Source: Promineifilum sp. | GTDB taxonomy: Bacteria > Chloroflexota > Anaerolineae > Promineifilales > Promineifilaceae | Assembly (NCBI GenBank): GCA_035446145.1 | Contig: DAOMSB010000005.1 | Span: 13,879 to 77,878 of the forward strand | DNA length: 64,000 nucleotides | Reading direction: 5' to 3' | Shown: piece by piece, positions 1 through 64,000 of the stretch | Layout: each line of letters starts with the position of its first letter | How positions within the stretch are numbered: the first letter of the stretch is position 1 | Notes under the pieces: generated by a model | Database searches by the model: none | Seen by the model: only the letters and a program-made list of their open reading frames with translations | What the model was told of the DNA's origin: nothing | Position numbers and translations under genes: made by a program

Positions 1-135
1 TCCCTCATTGATCTCCTCGCGGCGATTTGAATTGTGCCGCGAGTGATTGGTGAAATATTAACATACTTATCGGTTGCCTGAGTAGGGGATTACGCCCCCT
101 GTCGGGCAATTTGTCGTAAGTTCATGCCCTGATCC

Positions 136-1293
136 CTAGATGAGAACCAGGACCAGCGGGATGATAAATATCGCAAACATGAATAATGCCAGATTGCGGT
201 TCTTTATTGTCACCCAATGGACAAACCGGAGGGAGGCACGTTCATAGCGACGGAATACCGTGAGCAGGATGATGAGTGACGTGATGGCGACGGCCAGCAT
301 CTGGGCCATGACGACTGTGATGGCTGCAGGATTATTGAGCAACACGGCGGCCAGCAAGGTGTCGATGAACGTCGTGATGTTGGCCCCCATGATATAGGGG
401 ATGACATTTTCCCGACGGATAAACCCGCGATGGCTGAGCGGGACCAGGATGCTGAGCGAAACACTCACCGACATCGAGACCAGTGTGACCGCCGCGCCCA
501 ACAGGAACATGATCATCGGCTGATAGACCAAACGCGAAACGCGGCCTACCTGGCTTTCCTTGATGGCCATTTCGGGCAGACATCTGTCAAACAGGTTAAA
601 GGTGATCAGGATAATGCCCATGCCGACGAGGAACAACGCCCACGTTGGCAATATGCTCTGAAAGAACGCGGAGATCGGATCGAAGATCAGATCGGTGATG
701 GCGGTAATTGCCATTCCCTTGCTGATCTGTATCTTGTCGAGAATGCCGGAAGCCAGCATCATGATACCGATGACCAGCGCCCCTGCCTGAAGCGTGCCCG
801 TGACCGTAAATGACAGCAACCCCATGCTGAGGCTGGTCGATCGATTGCGGCCGCGCAGCACATAGATGAAGCCGATGAACAGGATGATGAAGCTGGCGCC
901 CATTCGACTGCCGACGATCATCGTGAAGGTCTGGATTTCGTCGATAATGCCTGCATCCAGGAAGGTGAGGGCCGAGGCGGCGACGGGTGATCCGCTCATG
1001 ACAATATAAGCGAAGAGCCAGCCAAATCCCATGGTATTGGCCGGGCCATCCAGTGAGAATCGATTCTGAACGATCGGCGCCAAGCCGCGAGCGCCATCCT
1101 TCATCAAGGTCAGGGCCAGGATGAACAGGAACAGGCTCACGATGAAGAGGCCGATCTTCGACCACGATATTTTTTGCCACCAGGGCTTGGTTATCTCAAC
1201 TTCTTCAACGAATGACTCTTGCTCCAGCTCTGCCGGCTCTTGTGGCCCGGGCATGGCGACGGTCAGTTCGTTGTCGTTCGTTTCATTCGTCAT
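136..1293 (-). CDS. Na+/phosphate cotransporter family membrane protein
   Basis: Highly hydrophobic 385-aa ORF with two repeated re-entrant motifs (MSGSPVAAS..GSRMGAS; SMSVSVS..IMGANITT) typical of Na/Pi cotransporters. Confidence 0.7.
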   Translation of the reverse strand: MTNETNDNELTVAMPGPQEPAELEQESFVEEVEITKPWWQKISWSKIGLFIVSLFLFILALTLMKDGARGLAPIVQNRFSLDGPANTMGFGWLFAYIVMSGSPVAASALTFLDAGIIDEIQTFTMIVGSRMGASFIILFIGFIYVLRGRNRSTSLSMGLLSFTVTGTLQAGALVIGIMMLASGILDKIQISKGMAITAITDLIFDPISAFFQSILPTWALFLVGMGIILITFNLFDRCLPEMAIKESQVGRVSRLVYQPMIMFLLGAAVTLVSMSVSVSLSILVPLSHRGFIRRENVIPYIMGANITTFIDTLLAAVLLNNPAAITVVMAQMLAVAITSLIILLTVFRRYERASLRFVHWVTIKNRNLALFMFAIFIIPLVLVLI

Positions 1294-1525
1294 TTAGACG
1301 TCCTTACAATAATCAACAACTATCGAATGGTTGCGTGCTCACAATATATAACCTGCTTATCTTGCCCCGGTGAACTTACATTACAACTAACGAACGGCTT
1401 CCATTACCGCAACAGGGCGACGGCATCGTGTCGGGAATCTGTCTGGACGAGGATTCTAGCGCTTGTTGGGGGTTATGCAAGGACGGCCAAGCCGGCAGGT
1501 GCCCTGTCGGTCGGCCTGACAATAC

Positions 1526-1555
1526 AAAAAGGGGCGAGATTGTAGCTCGCCCCTT
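1526..1555 (-). terminator. Intrinsic terminator downstream of DUF2207 gene
   Basis: Stem AAGGGGCGAG/CTCGCCCCTT followed by a T-run on the minus strand. Confidence 0.75.
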
Positions 1556-1629
1556 CATACTTACCCTGTGGGGATTATCGTCGTGTCATGACCCAAGATT
1601 CATCCCTATGGTGTTTGAGTCGGGTTGAA

Positions 1630-3315
1630 TCAGCCCGCGCCACTGGCCCCGCCGCCGGCTGCGGCGGCGCCTGCTGCCCCCGCGGCCGCGGCCCCCGCCG
1701 CCCCGCCCGAATTGGATGCGGCCATGATGACGGCGATAAACGAGGCCATATTGACCGCCTCGTCTACCTCGGCAGCACGGAAGTAGGCCGGAATGCGCGG
1801 GTCATCAGACTCGCCCATCCGTTTGACCCACTGGTTGGCCAATCCGTAGCCGGTGGCGTAGGGCAGATAGGCTTCATAGTAGGTGTTATCCGGCAGGTCG
1901 GTCTTGTTTTTGGACACGTCCTGCAGAAATCGCCGGAAAGGCTCGAAGGTGGTGGCGTACTGGAAACCTTTATCCGACAGTTTGGTATATGACGCGCCGA
2001 AGATCACCGCCAGAAAACCGATGAGGGCAATGGCCCCCATCAGCAGCAGAGGCCACATACCAAAGAGGGAATCGAACAGGGCGCCGGCAATGAGCAGCAC
2101 CGGGGCCAGGATCAGGAGCGCCACTCCCCATCCGATGGCTTTTTTCTGTTTTCCTTTAACGAGTGGGTTTGTTAACCCTTCTTGTTCGGCTTCGTCCTCC
2201 AGCGTGTGCGTGTATCCCTTCCAACGTGAGGACGTGATGAGGTGGCTCATTTTGCCCATGGTGATGGTGTCGTGCGGGACGCCGCTCTTGTCGGTGAAAA
2301 GCAGGTCGAGCAGGGCAGACTCATGCGGTCGTAGCCCATCGGGACGATCCAGCAGCGTCAGACTGAAGTCGGCCGAGCGCAGCAAGGACTTCTCGCGTAT
2401 CTGCTCGATCGTGATGTGGCCGCGCTCTGCCAGATCAAACAGGGTTGCCAGCGCGTGTTGCCAGGATACCGACTGGTTGGCCAAGTATCCGGCCAGCGCG
2501 GGAGGCAGGTCGAGCGGCGGCTTCTGCACATAGGAGTTGGACTTGGGTACGGAACGCATATTATTGCGCGCGGCCTGTATCAGCGCGATGAATCCGCCGG
2601 CCAGAACGGCTATGGAGGCAGTGATCCATATCCAGGCCCGGCTGCTTTGGCCCTCCTGTTGCGCTTGCCAGGCAGGCGGCGCGCCGGTGAAAGCTCCCGG
2701 TGCGAACGACAGGCGCACGACGAGCGGGTCGCCCGGTGACAGGTTTTGCATGTCGAAGATAGCGCGGCCGGATTCGGTGGTGACGGTGGCTTCGCCGGCC
2801 GTGATTTCAGGCTCGCCAATCAGCCGTCCCGACGCGGGAAAGTTGATGGTCAGACGGCTGTTGTCGATCTCATATTCATACTCATCGGGCAAGGCCTGCC
2901 AATTGAGGACGTCGGCCTCTCCCCCGCGTTCGACAACGCCAAGCTGGGTATACGCCAGGGTGAATGTTTGCGACGTGTCGGCGGTCGGGGGCAGATGCCA
3001 CTCTACCCTGATGGGATCGCGGCCGCTGATTTCGACCTCGCCCGGCCCGGTTCCCTGAGGCCAGGCGACGCCATCCACCCCGGCCGTGATGCCGGTGATG
3101 CCGTCGGTGTGGTCGGTGGGTAATTCGCGAAAGACGAAGGAGAAAGGCCCGCCGGTGAAACGGAAAACGACCGTTTCTTCGATGTTGAGCGATCCGTCCG
3201 GCTGCACGGCGACTTCGACGTCGAACCGTTCGGCCCGATAGGTTTTGTCAAGTTGAGCGCCCGTTGTGAAGAATAGAGCGCAGCACAGCAGCCCGAATAA
3301 CCATTTTCGAGTCAT
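1630..3315 (-). CDS. DUF2207 family membrane protein
   Basis: Signal peptide, DGSLNIEETVVFRF..FSFVFR N-domain, PPALAGYL motif, YLPYATGYG motif and Gly/Ala-rich tail ending GGGASGAG; start moved to ATG 3315 after AAGGAGG. Confidence 0.8.
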   Translation of the reverse strand: MTRKWLFGLLCCALFFTTGAQLDKTYRAERFDVEVAVQPDGSLNIEETVVFRFTGGPFSFVFRELPTDHTDGITGITAGVDGVAWPQGTGPGEVEISGRDPIRVEWHLPPTADTSQTFTLAYTQLGVVERGGEADVLNWQALPDEYEYEIDNSRLTINFPASGRLIGEPEITAGEATVTTESGRAIFDMQNLSPGDPLVVRLSFAPGAFTGAPPAWQAQQEGQSSRAWIWITASIAVLAGGFIALIQAARNNMRSVPKSNSYVQKPPLDLPPALAGYLANQSVSWQHALATLFDLAERGHITIEQIREKSLLRSADFSLTLLDRPDGLRPHESALLDLLFTDKSGVPHDTITMGKMSHLITSSRWKGYTHTLEDEAEQEGLTNPLVKGKQKKAIGWGVALLILAPVLLIAGALFDSLFGMWPLLLMGAIALIGFLAVIFGASYTKLSDKGFQYATTFEPFRRFLQDVSKNKTDLPDNTYYEAYLPYATGYGLANQWVKRMGESDDPRIPAYFRAAEVDEAVNMASFIAVIMAASNSGGAAGAAAAGAAGAAAAGGGASGAG

Positions 3316-3393
3316 CGATAACCTCCTTGTTATCTTCATGCCATTCATAACCCTTTACGGTTGCACGAATGATTGGTTGCGCGAAGACGGGCG

Positions 3394-3431
3394 CGACGGG
3401 TTGGGGCCGGGAGGACGCCCGCAACCCGTCG
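3394..3431 (-). terminator. Hairpin after the oxidoreductase cluster (terminator or mRNA stabiliser)
   Basis: Perfect 10-bp stem CGACGGGTTG/CAACCCGTCG with inner GGGC/GCCC; poor U-tract. Confidence 0.4.
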
Positions 3432-3445
3432 TCTGAGGCGGAACA

Positions 3446-5023
3446 TCACGAGTGCAGAAGAGCTCGTGCGGCGTTGTAGCCGGGCGCGCCGGTGATGCCA
3501 CCTCCGGGATGAGCGCCCGCACCGCATAGATAGAGGTTCCTGATCGGCGTCTCGTAGCGGCTCCATTCGGGGATGGGGCGCATTACCAGCATCTGATCCA
3601 GCCCCATTTGTCCGTGGTAGATGCTGCCCTCAGTCAGATGATAATCGCATTCATAGTCCAGGGGTGTGGTCAGGCGTTGATGGACGATTTGCCGGCGAAT
3701 ACCCGGAGCGATTGTCTCCAGGGCGTCTAAAAAGGTCGTTGTCAGGGCCTCGGCCGCAGTGGGCCAACCACCCTCTCGCAGCGCGTAAGGCGCGTATTGC
3801 ATCGTAGCGGTGAGGATGTGGTGGCCGTTTTTTGCTTGTGGGCCGGTGATGAGCGAGCGGTCGCGGATGGTCGGGATGAAGATTTCCAGATAGGGGTGTT
3901 CGGAGCAGCGGCCGTATTTCGAGGCGTCATAGGCGCGCTCCAGATAATCCAGGCTGGGGCTGAGGCGAATACGGCCGCTCAGCTGTTCTTCGTTGGGTTG
4001 CCCCGCGAATGCCGGCAGTCCGTTCACGGCAAGGTTGAGCCGCGCCGTCGTGCCGCGATAGATGATATTGCGCACGCTGCGCATCACATTCGGCTCAAGA
4101 TGTTGCGGCCCGACCATGCCGAATAGCGTGCGCCGCGGGTCGGCGTTGGACATGACGACGCGGGAGCGAATTTCTTCGCCGCTCTCAAGGCGAACGCCGA
4201 CGGCCGCGCCATTCTCAATCAGGATTTGCTCCACACCGGCACCGGTGCGAATCGTTGCATCATGGGCCTTGGCGACAGCGGCCAACGACTCAGACAGCCG
4301 GCCGATCCCGCCGGTGATGAAACGATGATTGAGTAGACCGCCGAGGTTTTGATAGAGGAACATCAGGTTTGTTCCGCCGCTGCGTGGGCCAAGCGCCGTG
4401 CCGGTCACGGCCGAACCACCCAGTGCGCCTTTCAGGGCGTCACTCTCAAACCATTCGTCGAGGTAAGCCTGGACGGCCATCGGCAACACGCGGAACAACT
4501 CCATCATGTCCTCGCCGCCCTGCCGCCTGATTCGCAATGCCAGCGGCCCCCACGACATGAGGTCGCCGCGTTGGAGACCAGCCAGATCGGGCGGCGTCAG
4601 GAGCAGCATTTCGCGCAGCATGCCGGCAAAGCGTTCTACCTGCCGGCGGAATGCGGGCCATTGAGCGGCGTCGCGCGCGCTGAACCTGGTGATTTCGGCT
4701 GCCGTCCGCGCATCGTCACGCCAGATAGTGAGCGCGCGGCCGTCCGGTTGGGGCGCGAAGAGCAAGGCTGGGCCTTCGTGGAACTGCAAGCCATGCTGCT
4801 GCAAATTCAGCCGTTGGATGATCTCCTCTTGCAATAACGAAGCGTCGGCTCCGCCGGTATCCACATGATGGCCGGGAAAAATCTCTTCGGTAGCGGCCGC
4901 TCCGCCGATTACGTCGCGCTTCTCCACCACCAGCACACGCTTGCCGGCCATGGCCAGCGTCGCCGCAGCGACCAGCCCATTGTGCCCCGCGCCGATCACG
5001 ATTGCGTCAAACTTGTCGTTCAT
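3446..5023 (-). CDS. FAD-dependent oxidoreductase, phytoene dehydrogenase/PYROXD2-like (paralog 2)
   Basis: IGAGHNGLVAA FAD motif, C-terminal YLCGAGAHPGGGITGAPGYNAA; start at MNDKFDA (5023). Confidence 0.85.
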   Translation of the reverse strand: MNDKFDAIVIGAGHNGLVAAATLAMAGKRVLVVEKRDVIGGAAATEEIFPGHHVDTGGADASLLQEEIIQRLNLQQHGLQFHEGPALLFAPQPDGRALTIWRDDARTAAEITRFSARDAAQWPAFRRQVERFAGMLREMLLLTPPDLAGLQRGDLMSWGPLALRIRRQGGEDMMELFRVLPMAVQAYLDEWFESDALKGALGGSAVTGTALGPRSGGTNLMFLYQNLGGLLNHRFITGGIGRLSESLAAVAKAHDATIRTGAGVEQILIENGAAVGVRLESGEEIRSRVVMSNADPRRTLFGMVGPQHLEPNVMRSVRNIIYRGTTARLNLAVNGLPAFAGQPNEEQLSGRIRLSPSLDYLERAYDASKYGRCSEHPYLEIFIPTIRDRSLITGPQAKNGHHILTATMQYAPYALREGGWPTAAEALTTTFLDALETIAPGIRRQIVHQRLTTPLDYECDYHLTEGSIYHGQMGLDQMLVMRPIPEWSRYETPIRNLYLCGAGAHPGGGITGAPGYNAARALLHS

Positions 5024-5066
5024 CGAAATTACTCTCTTGCTCCGGAATGCCGGGACAAATGCGATA

Positions 5067-5107
5067 TCTCCTCGCTCCTCTGCCCCCTCGCTCCCTTTCG
5101 CCCTTTC
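5067..5107. repeat. Degenerate 8-mer tandem repeat (GCAGAGGA/GAAAGGG-like on minus strand)
   Basis: ctcctcgc tcctctgc cccctcgc tccctttc gccctttc in the intergenic gap. Confidence 0.5.
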
Positions 5108-5111
5108 ACAA

Positions 5112-6701
5112 TTACCGCGCATCCTTCAACGCTTCCAGCGCGCCCAACCGCCCCGGCGCGCCCATGATGCCGCCGCCGGGATGTGTGCCTGACCCGCATT
5201 GATAGTAGCCCTTGATTGGCGTGCGATACTTGGCATAGCCCGCGGCCGGACGCAGGAAGAACAACTGGGAAAGATTTAGCTCGCCATGGAAGATATTGCC
5301 CTGCGTAATGCCCGTTATCCGCTCCACGTCGACCGGCGTAAGGACCTGCCGATGGAGAATGATGTCCCTGATATCCGGGAAGGCGCGCTCCAGCACATTG
5401 ACGACAGCGTCGCCAAACGCCTCGCGCTTCTCGTCGGTCCACTCGCCATCAGCGAGCTTATAGGGCGCGTATTGCACGAAGCAGGACATGACGTGCTTGC
5501 CGGGCGGGGCCATGTCGGGGTCGATCATCGAGGGGATGATGACGTCCACGTAGGGTTCGCGAGAGAAGTTGCCGTATTTGGCGTCGTCGTAGGCGCGCTC
5601 GATGTAGTCGAGGTTAGGACTCATTGAGATCGCCCCGGCCAGATGGCGGCCGACGCCGGGTCGGCTTGCCAGCTCCGGCGCGCGATCCAGCGCCAGATTG
5701 ACCTTGCCCGACGAGCCAAGCGTCTGGAAGCGGCGCACGGCGCCAACCAGATCGTCGGGCAACTGGTTGGGGTCGACCAATCTGAGGAAGGTCTGCTTCG
5801 GGTCAAGGCTGGACAGCACCAGAGGGGCGTGAATCTCATCACCGTTTTCCAGAACGACGCCAGACGTTCGGCCGCCCTTTGTCAGCACCTGGGCCACACC
5901 GGCATTGCAGCGAATCTCGGCCCCTTGTGCCTCGGCGGCGCGGGCCAATACCTGCGCCAACCCACCGGTGCCGCCTTTGTGGAAGCCCCAGGCGCGGTAA
6001 GCGCCGTCGATCTCGCCCATGTAGTGATGGAGCAACACGTAGGCCGTGCCCGGTGAGCGCGGGCCGAGGAAGGTGCCGATGATGCCGCTGGCCGAGAGGG
6101 TGGCCTTTAGTGGCTCGGACTCGAACCATTGCTCGACGAAATCGGCCGCGCTCATCGTCATCAGCTTGGCCAGCACGTAAAGCTGATCCTGGCTGAGACC
6201 CAGGAAATGACGAGCCATGTCAAGCAGCCCCTTGAGATCTTTGGGGTTAAACGTCGTCGGATCGGGCGGGATGACGCCCAGGATATAGCGCACGGCCTTG
6301 GCCATGAAGTACATGTAGCGGGCGTACTCGTCGTAGGCGTCGGCATCACGCTGTGAGAAGCGGGCAATGTTGCGCAGCGTCTGGTAATGGTCGCCGTCGC
6401 GATAGAGACAATCGCGGCCGTCGTAGGTCGGGGTTAGAGTACTCTCCAGCGGCAGAATCGTCAGCCCATGGGCCGGGAGATTCAGATCGCGGATGATCTC
6501 CGGCCGGAAAAGGCTGACCACGTAGGAGAAGACGGTGAACTTGAAGCCGGGGAAAACTTCTTCAGTGACGGACGCGCCGCCGACCAGATAGCGTTTCTCC
6601 AGCACCAGCGTCTTCTTGCCCGCCCGCGCCAGATAACCTGCGGCGACAAGACCGTTGTGTCCGCCGCCGATGACGATAGCATCGTATTGGTTTGTGTTCA
6701 T
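5112..6701 (-). CDS. FAD-dependent oxidoreductase, phytoene dehydrogenase/PYROXD2-like (paralog 1)
   Basis: IGGGHNGLVAA FAD motif, GTAYVLLHHYMGE, GNIFHGEL, CGSGTHPGGGIMGAPG. Confidence 0.85.
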   Translation of the reverse strand: MNTNQYDAIVIGGGHNGLVAAGYLARAGKKTLVLEKRYLVGGASVTEEVFPGFKFTVFSYVVSLFRPEIIRDLNLPAHGLTILPLESTLTPTYDGRDCLYRDGDHYQTLRNIARFSQRDADAYDEYARYMYFMAKAVRYILGVIPPDPTTFNPKDLKGLLDMARHFLGLSQDQLYVLAKLMTMSAADFVEQWFESEPLKATLSASGIIGTFLGPRSPGTAYVLLHHYMGEIDGAYRAWGFHKGGTGGLAQVLARAAEAQGAEIRCNAGVAQVLTKGGRTSGVVLENGDEIHAPLVLSSLDPKQTFLRLVDPNQLPDDLVGAVRRFQTLGSSGKVNLALDRAPELASRPGVGRHLAGAISMSPNLDYIERAYDDAKYGNFSREPYVDVIIPSMIDPDMAPPGKHVMSCFVQYAPYKLADGEWTDEKREAFGDAVVNVLERAFPDIRDIILHRQVLTPVDVERITGITQGNIFHGELNLSQLFFLRPAAGYAKYRTPIKGYYQCGSGTHPGGGIMGAPGRLGALEALKDAR

Positions 6702-6741
6702 AAAATATGCGTTCCTTGGGTGCAGGGAAGATCGCTTGCCT

Positions 6742-7941
6742 TTAGCTTTTCTTTCGCGGTGGATCGAAGAACGGTGTGGGCACGATGATTGCCGGGCAAA
6801 GCTTGCGTTTGAACTCCACCGTCACCTCGACGTCGACCCGATTACCGATTTGAGCGTGCGGGTTCAGCAGCGTGCCGATGCCGATATATTGCTTCATGAT
6901 GGGGGAGAAGGTGTGGCTGGTGATTTGGCCAATCTGGTGACCTGGATTGCCCGCCTCGTAGACCGGCACGGCTGAACGAGACGCCCGCCCCGCCACGTGT
7001 GGCGGCAGATCTTCTTCGGCAAACAGCTTCTCCAGAGCATTCCAATCGTACTGGATGCCCGCGAAGCCCCAGGTCGATCCCTTTTCGCGTTCGGTCATCA
7101 GCGCTTGGCGCCCGATGAAACCCCCTTTGCTCGGCGACACAGCCCAGCCCAACCCAATTTCATAGGGCGATGACTTCTGGCTCTCGATAACGGCATGGTC
7201 GCTGGAGACGTAATCGACGGCCAGCATGATTAACCCCGCCTCCACGCGGGCGATGTCGAGGGCGATGATGCCCGCGGGCAAGATGCCATGCCTCGCCCCC
7301 CGGTCAACGAGGCAGTCCCACAGCCGTTCAGCGTATTCGGGCTGTACCCATAGCTCATAACCCAAATCGCCTGTGTACCCGGTGCGGGTGACGGTAATGG
7401 GGAAGCCATCGACCGTGCCCTGGGCCAGATGGAAGTATTTCAATTGATCGAAGTCGATGCCGCCAACAACTTCCTTCAGAATCGCCCGGCTGCGCGGTCC
7501 CTGGATGGCCAAAGCGGCCAGATCGGCGGTCACGTTAGTGACGGTGGCATTTAGCCCATAGCCCACGTCCTGAAACCAGCGGCCGCTCGGATCGGCCGAA
7601 GTGATGCGAAAATGGTTTGTGTCCAGCCGGGAGACAGTTCCGTCGTCGATCACCTTGCCGCGCGAATCGCACCACGGCGTGTAGTAGACCTGTCCGACGC
7701 GCTGTCTGGTCACGTCGCGGGTGATGACTCGATCAACTAGTCGCGCCGCGTCGGGGCCGGATACCTCGTATTTGAACAAAGGCGTCACGTCGATCAGCGC
7801 CGCGCTGTTGCGAATGGCGTAATACTCGCGGTCGTGGGACATCTCATAGATGCCCGCCGACAGGAAGCCCGACCAGTTGCGCCATTCGTAGCTGTCGCAG
7901 ACGGCCGACGTCCGGCTATGAAAAGGTGTCGGTAGCGGCAT
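6742..7941 (-). CDS. GcvT-like aminomethyltransferase family (folate-binding) protein
   Basis: TPFH, EYYAIRNSAALIDVTP, GKVIDDGTV, TRTGYTGDLGYEL, ARVEAG, PFFDP motifs. Confidence 0.85.
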   Translation of the reverse strand: MPLPTPFHSRTSAVCDSYEWRNWSGFLSAGIYEMSHDREYYAIRNSAALIDVTPLFKYEVSGPDAARLVDRVITRDVTRQRVGQVYYTPWCDSRGKVIDDGTVSRLDTNHFRITSADPSGRWFQDVGYGLNATVTNVTADLAALAIQGPRSRAILKEVVGGIDFDQLKYFHLAQGTVDGFPITVTRTGYTGDLGYELWVQPEYAERLWDCLVDRGARHGILPAGIIALDIARVEAGLIMLAVDYVSSDHAVIESQKSSPYEIGLGWAVSPSKGGFIGRQALMTEREKGSTWGFAGIQYDWNALEKLFAEEDLPPHVAGRASRSAVPVYEAGNPGHQIGQITSHTFSPIMKQYIGIGTLLNPHAQIGNRVDVEVTVEFKRKLCPAIIVPTPFFDPPRKKS

Positions 7942-7982
7942 ATTCTTTCTCCAATAAGGGCGATCCGCAGATTGTGCGGATG

Positions 7983-8804
7983 TTATAGATGGCTCTGTTT
8001 TTCATCTGTGCCATTTGTGGGTTCTGATTGTTGTCTGTAGCCGAGGCGGTGGGAGATGCGAGCGGCAGCGGTGCGTATCTCCGTGCCAAATTGCGGGATG
8101 CGTTCGGCGGTCATGCGCGTGAGTGTGCCGCCGAGGCTGATCGCAGCCACAGGGAGGCCGTTGGCGTCCAGAAGCGGTGCGCCGACGGCGACGAAGCCCA
8201 ATTCCAGCTCTTCGGCCGCCACGGCGTAGCCGTCATCGCGAATCTTCGCCAGTTGCGCGCGAAGATGAGCGGCTGAGGTGATCGTCTTTTCCGTCAACGA
8301 CGGTAGCGACTCGGACAATAATACTTCCACTTCCCGCATGGGCAGGTGCGCCAGCATCGCTTTACCGGTCGAGGTAGCATGGATTGGCCAGCGGCTGCCG
8401 ATGTGCTGATTGCCGCTGGTCACGTACTCGCCGGGGATTTCTTCGATGGTCACCATCTTGCCGTCATGCATAATTTCCAGGGTGGCCGTCTCGCCCGAAC
8501 GCGTAGCCAGCGCTTCAAGTTCCGGCAAGGCGATGGTGCGCACGGTGTAGGCTCGTTGGGCGCGGCCGCCCAGCGCGATGAGGCCTGAGCCAAGACGATA
8601 GCTGTCGCCGACGGGATCGCGATGGACGTATTCGGCGCTCTCCAGCGCCGTCAGCAGCCGGTAGGCCGTCGTCCGGTTGAGGCCGGTGTGTTCGACCAAA
8701 TCGCTGACGGTCCATGACGGCCGCTCGTCGGTGAAAGCCTCCAGCATGGCCACGGCGCGCCGAACGGATTGTGTGCCGGCCATCGGCTCGGTTGTCGCGC
8801 TCAT
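7983..8804 (-). CDS. IclR family transcriptional regulator
   Basis: QSVRRA..HTH ([12 protein letters not shown]), [27 protein letters not shown]. Confidence 0.92.
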
Positions 8805-10318
8805 CGGGCGAACCTCCGGTGACGACGACGATCCCCCTCGCCGGCCGCGTCCCCAGCCTGATGATGCGCGGCGGGGACATCCGGCAGCGGCGCGGGTTCG
8901 CTCATGTCCGACGTGATGATCCGTTCCATTTCGGCCACGATGAGCGGATCGGTTTCCAGCGGTTCATAGGCCGCCAGCCGTCGCTCGACCTCGTCCGTGG
9001 CTCGCTGCATCAAATCCTTGCCGCCGGCCTTGGCCCAGTTCTCCCGATTGTCACGATCGGTGATCGACGAGGGCATATACAGCTCACGCGACCAGTGGGT
9101 CAAAGTATGTTCGGCGGTGATCAGATGTTGTTCGGCCATCAATTCACGAACGAGATCGGTGATCGGCAGATCGCCCACAGGCGCTATTTCACGCACGAAA
9201 TGCAATGCCTGGCCGCACAGATCGTCATCATAGACCAGCTTGGGCAGACTGAAGGTGAGTACGTAATCGAGCATGCCCGGCCCGGAGACGGAGTTGATGC
9301 CCGCCAGCGCCGCCAGCAAGGCGCTGCCGAACGTCTCCGCGCCGGCCTGAGCGTCAAGAAACTTGCTGTCGCTCAGGGCCATGTAGGCCTGCGTGGGCAG
9401 CCCCAGCGCCTTGCCGACGGCTGCATAGGCCACGTCGAGATGTAAGGCCTGGATGCCCAACATGGGCGAAGTGGCGGCTCTCATGTGAAACTCGGCCGGC
9501 GCGCCACCGAAGAGCACCGGTGCGCCCGGCTTGATGATCTGGGCCATAATGATGCCGGCGAGTGTGTCTACGGTATGGAAGATAGTGGCCCCGACAAGCG
9601 AGACCGGCGCGATCAGCCCCATTAGCGTTACCGGCACGATCTCGACCGGGATGCCCCACTCGACACAATCGAGCAGGTTTTGGCAGGAGTCCTCACTATA
9701 GCGGAACATGCCCGTGGCGGTGATGGTGAAGATCGACATCGGCCGCGCGATCAGATCGGCCCGGTCGTGACGGAAAAGCTGCATCATTTCGGCCATGCGG
9801 CCGACGCCATGTTCGGTGAACGCGCCGGAGACGACTGGTTTGCGCGAGTTGGTGAGGCACAGATAGAGTCGCCAGGCGTCGGAGACCACCGCTTCGATGT
9901 CGTTGGTCGAGAAGGCGGTGGCCAAGTAGGCGATGTTATTGAGGCCGTCAGCCAGGCGGACGTACTCGGCAAAGTCGGCCGTGTTCGCCGAGCGCGTCTC
10001 CCCGGTGCGATGGTCGAGCATTTTCAGACCACTGGAAGCCGGGGTAAAGTGGACTTTGTCGCCTCCCAACTCGGCATGGGCGTTGCCGTCACGATCGTAC
10101 AGGGTGAAGGAGTGTGGGGCGGTGGCGAGCGCCTGGTCAATTACGTCGGGCGGGAAGAGGATGCGACCGTCTTTGCCGGCGGGCAGACCGGCAGCCAGCA
10201 GTTGCTGCCGCAGCTCCAGCCCACGCACCTCCATGCCGACCTCGACCAGGACGCGCCGTGATTCAGTCACGATTTGCTCGATCAGTGTGTTGTCCAGAAC
10301 CTGAATGCGCGGCTGCAT
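8801..10318 (-). CDS. Trimethylamine methyltransferase (MttB) family protein, non-pyrrolysine
   Basis: [33 protein letters not shown]...FSLPKLV.DDD, HTLTHW motifs; no in-frame amber codon. Confidence 0.88.
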
Positions 10319-10331
10319 GATGCCTCCATCT

Positions 10332-10348
10332 TGTTCACAATGTGAACA
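10332..10348. promoter_or_regulatory. Perfect palindrome TGTTCACA-A-TGTGAACA, likely IclR operator
   Basis: 8-bp inverted repeat between a -10-like TACACT (minus strand, ~10362-10367) and the GGAGG RBS of the mttB-like gene. Confidence 0.7.
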
Positions 10349-10384
10349 TATCGTTCATGGAAGTGTAACGGATTGATGGGGGGA

Positions 10385-10441
10385 TGCAAGGAGAGAAAAG
10401 GGGAAGGGGAGAAAGGGGGAAAGGGAGCAGGGACGGGGGAG
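10385..10441. repeat. Purine-rich degenerate 8-mer tandem repeat
   Basis: ggagagaa aaggggaa ggggagaa agggggaa agggagca gggacggg. Confidence 0.5.
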
Positions 10442-10454
10442 AATTGAGTTGTTG

Positions 10455-11396
10455 TCAGGCGTTTTCTTTCAGGCTGCGGAAGCCTTCGCCGTATACTTCC
10501 TTGGCCTGGCCGATGATCACGAAGGCGTGGGGGTCAGCCTCATGGATAATGGCCTTGAGCATCACCGTGTCGGCGCGACTCACGGCGCACAGCAGGACAT
10601 GGCGTTCCGTGCCGGTATACATGCCGCGGCCGTTCCACTCTGTGACGCCGCGTTCCATATCGGCCAGAATACGATCGGCCACGGCTTGCGGTTCGGTGGT
10701 GATGATCGTTGCCACGCGCATGACGTTGGAGCCGTTGAGCGTCACCTCTACCAGCACGCCACCCACGTAGAGCGCGATGACGGCGTAGAGTGCTCGCTCC
10801 CAACCGAAGGCCAGCCCGGCCAAAAAGACGACGAGGCCGTCGGTGTAGAGGTAAGCCTGGGATAGCGGCGTGCCGAATTTGCGCTCCAGGATGCGGGCCA
10901 GAATGTCGGTTCCACCGCTGGTAGCTCGAGCGCGGAAGATCAAGCCGACGGCGACCCCGGCCGTCACGCCGCCATAGAGGGTGTTGAGAGTCAGGTCGTC
11001 GGTGATGACGACGGCGGGCCAAAGGAATTGCAGTCCGTCGAGAATAACCGCGAACGCGAACGAGGCGAAGACGGTCCGCGCCAAAAACCGATGGCCGCCG
11101 AGATAGAACCAGCCGAGGGCGAACAGCGGGATATTGAGGACGAACGACACCGTGCCGATGGGCCAACCGGTGAAATTGTTGATAAGTTGCGCCGTGCCGC
11201 TCAGCCCTCCGGCGACGAGTCGGTGAGGGATGAAGAAGAGATGCATGCTGATCGCCAGCAACACGCTGCCCAGGATGATGAGCAAATAATCGCGAATAAT
11301 TCGCCCGGCTGCTTCGTTCCGCCGTTTCACGCGCAATTGCCGCACCCGCTCCAGTGTCCGAAATTTCCAGCTACCGTTGTTTTGTGTTGTGGTCAT
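10455..11396 (-). CDS. YitT family membrane protein (with DUF2179)
   Basis: GGLSG, NIPLF, TSGGTDILA, ERGVT..GRGMYTG, DPHAFV motifs. Confidence 0.92.
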   Translation of the reverse strand: MTTTQNNGSWKFRTLERVRQLRVKRRNEAAGRIIRDYLLIILGSVLLAISMHLFFIPHRLVAGGLSGTAQLINNFTGWPIGTVSFVLNIPLFALGWFYLGGHRFLARTVFASFAFAVILDGLQFLWPAVVITDDLTLNTLYGGVTAGVAVGLIFRARATSGGTDILARILERKFGTPLSQAYLYTDGLVVFLAGLAFGWERALYAVIALYVGGVLVEVTLNGSNVMRVATIITTEPQAVADRILADMERGVTEWNGRGMYTGTERHVLLCAVSRADTVMLKAIIHEADPHAFVIIGQAKEVYGEGFRSLKENA

Positions 11397-12205
11397 TTGG
11401 TTAACAGCGGCGAGGCGATGTCAAATACAGCTCCGGCAAAATTGAGCAGCTTATCTTCGTCATCAACGGCCGCGTAGGGGAGCATTGCTCCCTGCCAGCC
11501 CTCGGTGTGCCAGACGGCCGCGCCGGGCAATTCGTGATTGAGCAGCTTGTCGCTGTCAAACGGCCACGGGCTGGAGTAGAAGTAGGAGCCGGCATCATCA
11601 TCGCCGGGATAGAAGCCGAGGTTGAGCTGGGCGGGCAGCTCCAGCGTCTTGTCACCCTCTTTGTAGCTCTCCACACGGGTGCCGAACCACTCCATCGAGA
11701 GGTCGAAGCCGTGGGGCCAAAGCTGCACCGGTCCCGCGTCGATGCCCAGCCGGGCGCGGTGTCGAGTGAATACGCGTTGGGCGCGGACGACGGCCGTGAA
11801 AAAGCGCCGGACGGCATCGGGATCATAAACACCCGGCCTGTCATCGGCGAAGCGAGAGCGGTCGACTTCGCCGGAGATACCCGCCTCGGTCGCCGCGGCC
11901 AGCACGCGCTCGCCCATACTGCTGCCGCTTAGACCGTCGTCCATCGGGATCGACCACGAGCGGCCGTCGCTGCCGATGAGCGAGATACAGGCGCGATGGA
12001 AATCCATCTGCCCGACCAGAATGCCGCCGCCGCCACAAGGAATGTTACCTGTGACAAGGCCAAGCGGTGTCACCTTGAGGCTGATGTGCCACCAGTTGGG
12101 GTGCGCCGGGGCATGGGCACGGGCCAGGCTGCTCAGCGCCTGGGCGTATAGCTGCAGCGTGCGGCGTGTTGGGCCGAAGCCGTCAAGAGAGGGAAATTGG
12201 GTCAA
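11393..12205 (-). CDS. DUF5996 family hypothetical protein
   Basis: NWWHISL..TPLGL, PVQLWPHGFDLS, GFYPGD, YFYSSPWP, W.GA.LPY motifs; TTG start. Confidence 0.65.
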   Translation of the reverse strand: MTQFPSLDGFGPTRRTLQLYAQALSSLARAHAPAHPNWWHISLKVTPLGLVTGNIPCGGGGILVGQMDFHRACISLIGSDGRSWSIPMDDGLSGSSMGERVLAAATEAGISGEVDRSRFADDRPGVYDPDAVRRFFTAVVRAQRVFTRHRARLGIDAGPVQLWPHGFDLSMEWFGTRVESYKEGDKTLELPAQLNLGFYPGDDDAGSYFYSSPWPFDSDKLLNHELPGAAVWHTEGWQGAMLPYAAVDDEDKLLNFAGAVFDIASPLLTK

Positions 12206-12263
12206 GTTGAAGCTCCCTTGGGCTTATGAGGCGCGAAACTATGCCTCAAAGGCCTGGAACGAC

Positions 12264-12845
12264 TCAAATCTGATCGAGATATTGCAACGCTGCTCCCACC
12301 CGTTCGTCGATGGCCGACACCTCGCGGGGGACGTGCTGCAGGGCGGATTGGGCTTCCACGATGCTGAACCCCAGTCCGGTCAGGATGTCGATTACGTCTG
12401 CGTCCACATCACTGACCAGCGGCAGCACCTCGGCCGCGCCGGTCAGGTCCAGCTTGTCGCGCAGATGAAACATGATGCGTTCAGCGGTCTTTTTGCCGAT
12501 ACCCGGTACGCGCTGAAGCACGGCCGTCTCCTCACGCATGATGGCACTTTTCAGCAGCTCGGGGCTGAGCGTGCCGAGGATCGCCAGAGCCACTTTCGGG
12601 CCAACGCCGTTGACATCGAGCAAGACCTCGAAGAGTTGCAGGTCTTCCTCGCTCTCGAAGCCGAAGAGGGAAAGGTTGTCCTCGCGGACTTGCAAATGGG
12701 TGTGCAGCGTCAGGCGGCGGCCGACACCCCCCACGTCTTCCAGCACCGTGCGAGGCACGAACACCCGCAGGCCAACGCCGCCCATATGGATGACGAGGCT
12801 GTTGGGTTCGATCTTCTGAACGGTTCCGCTGAGCGAGGCGATCAT
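12264..12845 (-). CDS. ruvA: Holliday junction branch migration protein RuvA
   Basis: MIASLSG, VREDNLSLFGF, VNGVGPKVAL, VPGIGKKTAERI. Confidence 0.97.
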   Translation of the reverse strand: MIASLSGTVQKIEPNSLVIHMGGVGLRVFVPRTVLEDVGGVGRRLTLHTHLQVREDNLSLFGFESEEDLQLFEVLLDVNGVGPKVALAILGTLSPELLKSAIMREETAVLQRVPGIGKKTAERIMFHLRDKLDLTGAAEVLPLVSDVDADVIDILTGLGFSIVEAQSALQHVPREVSAIDERVGAALQYLDQI

Positions 12846-12848
12846 GAG

Positions 12849-12880
12849 GAGTTACGAGTTACGAGCGACGAGTTACGAGT
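12849..12880. repeat. Heptamer tandem repeat (GAGTTAC)x4
   Basis: gagttac gagttac gagcgac gagttac gagt between ruvC and ruvA. Confidence 0.75.
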
Positions 12881-13379
12881 GCAAGCCGCTTCCATCTATC
12901 ACCATATCAAAGGCGACGTAGCGGGCGTGGGTGATGGCGACGGCGAGCGCATCGGCCGCGTCGTCGGGGCGAGGCGATTCTTCCAGATTCAGCAGGTGGC
13001 GCACCATGAGCTGCATCTGGGCTTTTTCGGCCTTGCCATAACCGGTGACGGCTTCCTTCACCTTTGGCGGGGAATACTCGCTCATCGGGATGGCAGCGTC
13101 GGCCAGCGCCAACAGCAATACGCCTCGCGCCTGCCCCACGGCGATGGCGGTGGTGATATTGCGACCGAAGAATAACTGTTCCACGGCTGCTCGATCCGGT
13201 CGATAGGTGGCGATCAATGTATTGAGTTGTCGAAAGATGGATTGCAACCGTCGCTCGAGCGGCTCGCCCGCGGCCGTCGCAATGACCCCGTACTCCACGA
13301 GCTTCAATTCGCCGGCTACGACGTCGATGATGCCGTAGCCGGTGGTGGCGGTGCCGGGGTCAAGGCCGAGGATGCGCAT
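12873..13379 (-). CDS. ruvC: Crossover junction endodeoxyribonuclease RuvC
   Basis: [31 protein letters not shown]. Confidence 0.97.
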
Positions 13380-13402
13380 GGATAATTCAAAACCTCAGCA
13401 GG

Positions 13403-14152
13403 TTAAGCGGCTTCCATTGCCGCCAGAACTTCGTCGCTCATCTCCAGGGCCGAATAGACGTTCTGAACGTCGTCGAGGTCTTCGATCTTCTCGATGAGAT
13501 TCAGCACCTGCATTGAGGCAGATTGGCTCAGTTCGATGCGATTGGCCGGATCGTAGATGAGCGAGAAATCATCCATCTTGTAGCCGGCGGCCTCCAGCGC
13601 TTCCTGGACGGCGCGGAAGGACTCCAGCTCACAATAGATCTCGGTGATGTCGTCGTTGAACTGGATGTCATCGGCTCCGGCTTCGGCCGCGACCATGAAC
13701 AACTCATCCTGATCCACCCGATCGATGATGCTGATGTAGCCCTTACGCTTGAACTGCCAGGACACCGCTCCGGCTTCGGCCATGCTGCCGCCATATTTGC
13801 TGACGGCGTGGCGCACGTCGGCGATGGCGCGATTGCGATTGTCGGTCACGACCTCGATGAGGATGCCGACGCTATGTGGCCCGTAGGCCTCATAGACGAT
13901 ATCGACTAGCTCGCCGCCCTCGATCTCGCCGGTGCCGCGCTTGATAGCCTTCTCGATGTTGTCCTTGGGCATGTTGGCTTCCTTGGCCTTGGCCACAGCC
14001 AGCCGCAGTCCCGTATTGGACGACGGATCGCCGCCACCTTCGCGCGCGGCGATGGTGATCTCTTTGGCGATTCGGGTGAAGACCTTGCCGCGCTTCGCGT
14101 CACTGGCGGCCTTCTTGTGTTTAATGGTGGACCATTTTGAATGTCCTGACAT
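13403..14152 (-). CDS. yebC: YebC/PmpR family protein
   Basis: MSGHSKWSTIKHKK, TDNRNR, DDVQNVY. Confidence 0.95.
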   Translation of the reverse strand: MSGHSKWSTIKHKKAASDAKRGKVFTRIAKEITIAAREGGGDPSSNTGLRLAVAKAKEANMPKDNIEKAIKRGTGEIEGGELVDIVYEAYGPHSVGILIEVVTDNRNRAIADVRHAVSKYGGSMAEAGAVSWQFKRKGYISIIDRVDQDELFMVAAEAGADDIQFNDDITEIYCELESFRAVQEALEAAGYKMDDFSLIYDPANRIELSQSASMQVLNLIEKIEDLDDVQNVYSALEMSDEVLAAMEAA

Positions 14153-14325
14153 CGGTTGTCTCCATGATAAGGGTGCCCCGGGCGGTGCCGCGGGAAACGG
14201 CCGCCGCGCCGGGCGGCCGAGGGTTTCGATTAAATAGCGAGTGAATTATAACATGGAATGGGCAAGTTGGGGAGTTGCCCATTGAGAGTTTGATAAGTTG
14301 ATGATGTGCCGGCCAGAGGCGAAGG

Positions 14326-15684
14326 TCAGCGGACAGGCAGATCTGAACTGATCGGCTCCGTGCCGGGCCACATAATCGGGAGCATCTCCGGCGCGTATCG
14401 TCTGGCCATGTCATCGCTGATGCTGTAACTACGACAAATCTCCTGATAGAGATAGGCGCTTGGCCGCCATGACCGCTCTTGGGTGATCGGGTCAACTTCA
14501 ATCAATCCAAACTTCTGCGTCCAACCGCGATCCCACTCCAAGTTGTCGACTAATGACCAATGGTAATAACCCATCACCGGATAGCAAAAGTTGACCGCGT
14601 ACCAGATTTGCTGGAGATGGCTCAGCAGGAACCCCGGCCGGATTCGATCGACTGCGTCCGGCACGCCGTTTTCCGTCACGTAAACAGGCTTGCCGTACCG
14701 TTTCCAGACACGGTTGAGCATGATGAACAGGCCACGCGGATAAATCTCTCCATACTGCCCATCACTGACGATGGCGTCCGGCCCCCATTCACGATCCACG
14801 AATCCCGGTGGCGGTGGGAACCGCAGGTAGAAGCGGGTGTAGTAATTGATACCGACAAAGTCATATGTGCCGGCCAGATGTTTGATGCGCTTGCTGCCGA
14901 TGATCCCGTGATAGCGTCCGGTATGGAGCGCGTCTTGCCAGCTATCGTTGTAGAGCCGGTCGATTCGATTGACCCAAAAGCGATCGATGGCGCTGCCCCC
15001 GGCGCGTGGCTCAAAGACTTGCATATTATTGGCTGTGCCTACCAGTGCATCCGGCCGGCTTTCCTTGATGGTGTGATAAGCGGCCGCGTGGCAACGCAGC
15101 ATGTTGTGAATTGCCTCAAATAATGCCCCAATGCCGGTCCGCTTCCCGCTCGGGAACTCATGGTTCAGGTAGCGCAGGACGCCATAGGTGATCGGCTCAT
15201 TGATGGTGACCCATTTGGGGATGAGATCGCCCAATTCGGCGACGACTTTGGCCACGTAACGCCGGAAGTAGTCGACGACGATTTCGCTATTGAAGTCGCC
15301 CTTTTCAACCAGCCATATCGGATTGCTGAAATGGTGCAGCGTTACCATCGGCTCCAGGCCGCGATCGTGGCAGGCCTGCAGGATAGCACGATAGCGGGCG
15401 ATCGCTTCCGGGTCGAAGACGCTGGGCTCCGGCTCAATGCGACTCCACTCAAGCGACATCCTGTGGGCGTTGTTGCCCATTTCGGCGGCGATATCGAGAT
15501 AGGCTTCGGCGTTGTTCCACCAGTCGCAAGCTTGCCCGCAACCCAGATCGCCCTTGATCCGCGTTGGGTCGGCCGCTTCCCAAGCGTACCAATCGCTATT
15601 CGTGTTATTGCCTTCGACCTGATAGGAAGATGTGGCGGTGCCCCATAAAAAGTCCGGTGGAAAACTCATCGTCGCGTGTGCCAT
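14326..15684 (-). CDS. Glycoside hydrolase family 1 (beta-glucosidase-like)
   Basis: FPPDFLWGTATSSYQVEG, TINEP, VTENG, WSLVDNLEW; start placed at MAHAT (15684), 7 nt after a perfect TATAAT. Confidence 0.92.
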   Translation of the reverse strand: MAHATMSFPPDFLWGTATSSYQVEGNNTNSDWYAWEAADPTRIKGDLGCGQACDWWNNAEAYLDIAAEMGNNAHRMSLEWSRIEPEPSVFDPEAIARYRAILQACHDRGLEPMVTLHHFSNPIWLVEKGDFNSEIVVDYFRRYVAKVVAELGDLIPKWVTINEPITYGVLRYLNHEFPSGKRTGIGALFEAIHNMLRCHAAAYHTIKESRPDALVGTANNMQVFEPRAGGSAIDRFWVNRIDRLYNDSWQDALHTGRYHGIIGSKRIKHLAGTYDFVGINYYTRFYLRFPPPPGFVDREWGPDAIVSDGQYGEIYPRGLFIMLNRVWKRYGKPVYVTENGVPDAVDRIRPGFLLSHLQQIWYAVNFCYPVMGYYHWSLVDNLEWDRGWTQKFGLIEVDPITQERSWRPSAYLYQEICRSYSISDDMARRYAPEMLPIMWPGTEPISSDLPVR

Positions 15685-15794
15685 AGGTTCCATTATAGCG
15701 GAGCATGCCGAAGAAGGGGAATGAGGGCAATGAGCCGGAGAGTTGCGCCGTGGATATACTCGCCCATCTATTGCCCTATGAAGCCGCGATCGGC

Positions 15795-15822
15795 TTGCAT
15801 CCGCTTCCCATCCGTCTATACT
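15795..15822 (+). promoter_or_regulatory. Sigma70-type promoter for the V4R/YfhO-flippase/GT39 operon
   Basis: TTGCAT-16 nt-TATACT. Confidence 0.55.
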
Positions 15823-15873
15823 TGGCTTCCGTTCGGCCCTGTGCCGGCAGCCTGTCACGCCCGGATATTTGTT

Positions 15874-16509
15874 GTGAAAAACATCGTTCCCCTCAGCGGC
15901 TATTATTTGTGTAACCGGCTTGGCCGCGTGTATATCGACTCGTTGGAAGAGACGATCGGCCGCAACGGGAAAAATGCCTTGCTGAACCTGACCGGGTGCG
16001 GCGCGTTTATTGATACCCCGCCATCCGATGATTTGGCGTTGGGCTTCGATATGGCTGTGGTCTCCAACCTTAATCGGGCCATGGAAGTTATCTATGGGCC
16101 ACGGGGTGCTCGGGGGCTGGCCTTGCGCAGTGGCCGGGCCATGTACGATCGCCTTGCCGACGCTTTTGATATTCCGATTGGATTTAATGAGCTGGCCTTC
16201 CGTCTGTTGCCGTTGCAGACTCGCCTCAAGATTGGTGTGCCTGCGCTGGCGCGGGTCTTCACCCAACACAGCGACCAGACCCATCGCGTGGCCGACCACG
16301 GAACCTATTTCGACTACATTGTAGAGCGTTGCGCGGTTTGTTGGGGGCAGGAAACCAAAACGCCATTATGCCATTTGATCGTGGGTTTGCTCCAGGAAGC
16401 GTTGAGCGCGTTTAGCCGTGGACAGGAGTTCCGCGTGACACAGACCGAATGTCGGGCGGTTGGCGCGGCGGCGTGCGTCTTCCGCATCGAAAAAGAACCC
16501 ATTGTATGA
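15874..16509 (+). CDS. V4R (4-vinyl reductase) domain protein
   Basis: YIDSLEETIGRNG, YGPRGARGLALRSGRA, CAVCWG..PLCH..G.LQE, ECRAVGAAACVF; GTG start uncertain. Confidence 0.8.
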   Translation: MKNIVPLSGYYLCNRLGRVYIDSLEETIGRNGKNALLNLTGCGAFIDTPPSDDLALGFDMAVVSNLNRAMEVIYGPRGARGLALRSGRAMYDRLADAFDIPIGFNELAFRLLPLQTRLKIGVPALARVFTQHSDQTHRVADHGTYFDYIVERCAVCWGQETKTPLCHLIVGLLQEALSAFSRGQEFRVTQTECRAVGAAACVFRIEKEPIV

Positions 16510-19500
16510 TCCGTGATCGCCTTCGCGCCCTCCGGCCGGACATCGCCATCGCTCTGGCTTATCTGATCCTGCCGTTGCTTCTTTATGCGGGAGTCACGAT
16601 TGGCCCGCGAACGATGCTCCCGGCCGATAATCTGTTTCAATGGCCCCCCTGGCGCGAGGCCGCGGCCGAATTTGACGCGACGATTCCCCACAATGCGCTC
16701 ATCGGCGATCTCATCATCCAGAATTACGCCTGGAAGCGATTTGTGCTGACGAGCCTCAAAGGGGGCGAGATACCCCTATGGAACCCTTATTTGTTTGCCG
16801 GAGCGCCTTTTCTGGCCAATGGCCAACACGCTGCGCTCTACCCGTTCAGCCTGTTGTTTCTCGTTATTCCACTGGCCAAGGCCTATGGCTGGTTTGCGTT
16901 GAGTCAGGTATGGCTGGCGGGCATCAGCATGTATCTGTTCAGCCGAATCCTCGGTCTGCGGCGAGGAAGCGCGGCGCTGGCGGGCTTTGTCTATCAAGGC
17001 GCGCAGTTCCTGATCATCAGCGCGGCCGTCTTCCCAATGATCGCCGCGGCCGTGGTTTGGCTGCCGCTTCTGTTAGGCTGTATTGAGCGGGTCATTACCA
17101 CACTCTTCGGCTTGTCGGAACGCCATCATCGCGTCGTGTTATGGGCGGCCGCGGGTAGCATCGCTCTGGGATGTCAGATTCTTGCCGGGCATGCCGAGTT
17201 CACCTATTACACCCTGCTCGTCATGGGTCTATACGCTTTGTGGCGTGTGGGAACGCAAGCCTGGATCGCCCGTGATGAATCGCGAGTGGCGAACCGGGAG
17301 TCGGGCGTAGCCACGTCCGATATCTCGCTTGTCGTCCGGCGCTCGTCCCTGGCTTTTCTCTGGCTCGCCGCCATGGTCGGCACGGGCCTGCTCATTGGCG
17401 CGATCCAGCTAGTGCCGCTGTTTGAAGTAGGGCGGATTAATTTTCGGGCCGGTTCCGCGTCATTCGAAGAGGTACGGAGTTGGGCCTACCCGCCGCGCAA
17501 CGCCATCACATTTCTGCTGCCCGATTTCTTCGGCAATCCGACCGATCACGCCGTCCGCGATCCTTTCTCCGGCGAGCTGGTTCCGCTTGAACGGAACTCC
17601 TTCGGCGAGCTAAATCCCTACGGCGCATTTACGACGAGTTGGGGGACGAAGAACTACGTTGAGGGGGCGGCCTACATGGGCATCCTGCCTTTGCTGCTGG
17701 CAGGCCTGGGTGTTTGGGCGCTGTTTCGCCGGCGCGGACTCTCAGCACTCCAGCGCGCGCGGATGTGGTTTTTTGCCGGGCTGTCGTTTTTTTCTCTGGC
17801 TTTTATCTTTGGCACACCTCTCTACGCTCTGCTTTTCTATGGGTTGCCATTCATCAATCAACTCCATACACCCTTTCGGTGGGTTTTTCCGCTGGCGCTG
17901 TCGGTGTCGGTGTTGGCCGGTTTTGGCGCGGAGCGTTTGCCAGGGGCCGAGATAAGCGCAGGGGAGCAGGGGATCAGGGGAGCAGGGGAATCTGCCCGTT
18001 CCGAATGGCGATCGCAATGGCGCCCACAGGGGTTTGCTTTGGTTCCGTTGTTATTAGGTGGCGCTGTCCTGATCGGAACTATGGCGAGTTGGCTGTTCCA
18101 TGATGCGTTTCGGCCGCTAATCGAGCGGTTGTTCCTGGGGTTGGCCGGCGCGACTTATGCTTTCCCGTCGGCCGAAATCTTCTACGGATACCTGTTTTGG
18201 CAATTGCTGGCGTTTGGGGGGCTGCTCCTGGCGTCGGGGGTTGTCCTTCTTTTGGCGCGCCGCACGCGCTATTGGATTGTCGCGGCTTGCGGGTTAATCG
18301 TTCTGGACCTTTTTTTCGCCAGTCTGGGATTCAACGCCGCCACCGATCCGGCGCTGCTGGATTACACGCCGGCCGCTGTCCGTTGGCTCAAGGAGCAGCC
18401 CGGCGAATGGCGGCTGACGACCTATGATACGATTGGGGCGGGCACACTCAACGCCAACACTCCCTGGCACCACGATCTGATGGACATTCGCGGCTACGAT
18501 TCCATCATCCCCAAACAATACACCGATTACATGGTCGCCATTGAGCCGCAAAACGGGCTTCAGTTCAATCGCATTCAGCCTCTTGGCTCCCCGACGGCCG
18601 TCGAGTCGCCCTTGCTGGACGCGCTGGCTGTGAAGTACATCGTTTCGGCCGAGACATTGGACTTGCCCAAGCTCCGGCCGGTGTGGGCGGGCGAGGGCGT
18701 GACTATCTACGAAAATCTGGCCGTCGTGCCGCGCGCCTTTGCGCTGCCCGCCACGGCTGAAGTCCACGTCCCCGACGCTCTGGATTCCCTATCACAATAC
18801 GATCCGCGCTACTATGTTGTGGTGGAGTCGGACACGCCTCTCCCAGCTGCGGCCGAGCCTGGCGTCCCCCTGCCGGCGTCGATCGCCAACGCGTCGAACA
18901 ATGAAATCATCGCGACAGTTCAGGTCGCCGAGCCGTCGTGGCTGATCCTGAGCGACTCCTATTTCTCCGGTTGGCGCGCCTACGTGCGGCCGGCCGGCGC
19001 GGCCGACGATGCCGAAAGCGAAGTGGAGATCGTCCGGGTGAACGCCAATTTCCGCGGCGTGCGGCTGGAACCGGGCGAGTGGACGGTTCGTTATCGCTAC
19101 AGCCCGCGCAGCTTCCAGCTTGGTGGCCTTATGTCGTTCATGGGCGGCATCCTGATTCTGTTCGCCGCCGGCGTATGGGGATGGCGTCGTTTCTATCGCC
19201 CTGAATCGACCACTTCAACGACGCGCAGCGTCGCCAAGAACAGCGCCGCGCCGATGGTTTTGAACCTGTTTAACAAGGCCATTGACTTCGTGTTCGCGGC
19301 GTTTTACCTGCGCTTGCTTGGCCCGGCCGACGCAGGCAGCTTTGCCACGGCCATAGCGACGGCCGGCATCTTCGAGATCGTGGCCAACTATGGCCTCAAT
19401 ATCCTGCTTATTCGCGATGTCTCTCAGGATCGCAGTCTGGCCGGCCGCTTCCTGCTGAATTCCAGTGTGCTGCGGATATTCACGGCTCTGATCGGTGCGC

Positions 19501-20690
19501 TGCCGATCGCAGCCTATATGTTCGTCGCGTCACAGGGGACGAACCCGCTCTCCTCGGCCGAGACCACCGCCATCATTTTCATGATGATCGGCATGGTGCT
19601 CTCCGGCATGGCGCTGGGCGTTTCCGGTCTGTTCTACGTCTATGAAGAGGCCGAGGTGCCCGCGGCGATGTCGACCGTGACGACGATTCTGAAGGTTGGG
19701 TTGGGAGTGGTTGTGCTGTTGGCCGGATACAGTTTCGTGGGGCTGGCCGGGGTGTCGATCGTCGTTAATCTGATCACGCTGGTTTTGTTGGCCATCCTGG
19801 CGGCGCGGCGATTTGATCTCCACGGTCCATGGACACTTGACGGCACAATGATCCGCGGAATGGTGCGGCTCGGCTTCCCGCTGATGTTGATCCATCTCCT
19901 GCAAACGATCTTCATCTCCATCGACGTCTTGTTGCTCAGACAACTGTTGCCGGATGGTGAGAAGGTCGTCGGCTGGTACAACGTCGCCTGGAAATGGTTC
20001 AACGCGCTACAGATCATCCCGTCCTACTTCACCTTGGCTTTGTTCCCCATCGTTTCGCGGGCGATCAAGGAGAATATGGAGTCGGCGCGGCGCATGTACC
20101 GGATGTCGCTCAAGCTCATGCTGTTGCTGGCCTTACCGATTGCTGCGCTGACGACATTCGCCGCGCCCGCACTGGTCGGCTTGCTCGGCGGCTCGGAGTT
20201 CCTGCCTCAGGGCGCGGTAGCCCTGCAAGTCGTCATCTGGTCGATCCCGTTTGGCTGGCTCAATAGCGTCACCAATTATGTGCTGATCGCCCTGGGCATG
20301 GAGCGCGTGCAGCCGCGGGCATTCGCAATCGCCGTCGGGTTTAACGTCGTGTTCAATTGGCTGCTCATCCCTCGCTATAGCTTTGTCGCTGCCGGCATCA
20401 TCACCGTCCTGTCCGAGTTGGTCTTGCTGGCGATATTCGCCTACTTCCTGCGCCGGCGCGGCGCGGGAATCGATTGGCTCCGTCTCATCGCCCGTCCCGT
20501 GTTCCTGACCCTTGCCATGCTCGGTGTCATGTGGCTGGGCAATCAATTGCATTTGATCGCCGCGCTCGTGTTGGGCGTTGCGGTTTATGCGATCGGGCTG
20601 GTCGTATTGCATATCATTGAGCCAAGAGAACGCGAGGCCATCAAGGCGATATTGCCCGGTGCGCTCACTCGCCGGCTGGGGTGGGTTTGA
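16506..20690 (+). CDS. YfhO-family (GT-C-like) protein fused to a Wzx-type oligosaccharide flippase
   Basis: PLWNPYLFAGAPFLAN and LSDSYFSGW..NANFRGV.L.PG...V.YRY.P (YfhO), then VAKNS..LFNK..YLRLLGP..G and VGWYNVA (flippase); ATGA overlap with the V4R stop. Confidence 0.8.
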   Translation: MIRDRLRALRPDIAIALAYLILPLLLYAGVTIGPRTMLPADNLFQWPPWREAAAEFDATIPHNALIGDLIIQNYAWKRFVLTSLKGGEIPLWNPYLFAGAPFLANGQHAALYPFSLLFLVIPLAKAYGWFALSQVWLAGISMYLFSRILGLRRGSAALAGFVYQGAQFLIISAAVFPMIAAAVVWLPLLLGCIERVITTLFGLSERHHRVVLWAAAGSIALGCQILAGHAEFTYYTLLVMGLYALWRVGTQAWIARDESRVANRESGVATSDISLVVRRSSLAFLWLAAMVGTGLLIGAIQLVPLFEVGRINFRAGSASFEEVRSWAYPPRNAITFLLPDFFGNPTDHAVRDPFSGELVPLERNSFGELNPYGAFTTSWGTKNYVEGAAYMGILPLLLAGLGVWALFRRRGLSALQRARMWFFAGLSFFSLAFIFGTPLYALLFYGLPFINQLHTPFRWVFPLALSVSVLAGFGAERLPGAEISAGEQGIRGAGESARSEWRSQWRPQGFALVPLLLGGAVLIGTMASWLFHDAFRPLIERLFLGLAGATYAFPSAEIFYGYLFWQLLAFGGLLLASGVVLLLARRTRYWIVAACGLIVLDLFFASLGFNAATDPALLDYTPAAVRWLKEQPGEWRLTTYDTIGAGTLNANTPWHHDLMDIRGYDSIIPKQYTDYMVAIEPQNGLQFNRIQPLGSPTAVESPLLDALAVKYIVSAETLDLPKLRPVWAGEGVTIYENLAVVPRAFALPATAEVHVPDALDSLSQYDPRYYVVVESDTPLPAAAEPGVPLPASIANASNNEIIATVQVAEPSWLILSDSYFSGWRAYVRPAGAADDAESEVEIVRVNANFRGVRLEPGEWTVRYRYSPRSFQLGGLMSFMGGILILFAAGVWGWRRFYRPESTTSTTRSVAKNSAAPMVLNLFNKAIDFVFAAFYLRLLGPADAGSFATAIATAGIFEIVANYGLNILLIRDVSQDRSLAGRFLLNSSVLRIFTALIGALPIAAYMFVASQGTNPLSSAETTAIIFMMIGMVLSGMALGVSGLFYVYEEAEVPAAMSTVTTILKVGLGVVVLLAGYSFVGLAGVSIVVNLITLVLLAILAARRFDLHGPWTLDGTMIRGMVRLGFPLMLIHLLQTIFISIDVLLLRQLLPDGEKVVGWYNVAWKWFNALQIIPSYFTLALFPIVSRAIKENMESARRMYRMSLKLMLLLALPIAALTTFAAPALVGLLGGSEFLPQGAVALQVVIWSIPFGWLNSVTNYVLIALGMERVQPRAFAIAVGFNVVFNWLLIPRYSFVAAGIITVLSELVLLAIFAYFLRRRGAGIDWLRLIARPVFLTLAMLGVMWLGNQLHLIAALVLGVAVYAIGLVVLHIIEPREREAIKAILPGALTRRLGWV

Positions 20691-20692
20691 CG

Positions 20693-22702
20693 ATGCGCCA
20701 CAGCCAGTCTGGTGAGCAATTAACCGTCGAGCATTCTGCGGGATATGCGCCTGAACGATTGGCGTTGGTTCTCATGGTGGCCATCCTGCTTGCCGCCGCC
20801 GCTTTTAGATTTATTGGCCTCGATAATTTTCCTACTCCACAAGGCGCGACGCCCCCGGGCCTGGAACATGATGAGGTCGCCCACTGGCTGATCAATCAGG
20901 ACATTCTGGCCGGGCAGCACGCGATCTACTTCACCGAGGCCTACGGCCACGAAGCGCTCTATCATTACGTGCAGGCGGCTTTCGGGGCGATGGTCGGCGA
21001 TCATGCGCTGGCCCTGCGTCTGCCGTCGGCCTATTTCGGCATCCTGTTGGTGGCTGTTGCCTATGCGCTTGGGCGCCGGCTGTTCGGCGTACGTGTGGCG
21101 TTGTGGTCGGCCGCATTCCTGGCGGTGCTTTTCTGGCCAGTGTTCTATAGCCGCCTGGCGTTGCGGGCCATCTCACTGCCGGTATTTTCCGGTTTGGCGG
21201 CTTATTGGTGGTGGCGGGCCTTCCCCATTGGCGCAGAGCCTGACAATGATCCAGAGAGCAATGATAGAACGGCCGCAACAAGCTTGGGTATGGCCGGTTT
21301 GTTTGCCGGATTGAGCATCCACACCTACATGGCGGCGCGGGCCGTGCCGATATTCTTCGCTCTATATTCCTTTTATTTGCTCGTATGGCATCGACCTATT
21401 TTCCGCCGTCATTGGCGCGGGCTGGCCTTGTTCTGGCTAACGTTTATTGTGGTCGCTGCGCCCCTGGCTATTTTTCTGCTGTCGAATCCCGGCGCAGAGG
21501 TACGCGTCGCTGAAGTTGACGCGCCACTGCGAGCGTTTTTGTCGGGAGATTTTCGGCCGGTGCTGGAGAACGCGGCCCGCATCGTGGGCATGTTTGGCGT
21601 CAAGGGCGATCCGCTTTGGCGACAGAACGTCGCCGGGCGACCGGTCTTTGACCCCGTCATGGGGCTTCTTTTCTATGCCGGCGTCGCACTCAGTCTTTGG
21701 CGGTGGCGTGACCCGCGCCATGCCTTCATGTTATTATGGCTGGCGACGTCGGTGATCCCCAGCCTGGTCACCGTCGACGCGCCCAGCAACATCCGCATTA
21801 TTAACCTGCTACCGGTTTTGATGCTGTTTCCACTCGTATTTATCCACAACACCCTCCAATTATCCACAATACGGGAAAAGTTATCCACAGATTTAGCCAC
21901 AAGCCTGGCGAATACAAGACTTGTAACCGTGGGGTTAGGCTTCTTGCTTGTCTGGTCGGCATGGAGCACGTACTCCGATCTGTGGCGCGTGTGGCCGGCG
22001 AATGATGAGGTGCGTTTTGTATGGCAGGCCGCCCTCACCGAGGCGGCCGCGTATCTGGATCATAGCGATGAGTCGGGGGCGGTAGCTGTCGGCGGTTGGA
22101 CGCCGGAGACGATGGATCCGCCGACGATGGCGCTAAGTCTGCGGCGCGACGACCTGGCGCTGCGCTACTTCGATCCGACGCAAAGCCTCATTATCCCCGC
22201 TTCGGCTGACGATCAGCCCATTCGCATAGTGAAACCGAGTATCTTGCCACTGGCCACACCTCTTCAGGGCTTGGTGAAACCGTGGGAAGAAGTCCACGGC
22301 GAATTCACTCTCTACAGAATGCCCGACCAACCGGCCGTCGAACCGCGGATTGCGGCCGACGTCGATTTTGGTGGGCAACTTGTCTTCATGGGTAACGAAG
22401 TGGTGGCGGGATGCGAACCCGGAACTCCGTGCGAGATAATGACCTACTGGCGTGTCATTGCTCCATCCAAAGAACCGCTGCGATTCTTTCTTCACGCGGT
22501 GGATGCGGCAGGGCAGGTGGTGGCGCAAGATGATCGTCTCGGAGCGCCGGCCGAGTATTGGCGAGAGGGAGATCTCATCGTGCAGCTTCTCGCGTTGGAC
22601 GCCACGGCCGCGGAACTTCGGTTAGGTGTCTACAACCCCCTCACCCGTCAACGCCTTCTAACCCGGACGGGGGCCGATTATATAGCCCTGCCTGGAAATT
22701 AA
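20693..22702 (+). CDS. Glycosyltransferase family 39 (ArnT/PMT-like, GT-C) membrane protein
   Basis: PPGLEHDE, GHEALYHY, ALRLPSA, FWPVFYSR, many TM segments, C-terminal periplasmic domain (RFFLH..Q.D..W..GD). Confidence 0.8.
   Translation: MRHSQSGEQLTVEHSAGYAPERLALVLMVAILLAAAAFRFIGLDNFPTPQGATPPGLEHDEVAHWLINQDILAGQHAIYFTEAYGHEALYHYVQAAFGAMVGDHALALRLPSAYFGILLVAVAYALGRRLFGVRVALWSAAFLAVLFWPVFYSRLALRAISLPVFSGLAAYWWWRAFPIGAEPDNDPESNDRTAATSLGMAGLFAGLSIHTYMAARAVPIFFALYSFYLLVWHRPIFRRHWRGLALFWLTFIVVAAPLAIFLLSNPGAEVRVAEVDAPLRAFLSGDFRPVLENAARIVGMFGVKGDPLWRQNVAGRPVFDPVMGLLFYAGVALSLWRWRDPRHAFMLLWLATSVIPSLVTVDAPSNIRIINLLPVLMLFPLVFIHNTLQLSTIREKLSTDLATSLANTRLVTVGLGFLLVWSAWSTYSDLWRVWPANDEVRFVWQAALTEAAAYLDHSDESGAVAVGGWTPETMDPPTMALSLRRDDLALRYFDPTQSLIIPASADDQPIRIVKPSILPLATPLQGLVKPWEEVHGEFTLYRMPDQPAVEPRIAADVDFGGQLVFMGNEVVAGCEPGTPCEIMTYWRVIAPSKEPLRFFLHAVDAAGQVVAQDDRLGAPAEYWREGDLIVQLLALDATAAELRLGVYNPLTRQRLLTRTGADYIALPGN
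21840..21901 (+). promoter_or_regulatory. Cluster of DnaA boxes inside the GT39 coding sequence
   Basis: TTATCCACA at 21840, 21860 and 21881; TTAGCCACA at 21893; all in the same orientation. Confidence 0.8.
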
Positions 22703-22727
22703 CCGGCGAGGCGGAATGGGCTTGTGG

Positions 22728-24029
22728 TTATGGCGTTACGCGATGGAGATCGCGCGGGAAAAGGGTCGCCAGCCGCAGGTTGGGCAAACCCAGCAGCTGC
22801 ATCAAGAGACGCTCCAGGCCGATGGCGAAGCCGCCGTGGGGAGGCATGCCATAGCGAAAAGCTTCGAGGTAAGTTTCGAATGGCTCATGGGGATAACCGG
22901 CCCGGTCGAGCGCGGCCAGATAGTCCTGGTAACGGTGCAAGCGCTGACCGCCGGTCACCAGCTCAGTCCCGCGAAACAGCAGGTCGAAGGAGTTGGAATA
23001 ATCCGGTCGCGTCGGGTCAGGGTGGGTGTAGAACGGCCGCTTGACCATTGGATAGCCGGTCACAAACAGGAAGTCGCTGCCATGTGTCTCTAACGCCCAT
23101 TCGCCCAACCAGCGCTCGTCCTGTGGCGACAGATCAGGCTCACCGCGCACATCGACCCCATGACGACTCAGGATTAGCTCCTGGGCATCGGCAAAGTGGA
23201 TGTGGGGTATCTCCGGCAGAATGATGGGCAGGTTGGCTTCAAGCAAGGCCAAATCATCCGGATAGTTGTCGATCAGATAGGTGAAGATGCCGGCGATCAC
23301 CTCGCGGAGCAGGCGCATCACCGTGAAATGATTTTCGATGAAGCCGAACTCGACATCCAGGCTGACGTATTCGTTGATGTGACGAACGGTATCATGAGGT
23401 TCGGCGCGGAAGACCGGGCCGACTTCGAACACGCGCTCGAAGACGCCGACCATGATCTGCTTGTAGAACTGGGGACTTTGGGCCAGATAAGCGGGGCGGC
23501 CGAAGTAATCCAGCCTGAACACGTTGGCTCCGCTCTCTGTGGCCGAGGCGACGATTTTGGGCGTCTGCACTTCGGTGAAGTACATGGCCCCCAGCGTCGC
23601 GCGAAACCCGGCCATAACGCCGGATGACAGCCTGAATATGGCCCGTCGCGCCGGGTGACGATTGGCGACGACGGCGTGATCGAGCAGTGTGGGCAGGGCG
23701 GCGTTCAGCCGGCGTTTGTTGAGCGGCAGCGGTGGCGTTTCAGTTACCGGTGTTATGACTTCGATCCGCGGCCGTTGCAGTTCGAGGCCATTAGGTGCCT
23801 GCGCATTGGCAATGGCCAACCCTTCAAGGCGGATGACCGTTCCCAGAGCGAGATCGGCGATAGGTGCAAGGTCCGCATCATCTTCAGTGACGGCCTGGAT
23901 GGTTCCCCAGCCGTCGCGCAGGACGATGAAATTGACGCCGCCCAACCGGCGGACGTTATGGAGCCAGCCTTTGAGTTGGACAGCTTCACCGATGTGGTTC
24001 TTTGCTTCAATCGTGCGGATCTCGGTCAT
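22728..24029 (-). CDS. aspS: Aspartate--tRNA(Asp/Asn) ligase, short archaeal-like (probably non-discriminating) type
   Basis: ESGANVF, AYLAQSPQFYKQ, FRAEPH, TGGQRLH, YGMPPHGGFAIGLER; lacks the bacterial GAD insertion; start MTEIR. Confidence 0.88.
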   Translation of the reverse strand: MTEIRTIEAKNHIGEAVQLKGWLHNVRRLGGVNFIVLRDGWGTIQAVTEDDADLAPIADLALGTVIRLEGLAIANAQAPNGLELQRPRIEVITPVTETPPLPLNKRRLNAALPTLLDHAVVANRHPARRAIFRLSSGVMAGFRATLGAMYFTEVQTPKIVASATESGANVFRLDYFGRPAYLAQSPQFYKQIMVGVFERVFEVGPVFRAEPHDTVRHINEYVSLDVEFGFIENHFTVMRLLREVIAGIFTYLIDNYPDDLALLEANLPIILPEIPHIHFADAQELILSRHGVDVRGEPDLSPQDERWLGEWALETHGSDFLFVTGYPMVKRPFYTHPDPTRPDYSNSFDLLFRGTELVTGGQRLHRYQDYLAALDRAGYPHEPFETYLEAFRYGMPPHGGFAIGLERLLMQLLGLPNLRLATLFPRDLHRVTP

Positions 24030-24086
24030 GATGTTGCTCAATCTGAAGACGGCCATTAGTCTTGCCGGCCCTGTCAACCCCGTTTG

Positions 24087-24560
24087 TCAGGCGATGTCGT
24101 GGATTTTAAAGGCAATTTGTCCCGCGGGGGTCTGGGCGCTGACGGTTTGGCCCTTCCTGGCCCCCAGCAGCGCGCTGCCGATCGGCGACTCGTTGGAGAT
24201 GCGTCCTTCTGTCGGATCAGCCTCGGCCGCGCCGACGATAGTGTAAGTCTCCATCTCGTCATACCCGTCCTCGGATACGGTGACGGTGCTGCCGATGCGC
24301 ACGACACCCGCCGGCCCCTTGTTCTCGATCACCTTGGCCTGTAGTATCATGGTCTCCAGTTGGCGAATGCGAGCCTCGATAAAGCCCTGTTCTTCCTTGG
24401 CGTCGTGATAGTCCGCGTTTTCTTTCAGGTCGCCTTGCTTGATGGCAATTTCCAGCTTCAGCGCTACTTCTTCGCGGCGAGTTGTCTTGAGGTTGTGCAA
24501 CTCATCTTTCATCTGTTGCAGCCCTTCGGATGTTACGTACAGAACGTCGTCTTCAATCAT
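24087..24560 (-). CDS. greA: Transcription elongation factor GreA
   Basis: GDLKENADYHDAKEEQ, IVGAAEADP..GRISNESPIGSALLG. Confidence 0.97.
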   Translation of the reverse strand: MIEDDVLYVTSEGLQQMKDELHNLKTTRREEVALKLEIAIKQGDLKENADYHDAKEEQGFIEARIRQLETMILQAKVIENKGPAGVVRIGSTVTVSEDGYDEMETYTIVGAAEADPTEGRISNESPIGSALLGARKGQTVSAQTPAGQIAFKIHDIA

Positions 24561-24610
24561 GGTATCCTTCTCCGCGTCTTTTTCAGGTCGCTACCTGGCA
24601 TTGTCGATAC

Positions 24611-24644
24611 AAAAGAAAAGCCCAGCCGATCAATGCGGCTGGGC
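24611..24644 (-). terminator. Intrinsic terminator (attenuator) in the greA leader
   Basis: GCCCAGCCG/CGGCTGGGC stem followed by TTTTCTTTT, about 50 nt upstream of the greA ATG. Confidence 0.85.
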
Positions 24645-24678
24645 GACTTACCCACTATTTGCTTGTTGGCGAAATGGG

Positions 24679-24765
24679 TTAGCAATCGCTCGATGCCGCG
24701 GGCGTATCGTTCGCCGCCGGCGGGGGGAAATTCAGAACGTTCAGATCTCGTGTCACGTTGTTCAT
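24679..24765 (-). CDS. Putative 28-aa leader peptide MNNVTRDLNVLNFPPPAANDTPAASSDC
   Basis: ATG 11 nt after TATACT, TAA 34 nt before the terminator stem; below the ORF-track size cutoff. Confidence 0.55.
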   Translation of the reverse strand: MNNVTRDLNVLNFPPPAANDTPAASSDC

Positions 24766-24776
24766 AGCGTGTCGAA

Positions 24777-24805
24777 AGTATAGCGCAACAAGCCGGTATT
24801 GTCTA
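24777..24805 (-). promoter_or_regulatory. Sigma70-type promoter of leader-greA-aspS
   Basis: TAGACA-17 nt-TATACT on the minus strand. Confidence 0.75.
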
Positions 24806-24815
24806 CGACTCAGCT

Positions 24816-26360
24816 TCAGGCTTCGGAGCCGGCCATCAGCAAACCGACGCGTTCCCGGGTTGCTTCTTCGATAGGCAGCGTCTTGACGATATGGCCATCG
24901 AACATGACGGCCACCCGGTCAGCCAGGCTAAGGATCTCGTCCAGTTCGGCCGATACCAGAAGAACGGCCACGCCCGCGTCGCGCTGGGCCACAATCTGGT
25001 TATGGATGAACTCGATGGAACCGACGTCGATGCCGCGGGTAGGCTGGTTGGCGATGAGCAGTTTCACCGGCCGTGAAAATTCCCGGGCGACAATTACCTT
25101 TTGCTTGTTACCACCTGACAGGTTCCCGGCGTGGGTGTAGATCGACGGGGTGCGCACATCAAACTTCTTGACCAACTCCGTGCCATTCTCCGCGATTGCC
25201 TGCCGGTTCAGGATCGCGTTATTAGAGAATGGTTTGTGATAATAGCGATTGAGAACCATGTTGTCGGCGATGGAGTAGGGCATGACCAGCCCGTGTTTTT
25301 CGCGGTCTTCAGGGATATGGGCGACATCCAGCTCGGTGATGGCCCGTGGGGTGAACTGGGTGGAGTCTTCGCCCGCGATCTCTATGTTGCCGCTGACGAT
25401 CGACCGCAACCCGGTCAGAGCTTCTACGAACTCGCGCTGGCCGTTGCCCTGAACACCGGCTACTCCGAGGATCTCACCGGCATGCACTTCAAGCGACAGG
25501 TCTTTGACGACAAGTTGCTTTCGGTCGTCCAGAACTTTCAGGTTCTTAATCTCCAGGACCTTTTTGCCGGGATGGGCCTCATCCTTGTCCACCTGAAGGA
25601 TGACCTTGCGGCCGACCATCAACTCGGCCAGACTGGCTTCCGTCGATTCGGCCGGTAGGGCGGCACCTACGCTGCGGCCGCCACGCAGGACGACAATTCG
25701 ATCGGCCACGGCCAGCACCTCTTTCAGCTTATGGGTGATAAAGATGATCGAGACACCTTTCTCCGTCAGGTCGTGCATGATGCGGAACAGTTCATTCGAT
25801 TCCTGCGGTGTCAGCACGGCCGTCGGCTCATCGAGAATGAGAATGTCGGCATGACGGTAGAGCGCTTTAATGATCTCTACGCGCTGTTGCAGGCCAACCG
25901 GGAGATCATCTACCTCGACAGTGGGATCAATTTCCAGCCCATATTGCTCCGACAACTCGTGCACGCGACGATTGGCGGCTCGCTTGTCGATGTAACCCCC
26001 GGTTCTGGTCACTTCCGCACCCAGGATAACGTTTTCGGCCACGGTCATGACGGGCACGAGCTGGAAATGCTGGTGAACCATGCCAATGCCACGCTCGATC
26101 GCGTCACCTGGACTGTGCAGTGTCACTTTCTCCCCTTTGATCCAGATCTCACCCGCGTCGGGGCGATAGAGACCGTAGAGGATATTCATCAGTGTGCTCT
26201 TGCCCGCGCCGTTTTCGCCGAGCAGGGCCAATATCTCGCCTTTACGCAAGGTCAGATCGATTCGATCGTTGGCGAGGACGCCGGGGAACTGTTTGGTGAT
26301 GCCGCGCGCTTCCAGCACGATGGGAGCTTCGTCGACACGTTGGGTGTTATTTTTGTTCAT
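24816..26360 (-). CDS. ABC transporter ATP-binding protein, CUT2/nucleoside type
   Basis: GENGAGKST, ILDEPT, LSGGNKQK, QPTRGIDVG; two NBDs. Confidence 0.93.
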   Translation of the reverse strand: MNKNNTQRVDEAPIVLEARGITKQFPGVLANDRIDLTLRKGEILALLGENGAGKSTLMNILYGLYRPDAGEIWIKGEKVTLHSPGDAIERGIGMVHQHFQLVPVMTVAENVILGAEVTRTGGYIDKRAANRRVHELSEQYGLEIDPTVEVDDLPVGLQQRVEIIKALYRHADILILDEPTAVLTPQESNELFRIMHDLTEKGVSIIFITHKLKEVLAVADRIVVLRGGRSVGAALPAESTEASLAELMVGRKVILQVDKDEAHPGKKVLEIKNLKVLDDRKQLVVKDLSLEVHAGEILGVAGVQGNGQREFVEALTGLRSIVSGNIEIAGEDSTQFTPRAITELDVAHIPEDREKHGLVMPYSIADNMVLNRYYHKPFSNNAILNRQAIAENGTELVKKFDVRTPSIYTHAGNLSGGNKQKVIVAREFSRPVKLLIANQPTRGIDVGSIEFIHNQIVAQRDAGVAVLLVSAELDEILSLADRVAVMFDGHIVKTLPIEEATRERVGLLMAGSEA

Positions 26361-26405
26361 TCAATGGCCTTTCCCATGCCTGTTAATGAGCTTGACGATG
26401 CGCGA

Positions 26406-27422
26406 TTAGCCTTTCTCGTAGGGAACGCCACTGGCGGCCGGCGCGCGAGATCGGCCCACAAACCCGGCCAGGACGAGGATCGTCAGAATATAGGGCATGC
26501 TACCGATGAATTGCGGCGGCAGATTCACCCCCCAGAACTGAAGCTGGGTCTGCAAAGCATAGGTAAAGCCAAACAGCAAGGCCGCGCCCCATGCTCCAAA
26601 GGGTGTCCATTTGCCGAAGATGAGGATCGCCAACGCTAGGAAGCCGCGACCATTGGTCATCATTCGCTCGAAGGATCCGACGCCCTCCAGAGTAAGGTAT
26701 GCTCCACCCAGCCCGGCAATAGCTCCGCCGAGGATGACGTTGATGTAGCGAACCTTGTAGACGTTGATGCCTACCGTGTCGGCCGCGCTGGGATGTTCGC
26801 CGACCGCGCGAGTTCGCAACCCCCACCGTGTATAGAACAAGACGTAATGGACAACGAATACGAGAATGATTGCCAGATAGGTGATCGGCGGATTCTTGAA
26901 CAGGACCGGGCCAATAAGTGGAATATCAGCCAGCGGGCCGAGAGAGATCGGCTGTAACTTCCCGCGAGTTGTCAGGCCGGCTACGTAAAAGTAGCCTGTT
27001 AACCCAACGGCCAGGATGTTGATAATCGTACCACCGATAATTTGGTCCATTTTCAGCGTGACGGCCATAAAGGCTAAAAATGCGCCTAATAACGCGCCGG
27101 CCAGTGCGCCGATGATTATCGCCAGTACCAAGTTGCCGGTATAGACATTGGCCAGGAAGGCTATGAACGCGGCGATGAGCATCTGCCCCTCGATACCAAT
27201 GTTTACAACGCCGCTCCTCTCGCCCAGCAAGCCGCATAGCGCACCCAGGATGAGAGGAGTCGACTCGCGAATTGTCCTGGCTAACACGGCTATCGTCACT
27301 ACATCGTTTGTCGCGTAGGCAAAAATAATGGATCCAGTGACAATAATGGCAATCAGGGTCAGCCATTTATTTTTTACCAGCCAGCTGATTGATCCATTTC
27401 GGCGCGATGCAGTCAGTTCCAT
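26406..27422 (-). CDS. Nucleoside ABC transporter permease (NupC/YufQ-like)
   Basis: ERSGVVNIGIEG, GLRTRAVGEHP.AADTVGINV, GRGFLALA, PY.LT..VL. Confidence 0.9.
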   Translation of the reverse strand: MELTASRRNGSISWLVKNKWLTLIAIIVTGSIIFAYATNDVVTIAVLARTIRESTPLILGALCGLLGERSGVVNIGIEGQMLIAAFIAFLANVYTGNLVLAIIIGALAGALLGAFLAFMAVTLKMDQIIGGTIINILAVGLTGYFYVAGLTTRGKLQPISLGPLADIPLIGPVLFKNPPITYLAIILVFVVHYVLFYTRWGLRTRAVGEHPSAADTVGINVYKVRYINVILGGAIAGLGGAYLTLEGVGSFERMMTNGRGFLALAILIFGKWTPFGAWGAALLFGFTYALQTQLQFWGVNLPPQFIGSMPYILTILVLAGFVGRSRAPAASGVPYEKG

Positions 27423-27511
27423 ATTGTTCCCTCTCAAACAATGATGAATCAGGATTTAAGGATTGGATTACCAATCTGGATCCTTAATCTGTAATTCTTA
27501 ATCTCGTTTCC

Positions 27512-28636
27512 TTACTTCCCGCTCCACCCTGTGCTTAGTGTCACTTGATCATCATCAGCCGTGCGCTGTCGAATGATCCGTCTGGTGATCACGTCGGCCG
27601 CGACGAAGAACAAAATTACTGCGGTTATGATATCGATTATCTCTTTGGCTACATGGGCCTCGAGCTGCATTACATTGGAGCCGGCGCGCATGGCTCCCAG
27701 CAGCAAGGCGGCAGGTATGACGCCAAATGGGCTGGTTTTGCCTAATAAAGCCACGGTGATTCCGTCGAAGCCGAGGCCAACGTTAAATCCAGGCTCATAA
27801 CGACGAACGATGCCTAATGTTTCAACGGCGCCGCCGAACCCGGCCAATAAACCGCTGATTACCATAGCCAGGATGATCATTCGCGCGACTCGGATTCCAG
27901 CATATTGGGCGGCACTGGAGTTCAGGCCGACGGTGCGGAGCTCAAACCCCAATGTGGTGCGATAAATTAACCACCAGACGAGCGCCGCGGTAAGGACGGC
28001 GATTATAAAGCCCAGAGGTATATGATTGATAATCGGAAGTTCGGCTGATGGCAAGATTCTTGCCGTGCGGGCGATGACATTGGTTGGCGATGGATCCTTC
28101 CACGGTCCGTTGACCAGATAGTTCGTAATGTTGTAGGCTACATAGTTGAGCATGATGGTTACGATGACCTCATGCGCCCCAGTGTATGCCTTCAATATAC
28201 CTGGAATTGCACCATAGAGCGCGCCAGCCAGTCCACCGGCTGCCAGGGCGAGTGGAATGTGAATGAGAGGGGGCAACCCTTCGATCGAATACCCGACGAA
28301 GGCCGCTACAATGGCTCCAATTAATAATTGCCCTTGTGCACCGATATTAAAAAGGCCGGCTTTGAAGGCGAAGGCGACAGCAAGCCCACTAAATATAAGC
28401 GGAGTTGTCTTTTCAAGTGTTCTCTGAATGGCCGCAGGAGAGCCGAACGAGCCTTTCAAGAGTGCGCTGTAAGCTTCAATAGGACTTGCGCCGGAAATCA
28501 GAAGGATTATAGCCCCAATAAGAAGCCCCAAGAAGACGGCGACCACCGGTATGCTGATACCGTGCCAAATCTGTCGCAACCACTTTTTTTTCCGATCTTC
28601 GTCGGGATTAGTTGTCGGAATTGTCGTCAACGCCAC
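27512..28636 (-). CDS. Nucleoside ABC transporter permease (NupB/YufP-like)
   Basis: AGLFNIGAQGQ, HEVIVTIMLNY, GFDGITVALLG; GTG start after AGGAG. Confidence 0.9.
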   Translation of the reverse strand: MALTTIPTTNPDEDRKKKWLRQIWHGISIPVVAVFLGLLIGAIILLISGASPIEAYSALLKGSFGSPAAIQRTLEKTTPLIFSGLAVAFAFKAGLFNIGAQGQLLIGAIVAAFVGYSIEGLPPLIHIPLALAAGGLAGALYGAIPGILKAYTGAHEVIVTIMLNYVAYNITNYLVNGPWKDPSPTNVIARTARILPSAELPIINHIPLGFIIAVLTAALVWWLIYRTTLGFELRTVGLNSSAAQYAGIRVARMIILAMVISGLLAGFGGAVETLGIVRRYEPGFNVGLGFDGITVALLGKTSPFGVIPAALLLGAMRAGSNVMQLEAHVAKEIIDIITAVILFFVAADVITRRIIRQRTADDDQVTLSTGWSGK

Positions 28637-28644
28637 CTCCTAGA

Positions 28645-28682
28645 CAATGTGCGACGTGCCGTATCGGGCACGTCGCACATTG
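28645..28682. other. Perfect 16-bp stem-loop between bmp and the first permease (mRNA stabiliser or partial terminator)
   Basis: CAATGTGCGACGTGCC-gtatcg-GGCACGTCGCACATTG. Confidence 0.7.
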
Positions 28683-28740
28683 AAAGACTAAATAAGCATT
28701 AGATTTTCAATAGATCTAAGCTCGCAGCTTTATCTTCCGT

Positions 28741-29856
28741 CTAGTCTGTGGCGGGATCAAACCCCGTTGAAATTGAACCGTCCTGCAAACCGGCGTCAGT
28801 CGTGGCCAATAGATCCCTAACTTCTTGTGGAACGGCGTCTTCGTGATCATGGAAAGGCGCAAGACCGACCAGCCCATAGTAATTCCCGCCCGGGAACTCG
28901 CCGTTTACCGACTTCGTAATCAAATCGACGACCCCAGGGGTGATGAGCTTCATCGCACTCGTTATGAGGCAAGGATGCGCTTCGGGCACGGTTCCCCACT
29001 GATCGGAGTCGACGCCGATGCACCATACGCCTTCGTGGGACGCTGCTTCTATGATCGCGCCGTTGCCTGTCTTGCCGCCGGCACCGAAAACGAAGTCCGC
29101 GCCGTTGGCGATTGCTTGTTGGGCAGTTGCGGCACCGTCCTCAGGAGAGGTGAAACCGCTCTCGAAACCACCGGGATGGTAGGTGGCGATAACCTTGATG
29201 TCGGGGTTAACTGACAGGGCGCCATTCTGGTAACCAATGTTGAAGGCTCTTACAGCCGGAACCAGATCGGTACCCAGCACAGCAGCGATGGTGCCGGTCT
29301 GGCTGAGAGACCCGGCCAGTACACCAGCCAAATATCCCGCCTTGTCTTCGTTGAAGACCAGGCCAGCGACGTTCGCGACAGGTGTTTCGGGTTGGAACTG
29401 ATCCACGCCGATAAAGTCGATGTCAGGATATGTGGCGGCCGCGGCCAAGGTAGCCTCGCCCATGGCGAACCCTACGGTCACGATGACGTCGTAACCCTGA
29501 TCGGCGAACAGGGCGATGTTGGCGCCGTAGTCGGTGGCAGCGGAGGTCTCAATGAAGTTAACTTCGGCCGCGCCGAGCGCTTCGGCGGCCTGCTGCGCGC
29601 CTTCCCAAGCTGACTGGTTGAAGGATTTGTCGTCTACTTCACCCACGTCCGTCACGAGGCCAATGCAAAGCACGGCTTCATCGGTGCAATCGCCGGCAGC
29701 TTCCTCGGCCGGTGCTTCGGTCGGGGCGGCCTCCTCGGCCGGTGCTTCGGTCGGGGCAGTTTCCTGCGCCGGCGGCGTGGCGGCTCCGCCACCGCAAGCA
29801 ACAGCAAGCAGTGACAACAAGAGCAACCCGGTGAGCAACAGAGCTATACGTTTCAT
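28741..29856 (-). CDS. BMP family ABC transporter substrate-binding lipoprotein
   Basis: Lipobox LLAVAC, TEAPAEEA linker repeats, TDVGEVDDKSFNQSAWEG, IGVDSDQ, TSAMK. Confidence 0.92.
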   Translation of the reverse strand: MKRIALLLTGLLLLSLLAVACGGGAATPPAQETAPTEAPAEEAAPTEAPAEEAAGDCTDEAVLCIGLVTDVGEVDDKSFNQSAWEGAQQAAEALGAAEVNFIETSAATDYGANIALFADQGYDVIVTVGFAMGEATLAAAATYPDIDFIGVDQFQPETPVANVAGLVFNEDKAGYLAGVLAGSLSQTGTIAAVLGTDLVPAVRAFNIGYQNGALSVNPDIKVIATYHPGGFESGFTSPEDGAATAQQAIANGADFVFGAGGKTGNGAIIEAASHEGVWCIGVDSDQWGTVPEAHPCLITSAMKLITPGVVDLITKSVNGEFPGGNYYGLVGLAPFHDHEDAVPQEVRDLLATTDAGLQDGSISTGFDPATD

Positions 29857-30028
29857 AATTCTTTCTCTTCTCCTTGTGAAACAGAAAGTAAAGGGTAAGC
29901 TACGGTCACTGATGGTTTAATAAAGCGATCCCGGAAATTAAAGGTCACAGGTTGAAGACCACACACTGCGGCGAACCGCGGACTCTTTATCTTCCCACCC
30001 TGGTGCCCGCACCTCTTCATGTATTGTG

Positions 30029-30085
30029 TCTCAACATGCAGGAAAAGACAATATTTTGTTGAGATCCATTTTCGATGTTGAGATC
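30029..30085. promoter_or_regulatory. Candidate regulator sites (TGTTGAGA x3) upstream of the bmp operon
   Basis: TCTCAACA (30029), TGTTGAGATC (30057), TGTTGAGATC (30076). Confidence 0.45.
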
Positions 30086-30193
30086 AAGCGTATCGGTTCG
30101 CTTTGTTGACCCTTTCGTAAAAATAAGTTCGTCGCGGGCGTTGTAGTTGGGGAGAAATACACATTATCGTTATACTATCGCTCGGAAATCTTT

Positions 30194-31645
30194 ATGGACC
30201 CGATGCGATTGCTCGATATCCTGGATGCTCATCTTTCCGAAGCGGAAATGAGCGCGCTGTGCCGCCAGTTTGGGGTGGCATTTGGCGCGTTTCCGGGCGG
30301 TGCAAAGCGAGACAAGATGCGGGAATTCCTCGGGTTTATCCAGCGACAGGGACGCATGGGTGGGCTGACCGAAGCAACGATTGCCTTGCGCCCCGATCTG
30401 ACAGAAGCCATTGCCGGGCTGTACGAGGGCAAAGAGCAGGAACTCTCCTGGCTCGATCAGGTTGCCGGTGGCATTGGACAATCGCTTGATTCGGGGCTGA
30501 CGTGGCGATGGACGACGTCTTCAACCGGCCGTCAGGTTGCCGTCGGTTCATCATCAGCTGCCGATGAGGAAACCACTCCTGACGTGGTCTTGGCGGTGGA
30601 AGATTCGTCGCCATCTCGTGACGTCGACAATCCTTATACACCCGGCGCGCGTGTGATCGACGAAGCTATGTTCTTTGGCCGCGAGGTAGAGACGGAGCAG
30701 GTCAGTCGTCTGCTTGAGGACAGCCGCCATGTCGCGATCATCGGCCATCGCGGCTTTGGGGCCTCCTCGCTTCTCTATCACGTTTCGCATGCGCTTGGCG
30801 ATCGAGACAAGACCCTCGTTGCCTATGTCGATATGAAGGACGCCGTCAACCACACTCCGGCAAGCCTTCTCAATGCGATCTGGCTGCAATGGTGGGAGCG
30901 CGTGCGGCCGGGCAACAGTGTGCCTGTGCGCAACCTGGCCGAATTCGTGACGGCTGTCCGCAAGCTGAACGCCGCCGGATTCCATCCCGTGTTGTTTGTG
31001 GATGAGCTTGAGCAGTTGGCATGGCGGTCGGCGAGCTTCGATGACGGCTTCTTTGCCGCCTGGCACGAGTTGGGGCGCGAGGGGTTGGTACAATTCGTAG
31101 TCGCTGCCCACTCCACCCCGGCCGACATCCTGGCTCAGGCGGATTTGAAATCCTCCTTTTATGAGCTTTTCCAATCGGTGAACCTGGGATTGCTGGATGA
31201 ATCGGCCGCTCTTTCTCTGTTGGCGATCCCCATCCGGCGCGCCGGGATGAGCGTACCCGATGGTGCGGCGGAGTACCTCTACCTCCATGCGGGGCCGCAC
31301 CCCTTCTTCCTGCATCTGGCCGGTCTCTATCTCTTCGATGCGATAGCCGGTGGAAATTATTCGCGTGGGGAGGTGGTTCGGCAATTTGAGATCGCCGCTG
31401 AGCCGTTCTGGCAAGAGTTGTGGGACTCTATCTCGCCTCTGGCCCAATCCCATTATCCCACTACCTTGATACGGGTGTCTGACGGCATGGGCGGCCGGCA
31501 AATGCGCATACTGGCCAATCGTGGTTTGGTGGTGGTGGAAGAGGGCGGGTTCCGACCATTTAGCGATGGATTCGCGCGTTGGTTGGCGCGCATGCAGGCC
31601 GCTATCGAAGCGGCCGCGGTGGTGGCCGACGCCATACCGCTCTGA
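30194..31645 (+). CDS. Effector-associated-domain-like N-terminus plus STAND-like P-loop domain with degenerate Walker A
   Basis: N-terminal helical ..EMSALCRQFGV.F..FPG..K.DKMRE......RQGR...L......RPD; NPYTPG..FFGRE; GHRGFGASS; LFVDELE; AGPHPFFL. Confidence 0.65.
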   Translation: MDPMRLLDILDAHLSEAEMSALCRQFGVAFGAFPGGAKRDKMREFLGFIQRQGRMGGLTEATIALRPDLTEAIAGLYEGKEQELSWLDQVAGGIGQSLDSGLTWRWTTSSTGRQVAVGSSSAADEETTPDVVLAVEDSSPSRDVDNPYTPGARVIDEAMFFGREVETEQVSRLLEDSRHVAIIGHRGFGASSLLYHVSHALGDRDKTLVAYVDMKDAVNHTPASLLNAIWLQWWERVRPGNSVPVRNLAEFVTAVRKLNAAGFHPVLFVDELEQLAWRSASFDDGFFAAWHELGREGLVQFVVAAHSTPADILAQADLKSSFYELFQSVNLGLLDESAALSLLAIPIRRAGMSVPDGAAEYLYLHAGPHPFFLHLAGLYLFDAIAGGNYSRGEVVRQFEIAAEPFWQELWDSISPLAQSHYPTTLIRVSDGMGGRQMRILANRGLVVVEEGGFRPFSDGFARWLARMQAAIEAAAVVADAIPL

Positions 31646-31747
31646 TCAGATCCACTAAGGCGACGGTTTGTACTGATTACCCCAATTGAGCGAGTTGGGT
31701 TTGAACAGTGATGGAATAGATTCATTCATGCAGCAGGACGGCGATCA

Positions 31748-32647
31748 ATGAAACGAGCAGTCAGCATCAGTCTGGGATCTTCCAAACGGAATTCATCGGT
31801 CGAGATTGAATTATTGGGCGAGCGTGTATCGATCGAGCGCATCGGCACGGATGGTGATATGACGCGCGCGGCCGAGATGTTTGGGGAATTGGACGGCAAG
31901 GTTGACGCCTTCGGCGTTGGCGGCACGGACTTGGGACTGACTATCGACGACAGACACTATCGTATGCACTCTGTTATGTCGCTGGTGCGTTATGTCAAAC
32001 AAACACCGATAGTCGACGGTTCGGGCCTTAAGAACACGCTGGAACGCGGCGTCGTACCCTATATGGAGGCACAGATTGGGCCGCCACAACCTCGGCGGGT
32101 TCTGATGACCAGTGGCGCGGATCGGTGGGGCATGTCGATGTCGTTCCTGGAGAATGGCTACGAAGGCGTGTTCGGCGATCTGATGTTCGCCCTGAGCCTG
32201 CCCATCCCCTTGCGTTCGGAGGCGGCCATCAAGCGCGCGGCGACGCTCCTCTTTCCCATCGTCACCCGCTTGCCCTTCGAATGGATCTATCCGACGGGCG
32301 AAAAGCAGGAGGTTAATACGCCGAAATTTGGCGAATGGTACGAATGGGCTTCGGTCATCGCCGGTGATTGTCATTTCATCAAGCGCTTCATGCCGGCGCG
32401 GCTCGACGGGAAGATCATTTGCACCAATACGACCACGCCTGAGGATGTGGCCATCTTCCGTAACGCAGGCGCAAGTTATTTGGTCACGACGACTCCACGT
32501 CTCGAGGGACGATCATTTGGCACGAACATGATGGAAGCGACGCTCGTCGCCGTGAGTGGCGAGGGGCGCAAGTTGACCGATGCGGAATTATACGAGTGGA
32601 TCAAGCGCCTTGATTTTCATCCCAACATCCAAAGACTGAACGGTTAG
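31748..32647 (+). CDS. Conserved protein of uncertain function (family often labelled 'quinate 5-dehydrogenase')
   Basis: MKRAVSISLGSSKRN, ERIGTDGD, VDGSGLKNTLE, GRSFGTNMMEA. Confidence 0.6.
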   Translation: MKRAVSISLGSSKRNSSVEIELLGERVSIERIGTDGDMTRAAEMFGELDGKVDAFGVGGTDLGLTIDDRHYRMHSVMSLVRYVKQTPIVDGSGLKNTLERGVVPYMEAQIGPPQPRRVLMTSGADRWGMSMSFLENGYEGVFGDLMFALSLPIPLRSEAAIKRAATLLFPIVTRLPFEWIYPTGEKQEVNTPKFGEWYEWASVIAGDCHFIKRFMPARLDGKIICTNTTTPEDVAIFRNAGASYLVTTTPRLEGRSFGTNMMEATLVAVSGEGRKLTDAELYEWIKRLDFHPNIQRLNG

Positions 32648-32744
32648 GACCTCACGATAAATCATGCCATAGTCCAAATCCTCACAGGATTGCCCGTTTG
32701 TGTCTAGCCCCCTGCCTCGCTCTGTATCCCCTCTTGATTAAAAC

Positions 32745-33650
32745 TCAACCACTCGCTGCAGACGGTTTTGCCATGCCGCGGCGACGCAGGATGCTTTCAG
32801 ACGTATACAGGATCAGCGCCAGCCAGATCAATCCAAAGCCGATGACGCGTGACATGCCGAACTCCTCGTTATAAATGAGCACGCCGATCAGGAATTGCAG
32901 AGTCGGCGCGATGTATTGCAGCAGTCCGAGGGTGGTCATAGTGATCTGCCGCGCGCCGGAGGCGAAGAGGATCAGCGGGACGCTGGTGACAACCCCTGCG
33001 CCCATGAGGAGCAATGTAGTCGTCAGGCCGGCGTGGGCGAAGGCTCCCACGCCGCCGCGCTCCTGCAGCAGGAGGAAGCCGAACGCCGGCAGGAAGAGGA
33101 CGGCCGTCTCCAGAAATAACCCTTCGGCCGAGTTCAGCGCGGCCGTCTTGCGAAGGAGACCGTAGGTGCCGAAGGTGAAGGCCAGCGTCAGGGCGATCCA
33201 CGGGAAGGCTCCATAACTAACGGTCAGATAGAGCACGCCGCCGAGAGCGACGCTTAGAGCCAGCCATTGGACGGGTCGCAAGCGTTCCTTCAGGAAGATA
33301 TAGCCTAGCAGCACATTGACCAGGGGGTTGATGAAGTAGCCGAGGCTTGTTTCGACGATGAATCCTGCATTGACGCCCCAGATGTAGACGAACCAGTTGA
33401 TGCCCAACAAGATGCCGGACAGGACGAAGGTCATCAGAACTCGCGGCCGGGCGATCGCCGGGCGCAACCAGTCCCAGTTGCGGCGCAAGGTGAGGATAAG
33501 ACCGACGAACAGGAGCGACCAGACGATGCGATGGGACAGGATTTGGCTGGCGGGCACATTATGAAGCGACTTCCAGTAGATGGGCAGCAATCCCCAGGCA
33601 ACGTATGACGCGGCAGCGTAGATGACACCTTTATTCATGAGCTGGTCCAT
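32745..33650 (-). CDS. rarD: EamA family transporter RarD
   Basis: WGLLPIYWK, ETSLGYFINPLVNV, GLLQYIAPTLQF; start uncertain. Confidence 0.9.
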   Translation of the reverse strand: MDQLMNKGVIYAAASYVAWGLLPIYWKSLHNVPASQILSHRIVWSLLFVGLILTLRRNWDWLRPAIARPRVLMTFVLSGILLGINWFVYIWGVNAGFIVETSLGYFINPLVNVLLGYIFLKERLRPVQWLALSVALGGVLYLTVSYGAFPWIALTLAFTFGTYGLLRKTAALNSAEGLFLETAVLFLPAFGFLLLQERGGVGAFAHAGLTTTLLLMGAGVVTSVPLILFASGARQITMTTLGLLQYIAPTLQFLIGVLIYNEEFGMSRVIGFGLIWLALILYTSESILRRRGMAKPSAASG

Positions 33651-33660
33651 TGAACGCAAA

Positions 33661-33703
33661 GACGCCGGGCCATAAAGAACTCTTCTTCTTTGCGGCCCGG
33701 CGT
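33661..33703 (-). terminator. Hairpin between guaB and rarD
   Basis: GACGCCGGGCC/GGCCCGGCGTC stem with short T-tail on the minus strand. Confidence 0.5.
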
Positions 33704-33721
33704 CCTTGCATTGGTAGATGC

Positions 33722-34882
33722 TTAACGACGCGCCTGATAATTTGGCGCTTCCTTGGTGATGAGAATCCCGTGCGGATGGCTTTCCAGTAGACCGGCGTTG
33801 GTGATGCGTGTGAATTGCGCTTTCTCGCGCAGCTCGGTCAGGTCGGCCGCGCCGACGTAACCCATCCCGGAGCGCAAGCCGCCCATCATCTGGTAGATCA
33901 CGTCTCGAAGCTGGCCCTTATAGGGTACCTGTCCTTCGACGCCCTCGGGCACGAGCTTGTCGCGGATTTGGCCCCCGGCGGGTGAAGGCGTCCCGCTGCC
34001 GTAGCGATCGGCTCCGTGCCCCTGCATGGCGCCCATGCTGCCCATGCCGCGATAGACCTTGTAGCGCCGCCCTTCGTAGAGAATGATCTCGCCCGGGCTT
34101 TCTTCCAGCCCGGCCAGCAGAGAGCCAAGCATGACCACATCGGCCCCGGCGGCCAGCGCCTTCACGATATCGCCGCTGTATTTGATGCCGCCGTCGGCGA
34201 TCAGGGGAATGTTACGCGCCTGACAGACCACCGCGCAGGCGCTGATGGCTGAAATCTGGGGCACGCCGCTTCCGGCGACGATACGGGTGGTGCAGATAGA
34301 TCCGGCGCCGACGCCGACTTTGATGGCCCCGGCTCCGGCATCAATGAGTGCGTTTGCGCCTTCGCCGCCGACGACGTTGCCGGCGATGATGGGCAGGCGT
34401 GGATGACGTTGTTTCGCTTGGCGGATGGTGTCGATGACTAGTCGCGTGTGGCCATGGGCGGTATCGATGGCCACGGTATCGACTCCCGCCTCGACCAGCA
34501 GATCGAGTCGGGAGAGGGCTTTCTCGCCGACACCAATGGCAGCAGCACATATCAAGCGGCCGCGCTCGTCGGTCACGCCGGCCGGATAGTCAATTATGCC
34601 CGATTCGGAGCACTTGACCTTGTTGACCTCTTCGGCTTGTTCCTCGGCCGTCAGGTTGCGGTGGATGACCCCGATTCCGCCCAGCCGAGCCAGACCGATG
34701 GCCATCTGGGCCTCGGTGACGGTGTCCATCGCCGCCGAAATGACCGGCACATTCAGATGGATGCCGTCGATCAGCCGCGTGCGCAGGTCGACCTGGGCCG
34801 GAAGCACCTGCGAGTAGCCGGGCACGAGCAGCACATCGTCGAACGTCAGCGCGAGTTCGCCGAATTCAGATGCGAATCTCAT
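33722..34882 (-). CDS. guaB: IMP dehydrogenase lacking CBS domains
   Basis: [51 protein letters not shown]. Confidence 0.93.
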
Positions 34883-34920
34883 ACTCACCCTCTTCCGGCA
34901 TGGTGACTGCCGGTTATCCC

Positions 34921-35808
34921 TTAGCTTTCGCGGCGCGGTTTGGGTTTAACGACGCGCTGGCGGCGACGGCTGAAGATCTGCGGCATACGATTATTGCGCG
35001 ACAGAACGATGTACAGGCCTGTCAATGCCAGGCCCAGAGCCAACAGGAATGAATAGGTGATCGGCGAATTACCGATCGTCGCCTGGTCGGGCCGGAAAAA
35101 CTCCAGGAACGCCCGACCCGCGCCCCACCACATGAGGAACAGGCCGAACAGAGTTCCGATCTTCCACTTGTCGCGGAACTTGTTGTTGAGGACGATCAAT
35201 ACCACGAAGCCCAGTATGAGCCAGATCGACTCATAGAGAAACGTCGGGTGGAAGCGCGTCTCCGGCGGGAACTGGGTCATATCGGCGTATTTGGCCAAAC
35301 GATAGGGGGCATCGATGAGGATACCCCACGGCAACGTCGTCGGCGGACCATAAAGTTCCTGGTTGATGAAGTTGCCCCAACGGCCAATGCCCTGAGCCAC
35401 GAGCAATGCCGGTCCGGCGACGTCGGCATATTGCCAGAAGTTCAGTCGCCGCCAACGAATGTAGAGCCAGCCGACGATGGCCGCGCCGATGAACCCGCCC
35501 AGGATGTTGATGCCCCCGGAGCGGATGTTGATCACGTCCCAAAAGCTTTTGAACTGGTCGCCACGGCCGCCAAACATCTCCAGCAAGACGTAGGTCAGGC
35601 GGGCGAAGACGTAGCCGCTGAAAATGACCAGGATCAGGGCATTGAAAAACTCATCGACATTCTGGTTGCGCCGGGCAATTTCTCGCGCCGCCCAAAAAAC
35701 GCCGACGGCGATGCCCACCGTCACAATGATACCGTACCAATAGATGGGAAATCCGCCGCCGATGGGGATTGTGAAGGCGATCGGATCGATGTTGATTCCG
35801 TCCAGCAT
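34921..35808 (-). CDS. lgt: Prolipoprotein diacylglyceryl transferase
   Basis: [34 protein letters not shown]. Confidence 0.95.
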
Positions 35809-35878
35809 AGTTCACCCGTTACAATAAAGATAATGTTTCGACCGGATCCGGTGCGGGGACCGGCCGGATTCCGCCTAA

Positions 35879-37483
35879 TTATTCCAGATAGCCCAAGCCG
35901 CGCAACCGCTGGCGGAGCAGCTCGTCGCCGTCGATGTCGATTGTCGCGCCGGCAGGCTGCGCGCTGCGGTCCCGTGTGGCACGCTGAACCATTTGCTCGA
36001 TGGTCAGTTCGAGGCCCGCCACCAGCGACGGCTCGCCGGCAAACCGATTATCCAGTTCCAACGGATCGGCGGTCAGGTTATATAGCTCCTCGGCTATATC
36101 GTCGGTTTCGATCATTTTGAACGGCACGCCATCGTCCTCACGCGAGGAGCGCACGACTGCGCGACGTGTGGACAGGCAGCGGAACCGGGAGAGAAGTTCC
36201 GGCTGCCGCGCCTCAATCGCTTTCACGAAGTTCATAGGCGGGATGATCTCACTGAAAGCCGTTTGTTGTTCGGGGTCCCGGCCGGCCAGAGTGTGCCGCA
36301 GACTGAGCCGGCGGACGTTCGGCGCATCGTCCTCGAGCGCGGCATCGAGCGCTTCGTTCCGGCCGGCGGCCGCGGCATCGACGATCGTGTGGAACACGCG
36401 GCGCGTGCTGACCGGCGTATCGACGCGAGTGTTTGGCTCTATCCGGCCGGGCCAATGAACGATGAGCGGCACATGGACCAGCTCTTCATAAGCCACGAAG
36501 GCGTGACCGAAGAAATCATGATCGCCCAGGCCGTCGCCGTGATCGGCCACGATGATGGTCAATGTATCGTTGGAGCGCTCGCGCCGGGCCAGCGCATCGA
36601 ACAGGTTTTGCAGGTAATGGTCCTGATAGGCGACCTCAGCGTCGTACATATCGTTGAGCACTTTTTCTTCCATCTCGCTGAGTGGTTCGGCGAGGGGAGC
36701 TGCCCAGCGATAGGCTTCCCGATTCCAGGCGCGCATGACCGTACGGGCTTCCTTGCTGTGCCGGAAATAGGGCGCGATGCGATCGACGAACTCACCCGGC
36801 GCCCAGAACGGGAGATGCGTCTCCATCAGGTTCATGAACAGGAACAGCGGCTCGTCGGGTTTCTGTTCCTCGCGCCGATCCAGAAAATGGACGACGTCCT
36901 GCACAGACCGCTCATTCTGACCCTTGAAATTGGCTATCTTCGACCACAAAGGGGTCAGCCAGGCATGGAGCGATATGCTAAACGCCAAATCGGAACGGCC
37001 GATATAGTTCTGGATAGGATAGGAGATCCGACGCAGGAACTGGGTGTACGCTTCGGCGATCAGACTGACCGGCCAGGGCCAGGGGTTCGATGAATCCGGG
37101 ACACTGGGAAACGCGCCCCCATAGTTATAGAACGTCTGGAAGCCACGCTTGAAGCCGTTATTCAGGACGCCGACGAGCGGATTATTGCAAAAACCAATCG
37201 TCTCGTAGCCGAGACGGCGAATTACCTCGGCTAAATGAGGACGCCCTGGGCTGAGGCTCTGGGAAGATTGAGTGACGCCGTGGGATGTGGGATACAGACC
37301 GGTGAAGAGTGAGGCGTGGCTGGGGATGGTCCATTGGGCGGGCGAAACGGCCTGTTCAAAGAGCGCCCCCTCGGCAGCGAAGCGATCGATATTGGGGCTG
37401 GTCGGCCGATGATGCCCATAGGCACCGAGGCGATCGGCCCGTTGGGTGTCCAAAACGATAAAAATAATGTCCGGCGAATTCAT
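35879..37483 (-). CDS. Sulfatase-like hydrolase
   Basis: VLDTQRAD, SPAQWTIPSHASLFTG, ADHGD, HVPLIV, ELYNL..DP.E, LRGLGYL. Confidence 0.85.
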   Translation of the reverse strand: MNSPDIIFIVLDTQRADRLGAYGHHRPTSPNIDRFAAEGALFEQAVSPAQWTIPSHASLFTGLYPTSHGVTQSSQSLSPGRPHLAEVIRRLGYETIGFCNNPLVGVLNNGFKRGFQTFYNYGGAFPSVPDSSNPWPWPVSLIAEAYTQFLRRISYPIQNYIGRSDLAFSISLHAWLTPLWSKIANFKGQNERSVQDVVHFLDRREEQKPDEPLFLFMNLMETHLPFWAPGEFVDRIAPYFRHSKEARTVMRAWNREAYRWAAPLAEPLSEMEEKVLNDMYDAEVAYQDHYLQNLFDALARRERSNDTLTIIVADHGDGLGDHDFFGHAFVAYEELVHVPLIVHWPGRIEPNTRVDTPVSTRRVFHTIVDAAAAGRNEALDAALEDDAPNVRRLSLRHTLAGRDPEQQTAFSEIIPPMNFVKAIEARQPELLSRFRCLSTRRAVVRSSREDDGVPFKMIETDDIAEELYNLTADPLELDNRFAGEPSLVAGLELTIEQMVQRATRDRSAQPAGATIDIDGDELLRQRLRGLGYLE

Positions 37484-37622
37484 TGATCTACCTGATACGC
37501 TGCTCTCTCAACGATGAGTGCGCCGCAATTCTGACGCAAATATGATTGGAAAGCATAGCATGTGAGATAGGGTGTCGCAAACCCTCTCAAGCCTCTCTTT
37601 ATTTGGATGAGGATAGCGACGT

Positions 37623-37651
37623 TTGCCAATCGGCCTGTTTGGCTTTATCTT
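37623..37651 (+). promoter_or_regulatory. Promoter of an apparently leaderless recF
   Basis: TTGCCA-17 nt-TATCTT, then 7 nt to ATG 37659; no SD sequence. Confidence 0.6.
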
Positions 37652-37658
37652 TCCTTCC

Positions 37659-38909
37659 ATGCAAGTGCGCCGACTTTCGCTGACGAACTTTCGCAACTAT
37701 TCTCGCCTAGAGCTGGATCTGCCGGGCGGGATCATTCTGCTGCATGGCGACAATGCCCAGGGCAAGACGAATTTGCTGGAAGCGATTTATTTTCTGGCAA
37801 CGACGCGTTCGCCCCACGCCAGCCAGGATCAGCAGCTAATCAATTGGGATGCTCTGGAGACGGACGAGCCGGTCGTTGTCGGCCGCCTGGTCGCCGACGT
37901 GGAGAGACCCGACGCGCCGGCTCATCTGGAGATGCGCCTGATCATGGAGGAGCACGGCAGCCTGATGGGCAACGGGGCGAGTGGTTTTCGGCGCGAGGCG
38001 TTGATCAACCGCCGCAAGGTGCGGTTGATGGATCTGTTAGGTCAATTGCGCGTGGTTTTGTTTTTGCCTGAGGATGTGGAATTGGCGACCGGCGCGCCGG
38101 CCAACCGGCGACGCTACATGAACGTCACGCTCTGTCAGGTTGATTCCAACTATTGCCGCGATTTGTCGGCCTACAACAAGGTGCTGGAGCAACGCAACGC
38201 GCTTCTGCGCCGGATGGCTGAAGGGCAAATGCGCCATGCGGCCGATGTGCTGCAAGTCCTGACCGAGAAATTGATCGAACCCGGCAGCCGGGTTTTGCGC
38301 CGGCGAGGGCGTTTCATTCGCGATATGGCCCAGCAGGCGCAGGAGATCTATTTCCAGGACCTGATCGGCGGCAAGGAATCCCTGCGGCTGGGGTATATGC
38401 CCGGCTGGTATGCCAATGGGCGGAAGACGGCCGACGAGCAACTTGCCGACGGCGAATGGCTTCAGGCGAATGAAGACCTCGGCGCAGTCCAGGCGCGATT
38501 CGCGGCCGAACTGGAGGTCGCTCGCGCTGTCGATCTGGCGCGAGGTTCTTCGTCGGTCGGGCCACACCGGGATGATTGGGCGATTCTGGTGAATGGCAAG
38601 AACCTGGGGCAGTTTGGCTCGCGGGGTCAGGTGCGCACGGCTATTCTGGCCCTCAAGCTGGCCGAGATCAACTGGATGAAGGCGGAAACGGCCGATGTGC
38701 CCATTCTGTTACTCGACGAGGTGATCGCTGAACTCGACCTGCACCGTCGGGCAGCGCTCCTGGCCTATGTAGCTGACCAGGTGCGCGGGAAAGGGATGGC
38801 TCAGGCGTTATTGACGGCGACGGATCCGGGCATGTTCCCTGAGGAGTTTCTGGGGCAGGTGGCGAGGCTTCTGGTGCGCGATGGACGTGCTTCGCTTGAA
38901 CAGGTTTAG
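37659..38909 (+). CDS. recF: DNA replication/repair protein RecF
   Basis: NFRNY, GDNAQGKTNLLEAI, GPHRDD, SRGQ, LLLDEV.AELD. Confidence 0.96.
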   Translation: MQVRRLSLTNFRNYSRLELDLPGGIILLHGDNAQGKTNLLEAIYFLATTRSPHASQDQQLINWDALETDEPVVVGRLVADVERPDAPAHLEMRLIMEEHGSLMGNGASGFRREALINRRKVRLMDLLGQLRVVLFLPEDVELATGAPANRRRYMNVTLCQVDSNYCRDLSAYNKVLEQRNALLRRMAEGQMRHAADVLQVLTEKLIEPGSRVLRRRGRFIRDMAQQAQEIYFQDLIGGKESLRLGYMPGWYANGRKTADEQLADGEWLQANEDLGAVQARFAAELEVARAVDLARGSSSVGPHRDDWAILVNGKNLGQFGSRGQVRTAILALKLAEINWMKAETADVPILLLDEVIAELDLHRRAALLAYVADQVRGKGMAQALLTATDPGMFPEEFLGQVARLLVRDGRASLEQV

Positions 38910-39613
38910 AGAGGACGCTTGGCAGGGACACCGGTTCGACGAGGATAGCCGGAGGGTGTCGACCGCTGCTTGGCTATGGTGACAAGGTAGTGGGTCTTGT
39001 CCGTTTCGGGCAGGTGCACGGCCGACAGGCTTGGCGCGCCTCCGCCCAGGATGGAGATAGCAGTTTCGGCCGCGGCCAGTTCGCCCGGCGCGCTCTCCCC
39101 TTTCTGGGCCAGTGCATGGCCGCCCACACGCACCAGAGGCAGCAGTAACTCGACCAATACTCGCAGATCGGCCACCGCGCGCGCCGTGGCCCAATCGAAT
39201 GATTCCCGGAAGCGCGCATCCTGGCCCAGGTTCTCGGCACGATCGGCGATCACGGATACGTCGCCCAGGCCCAGTTCATTGACGACCAGCTCCAAAAAGC
39301 GAGCCTTTTTAGTCACGCTGTCGATCAGCGTCAGGCGCAGGCCGGGGAAGGCGATCTTGAGCGGCAACCCGGGAAAGCCCGCGCCGGTGCCGATATCGAT
39401 CAGCGAACACTCGTCCAACGGTCCGGTCGCGGTGACGCAGGAGAGCGAATCGAGGAAGTGGCGAATTCGCATCTCGCGCGGGTCGCGGATAGCGGTCAAG
39501 GAGATGCGCTCGTTCCATTCCAGGAGCAGAGTCTCATAGAGCGCGAACTGCTCAGATTGACGGGGAGTCAATGTGACTCCAAAGGTTGTGGCCCAGGCGC
39601 TTAATTCGTCCAT
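38906..39613 (-). CDS. rsmG: 16S rRNA m7G527 methyltransferase
   Basis: HFLDSL, DIGTGAGFPGLPL, ARAVA, YPRRTGVPAKRPL. Confidence 0.95.
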   Translation of the reverse strand: MDELSAWATTFGVTLTPRQSEQFALYETLLLEWNERISLTAIRDPREMRIRHFLDSLSCVTATGPLDECSLIDIGTGAGFPGLPLKIAFPGLRLTLIDSVTKKARFLELVVNELGLGDVSVIADRAENLGQDARFRESFDWATARAVADLRVLVELLLPLVRVGGHALAQKGESAPGELAAAETAISILGGGAPSLSAVHLPETDKTHYLVTIAKQRSTPSGYPRRTGVPAKRPL

Positions 39614-41512
39614 CTAGCGGCTTCGCTCCAGTTCCTTCAAGGTGACATCGAGCAGAATACGATCCCACTGCTGGCCGCCAAAGGCCACCGGCGTGAACTG
39701 TATCCAGTCGTGAACGACGATCTCGCGCGCCCGGATATACAGTGGGATGATAGGAAAGCTGCCCGTCTCGTTGAAGAAGATAGATTCCGCCTGGCGATAA
39801 AGTCCTGTGCGCTCGGTTGTGTCTACGGTCGTGCCGGCGCGACTGAGCAAAGAATCGGCGTCGGAACATTCCCGATTCTGGCGGTTTTCGCTGTCGCGAC
39901 AATGAAGCAGATCGGTAATCGAATTTTTGGCGTCGGGGAAAGTAGGGGCCCAGGCAAACTCCCACATATCCGGTCGGGCGGTGGCGTCCGGCTGTGTACC
40001 GACCAATAGTTCACCGAACGATACTTGCTTGATGTGGATGCTCTCTTTCAGGCAGTCCAACTCCTTAATCCACATGTCGCGAACAAGCTCTGCCTGGCGC
40101 AAGGACAGGTCGGCCGAGCTCACCAGAAACGTTATCTCGGGCATGAGCCGGCAATTGCGAAATGAGCTGGCAGCCATTTGCTGTCGTGCGAAGTCGGGGC
40201 TGTAACCGACGCCGAGTTCGTCCGCGGGGATGGCGGCGACGATGCCCGGGACGGTAGCGTGACGCATAACGATGCCGCGACCGCCATATAGCTCGGTGAC
40301 AAGTTCCTGCCGGTTGATCGCCGCGCTGAAGGCGCGGCGTACTTCGACCTCGTGAAAGACGCCGCTGTTGAAGTTAAACCCAAGATAGAACAGGACCTGA
40401 TCGGGAATGGTACGCACCTTGGCCTCGGTACGTTGCAAAAATGATTCTCGCTCGGCGGTGGGCAGTGGCGCGATATCGAGCAAGCGATCCTGCCACATCG
40501 CGAAGGCTTCAGTGTCTTCATCCAGGAAGCTGATGTTGATGACTTCGATATTTCCCGGTTTGTCGAGGTCCTTGGGCCACAGCGGGTTGCGATGAAGCGT
40601 AGCGGTTTGGAATGTCAATTGTGTTGATACCGGCAGAAATGGACCTGAGGTGATCAGATTCCTGGGCGTTTGCCAACCGATGCTGAATTCTCCGGCCGGG
40701 TTCAACCATTCGTTGCCCATTTCTTCGACGAGATCTTTGGGTACCGGCTGAAAGAAGGGCATGCTGGTGAGCGTCAGGAAGAAGCCGGCCGGTTTCGTTA
40801 ATCTGACTTGCAGCAAGGTGGGATTGACTGCCTCAATGCCGATGGTTTTCAGGTCGGCTTCAACAGGCTCCGGGATTGCGTAGACGGCCTCACAACCCTC
40901 GATGAGAAACAGGGAAAATGTCGCCGCGCTTGTGACCTGACGACTGCAATAGCGTTGAACGGCATAGACAACATCCTCTGCGGTGACCGGCCGAATCTGA
41001 GTCGCAGACCAAAGAGCCTGGCTGCCAGGCCCGGGGCTTTTGGGGCGAACCCAGTAAATGTCATCACGTAGATTGAATGTCCACGTGCGGCCGTCGTCGC
41101 TGACTGCCCACGTCGATGCCAATTCAGGCTCGATACTGTTTGTCTCAGGATTGAAGTTCGTCAATCCGGTGAACAGGTTTTGCGTCAAGTCGAGTTGGGA
41201 TTGACGTTCGGCCAGACCGGGATCGAGATCAGGCAGCTGTCCAATAAGGCTGATGTCGAGTATGGCGAGCGGCTCGACGCGCACGGGGGTTGCCAATGGA
41301 TCGGGCGTGCTTGTGGCAAAAGCGATCTGACCGACGATCCGGGTCATAATGGCCTGGACTCTGCCGGCAGTCGGCTGCGGGGTTCCCTCGCCGATTGAGG
41401 AAGACGCGGTATTGGCGCGGCATCCGGCGGCAAAAATCAATAAGCCGGCCAGGAGCCACAGACGCCATTGCCGAGTGATTTGCGCGTGTTTCTTGTTACC
41501 CACAATGAACAT
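39614..41512 (-). CDS. OppA-like peptide ABC transporter substrate-binding lipoprotein (orphan)
   Basis: Lipobox FAAGC, PELASTW.VSDDGRTWTFNLR, VTAEDV.Y, VRRAFS.AINR. Confidence 0.85.
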   Translation of the reverse strand: MFIVGNKKHAQITRQWRLWLLAGLLIFAAGCRANTASSSIGEGTPQPTAGRVQAIMTRIVGQIAFATSTPDPLATPVRVEPLAILDISLIGQLPDLDPGLAERQSQLDLTQNLFTGLTNFNPETNSIEPELASTWAVSDDGRTWTFNLRDDIYWVRPKSPGPGSQALWSATQIRPVTAEDVVYAVQRYCSRQVTSAATFSLFLIEGCEAVYAIPEPVEADLKTIGIEAVNPTLLQVRLTKPAGFFLTLTSMPFFQPVPKDLVEEMGNEWLNPAGEFSIGWQTPRNLITSGPFLPVSTQLTFQTATLHRNPLWPKDLDKPGNIEVINISFLDEDTEAFAMWQDRLLDIAPLPTAERESFLQRTEAKVRTIPDQVLFYLGFNFNSGVFHEVEVRRAFSAAINRQELVTELYGGRGIVMRHATVPGIVAAIPADELGVGYSPDFARQQMAASSFRNCRLMPEITFLVSSADLSLRQAELVRDMWIKELDCLKESIHIKQVSFGELLVGTQPDATARPDMWEFAWAPTFPDAKNSITDLLHCRDSENRQNRECSDADSLLSRAGTTVDTTERTGLYRQAESIFFNETGSFPIIPLYIRAREIVVHDWIQFTPVAFGGQQWDRILLDVTLKELERSR

Positions 41513-41639
41513 TGGGAGCGCATGCTATATCACTCCCGGCTGCTCGACAAGGGAAACGGCTGCAGTTGCCTCGATATTATCCGAGTAGTAATATATATTC
41601 CGTTGTCCGTCTGTGTTGCGTCAGGAAGCAGCAAACGTT

Positions 41640-42878
41640 ATGTACGAACGAGTATTGGTTATTGACGACTCCCAGGAAATTCGGGACTTCCTCGTCGAGA
41701 ATATTCTTCGGCCCAAAGGGTTTGAGGTGCTCGCCGCCTCGGACGGCATAATGGGTCTGGAACTGGCCATCTCCAAAGAACCTGATCTCATGATAACCGA
41801 TCAGCAGATGCCGGGTCTCACAGGTCTGCAGGTCCTGCAAAAGCTCCGCGAACGTGGCGTTGACATCCCGGCTATCCTGATCACCGGCGAAGGGTCAGAG
41901 GATACCGCCGTCCGCGCCTTCCGCCTGGGCATCAAGGATTACATCATCAAGCCGATTGATGCAGAAGAGCTTAGTCAATCGGTGGATAAAGCCCTGCGCG
42001 AGAATCGCCTGCAAAAGGAGCGCGATCAGCTGGTCACTCAGTTGATGGAAAGCAATTCCCAGCTCCAGCGGCGCGCGCAGGAACTGAATGTGCTCTATGG
42101 CGTCGGCAAGTCGGTGTCCTCATCACTTGATTTGGAAGAGGTGTTGCAGCGCGTGGTTGAGGCGGCAGTCTATGTCGTCGGCGCGGAAGAAGGCTCCTTG
42201 ATGCTCCTTGATGAGGATCGGGGCGAGTTATACATCCGCGCTTCAAAGAACCTGGATTCCAAGGCGCGTTCAATGCGCAAGCGCGTGACGGACAGCCTGG
42301 CCGGCAAGGTGTTGCAGACCAAGCGCGCCATCGCTATTGGCGCAGACTCGCAATGGAAACGCACCCATACGGCACTTCTGGTCAAGTCGCTGATCTATGT
42401 GCCCCTCATCCTGCAAAACAAGCCGATTGGTGTGCTCGGCGTCACGAACCAGATTAAGGATTCTTCCTTCGACAGCAACGATACGCGCGCGCTCTCGGCG
42501 CTGGGCGGCTACGCGACCATAGCCATCAATAATGCCAACATGTACCATTCGATGGCTCGCGAACGCACCGTGCTGAGCGAGATCGTGGAGCATATCGACG
42601 ACGCAGTGATCGTCGTCGATGAAGATTTCCGGATGCTGGTCCTCAATGCCTCGGCGCGAGCGTTGTTCACCCTGCCGGAAAGCAACGTCATCGGTCGGCC
42701 GATCATGGACCTGATCGACCATGTCGGCCTAATCCGAATGGTGGCGGAGCCGAGCATTCAGGACGATGGCGTGCGCGTGGAGCATGACATGATTCTGGCC
42801 GACGGTCGGACGTATCGGGCGCGGGTGACGCTCGTCGAGGGTGGTAGCCGGTTTATCACCTTGCGTCGCCTGGGCTAA
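41640..42878 (+). CDS. Response regulator receiver-GAF-PAS protein without output domain
   Basis: VIDD..ITDQQMPG..LITG..YIIKP receiver; SSLDLEEVL..VPL..IGVL GAF; DAVIVVD..N..A PAS. Confidence 0.8.
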   Translation: MYERVLVIDDSQEIRDFLVENILRPKGFEVLAASDGIMGLELAISKEPDLMITDQQMPGLTGLQVLQKLRERGVDIPAILITGEGSEDTAVRAFRLGIKDYIIKPIDAEELSQSVDKALRENRLQKERDQLVTQLMESNSQLQRRAQELNVLYGVGKSVSSSLDLEEVLQRVVEAAVYVVGAEEGSLMLLDEDRGELYIRASKNLDSKARSMRKRVTDSLAGKVLQTKRAIAIGADSQWKRTHTALLVKSLIYVPLILQNKPIGVLGVTNQIKDSSFDSNDTRALSALGGYATIAINNANMYHSMARERTVLSEIVEHIDDAVIVVDEDFRMLVLNASARALFTLPESNVIGRPIMDLIDHVGLIRMVAEPSIQDDGVRVEHDMILADGRTYRARVTLVEGGSRFITLRRLG

Positions 42879-42967
42879 GCGAACGTAACAACCGTAACCG
42901 CAATAAGGTGTGTCGCTGCAGCGACCTTCAATTTGCAGAAATCCGCCCAACGCATCAGAATTCCCCG

Positions 42968-44212
42968 ATGCTTCAAGAAATCAAACCTGCCACACGCAAT
43001 CGGTTGATTGCAGTCATTTTTGCTGTCTCGAGTCTGGTAGCAGCGGCCCAGGTCGCTTTCTTCACGCTCATGCCCATTATTGCCGCCGATTTGGGTGGCA
43101 GCGAGAGCGCGGCCGGAATCCCCAGCACGATGGGGCTGCTTTTTCGCGCTGCGGCCGCCTATCCGTTAGGCTGGCTGATGGGGCGCATGGGCCGGCGCAT
43201 TGGGCTGACTGCGGGCCTGGTGGTTGGCTTCATCGGCACGGCTATGGGCGCCTGGGCGATTGGCGCGGGGCATTTCTGGATCTTTTCCCTTGGGGCCGGT
43301 TTGGCCGGCGTGGCTCGTGGCGCGTCCGATCTGTCACGCTACGCGGCAGCCGAGGTAAGCCCCATTGAGCATCGGGCCAAAATACTGGGCTGGATCGTCT
43401 TCGCCGGAACAATCGGTGCGCTGGCCGGCCCGCTATTGGTCACTCCGGCCGTGAATCTGGCCGCCGCCAACGGGCTTGTGCCTGATAGCGGCCCGTTTTG
43501 GGCGGCCACAATCGTGTCAGGCCTGGCCGCTGTCGTCACGTTCCTGTTCCTGCGGCCTGATCCGCTGACGATCAGCCGGATGATGGACGCCAACGAACGG
43601 ATTAACACCGGCCGGGAAGATGACGAGCCGGCGCGGCCATTAGCTCAACTTTTGAAAGTGTGGCACGTGCGCCTCGGCATGGCGGCCATGTCCATTGGAC
43701 AGCTGGTGATGGTCATGATTATGGTCATCACTCCCTTGCACATGCATCATTCGGGTCACGGCACCGGCTCGATCTCGTTCGTCATCCTGGCCCATCAATT
43801 AGGTATGTATGGCCTGTCCTGGGCAGCCGGCGGATTGATCGATCGCTTCGGCGCGACCAAGATTATCGTCGGCGGGGCGGCTCTGTTGATTAGCGCTTCG
43901 CTGATGAGCCCGTTCGTCACCTCTGTTGCCGGTTTGTCGATCGCCTTGTTTCTGCTGGGGTTGGGCTGGAGTTTTTGCTTCGTGGCCGGTTCCGCGCTGC
44001 TGGCGGTGGGGCTGGCGCCCAGCGAGCGCACGCGCGTTCAAGGGATGAGCGATACGTGGTCGTCGGCCGCCGCTGCGCTGGGCAGCCTTAGCACCGGGGC
44101 GTTATTTGCCGCTGGAAAGATGCTGCTGGTTGGTGCGGTCGGCCTGGCTTTCTCGCTGGGTTTGGTCGCCCTGTGGCTCATCGCGCGAAAACGGGATGTG
44201 GTGATGGCCTGA
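42968..44212 (+). CDS. MFS transporter
   Basis: GRMGRRIGL, RYAAAE, G.LIDRFG, about 12 TMs; start follows TTGCAG-17-CAGAAT by 6 nt. Confidence 0.88.
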   Translation: MLQEIKPATRNRLIAVIFAVSSLVAAAQVAFFTLMPIIAADLGGSESAAGIPSTMGLLFRAAAAYPLGWLMGRMGRRIGLTAGLVVGFIGTAMGAWAIGAGHFWIFSLGAGLAGVARGASDLSRYAAAEVSPIEHRAKILGWIVFAGTIGALAGPLLVTPAVNLAAANGLVPDSGPFWAATIVSGLAAVVTFLFLRPDPLTISRMMDANERINTGREDDEPARPLAQLLKVWHVRLGMAAMSIGQLVMVMIMVITPLHMHHSGHGTGSISFVILAHQLGMYGLSWAAGGLIDRFGATKIIVGGAALLISASLMSPFVTSVAGLSIALFLLGLGWSFCFVAGSALLAVGLAPSERTRVQGMSDTWSSAAAALGSLSTGALFAAGKMLLVGAVGLAFSLGLVALWLIARKRDVVMA

Positions 44213-44345
44213 GCGAGCGATAACTCTCCGCGGCGAGCCAGGATCATGCCGCACCCGACGTTTGGCCGGTTCCGGCATTCGAAGATAACATAGCGTTGAA
44301 CACCTACGGAACCCGATCCCCCTCCATATCACGATACAAGGAGAA

Positions 44346-46415
44346 ATGCCTGTGACCACGCAAGACGCTTTCCAATTCGACTGGCACGAGGTGGCCCGGC
44401 TGGCGCTCATCTCGCGCCTCATGGACGAAATGGAAGAGCGCGAGTTGACCCCGCAAGGCCATGTTACCTATCAGTTTTCGGCCAGAGGACATGAACTGGG
44501 TCAGATTCTCATCGCGCAGATGCTCAACCGCTCGATGGACACTGCATCGGTCTATTATCGCTCGCGGCCGTTTATGCTTGGCAGCGGGCTGACCACCGAA
44601 GAGGCGTTTGCCTCGGATATGGCGCGGGTGGGCAGCATGAGCGAGGGCCGGGATGTGGGTGTCGTGTTCAATATGCCCCGCCGCGAGCGAGCGCTGGTGC
44701 TGCCGATGGCGGCCGATGTCGGTTCGCAATTCACGCCCGCCGCCGGATATGCCCAGGCTTTGTGCTACCGGCGCTCGATCCTGCGCGACGCCGCGGCCGA
44801 GGGCAGCATCTCTGTCGTTTTTGGCGGCGAGGGATCGGTTGCCGCCAACGGTTTTTGGTCGGCCCTGACGATGGCCACGACGCTGAACCTGCCGCTCCTG
44901 TTCGTCATCGAGGACAACGGTTACGCTATCTCCGTTAAGAGCAGGTTGCAGACGCCGGGCGCCAATATTGCCGCCAACCTGGCCGCTTTCCAGGGGCTAA
45001 AGATATGGGACGGCGACGGTTGCGATCCGGCGACGACAGCCGGCCTTGTTGCCGAGGCCGTTTCGTTTGTGCGCGAGTGGCGCGGCCCGGCCCTGTTGCG
45101 GCTGACCGTGCCGCGCTTGTCGGGCCATTCGAGCGTCGACAATCAGGCCTATAAATCGGAGGATGAGCGCGCGGCCGAATGGGCGCGCGATCCGATTCCC
45201 GCCATCAAGCGTTATCTGGTGCCTTCGCAAATGGATGAGGGGTCGTGGCAACGGTTGGAGGAGGAAGCAGCAGCCGAGGTGAATCTGGCGCGTGATAAGG
45301 CAATGGCCCAACCCCAGCCGGATGTATCCCGTATCACGGATCGCGTATGGGCGGCCGGATCGCCCAGGCCACAGGTGGGTGGACTGGCGGCCGAAGGGAT
45401 CGAATTACCGGCAGGAGGTGACATACCGCACCAGCCGGACCCGCGTCGTCTGACGATGGTCGAGGCTATCCGTCGCACGCTGGACGTGGAACTCGGCATT
45501 AATCCGCGCTGTCTGGTGTTTGGGGAGGATGTCGGGCATAAGGGCGGCGTTCATGCCGCAACGTTGGGATTGCAGGTAAAGCATGGCGAGGAGCGGGTGT
45601 TTGATACCAGCCTGTCGGAAGAGGGAATTATCGGCCGTTCGGTGGGGATGGCTCTGGCCGGGCTGATGCCCGTGCCTGAGATTCAGTTCCGCAAGTACGC
45701 CGATCCGGCGACGGAGCAGCTGCATAACATAGGCTCGCTGCGTTGGCGCACGGCCGGCCGCTTTGCCGCGCCGGTCGTCGTGCGGATGCCGGGTGGCTTC
45801 CGACGCATCGGCGATCCCTGGCACAGCGTCACCGACGAGGCCGCGTTTGCCCACAGCGTTGGCTGGCAGGTGGCTTATCCATCGAACGCTGAAGATGCAG
45901 CCGGCCTGCTGCGCGCCGCGTTGCGCGGTGACGATCCGGTAATGTTTTTCGAGCATCGGGCGATGCTCGACGCCGCTTCCGCCCGCCGCGCTTATCCCGG
46001 TGATGAGTACGTCCTGCCTTTTGGCCGCGGGCGAATCGTGCGTGAAGGGCAGTCCCTGACGATTGTGGCGTGGGGAGCCATGGTGGAACGCTGCGAGGCG
46101 GCGGCCGAGCAGGTGGGCAAGAGCATCGAGATCATCGATCTGCGTACCATTGTGCCCTGGGACGAGGAAATGGTTCTCGCCTCGGTGCGAAAGACGGCAC
46201 GCTGCCTGATCGTGCATGAGGACTTTGAACTGGTTGGGTTTGGCGCGGAGATTGCCGCCGCGGTCGTTCGGGACGCCTTCCTGGACCTCGACGCGCCGGT
46301 GCAGCGGCTGGCCGCGCCATCCGTGCCTGTGCCGTTCAACACGAATCTGATGGACGGTATGATCCCTCGCATCGACCAGATTCGCGAGCGCATTGAGTGG
46401 TTGCTGGCGTTTTGA
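44346..46415 (+). CDS. 2-oxoacid dehydrogenase E1, fused alpha/beta subunits
   Basis: GEGS..EDNGY TPP motif, GHSS.D, FGEDVG..GGV, RVFDT.LSE, EIQF, IDLRT. Confidence 0.9.
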   Translation: MPVTTQDAFQFDWHEVARLALISRLMDEMEERELTPQGHVTYQFSARGHELGQILIAQMLNRSMDTASVYYRSRPFMLGSGLTTEEAFASDMARVGSMSEGRDVGVVFNMPRRERALVLPMAADVGSQFTPAAGYAQALCYRRSILRDAAAEGSISVVFGGEGSVAANGFWSALTMATTLNLPLLFVIEDNGYAISVKSRLQTPGANIAANLAAFQGLKIWDGDGCDPATTAGLVAEAVSFVREWRGPALLRLTVPRLSGHSSVDNQAYKSEDERAAEWARDPIPAIKRYLVPSQMDEGSWQRLEEEAAAEVNLARDKAMAQPQPDVSRITDRVWAAGSPRPQVGGLAAEGIELPAGGDIPHQPDPRRLTMVEAIRRTLDVELGINPRCLVFGEDVGHKGGVHAATLGLQVKHGEERVFDTSLSEEGIIGRSVGMALAGLMPVPEIQFRKYADPATEQLHNIGSLRWRTAGRFAAPVVVRMPGGFRRIGDPWHSVTDEAAFAHSVGWQVAYPSNAEDAAGLLRAALRGDDPVMFFEHRAMLDAASARRAYPGDEYVLPFGRGRIVREGQSLTIVAWGAMVERCEAAAEQVGKSIEIIDLRTIVPWDEEMVLASVRKTARCLIVHEDFELVGFGAEIAAAVVRDAFLDLDAPVQRLAAPSVPVPFNTNLMDGMIPRIDQIRERIEWLLAF

Positions 46416-46445
46416 TTTGCGCCGATGCCTGGGCGTCGCAAGCGG

Positions 46446-46473
46446 TTGACAGAAGCGGTCGTATGCATATACT
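46446..46473 (+). promoter_or_regulatory. Sigma70 promoter of the T-box leader
   Basis: TTGACA-16 nt-TATACT. Confidence 0.8.
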
Positions 46474-46489
46474 TATTTCCATATTCAAC

Positions 46490-46770
46490 GGCGTCGATCG
46501 AGACGAGTAGGCGGTCAGAAATTGCCAAGCGAGCCTGAGAGGGTGTGAGTCAGGCGCAAATCACCGGCCGAAAATCCCTCGGGAGCCGCCAGCCGAAAGG
46601 CCTAGTGCCGAGTAGACCTGGCCGGATTCGCCCCACGTTAGCGGGGTTGCGACGATGGGAAACTATTTTCCCGTTGTCGAATAAAGTGTCGGGCGTTTTG
46701 CCCGGAAGCTGGGTGGTACCACGGAGAGTTTACGCCTTCGTCCCTGAGAGGACGAGGGCGTTTTTGTTTT
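46490..46770 (+). ncRNA. T-box riboswitch, Ile specifier
   Basis: Stem I with GAGTAG..GCGAG..GGTGTGAG, specifier loop GAAA-ATC (46574-46576), AGTA stem II, T-box AAGCTGGGTGGTACCACGG (46706-46724), terminator 46733-46770. Confidence 0.92.
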
Positions 46771-46797
46771 GTGGGGTATTGCGCAAAGGATGATTGC

Positions 46798-47514
46798 ATG
46801 ATGACTGAGTTGCTTTATACAACCGACGCCTATATGCGCGAATTCCAGGCCACCGTCGTTGGTCATGTCGACGGTGGCGTCGTCCTCGACCGGACGGTCT
46901 TTTTTCCTGGCGGGGGCGGGCAACCATTCGATACCGGCTCCCTGAGTGTCGAGTCTGATCTATGGTCCGTTACGGCCGTCAAAAAGGTGAATGGCGAACC
47001 GGCGCACTTCATTGAGGGAGATCTACCTGCAATAGGCGCGGTTGTGACGGGCGTCCTCGACTGGGAGCGCCGCTATAGCTTGATGCGAACGCACACAGCC
47101 ATGCACATCCTGTGCGGTGTCGTTTTCCGTGATTATGGCGCCCAGGTTACCGGCGGCAATATGGACCCGCTGCAAGGGCGAATGGACTTCGAATTCGAGA
47201 CGATGCGCCATGAGCTTGTGGCCGCCATCGAGGAGGCAGTCAACGCGGAGGTCGCGGCGGCGCGGCCCGTCCGCGTGCGCATTTTGCCCCGCGAAGAGGC
47301 GTTTGCCATTCCCGACCTCATCCGGACCAAGATTAACCTGCTGCCGGAGGGCATCACTGAGATTCGGACGGTTGAACTGGTCGGGCTTGATTTGCAGGCC
47401 GACGGCGGAACCCACGTCGCCAATACAAGCGAAGTTGGCCGCATTCGTATCACCGATTACAAGAGCAAGGGCAAGATCAACAAGCGGATCTATCTGGAGT
47501 TGGAGGCGAATTAG
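46798..47514 (+). CDS. alaX: AlaX-type free-standing tRNA editing protein
   Basis: LDRTVFFPGGGGQPFDTG, MRTHTAMH, QADGGTHV.NT.E. Confidence 0.85.
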   Translation: MMTELLYTTDAYMREFQATVVGHVDGGVVLDRTVFFPGGGGQPFDTGSLSVESDLWSVTAVKKVNGEPAHFIEGDLPAIGAVVTGVLDWERRYSLMRTHTAMHILCGVVFRDYGAQVTGGNMDPLQGRMDFEFETMRHELVAAIEEAVNAEVAAARPVRVRILPREEAFAIPDLIRTKINLLPEGITEIRTVELVGLDLQADGGTHVANTSEVGRIRITDYKSKGKINKRIYLELEAN

Positions 47515-48176
47515 TGCGCTTCATCATTCATGAGATGCCGTATGAGCGGCCGTTATTGGCCGGGCGGTTGCGCTATGAGCGGGACGGTGTGCCCACCGGC
47601 GCAGTCGAATTGTGGCGCATCACGAACGCGGTTGATGGCTATCGGTTTCTCCGTGTTGATTTAGATGCGCGCGAGGCGGAATCCGGCCGTTCGAGTCTGT
47701 ATCACGTGACCTTGAACCCTGCCGGCCGGCCTGAACAACTCAAGTTTCGCCTGTGGGGTAATGGCCCCGAAGTGTCAGGCTCACTTGTGTGGAATCAGGG
47801 CGAGATTATCGCCGCCAGACAGGTGGATGATGTTGCCTATCAGGATGTCGCTCGAGATAGAGCATTCTGGTTTCCGGCCGGGTCCGGCCTTGCGCTGTTG
47901 TCGTTGAGCGTTGGCGAGTCGACCGGGGTCACGATGAGTGCCGCCGCGGCCGAGCCATCGGAACTAATGAAATTGGTCGAAATGCCGGTCATGATCGAAC
48001 TGGGCGAGGCAATCCTGGAGGATGTAGCCGGGGAACTTTTGCCGGTCAGGCCGTTGCAAGTGAGCTGGAAGGAGCAGGGCCGGACGGTCTGGATCGATCC
48101 CGAAGGGCGGCCGCTTCGCCTCCTTCGGGATGATGGATTGACGGCCGTGGCCGAGCGTCTCGTGCGTTACAGCTGA
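47514..48176 (+). CDS. Hypothetical protein
   Basis: 220-aa ORF overlapping the alaX stop, same strand, fills the gap to ileS. Confidence 0.7.
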   Translation: MRFIIHEMPYERPLLAGRLRYERDGVPTGAVELWRITNAVDGYRFLRVDLDAREAESGRSSLYHVTLNPAGRPEQLKFRLWGNGPEVSGSLVWNQGEIIAARQVDDVAYQDVARDRAFWFPAGSGLALLSLSVGESTGVTMSAAAAEPSELMKLVEMPVMIELGEAILEDVAGELLPVRPLQVSWKEQGRTVWIDPEGRPLRLLRDDGLTAVAERLVRYS

Positions 48177-48206
48177 ACGAACGTATGAGGTTATGAGGAG
48201 AGAAAC

Positions 48207-51200
48207 ATGGGTTTTAAAGAGGTCAACAACAAGGTCGACTTTGTAGCCTTGGAGCGGGACATCCTGGAATTTTGGCGGCAGACAGACGCATTTAATGAGC
48301 TGCGTCGCTTGCGGGCACAGAGTGAAGCCGAAAACGGCATCTTCAGTTTCATCGACGGGCCGATCACGGCCAATAATCCGATGGGCGTTCACCATGCCTG
48401 GGGGCGGACCTACAAGGACCTTTACCAGCGTTACTATGCCATGCAGGGCAAGAATTTGCGCTGGCAAAACGGGTTCGATTGTCAGGGGCTATGGGTGGAG
48501 GTCAACGCCGAGAAAGAGTTGGGTTTCACCAGCAAGCGCGACATCGAAAAGTATGGCCTGGCGAATTTCGTGAAATATTGCAAGTCGCGCGTGCTCCGCT
48601 ATGCGGCCGTGCAGACGGAGCAATCCCGGCGTCTCGGCTACTGGATGGATTGGAACGATCCCGACGTGTTGCGGCGCCTGGGTGAACTACTGAACGAAGA
48701 TCCCGGTCAGGTAATCACGCTCGATGGACCACAAGGGCCTGTGACCGATACGGTCGAGCAGCTGGTTGGGCAATTGGGTCTGCCTGAATTGGGTGGCTCC
48801 TACTTCACATTCAGCAATGAGAATAATTACCAGATCTGGGGCTTCCTGAAGAAATGCCATGAGCATGGCTGGGTGTATAAGGGGGAGGATGTGATGCCGT
48901 GGTGCCCCCGATGCGGCACGGCGATCAGCCAGCACGAGATCGTCACCGACGGCTATTTCGAGGTGACCCACGACTCGGTCTTTGTCCGTTTCCCGCTCGT
49001 GGGCCGCGAGAATGAGGCCTTGCTGGTCTGGACGACAACCCCCTGGACGTTGTCGAGCAACGTCGCCGCGGCCGTTGGGCCTGACCTGGATTACGTGAAG
49101 GTGAGAGCCGAGGATGGCTGGACGTACTATTTGGCTGAAGGGGCGATGAAGAACACTCTGTTGGGCAAGGGTAACGAGGTGATCGGTCGCATGAAGGGCG
49201 AAGATCTCGTTGGTTGGGAGTACGTCGGGCCATTCGACGACTTGCCCAGGGTTCAGGCCGCTTTCGCCGAAGCGGGCTATACCCACCGCGTCGTCCCGTG
49301 GCGCGAGGTGGGGGCCGAAGAAGGCACCGGCATCGTCCACATCGCGCCGGGCTGTGGCGCTGAAGACTACATGCTGAGCAAGGAGCACAACCTTCCCGTC
49401 ATCGCGCCATTGGACGAAAACGGGATCTATGTGGCCGAATTTGGCTGGCTGAGCGGTCGGGAAGTGGCCGGTGTGGCTGAGGATATTTTCACCCAACTGC
49501 GCGAGACCGGGTTCTTCTATCGCAAGCAGCGATACGCCCATCGATACCCCCATTGCTGGCGCTGCGGGTCCGAGCTGGTCTATCGCCTCGTCGATGAATG
49601 GTTCATCAGCATGGGACAGAGCTATGACAAACCACGCGCTGAACTGACTGCGGCCGAAAAGAGCGGCAGTCTGCGCTATCAGATCATGGATCGAGTAGAC
49701 CGGATCGATTGGTTTCCATCCTTCGGATACGACCGGGAGATGGACTGGTTGCGTAATATGCACGACTGGATGATCAGCAAGAAGCGCTATTATGGCCTGG
49801 CGCTTCCGATCTGGGAGTGCGATGAATGTGGCCACTTCACGGTGATCGGCGACGAGCATGAGTTGCGCGAGCGCGCCATTGAAGGTTGGAGTGAATTTGA
49901 GGGCCACACCCCGCATCGACCCTACATCGATGCCATCAAGATCGCCTGCCCGGAATGCGGGGCCAAGGCGAGCCGCATCGCCGATGTGGGCAACCCTTGG
50001 CTTGACGCGGGCATCGTTGCTTTCAGCACGCTGGGCTATCGGCAAAATCGGGCGTATTGGGACAAGTGGTACCCGGCAGACCTGATCACCGAGAGCTTCC
50101 CCGGCCAATTCCGGAACTGGTTCTATAGTGTGCTGGCCCAGAGCACGGTGATGACCGAACAGCCGCCTTTCCGCAATCTGTTCGGTTATGCCACACTCTT
50201 TGCCGAAGACGGCCGCGAGATGCACAAGTCCTGGGGCAACTCCATCGAGTTCAACGAGGCGGCCGAGCGAATGGGCGCCGATACCATGCGCTGGCTCTAT
50301 GCCGGGTGCAAGCCGGAGCAAAACCTGCTGTTCGGTTATACGCGCGGCGACGAGACGCGGCGGCGATTCCTGATCCCGTTGTGGAATGTCTATTCGTTTT
50401 TTGTCACCTATGCCAACCTGGACGGCTGGCTGCCCAACGGCTCGCATCGCGATTTTCGCTCACCCGTCGAGGGGAACGCCCAGCTTGACCAATGGATCGT
50501 CGCCAGACTGGACGAAACCACGGTTGATGTGCGTGCCGCTCTCGATCGTTGGGACGCCGAGCGAGCGGTCGCGGATCTTGAGATGCTGCTCGATGATCTG
50601 TCGAACTGGTATGTGCGCCGTTCCCGCCGCCGGTTCTGGAAGAGCGAAACCGATCAGGATAAGCAAGCGGCCTATGCGACTCTTTATCACGTGCTGGTTG
50701 AGTTCGTGAAGCTGTTGGCTCCGTTCATCCCCTTCGTCACCGAGGAGATGTATCAGAACCTTGTTTGTTCCGTGGACGACAGCCGGCCGGCGAGCGTCCA
50801 TCACACGCTGTATCCGCAAGTCGATGAGCGCGCGCTCGATCATCGCTTGCTGGACAAGATGCGCCTGGCGATTACCGCTGCCGCACTGGGACGTTCGGCA
50901 CGCGGGACGGCGGGCAAACTGCGCCAACCCCTGGCGCGGGCCAAGGTGTTCGTCGGCTCGCAGCAAGAGCGTGATGATTTGCTGGAGTTGGCCGACGTGC
51001 TGGCGGAAGAGATCAACGTCAAGGAGATCGAGATCGTCTCGGAGGTCGGCGAATTGGTCAGCTATCGCCTGCTGCCCAACAATCGTGTGCTTGGCCCGAA
51101 ACTTGGGCCGCTATTCCCTGAAGTGCGCAACGCGCTGGCGGCACTGGATCCGGCTGTCGCGGCCGCTACTTTGCAATCCGGCGGCACGCTCGATCTGACT

Positions 51201-51593
51201 ATCAATGATCAGACCCTCAGTCTGGGCGGTGACGACATTTTGGTGCAAACGGAACCGCTGGGCGGGCTTGCCGTCGCCGGCGAGAAGGGAGTGACGGTGG
51301 CTGTCGATCCACACCTGACGCCGGCATTGATTCGCGAGGGATACGCCCGCGATCTCGTCCGCGGCATCAATGATATGCGCAAAAAGGCGGGACTGGATAT
51401 TTCCGACCGGATCGAACTGGGTTATGAGGCCGAGGGCGAGGTCGCTGCGGCCATCAAGGATTTCGCCGCCTATATCGGCGAGGAGACGTTGGCCGTCGGC
51501 CTGGTATCGGGTGGGGTGAAGGATCCTGCCTATAATCAGTCCATAGAGGTCGGTGACGAACAGGTTCGTATCACGTTGCGCAAGGCAAACTAA
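48207..51593 (+). CDS. ileS: Isoleucine--tRNA ligase, type 2-like
   Basis: DGPITANNPMGVHH, GFDCQGL, WTTTPWTL, GTGIVHIAP, EMHKSWGN, NWYVRRSRRRFW, EG.ARDLVR.I..MRK..GL.ISDRI C-terminus; Ile T-box upstream. Confidence 0.93.
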   Translation: MGFKEVNNKVDFVALERDILEFWRQTDAFNELRRLRAQSEAENGIFSFIDGPITANNPMGVHHAWGRTYKDLYQRYYAMQGKNLRWQNGFDCQGLWVEVNAEKELGFTSKRDIEKYGLANFVKYCKSRVLRYAAVQTEQSRRLGYWMDWNDPDVLRRLGELLNEDPGQVITLDGPQGPVTDTVEQLVGQLGLPELGGSYFTFSNENNYQIWGFLKKCHEHGWVYKGEDVMPWCPRCGTAISQHEIVTDGYFEVTHDSVFVRFPLVGRENEALLVWTTTPWTLSSNVAAAVGPDLDYVKVRAEDGWTYYLAEGAMKNTLLGKGNEVIGRMKGEDLVGWEYVGPFDDLPRVQAAFAEAGYTHRVVPWREVGAEEGTGIVHIAPGCGAEDYMLSKEHNLPVIAPLDENGIYVAEFGWLSGREVAGVAEDIFTQLRETGFFYRKQRYAHRYPHCWRCGSELVYRLVDEWFISMGQSYDKPRAELTAAEKSGSLRYQIMDRVDRIDWFPSFGYDREMDWLRNMHDWMISKKRYYGLALPIWECDECGHFTVIGDEHELRERAIEGWSEFEGHTPHRPYIDAIKIACPECGAKASRIADVGNPWLDAGIVAFSTLGYRQNRAYWDKWYPADLITESFPGQFRNWFYSVLAQSTVMTEQPPFRNLFGYATLFAEDGREMHKSWGNSIEFNEAAERMGADTMRWLYAGCKPEQNLLFGYTRGDETRRRFLIPLWNVYSFFVTYANLDGWLPNGSHRDFRSPVEGNAQLDQWIVARLDETTVDVRAALDRWDAERAVADLEMLLDDLSNWYVRRSRRRFWKSETDQDKQAAYATLYHVLVEFVKLLAPFIPFVTEEMYQNLVCSVDDSRPASVHHTLYPQVDERALDHRLLDKMRLAITAAALGRSARGTAGKLRQPLARAKVFVGSQQERDDLLELADVLAEEINVKEIEIVSEVGELVSYRLLPNNRVLGPKLGPLFPEVRNALAALDPAVAAATLQSGGTLDLTINDQTLSLGGDDILVQTEPLGGLAVAGEKGVTVAVDPHLTPALIREGYARDLVRGINDMRKKAGLDISDRIELGYEAEGEVAAAIKDFAAYIGEETLAVGLVSGGVKDPAYNQSIEVGDEQVRITLRKAN

Positions 51594-51595
51594 CT

Positions 51596-51643
51596 ATATC
51601 GACGGGCGTGGAGGAGGATTCTCCGCCTCGCCCGTCGATATTT
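51596..51643 (+). terminator. Terminator-like hairpin after ileS
   Basis: ATATCGACGGGCG/CGCCCGTCGATAT 13-bp stem followed by TT. Confidence 0.65.
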
Positions 51644-51715
51644 GATCCACCTGTCGCTGCCCGCTCCATTAAGCCATGTGCCTTTTCGGGTTGGGCTTGC
51701 TATTATTGGCCGCAT

Positions 51716-53737
51716 ATGCGTTCCTTTCTGGTTGCTCTATTCGTAATCGTAACGTGGGTAGTGGTAGCTACCGGCGCGTGGGCGGATGATCGTTCTCCAC
51801 AAGTCGATGACCAACCCCTCATTGTTCAGCCCCCCGAGAACTGGATCGGCACGGAGATTAAGGTAACTGATCTTCCCTTGTCTCCCCAAGCGCCGGATGC
51901 AGCGCCCGCGGCCGACCAATGCTCTGCGGCCACCCCCCTGGAGCTTTCTTTCCGGAACACGGCCGATGGCAGCGGCACGTTGACCAATCTCTTCAGCCAG
52001 GAGGCCACTGATCCCGTTCTGTCCTGCATGTTCGGCGCTCCGACTAGTCCTCAGGGCTATCGCACTGCCTGGTATAAACTGGTAGCCGGCGACACAAGCA
52101 CAGTCACCATCACGACTGAAGGCACTGATTACGATACTGTGTTGGCTGTCTTCACCGGAAGCTGCGATGCCTTGCAATCATTGGCTTGCAGCGATGATTT
52201 TCGCAGCTTCCAGTCCAGCGCCACATTTCCGGTTACGCGTGGCCACACATATTACATCCAGGTAGCCGACTATCATTCCGGCGCACCGGGCGCAGCCTTT
52301 CTGCAACTATCCGCAGTCTTGCGCGAGGGAGGGGAGCGGTGGAATCAGGCGAGCACGATGCCGTTTGGGGGCATCACTCGTCACGCGCTCGTCAGCGACG
52401 GCCCCGAAATGTTTATCATTGGTGGCCAGACAAGGGTGGCCGGTGGGGCGGAAATCAGCAACAGATTCTTGCTATATAACGCGCTTGGGGATAGCTGGCG
52501 GGAGCTATCCGACATTCCCGGCCCAGGGCTATCGAATACGACGGCCGTCCGTCTGGGGCGGAAGATCTATATCCCTGGTGGTTTCAACGGCGATCAATCG
52601 AATTATGCGAATACGCACTATGTCTACGACATAGCAACTGATTACTGGGAGCAGATCGCCTCAATCCCGCAAGCCTTGTTGCCCAACGGCGAAATGTTCG
52701 CCTGGTCGGCCGCCGTGCCCGCGCCGGGTCATCTGGCTTATTATGTGACGGGCGGCATTACCAATTATCCTTCATCGGACCCGGATCCCGATCCCGATGC
52801 GGTGGTCATCAACAATGTCTACCGTTTTGTCCCCGCCACAAACCAATGGGAACCTTCCCCGCCCATGTTGGCGCCACGCTATGCGCACACGGCCGCCTGG
52901 GTGTTTGCCGGAAATCGGGGCTTGTGCGTGGCCGGCGGCCTGGATGTCGGCGAAGATGACGAGGGCGATCCGGTGACCGTCCTGCTCACGACAGGTGAGT
53001 GCTTCAACCCAACCACGGGTAGCTGGCAGCCGACCGGTGATCTGAATTTTCCGCGATATAATGCGGGCAGCGCTATTGGGCCGGATGGGAACTGGTACAT
53101 TTTCGGCGGGCTTGACGCCAACGGCGGCGTGCCCGAAACCGAATTTTATAACCCGCTCACGAACAGCTGGCAGGTTCTGGGCGGCGAATTCAGTCTCGGT
53201 GGGCTGCCGCAAAATCCGGCGCGCGTTTGGCCTCGTGGGGCCTTTTGGGGCGATCGGCTTTTTGTCTTTGGCGGCAACACGCCCCCAAGGGAATATCGAG
53301 TTATCTCGGCCGTTGAGAAAATGTCAATTGGTGCCGGATTTGCGCCGCTGGCCAAAACGATCGTCTTTCCGCTTGTTGCATCGTTGGGCGCGGAAAATTT
53401 GTTGAACAACGCCATCGGCCTGCCGCCGAATACGCCGCTCTCAGGTAATTTCTCCAGTTCAACCCAGTTTTATAACCCCTATTTCTTTGACTGGCCCGCG
53501 TTTGGCCGTGCCCGAATTGTCCTGAGCAACATCCCGGAAGATAGCAACTTCAATATCTCCGTCTATGATTCGAACAAGGTGCTGCGCGGCCGAGGGAATA
53601 CGACGCTCTACGGTGGCGAGAAGACCGTTTCCCTGACGCTGGCCCCTGGCCGTTACTATGTAGTTGCCGAGCGCATCTTCCCGAAGGACTTGCCTAATCC
53701 TGCCGTTTATTATCGCCTGACGTTGTCGCGTCAATAA
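51716..53737 (+). CDS. Secreted kelch-repeat protein with flanking beta-sandwich domains
   Basis: Signal peptide, T.GTDYDTVLAVFTG.C..L.C.DD domain, repeated IIGG/IPGG/VTGG/VAGG/IFGG/VFGG..Y....W kelch blades, PPC-like C-terminus. Confidence 0.78.
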   Translation: MRSFLVALFVIVTWVVVATGAWADDRSPQVDDQPLIVQPPENWIGTEIKVTDLPLSPQAPDAAPAADQCSAATPLELSFRNTADGSGTLTNLFSQEATDPVLSCMFGAPTSPQGYRTAWYKLVAGDTSTVTITTEGTDYDTVLAVFTGSCDALQSLACSDDFRSFQSSATFPVTRGHTYYIQVADYHSGAPGAAFLQLSAVLREGGERWNQASTMPFGGITRHALVSDGPEMFIIGGQTRVAGGAEISNRFLLYNALGDSWRELSDIPGPGLSNTTAVRLGRKIYIPGGFNGDQSNYANTHYVYDIATDYWEQIASIPQALLPNGEMFAWSAAVPAPGHLAYYVTGGITNYPSSDPDPDPDAVVINNVYRFVPATNQWEPSPPMLAPRYAHTAAWVFAGNRGLCVAGGLDVGEDDEGDPVTVLLTTGECFNPTTGSWQPTGDLNFPRYNAGSAIGPDGNWYIFGGLDANGGVPETEFYNPLTNSWQVLGGEFSLGGLPQNPARVWPRGAFWGDRLFVFGGNTPPREYRVISAVEKMSIGAGFAPLAKTIVFPLVASLGAENLLNNAIGLPPNTPLSGNFSSSTQFYNPYFFDWPAFGRARIVLSNIPEDSNFNISVYDSNKVLRGRGNTTLYGGEKTVSLTLAPGRYYVVAERIFPKDLPNPAVYYRLTLSRQ

Positions 53738-53758
53738 CATCGCTTATTTACACCGCTT

Positions 53759-55030
53759 ATGGCCGTTAAAATTCTGCATTTTGCCGACGCCCACATCGAT
53801 ATCGCGAACTACGGCCGACATGATCCTGAGACGGGGTTGCCCTATCGCGTCGTCGATTTCCTCAAATCATTAGACAGCATCATTGATGCGGCGATTGCGG
53901 AGCGCGTCGATCTGGTTATCTTTGCCGGGGATGCCTACAAGGATCGCAACCCGCAACCGACATTTCAGCGCGCGTGGGGGGAGCGGATGATGCGGCTCTC
54001 GCGGGCCGGAATCGCGACGATTTTGCTCATCGGCAATCACGATATTGCCCCGGCCGATTATCGCGCGCATACGCTGCAAGAGTTTGCCACGTTGGCCGTG
54101 CCCCACGTGTTTGTGGCCGACAAGCTGATGGTATTTGGGCCGGAGCAGCTCGGCGTACCGGTCCAGGTGTTGGCTCTGCCGTGGGTCACCCGCAGTCGAT
54201 TTCTGGCACGAAACGAGATGTCGGGGAAGACCACGGATGAGATCCATACTGCCATCGTTGACCGGATTCGCGATGGGCTGGACAAGACCATTGCGAACGA
54301 AATTGACCCCAACTTGCCGCTCATCTTCACTGCCCACGCAAGCATTGGCGGCGCAACCTTTGGCAGCGAGCGGATGGTGATGCTGGGGCAGGACTTGATT
54401 TTGAGCAAAGGTCTGGTCGCCAACCCTCGCTTCGATTATGTTGCATTGGGTCATATTCATAAACACCAGTCGCTCAATGAACAGCCCCCGGTGGTCTATT
54501 CCGGCTCGATTGAACGGATCGACTTTGGCGAATGGCGCGAGCCCAAGGGGTTTGTTCTGGCTGAGGTGGAGCGAGGCAAACCTACCTCATGGCGTTTCGT
54601 CGAACTTGAGACACGGCCTTTCTACGACAAGCTCATCCGGCTCGAAGAGGCCGACGGCTTCATGGACCAACTGATGAGCAAATTGCCGGCCCAGGAACAA
54701 ATCGAGGGTGCCATTTGTCGCTTGCGACTCGAATACCCGCACGAACTCGACGCGCTGCTGGATGAAAAGCTCATTTATGAGCATTTCGCCGGCGCGTTTG
54801 ATCTGCGTATCGTCAAGAATCGCACCGGCGGCAACACCTCCAGAATCAGCCGGCTGATTGCCGTTGAGTCCCTTGGGCCGTATGAGTTGTTGCGGCTGTA
54901 TTGGGGCAGCAAGAACCACAATGATGGTGAGGTTAATGAGCTCCTGACGCTGGCCGAAGAGGTACTCGGCATCCACGCGCCAACCGCCGGCGCCCTGGCG
55001 GAGCTTAACCTGGACGATATTTCCCAATGA
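53759..55030 (+). CDS. sbcD: Exonuclease SbcCD subunit D
   Basis: HFADAH, AGDAY, GNHD, YVALGHIH, YSGSIER.DFGE. Confidence 0.93.
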   Translation: MAVKILHFADAHIDIANYGRHDPETGLPYRVVDFLKSLDSIIDAAIAERVDLVIFAGDAYKDRNPQPTFQRAWGERMMRLSRAGIATILLIGNHDIAPADYRAHTLQEFATLAVPHVFVADKLMVFGPEQLGVPVQVLALPWVTRSRFLARNEMSGKTTDEIHTAIVDRIRDGLDKTIANEIDPNLPLIFTAHASIGGATFGSERMVMLGQDLILSKGLVANPRFDYVALGHIHKHQSLNEQPPVVYSGSIERIDFGEWREPKGFVLAEVERGKPTSWRFVELETRPFYDKLIRLEEADGFMDQLMSKLPAQEQIEGAICRLRLEYPHELDALLDEKLIYEHFAGAFDLRIVKNRTGGNTSRISRLIAVESLGPYELLRLYWGSKNHNDGEVNELLTLAEEVLGIHAPTAGALAELNLDDISQ

Positions 55031-58023
55031 TTCCCGTTCAACTTGGCCTGCGCAACTTTCTCTCGTATCGTGATCCGGTTGAACTGGATCTCAGCGGCAT
55101 TCACCTGGCCTGCATCTCCGGCTCCAACGGCGCGGGCAAGAGCACGCTGCTCGATGCCATCACCTGGGTATTGTTCGGCAAGAGCCGCGTCAAGAGCGAT
55201 GATGATCTGATCACGCGTACCGAAGTCGCCAAAGGGGGCATCGCCGAGGTGAGCTTTGTCTTCGAGCTTGAGGGCGCGATCTACCGGATCATTCGGCGCA
55301 AGGCGGCGGGGAAGTCGGTTGAGCTTGAGTTTCATGCACGGGCTACCAATGACGCGGCCGAGCGCTGGCAAGTGCGCACCGAGGCCAAGGTCCGGGAGAC
55401 GCAGGCTGAGATCGAGAAGCTCCTGCGAATGAACTACGACGTCTTCACCAACGCCAGCTTTTTGCTGCAGGGCAAGGCGGATGAGTTCACCACCAAGACG
55501 CCCGACAAACGCAAGGAAATCCTGGCTGAAATCCTTGGCGTGAGCCAGTGGGACGATTACAAGGATCGGGCGACCGAACGAAGAAAGGCTACGGAGAACG
55601 ACGCCGGGTCGATTGAGCGACAACTGGCCGAGGTCGAGGCCGAGCTGGCCCAGGAAGAAAGTCTGGCTCAGGCGCTGGAGCTGGTTGAGGCAAGAGCAAA
55701 AACGACCACGGCCGAGCGAGATCGACATGAGGCACTGGTCGCTTCGGCGCGACAAAACAAGGCCATGGCCGACCAGCAACGGGAATTGCTGCGCCGGCTC
55801 GCCGCTGAGCTGGGCGATTTGCAGCGGGAAAGAGCGCGACTCGATGGAATAGCTGTTCAGCGTCGGGCCGAGCTTGCCGGCTTCCAGGCGATACTTGAAC
55901 GACGCGAGGGAATTGAGAGCGCTTACCGGGAATGGACAACGGCCGACGCCGGCTATGCGACCCTTCAGGAACGGGCTGAGACGCACGCGGCTATCGTGCG
56001 CCAAATGCACCCGATTGAAATGGTAATTGCTCGCGCCGAAACGCAACTGGAGCAACGCGTCAAGGAATTGGAGGGGCAGGAAGAGCAAGCGGCGAGGGCG
56101 GCCGCGGGTGCTGTTGATCTGACTGCGAACCTGGCTCAACTTGAGGCTCAGTTAACCGGATTGCAGACCCAACATACCGAGTTTGCCGAGCAGGAGCGGA
56201 TCTGGCAAGAGGCCCAAAATCAACTTCAGGAGATTGACCTGACTCGCCGTTTATGGGAGCAAGAGCGCGTTCAGTTGGATGCACGTGCCGGGGAGATCGA
56301 TGCGTACAGGCAGCAACGCGATCAATTTGAAGCCAGTCGTTCGGCCGCGGCCGAACAGTTGACCATGCTCACGAACACACTGACGGATCTGGCGACGAAG
56401 CGGGAGCAGCTGGCAGGGATAGCCGTCGAGAGGTCGAGGATTGAGACGGAGCAAAAGGGTCTCAGAGCTGAGATGGATGAAGTGAAAGCCACGATGGCGG
56501 CGTTGGGGTCCGAGACCGATTGCCCACTCTGCGGGCAGCCGATGACTGACGATCATCGGCACACCGTGCTCGCGAAATTAAACACAGATGGTATCGCGTT
56601 TGGCGACCAATTCCGGCGCAATAAGGCGGCTCTTGAACGGATGGCACAGGAAGAGGTCGAATTGAAGGAGGCCTTGAAGCAGCAGACGAAGCTGGAAAAA
56701 GATCGCGATGCCCAACAAGCGGCAGCCACCCGGTATGAGACCCGTTTGCACGACATCGACAAGCACCTCCGGGCCTGGCAAGACGGCAACGAGGCGGCCA
56801 GAATCGAAGAGCTTAATCGGTGGTTGTCGGACCATGGCGAGAAGAATGAGTTGACGGCGCGGGTTGAGGCCACAAAACTTGCGGCCCAGGAATCGCGTCG
56901 CCTCGATGCGGAGATCAGGCAGGTGGAAGCCTTGGTCACCAGAGACAATACCCGTAGCGAAGAGCTTCGCCGTGTGATGAAGGTCTGGGAGGAAAAGGGA
57001 CGTCCCGAGCTTGTCGATACGCAAAAAAGGGTGGCTGAGAAACGATATGCCGAAGCGGAACGCTCGACCCTGGCCGAACTTCGGGAGCACCTGGCCGGCG
57101 TCGGTCATGACTCTGCGGCCTTGGAAGCTGCGCGCGCCACCCGCGTCAGACTCACCGCCGCTCCTCATGATCACCAGGAGTTGCTCCGCGCCGAGGCGGC
57201 CATGAAGCCGCTGACGGATTCTGTGCTGGAACTGGAGCAACAACAAGGGCGCGTCGCCACCCGTCTGGAGGAGCTTCAACAACAGCGGGAACAGTCAGAT
57301 CGTGCCTTGCAGGAGCTGGAAGCAGGCGTCGGCGATTTGCCGGCGGCCGAGGCTGAATTGCTGCGGCTGCGCGAAGAGGTGGTTGTGGCTAACAGGGCAG
57401 TTGGAGCAGCTCGCCAGAAGGTTGAGGTATTGGATATTCGGCGCGAGGATCGCCGGGCGTTGACGGCGACGAAAACGGCCTTGGCGCGGCGCGTGGGTTT
57501 GTTGCGGCAACTGGAAGAGGCGTGCGGCCGCCGGGGCGTTCAGGCCATGTTGATTGACGCCGCCTTGCCGGAGATCGAAGATCGCGCCAACGAACTCCTC
57601 GATCGCCTGACTGGCGGCGATATGCGGATCAAGTTTGATACTCAGCGGGCGTCCAGGACCAAACAGGATGGCCAGATCGAGACGCTGGATATCAGGATAT
57701 CCGACGACGGAGGCGAGCGGCCCTATGAGAACTATAGCGGGGGCGAGAAGTTCCGCATCAATTTTGCCGTTCGTCTGGCCCTTTCCCGTGTTTTGGCTCA
57801 CCGGGCTGGAGCCCGTCTACAGACGCTGGTCATTGACGAAGGCTTTGGTAGCCAGGACCCCGAAGGACGGCAAAGACTGGTGGAAGCCATCAACGCCGTT
57901 CAGGATCAATTCGCCTCTATCCTGGTGATCACCCACATCGACGAACTGCGCGACAAGTTCCCGGCGCGCATCGACGTTGAAAAGACAGCCTCAGGTTCGC
58001 AGGCTACCGTGGTCGCTCTATAG
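55027..58023 (+). CDS. sbcC: SMC-family ATPase SbcC
   Basis: GSNGAGKS, long coiled coil with CPLC hook, YSGGE, IDEGFGSQD, VITH. Confidence 0.93.
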   Translation: MIPVQLGLRNFLSYRDPVELDLSGIHLACISGSNGAGKSTLLDAITWVLFGKSRVKSDDDLITRTEVAKGGIAEVSFVFELEGAIYRIIRRKAAGKSVELEFHARATNDAAERWQVRTEAKVRETQAEIEKLLRMNYDVFTNASFLLQGKADEFTTKTPDKRKEILAEILGVSQWDDYKDRATERRKATENDAGSIERQLAEVEAELAQEESLAQALELVEARAKTTTAERDRHEALVASARQNKAMADQQRELLRRLAAELGDLQRERARLDGIAVQRRAELAGFQAILERREGIESAYREWTTADAGYATLQERAETHAAIVRQMHPIEMVIARAETQLEQRVKELEGQEEQAARAAAGAVDLTANLAQLEAQLTGLQTQHTEFAEQERIWQEAQNQLQEIDLTRRLWEQERVQLDARAGEIDAYRQQRDQFEASRSAAAEQLTMLTNTLTDLATKREQLAGIAVERSRIETEQKGLRAEMDEVKATMAALGSETDCPLCGQPMTDDHRHTVLAKLNTDGIAFGDQFRRNKAALERMAQEEVELKEALKQQTKLEKDRDAQQAAATRYETRLHDIDKHLRAWQDGNEAARIEELNRWLSDHGEKNELTARVEATKLAAQESRRLDAEIRQVEALVTRDNTRSEELRRVMKVWEEKGRPELVDTQKRVAEKRYAEAERSTLAELREHLAGVGHDSAALEAARATRVRLTAAPHDHQELLRAEAAMKPLTDSVLELEQQQGRVATRLEELQQQREQSDRALQELEAGVGDLPAAEAELLRLREEVVVANRAVGAARQKVEVLDIRREDRRALTATKTALARRVGLLRQLEEACGRRGVQAMLIDAALPEIEDRANELLDRLTGGDMRIKFDTQRASRTKQDGQIETLDIRISDDGGERPYENYSGGEKFRINFAVRLALSRVLAHRAGARLQTLVIDEGFGSQDPEGRQRLVEAINAVQDQFASILVITHIDELRDKFPARIDVEKTASGSQATVVAL

Positions 58024-58030
58024 AATTGAA

Positions 58031-58648
58031 TTAAGTGTAGAGATAGCCGGTCGCTCGCAGGCCGAATTGCACCATGTCGCCGACGGCCTGTTGTCCCTCG
58101 CGTTCGGTGCCGGCCGCGGTGAGCAGGTGATAGATGATCTCGTCAAATCCGCCGACCAATGCCTCGGCGGTTCGACGTACATTTTGCGGCTCAATTTTCT
58201 TTTGCTCCAGCGCGGCCATGAGGGGGCGCTGCCAGACGCGGATCAGCTTCTCGCGGTATTCGGCCCGGCGCTCGGCCAGCGAAGGCACCGATCCCACGCC
58301 CCCAACGAGCAACAACTGGACTACCGCCGGCTCATAGAAAGCGACGTTGATGTAGGCTTGAATGGCCGCCTCAAGCTGCGCCGGGAGCGAAGGGCGACTG
58401 TTTATCGCTTGTTCGATGGCCTGGAGCAAAAAGGCGGCCGTCTCCTCAAAAAGATGGACAAACAGGGTTTCCTTGTCGGGGAAGTAGAAGTAGAACGTCC
58501 CGATGGCGACGTCGGCCTCATTGACGATGTCGCGCACGGTGGCCGCGTGGTATCCTTTATCGGCGAACACGCGCACGGCGGCCTGCATCATTGCCGTTCG
58601 CTTGGCGTCCTTCTTGAGGCGGGTCTTTTCTGTGCTGCGATAGGGCAT
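58031..58648 (-). CDS. TetR/AcrR family regulator
   Basis: F..KGYHAATVRDIV..A.VAIGTFYFYF.DKE. Confidence 0.92.
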   Translation of the reverse strand: MPYRSTEKTRLKKDAKRTAMMQAAVRVFADKGYHAATVRDIVNEADVAIGTFYFYFPDKETLFVHLFEETAAFLLQAIEQAINSRPSLPAQLEAAIQAYINVAFYEPAVVQLLLVGGVGSVPSLAERRAEYREKLIRVWQRPLMAALEQKKIEPQNVRRTAEALVGGFDEIIYHLLTAAGTEREGQQAVGDMVQFGLRATGYLYT

Positions 58649-58692
58649 AATATCCTTCATCTATCATACTTAAATGTCAATGGAGTCGCAAT

Positions 58693-60132
58693 GTGGTTCG
58701 CATAACCATAGATCGTAATAGCCCCGAAACCGGCTACAAACAGGTGTATCGTCGGCTTCGTGAGGCGATCCTGACCGGAGAGCTTGTCTCGGGCGCGCGC
58801 TTGCCTTCAACCCGAATTTTGGCCGGTGAGGCCGGGGTGGCGCGCGTCACAATCTCGCGCGCCTACGAGCAACTGGCGGCCGAGGGGTTTGTTGAGAGTC
58901 GCGTCGGGGCGGGAACTTACGTCGCCGCGAAGATACCCACTATTGCAGAAGCAAAGGCGACGGAATTCAAGCCGGTGCTTACGAATTGGGGCCAGCGGGC
59001 AATCGCCCTGACCCGGCAGGCTGAGCGAGGCGGCGATGGCGGCCGCCCGGAGATCGATTTTGGTTTCGGCCGCTCCTTCGCCGAACGTTTTCCCTATGAC
59101 GTATGGCGACGGCTTCTGGGCCGCTATCTTTCCACGGATGACGCGATGTTGTCACGATACGGTTCGGCGGCCGGTTTCTATCCGCTGCGCCAGGCTGTGG
59201 CTGATTACCTGGTGCGGGCACGCGGCGTGCGCTGCACGCCTGAGGATGTGGTCATTGTGAGCGGCGCGCAACAGGCCATCGACATACTGGCGCGACTGCT
59301 GATCAATGCCGGGGATGAGGTGTTGATCGAGACGCCGGGTTACCGCGACGCCTTTGCCCTGTTTCGGCTCCATCAGGCCAGGCTTGTGGGACTGTCGGTC
59401 GATAATCAGGGCCTGCCGGTGGATGACATTCCGCTTGGTTGTCAGGCAAAGTTGGCGTTTGTGACGCCGTCGCATCAATTCCCCAAGGGGGGAACCATGC
59501 CGCTGGTGCGGCGGCTGGCGCTGCTGGCCTGGGCGCGGAAGCATTCGGCCATCATCATTGAGGATGATTACGATGGCGATCTGCGCTATGAAGGTGACTC
59601 GCTTTCCGCGCTCGAGGGGCTGGATGAAGATGGTCGCGTCATTTATCTGGGGACGTTTTCGAAGGTGCTGTTTCCCGCGTTGCGGTTGGGTTATCTCGTG
59701 CTGCCCCGAACGTTGGTAGCGCCGTTTGTCCGGGCCAAGGAGCTGGTCGATCGTGGCGCGCCGACGCTGACCCAGGCGGCCGTGGCCGACTTTCTGTCCG
59801 AAGGTCACTTCGAGAGGCACCTGCGCCATCTGCGCCAGTTGTATGGCGAAAAGCGGGTCGCGCTCGTTACTGCGCTGGATGAGTATTTGGGCGACCGCGT
59901 TCGCTTTTCCCCCGTTGCGGCCGGACTGCACGTGATGATTTACGCGAATACGCCTATTGATGAAGCCGGGCTTGCCCATAGCGCGGCTGCGTTGGGGGTA
60001 CGGGTCTATGGCGGCGCGCCTTATCATCTGGAGCGGCCGGCTCCCCCGTCATTTCTGCTGGGATTTAGCGGGTTGAGTGAGAGCGAGATCGTCGAGGGGG
60101 TGCGCCGTTTGGCGGCTGCCTGGCCGGAGTAG
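58693..60132 (+). CDS. MocR/GabR family PLP-dependent GntR regulator
   Basis: RLPSTR.LA..GVAR.T...AY.QL..EG, TPSHQFP, EDDYD, GTFSKVLFP.LRLG. Confidence 0.92.
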   Translation: MVRITIDRNSPETGYKQVYRRLREAILTGELVSGARLPSTRILAGEAGVARVTISRAYEQLAAEGFVESRVGAGTYVAAKIPTIAEAKATEFKPVLTNWGQRAIALTRQAERGGDGGRPEIDFGFGRSFAERFPYDVWRRLLGRYLSTDDAMLSRYGSAAGFYPLRQAVADYLVRARGVRCTPEDVVIVSGAQQAIDILARLLINAGDEVLIETPGYRDAFALFRLHQARLVGLSVDNQGLPVDDIPLGCQAKLAFVTPSHQFPKGGTMPLVRRLALLAWARKHSAIIIEDDYDGDLRYEGDSLSALEGLDEDGRVIYLGTFSKVLFPALRLGYLVLPRTLVAPFVRAKELVDRGAPTLTQAAVADFLSEGHFERHLRHLRQLYGEKRVALVTALDEYLGDRVRFSPVAAGLHVMIYANTPIDEAGLAHSAAALGVRVYGGAPYHLERPAPPSFLLGFSGLSESEIVEGVRRLAAAWPE

Positions 60133-60138
60133 CGCAAC

Positions 60139-60657
60139 TCAGATCAGCCAACTGCCCTCAAGCCTGAGAAGCCATGCCTTTGTCTCCAGGCCGCCCCTGG
60201 CTCCATAGCCGTGGAGCTTGCCGTCCGCGCCGAGGATGCGATGGCAGGGAATGATGATGGGGATGGGGTTGGTCGCGTTTGCCCGACCCACCGCCCGCAC
60301 TGCCCCCGGTCGGCCGATGCGCTGGGCGATGGCTCCATAGCTCGTCGTGTGGCCATAGGGCACCGCCATCACCTGCTCCAGCACCTCGCGATGGAAAGGC
60401 TTGAGAATGGCCCATTCAATCGGGATGGTGAATTCGCGAAGCTCGCCGTGCAAATAGGCCTCAAGCTCGGCGATAGTCGCTCTGACGATTGCGTTGGGTT
60501 GAGCGTTCGGATCGGGGATCTCGCTCGTCATGCGCGCGATGCCGATCAGGAATCGTTCCGGCTCGTCCCACAGGTTGACACCCACCAGCCCATCATCTGA
60601 CGCGGCTACCCAGATCCTCCCCACCGGTGTGTTTTCCAGCTTGCCGATCGTTACCAT
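60139..60657 (-). CDS. ogt: Methylated-DNA--protein-cysteine methyltransferase
   Basis: VPYG.T.SYG.IA, RAVGRANATNP.PIIIPCHR. Confidence 0.93.
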   Translation of the reverse strand: MVTIGKLENTPVGRIWVAASDDGLVGVNLWDEPERFLIGIARMTSEIPDPNAQPNAIVRATIAELEAYLHGELREFTIPIEWAILKPFHREVLEQVMAVPYGHTTSYGAIAQRIGRPGAVRAVGRANATNPIPIIIPCHRILGADGKLHGYGARGGLETKAWLLRLEGSWLI

Positions 60658-61321
60658 GTTGTGCTCCCGCCGGTCGATTTACCGTTGGTTGGATTATTTT
60701 ACCATATCGTAGCCAGTAGAGAGCAATGCCGAAGGCGACGGCCGCGTTGAGCGATGATTTGTGCCCGGCCATCGGCAGGCCCAGGACGGCGTCGCACAAA
60801 TCGAGGATACCGGGGTCGATGCCGGCCTTTTCGTTGCCGACGATCAGGGCGATTTTGGCCGGGGAGTCGGGGACGGGGGGAGTCGAGGGTTCCGCCGTCG
60901 TCAGGCGTTCCAGCGCCCACAGCCGATAGCCTTCGGCCTTGAGCGTTAGGGCCGCATCAATGCCGTTGGGGAAATAGGCCCAGGGGATGGTCTCGTTTGC
61001 GCCAAGAGCCGCTTTGGCCAGCCTGGGATGTTCGGGCGTGGCGGTGATTCCGGCGAGATACAGGCGCGCTACGCCGGCGCCATCGGCCGTGCGAAACATC
61101 GAGCCGACGTTATGGATGCTGCGGATATTATCCAGCAGGCCAACCAGTGTGCGGTCGTCCGGCAGGGGATCGAGATGTTCGGGCTTTCCAAGAGGTGTTG
61201 TGCCTGTTTCGAAGACGGCCCCACGGCAGCGGGGACAGCGCGCCGCTTTCGCTTCCACGGCTGAAGCCGGGAAGCGAAAGCGGCACTTTTCATCGGAGCA
61301 TTGCAGGAAAACGTAATCCAA
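60593..61321 (-). CDS. TrmH/SpoU family RNA methyltransferase with N-terminal zinc ribbon
   Basis: C....C..CPRC, LDNIRSIHNVGSMFRTAD, VGNE..G, PM.G.K.SLNAAVA; probable TTG start. Confidence 0.85.
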   Translation of the reverse strand: MDYVFLQCSDEKCRFRFPASAVEAKAARCPRCRGAVFETGTTPLGKPEHLDPLPDDRTLVGLLDNIRSIHNVGSMFRTADGAGVARLYLAGITATPEHPRLAKAALGANETIPWAYFPNGIDAALTLKAEGYRLWALERLTTAEPSTPPVPDSPAKIALIVGNEKAGIDPGILDLCDAVLGLPMAGHKSSLNAAVAFGIALYWLRYGKIIQPTVNRPAGAQHGNDRQAGKHTGGEDLGSRVR

Positions 61322-61328
61322 CGATGGG

Positions 61329-62684
61329 TTAGCCTTCCAGTGCGCTGAGCAAAGCGGGCAACAGCTGCTTCTTGCGCGAGACGACGCCGGGCATACGATA
61401 GGTGCCGTCGGGAAGCTTGGGGTAGGGCAGCCCACCCAGGCTGGGCACGTCCGAGGTCAGCAGCAAACGGCTGGAGCCGCGCACCACATCGGTCACCATG
61501 AGGACGGCGAAATCCAGTCCCTTGGCGTCGCGCAACTTGATGAGCGCTTCCTTGAGCAAGTCGTGGTACTCATCCAGCTCAACCAGCGAGGTCACTTCAA
61601 CCTGAGCCACGCCGAAGTGCATCCCGGCTTCTTCGTAGAGCTTGAGGTCGGCGCTGACGATGTCGGCCGGCTCGCGAGTGGCCAGGCCCGTGCCGGACGA
61701 GATGACTTTCTCGCCATACGATTGAACCGTTTCCCCGGCCAAAGGAGAGCCGATAACGAACGCCCATCGACCCAACCGCTCGGCCGCCTCGTGGTCGCGC
61801 GGCGTTGTCGTCGGCGAGGTCAGGATGAGCGTATCCGACAGCACACCGGCCAGCAGCAAGCCGGCCAGCTCAGGCGGCGCACTCAGACCGGCGTCGTTGA
61901 TGCGCTCGGAGATGAGCGTCGAGGTGCTGCCGACGACGTCAACCGTGAAGCGAATGGGTATGCGCGTGGATGGATTGCCGAGGCGGTGGTGATCCACGAT
62001 CTCAATAATGTCGGCCTCGTCGATCGAGCCGACCGCCTGTCCCGGCTCGTTGTGGTCAACCAGGATGAGCTGCATACGCGGCGGGTTGAGCGCTTCACGA
62101 TGGCGACAAATGCCCACATAGCGGCCGGTCTCGTCGACGACCCAGAACTCCGTCCGTTCCTCGCGCAGGATGCGATTGAGCGCATCGCGAATACGGGCGC
62201 TTGCCAGGAATTGCGGCACGGTGCGGTCGACGGCTTCCTGGCCCGGCATATCCATCAGTTCGCCGATGCGCATTTCCTCGCGTCGCGGGTGGGAGCCGAT
62301 CGTGCGGCTGAGGAAGTCGAACAGGCTGATGACCGTAACCAGGCCGTATGGCTTGCCATCGCTATCGACGATTGGCGCAACGCCGCCGGTGCGATTGGCG
62401 ATGGACCAGACTTCGCGCAATGGATGCTCCGGCGCGGCCGTATTCAGGCGATGGGAAATCGTTGAAAATCGGGGTGAGGCATCGATTAGAAGCGTCGGTT
62501 GCTCAATCTTGAGGTGGTTGAGCACCCATGTTGTTTGTGGGTTCAGATGGCCTGCGCGCGCTGCAATGGCGTTCTGGCCCTGATCTTGCAGCAGCCAGGC
62601 GTAGCCCATCGCCGAGGCGATCGCATCGGTATCGGGGTTCACGTGGCCGACCACGTAGATGGCGTTGTTTTTGTTTCCTGTCAT
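61329..62684 (-). CDS. Mn-dependent inorganic pyrophosphatase (family II) with CBS insert
   Basis: GH.NPDTDAI.S, LVDHNE, IVDHH, SDTL...SPTTT, PGVVSRKKQ. Confidence 0.9.
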   Translation of the reverse strand: MTGNKNNAIYVVGHVNPDTDAIASAMGYAWLLQDQGQNAIAARAGHLNPQTTWVLNHLKIEQPTLLIDASPRFSTISHRLNTAAPEHPLREVWSIANRTGGVAPIVDSDGKPYGLVTVISLFDFLSRTIGSHPRREEMRIGELMDMPGQEAVDRTVPQFLASARIRDALNRILREERTEFWVVDETGRYVGICRHREALNPPRMQLILVDHNEPGQAVGSIDEADIIEIVDHHRLGNPSTRIPIRFTVDVVGSTSTLISERINDAGLSAPPELAGLLLAGVLSDTLILTSPTTTPRDHEAAERLGRWAFVIGSPLAGETVQSYGEKVISSGTGLATREPADIVSADLKLYEEAGMHFGVAQVEVTSLVELDEYHDLLKEALIKLRDAKGLDFAVLMVTDVVRGSSRLLLTSDVPSLGGLPYPKLPDGTYRMPGVVSRKKQLLPALLSALEG

Positions 62685-63002
62685 GCTCCGCTATCCTGCT
62701 CTGGAATGTTTGTGCCCTCAATGTAAAGTGGGCACACCATCTCCATAATATAGATTTAACCTTACGGGTCGGCTAACAATGCGATGGTCGGGTCTCGTGT
62801 GGCCGTTCACGACCAATAATACCCAATAGCTGAACAGTGCGCATTACCTGGCCTCGGACGAATATCGTGGGTCAGGTTTGGCGGGGAATCGGTCTATATC
62901 CGAACGGCCGACAGTTTGCCCGGCCGCAATTTAGCCGGCGTTGACGTGTTGATTTGGAAGACTGTTCGGATACTGACATAATCCCCCACAAGGTAGTTCA
63001 GA

Positions 63003-63560
63003 ATGATCGAGATTCATCCCCTGGAGAAATTCAGCGCATCGCGTCTTCGGCAGATCGCCTCAGGTTACACCACGAATGAGATTTATCGAGTCGAATACCA
63101 TGAAGGGCAGGTAGAAACCGTATTCAGGCTAACCTTGGAGCCTCTGCCCGAATCAAAGAGTTTTGTGTTTCCATTCGATGAAGAAGAATTGAAGGGCTAT
63201 GAGGCGCTCATCCCCAACCCGTTTTGCCTGGGGGCGTATGACGACGGCTTGTGGGTGGGCGTGGCTTTGGCTGAGCCACGGCTATGGAACAATACGCTGT
63301 GGGTATGGGAGTTTCATGTGGCCGAAACGTATCGGGGCAAGGGCATCGGCCGTCGATTGATGGAGCGACTTGCTGCGTCGGCCGAGGCGGCCGGATTGCG
63401 CTCGCTCATCTGCGAGACACAAAACACGAACGTTCCCGCCATCCGTTTCTATCACGCCGTCGGATATCGAGTAGAAGGCGTTGATATTTCCTACTACACC
63501 AATGAGGACATGTTGCCCGGCCGAACGGTGGCCGTGTTCATGAAACGCAGATTGACATGA
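63003..63560 (+). CDS. GNAT N-acetyltransferase (streptothricin acetyltransferase-like)
   Basis: WN....WEFHV...YRGKGIGRRLM, ETQNTNVPAIRFY. Confidence 0.8.
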   Translation: MIEIHPLEKFSASRLRQIASGYTTNEIYRVEYHEGQVETVFRLTLEPLPESKSFVFPFDEEELKGYEALIPNPFCLGAYDDGLWVGVALAEPRLWNNTLWVWEFHVAETYRGKGIGRRLMERLAASAEAAGLRSLICETQNTNVPAIRFYHAVGYRVEGVDISYYTNEDMLPGRTVAVFMKRRLT

Positions 63561-64000
63561 ACGGCTTGATACGCTTTGTAGAAGAGCGGCCCGGCTTATC
63601 GGCCGCTCTCTTGTTCCTGGGGCTTGGCCTTGTGTTTTTTGCGGCCGTTCTCCTGCCCCCCGCCGGGCAAGTGCTGGCCGGGCACGATATGATTGGTTAT
63701 TACTACGTGTATTGGGAGGCCGTGCGCGAGGCGCTGCTCTCCGGCCGGTTGCCCTTGTGGGAGCCGGATACTTTTGGCGGGTTCCCCTTTCTGGCCCAAC
63801 CCCAGCAGAACACGTTTTACCCCATTAACTGGATTAACTTGATCCTGCCCTTGCGGGTTGGCGTCAGCCTCTACATGGTATTTCACGTCTGGCTGGCCGG
63901 CTTCGGCATGTATGTGTTTGGCCGTATCATGGGCGGCCGATGGTTGCCGAGCGTGCTGGCCGGGATTGGGTTTGCCTTCGGGGGGTTGCTGGCCGGGCGG
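63557..64000 (+). CDS. YfhO-family membrane protein, 5' part (runs off the window)
   Basis: ATG overlaps the GNAT stop; translates MNGLIRF..GRLPLWEPDTFGGFPFLAQPQQNTFYP, same motif as the 16506 gene. Confidence 0.75.
   Translation, partial: MNGLIRFVEERPGLSAALLFLGLGLVFFAAVLLPPAGQVLAGHDMIGYYYVYWEAVREALLSGRLPLWEPDTFGGFPFLAQPQQNTFYPINWINLILPLRVGVSLYMVFHVWLAGFGMYVFGRIMGGRWLPSVLAGIGFAFGGLLAGR

Follow-up and report, generated by a model that had tools for sequence, protein, structure and literature searches.

A predicted dual-coding triple DnaA-box module within a membrane glycosyltransferase gene of the Promineifilaceae

Analyses of a 64,000-nucleotide stretch of a Promineifilum sp. genome (contig DAOMSB010000005.1; hereafter, the window) and of related genomes indicated that a glycosyltransferase gene carries a real, Promineifilaceae-wide module of three DnaA boxes that appears to be dual-coding. 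Codon conservation indicated that the array is selected as DNA, and its spacing matches that of a module at the predicted replication origins of the family. We consider there to be about an even chance that the gene copy is a decoy that binds DnaA without unwinding DNA and so restrains initiation.

Three perfect copies of the box TTATCCACA were identified on the plus strand of the window, at positions 21840-21848 (box 1), 21860-21868 (box 2) and 21881-21889 (box 3), followed by a co-oriented one-mismatch copy (box 4, 21893-21901, plus strand), all as the initial annotation had described. The three perfect boxes, which are also the only ones in the window, as had been claimed, form a module (21840-21889, plus strand) with box starts 20 and 21 nt apart. 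The gaps between these strong, co-oriented boxes are 11-12 nt, and a slot for a weaker intermediate box (21871-21879, no strand assigned) holds a poor match in the window genome. The array reads FIHNTLQLSTIREKLSTDLAT in the open reading frame at 20681-22702 (plus strand), and the frame does stay open there with three TTA leucine codons, a codon making up only 6.5% of the leucine codons in the gene. Boxes 2 and 3 fall on codons L394-S395-T396 and L401-S402-T403, respectively, and box 1 lies in a shifted frame (F-I-H-N).

The DnaA-box consensus is TTWTNCACA. The same consensus is employed in PMC12371093. The window contained 15 DnaA boxes with ≤1 mismatch, versus a mean of 6.84 and a maximum of 13 in shuffled sequence. 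Single perfect boxes were not enriched in the assembly as a whole (3.46 Mb, 86% complete), which had 12 versus the 9-19 expected from Markov models. Three of these 12 lie within the 50 nt of the array, for which simple arithmetic gave a chance probability near 1e-8, and the array is the only cluster in the assembly of at least three boxes (≤1 mismatch) per 100 nt. A promoter/terminator scan of 21300-22800 returned two promoter-like matches versus 0.6 expected, one of them across the boxes on the minus strand, which we did not count as evidence.

The host gene (20681-22702, plus strand; its true start is possibly a few codons downstream of 20681) encodes a 673-residue protein that, judged by its modelled multi-helix membrane fold, is a glycosyltransferase of the GT-C superfamily. 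The protein matched the Pfam family PMT_2 (E 2e-6), and a Foldseek search with its AlphaFold model (mean pLDDT 80) returned STT3, AglB and ArnT (E 3e-8 to 5e-7, TM about 0.4). The array encodes residues 387-403, which the model places at a helix end and in a low-confidence loop (pLDDT <50 at residues 394-396 and 398-403) ahead of the last membrane helix. Across 35 Promineifilaceae sequences, in-frame insertions occur immediately on either side of the array (up to about 27 residues ahead of it, about 25 behind it), and none occurs within it. A helix end and a loop that also accepts insertions would tolerate the residues imposed by the boxes.

Directly upstream, at 16449-20690, is a gene for a 1413-residue membrane protein that ends in a polysaccharide flippase domain and whose 900 N-terminal residues are without assignment; it is kept in the Promineifilaceae and in a sister family. 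In one sister-family genome (G039) this upstream gene abuts aspS, with no such glycosyltransferase gene between them. The window also holds, at 30194-31645, a gene with EAD7 and a novel STAND NTPase, typical of conflict systems.

Orthologues of the host gene were present in 35 of 37 Promineifilaceae genomes (the window genome and 36 others), and the triple was found in all 35 with identical spacing, ≤3 mismatches and in the gene's own reading frame. In each the array lay within an open frame of at least 511 codons; the breaks seen in G018 and G020 were elsewhere in the gene. Box 2 was perfect in 28 of the 35 orthologues and box 3 in 29, while box 4 had ≤1 mismatch in only four, so that of the four-box array originally claimed the triple is conserved and the fourth box is not. 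The two other genomes lacked both array and orthologue, through either gap or loss: the upstream neighbour reaches the contig end in G034, and it was not found in G014. In a set that overlaps these orthologues, the loci of protein relatives, the triple was present in 32 of 34, and the other two loci end before the array.

The relatives of the host protein were labelled Promineifilum or Ca. Promineifilaceae (class Anaerolineae), and close DNA copies of the gene came mostly from sludge and wastewater runs. Two loci titled as other phyla (L288 and L289; Patescibacteria group and Zixiibacteriota) carry the gene, the array and Promineifilaceae neighbours, and are probably mislabelled bins. The array travels with the gene and not with a chromosomal site, as the neighbouring genes differ in G036. 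In that genome the array-bearing gene (L198:8941-13594) is 1.6 kb from dnaN, which was not so in four other genomes checked.

The triple was absent from both sister-family orthologues (11-12 mismatches) and from the three paralogues examined. In a quick tree search the sister-family orthologues were placed as sister to the Promineifilaceae clade (support 98 and 100); since they are without boxes, the family probably acquired the array on its stem lineage.

The codons of the boxes proved far more constant than the gene around them. Between genera the orthologues share 39-61% protein identity and 36% of fourfold sites are identical. At their six L/S/T codons, boxes 2 and 3 nevertheless showed a top-codon share of 0.91-1.00, versus a median of 0.55 in 137 other conserved columns, three of which reach 0.85. 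When each of 14 genera was represented by one genome, the shares were 0.83-1.00 at the box codons versus 0.50 elsewhere. Changes among the orthologues appeared to track the box consensus and not the protein. Base 5 of box 1 was free, as the N of TTWTNCACA permits; base 3 of box 3 changed leucine to phenylalanine in four genomes and gave the synonymous TTG in none; and box 1 was kept in its shifted frame while encoding 17 different tetrapeptides. In four public DNA runs all seven variant positions within 21840-21889 were in the spacers, with none in the 27 box bases. The alignment thus bore out the claim, made when the array was first noticed, that the DNA motif dictates the codons, with boxes in every orthologue and synonymous variation suppressed at their codons. 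These data show the array to be real and under selection as DNA, and they strongly support its dual coding.

The slot between boxes 2 and 3 frequently held a weaker box. A co-oriented weak box was present there in 10 of 14 genera (background 2.5%), and in 10 of 22 members of the genus an inverted weak box stood back to back with box 3 (background 0.6%).

The DnaA proteins of the family (five sequences) retained the canonical motif of the helix that, by the residue roles we assume for it, reads the box. Table S1 of PMC8287927 lists AATAGGTGT as the standard box of the Chloroflexi, a database motif and not the outcome of a binding test, and assigns a non-canonical standard box to Anaerolinea, Caldilinea and Dehalococcoides. 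This listing counts against a canonical-box reading. The elements predicted in that source differ in kind from the canonical-box elements described here, and both are predictions for the Promineifilaceae.

Searches for HU/IHF (PF00216) gave no match in five of five Promineifilaceae genomes (G000, G001, G002, G011 and G035; four of them 98-100% complete), with a positive control in 9 of 14. The absence of a detectable HU/IHF gene from five genomes is unusual for bacteria. No YabA gene was found in the five genomes, and a general search of the DnaA family gave no clear Hda. Because neither HU/IHF nor YabA was found, there would be room for DNA-based control. That general search also brought up a conserved open frame, about 480-535 codons long, in which two DnaA-like ATPase matches stand in tandem (G002:C1:1818495-1819478, with matches in G001, G011, G016 and G035), possibly a helicase loader or a regulator of DnaA.

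The predicted oriC of the window genome, which is set apart from dnaA, is an intergenic locus on contig C93 (1135-1572; L061). On the minus strand this locus has tandem boxes, a short GC spacer, CTA repeats and an A-rich run, an architecture that matches the basal unwinding system (BUS) of PMC8287927 and PMC6669920. It is flanked by an SH3-domain gene and by an XRE/IrrE-type regulator adjoining malate synthase and isocitrate lyase. The SH3-gene flank recurs at the corresponding loci of most genus members, and many of them have a one-base phase slip in the CTA repeats after two trios. An unwinding-element profile trained without C93 (25 training rows, including two misaligned rows with negative leave-one-out scores that were left in) ranked C93 first in the genome with a score of 48.8, the next being 11.9. 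A related unwinding pattern was matched in 35 of 61 relatives, mostly once, although a few matches were chance-like.

Support from GC skew was mixed. The skew of G036 changes sign, from negative to positive, no more than a few hundred kb away from the predicted origin. The sampled skew minimum of G002 is near 1.87-1.89 Mb, about 0.36 Mb from the unwinding element, and the erratic skew of G027 peaks near both the array and the predicted origin and is uninformative. We therefore base the prediction more on architecture and on the place of the locus downstream of dnaA in several other genera than on skew.

The gene array itself is very probably not oriC. The initial annotation had proposed a cryptic oriC element, which we rejected because there was no skew switch or unwinding element at the array and a full origin-type locus was present on C93. 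The GC skew on contig C5 is positive on both sides of the array (0.032 left, 0.053 right), and no switch was evident at the array in G002 or in G036, where the skew there is positive. Within 1.5 kb of the gene arrays at all orthologous loci the unwinding profile scored ≤12.0, indicating no trio element and agreeing with the original remark that no clear AT-rich unwinding element or trio run could be seen. The lowest 30-nt GC content was 0.40 in the array flanks versus 0.27 at C93. A loose three-trio rule, which the array of the window genome fails, was left unused, as it did not separate arrays from origins as coded: 14 of 35 gene arrays passed, about half of them because the match extended into the following box, and many predicted origins gave only two in-phase trios owing to the one-base slip. 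Each well-assembled relative examined had a separate, complete origin-type locus, at distances from the array of 41 kb (G027), about 0.5 Mb or more, and up to 1.38 Mb (G002).

A RecF/SMC-family gene and rsmG do lie about 16 kb from the array, as had been pointed out. The origin linkage drawn from them was rejected, however, and their proximity weighs little, since in relatives dnaA, dnaN and the predicted origin lie at scattered positions. The reported lack of dnaA in the window extends to the entire, 86%-complete assembly. A box cluster belonging to dnaA, as had been suggested for comparison, was not seen in relatives: the 600 nt upstream of dnaA held at most one one-mismatch box at each of the 12 loci resolved of 20 given, so nothing points to the array being a dnaA promoter cluster that has been displaced.

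Some genomes had unusual arrangements of these loci. In G002 dnaA is on the 1.0-Mb contig C2 (L067, G002:C2:660000-679999; also L091), while the unwinding element, both triple modules and dnaN are on the 3.99-Mb contig C1; C2 has skew switches of its own, and dnaA may sit on a secondary replicon. In G051 (L116, L084) a triple stays just downstream of dnaA and the best unwinding element is on another contig. G036 has four perfect boxes in a different arrangement around the start of a methyltransferase-like gene (L062:7127-7308), about 0.32 Mb from the predicted origin.

The 20+21 spacing of the gene array recurs at origin-type loci. At C93, a degenerate triple with the same spacing (1512-1561) lies on the opposite strand, about 250-280 nt from the unwinding element. 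The triple pattern was found in 47 of 61 relatives, in 130 of 251 genomes of the class Anaerolineae and in 22 of 107 from other classes of the phylum, usually once in each, and the reversed-pattern control had none among the matches listed. When spacing was left free, 41 of 79 triples spanned 50 nt and 17 spanned 51. Thirty triple loci from the class-wide search, none of which had been used to train the profile, were scored at a cut-off of 15. Eighteen were accompanied, at 170-291 nt, by an unwinding element on the opposite strand, and 12 were below the cut-off, one of these with a weaker element.

Several of the triples found in this way are noted in their own right. Three without an unwinding element (L241, L243 and L127, each at 1501-1550) are right at the ends of membrane-protein genes, the one in L127 beside a PMT-family gene, and L243 weakly matches the C-terminal part of the host protein (E 6e-6); a recurring link between triples and GT-C genes is possible, although GT-C genes are numerous. 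In L245-L248, from another family, an intergenic triple is directly downstream of an apparent metG with no unwinding element within 600 nt. Five contigs (G087:C6, G272:C101, G255:C392, G288:C9 and G231:C21) have two triples separated by about 2 kb, which hints at a bipartite origin with a gene between its halves.

The usual state in the Promineifilaceae is two triples, the predicted origin and the gene having one each. Since the gene triple has the spacing of the origin module, which elsewhere lies opposite the unwinding element, the gene appears to hold a second copy of the distal DnaA module of the predicted origin, which may have arisen either by capture of origin DNA or by convergence. Of 23 genomes, 19 had a gene copy closer to 3xTTATCCACA than their origin copy (in three of these the origin had no clear triple at 20+21 spacing), and the two copies were tied in the other four.

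Based on the gene copy being the stronger of the two and having no trios, it should bind DnaA without unwinding DNA and would then act as a sink, the reading that we hold to be about as probable as its negation. DnaA would bind the three in-phase boxes, which at two helical turns apart would present it on one face of the helix, with weaker sites between, and would form the same oligomer as at the origin. In B. subtilis, the distal box group of the origin raises local DnaA and shows helical phasing (PMC6669920). As the better match, the gene copy would fill first and raise the level of DnaA needed to fire the origin. We speculate that RNA polymerase or the replication fork, in crossing the gene, strips DnaA and resets the sink. 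The fuller proposal, that replication across the family is controlled by a better-than-origin mimic, written in glycosyltransferase codons without an unwinding part and reset by transcription, in cells for which searches gave no IHF/HU, YabA or clear Hda, is rather unlikely.

The size of the sink counts against titration, as three to five boxes are few when, of about 200 DnaA monomers per origin in E. coli, a comparable region titrates about eight (PMC5835720). In addition, E. coli datA and DARS keep fixed chromosomal positions (PMC4585315) and strong Bacillus clusters are mostly near oriC (PMC2533591); the distance from array to origin is not conserved here, which weakens dosage-timed models. 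The fixed place and orientation of the array in one gene would fit a gene-regulatory role equally well. The first proposal of a DnaA titration or reactivation site held up as to a non-origin DnaA site, given the 35/35 conservation and the codon constraint, with the sequence compatible with titration and reactivation alike.

An unlikely alternative to the decoy is that DnaA bound in mid-gene serves as a transcription roadblock or attenuator, tying the output of the glycosyltransferase, and with it surface glycosylation, to the replication cycle. The array keeps the same place and orientation in one gene in all 35 orthologues and moves with that gene when its neighbours change; DnaA roadblocks in transcribed regions of E. 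coli have been described (PMC11317965), and DnaA at datA attenuates read-through transcription (PMC10950094). Dual coding alone would already lock place and orientation, however, and a roadblock has no obvious need for the 20+21 spacing of the origin module. The ChIP-seq of PMC11317965 also missed the guaB site reported earlier. Four RNA-labelled runs were contigs with flat cover that may contain DNA, and they showed neither expression nor a roadblock.

We regard as distinctly unlikely that the module switches the nucleotide state of DnaA without an accessory protein, through ADP release of the DARS1 kind or ATP hydrolysis of the datA kind. The core of DARS1 is three boxes (PMC4585315), the inverted weak box that 10 of 22 genus members carry back to back with box 3 would suit such a module, and with no clear Hda, YabA or IHF found some other control would be expected. 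The box pairs of E. coli DARS and datA are, however, 3 nt apart (PMC11317965, Table 1) and not 11-12, and the orientation of the intermediate box differs by genus, whereas DARS activity requires correctly oriented boxes (PMC5835720). Moreover, datA and DARS2 require IHF (PMC4585315), for which no gene was found in the five genomes, making an IHF-dependent mechanism of either kind unlikely.

A role in a working origin, either as an additional or reserve origin whose unwinding element is unusual or as a distal loading site that loops to the element, seems improbable. No other DnaA-box cluster in the assembly is as good as the array, whose geometry is that of the distal module; a distal box in B. 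subtilis acts through a loop from up to 462 bp (PMC6669920), the array of G027 is 41 kb from the predicted origin, and a survey detected no trios in 15% of origins (PMC8287927). Against this are the lack of a skew switch at the array, its trio-free, less AT-rich flanks and the separate origin-type locus in each well-assembled relative, as far as 1.38 Mb away.

It is more improbable still that the module anchors chromosome organization or segregation through DnaA bridging, or that some other protein binds it in place of DnaA. Element-free triples do occur in other families, mostly intergenic (12 of 30 loci), and the chromosome architecture may be unusual where HU/IHF was not found, but even the degenerate positions of the motif agree with the DnaA consensus, it accompanies trios at origins, and its chromosomal position is not conserved. 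A reading with no DNA function (chance, protein-level selection for L-S-T motifs or a decaying relic) is hardly credible and, provided that the alignment is correct, is refuted by the codon test, for although the orthologues are related and hence not independent, rare codons stay fixed despite saturated divergence, box 1 persists in a different frame across 17 tetrapeptides and the sister orthologues manage without the L-S-T peptide.

Our search of the literature, which was mostly open-access and barely covered supplements, found no description of this intragenic module. The non-origin DnaA control sites in the literature covered are non-coding, and searches for such sites are usually intergenic. 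A family-wide site that dictates protein residues would mean that DnaA control sites can hide in coding DNA, where codon constraint makes them findable. Direct evidence for initiator titration is recent and comes from E. coli (PMC12371093), and the paired copies, a strong one without trios and a weaker one with them, would offer a clean natural test of it. The data also provide a concrete predicted origin plan, with a canonical box, for the Anaerolineae, common sludge bacteria for which a published table used another motif (PMC8287927). If the mimic reading is true, replication timing would be coupled to the expression of a surface-glycosylation gene.

Compared with known systems, the predicted Anaerolineae origin is like the B. 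subtilis incC/BUS, with tandem boxes, trios and a distal group a few hundred nt off (PMC6669920, PMC8287927), and the gene copy would correspond to that distal group, the loading part of the plan without the unwinding part. Of the features of a BUS-type oriC the array has the box cluster, and trios followed by AT-rich DNA and a skew switch were not found there. The single intragenic DnaA-bound region of E. coli, in dnaN, has no double box, and no role is assigned to it in PMC11317965.

Like E. coli DARS1 and DARS2, the array has three DnaA boxes at its core (PMC4585315, PMC5835720), but DARS are in promoter regions and have closely spaced boxes (PMC11317965, Table 1), with IHF and Fis required by DARS2, whereas the boxes here are co-oriented with gaps of 11-12 nt. 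Like E. coli datA, it is a non-origin box locus crossed by transcription (PMC4585315, PMC5835720, PMC10950094), although titration is a prediction here; unlike datA, which in these sources is non-coding with an IHF site at a set spacing and a constant distance from oriC, the array is in coding sequence, in a family where HU/IHF was not found, and its distance from the predicted origin ranges from 41 kb (G027) to 1.38 Mb (G002).

The array shows what marks a non-origin cluster, i.e., dense near-consensus boxes, kept in relatives, outside the predicted oriC. In this it is like the B. subtilis clusters outside oriC, which are conserved groups of high-affinity-type boxes off the unwinding site, some of them given without a target gene in PMC2533591. 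It differs from the eight B. subtilis sites (intergenic, four to eight boxes, mostly near oriC; PMC2533591) in being inside a coding sequence, and from the Bacillus clusters in having the fixed 20+21 spacing of the origin's module and no fixed distance from the origin. Because the array departs from the Bacillus clusters and datA in their intergenic, IHF and positional features, we have not classed it as datA or DARS, and by analogy it most resembles a Bacillus non-origin cluster or the titrating side of datA.
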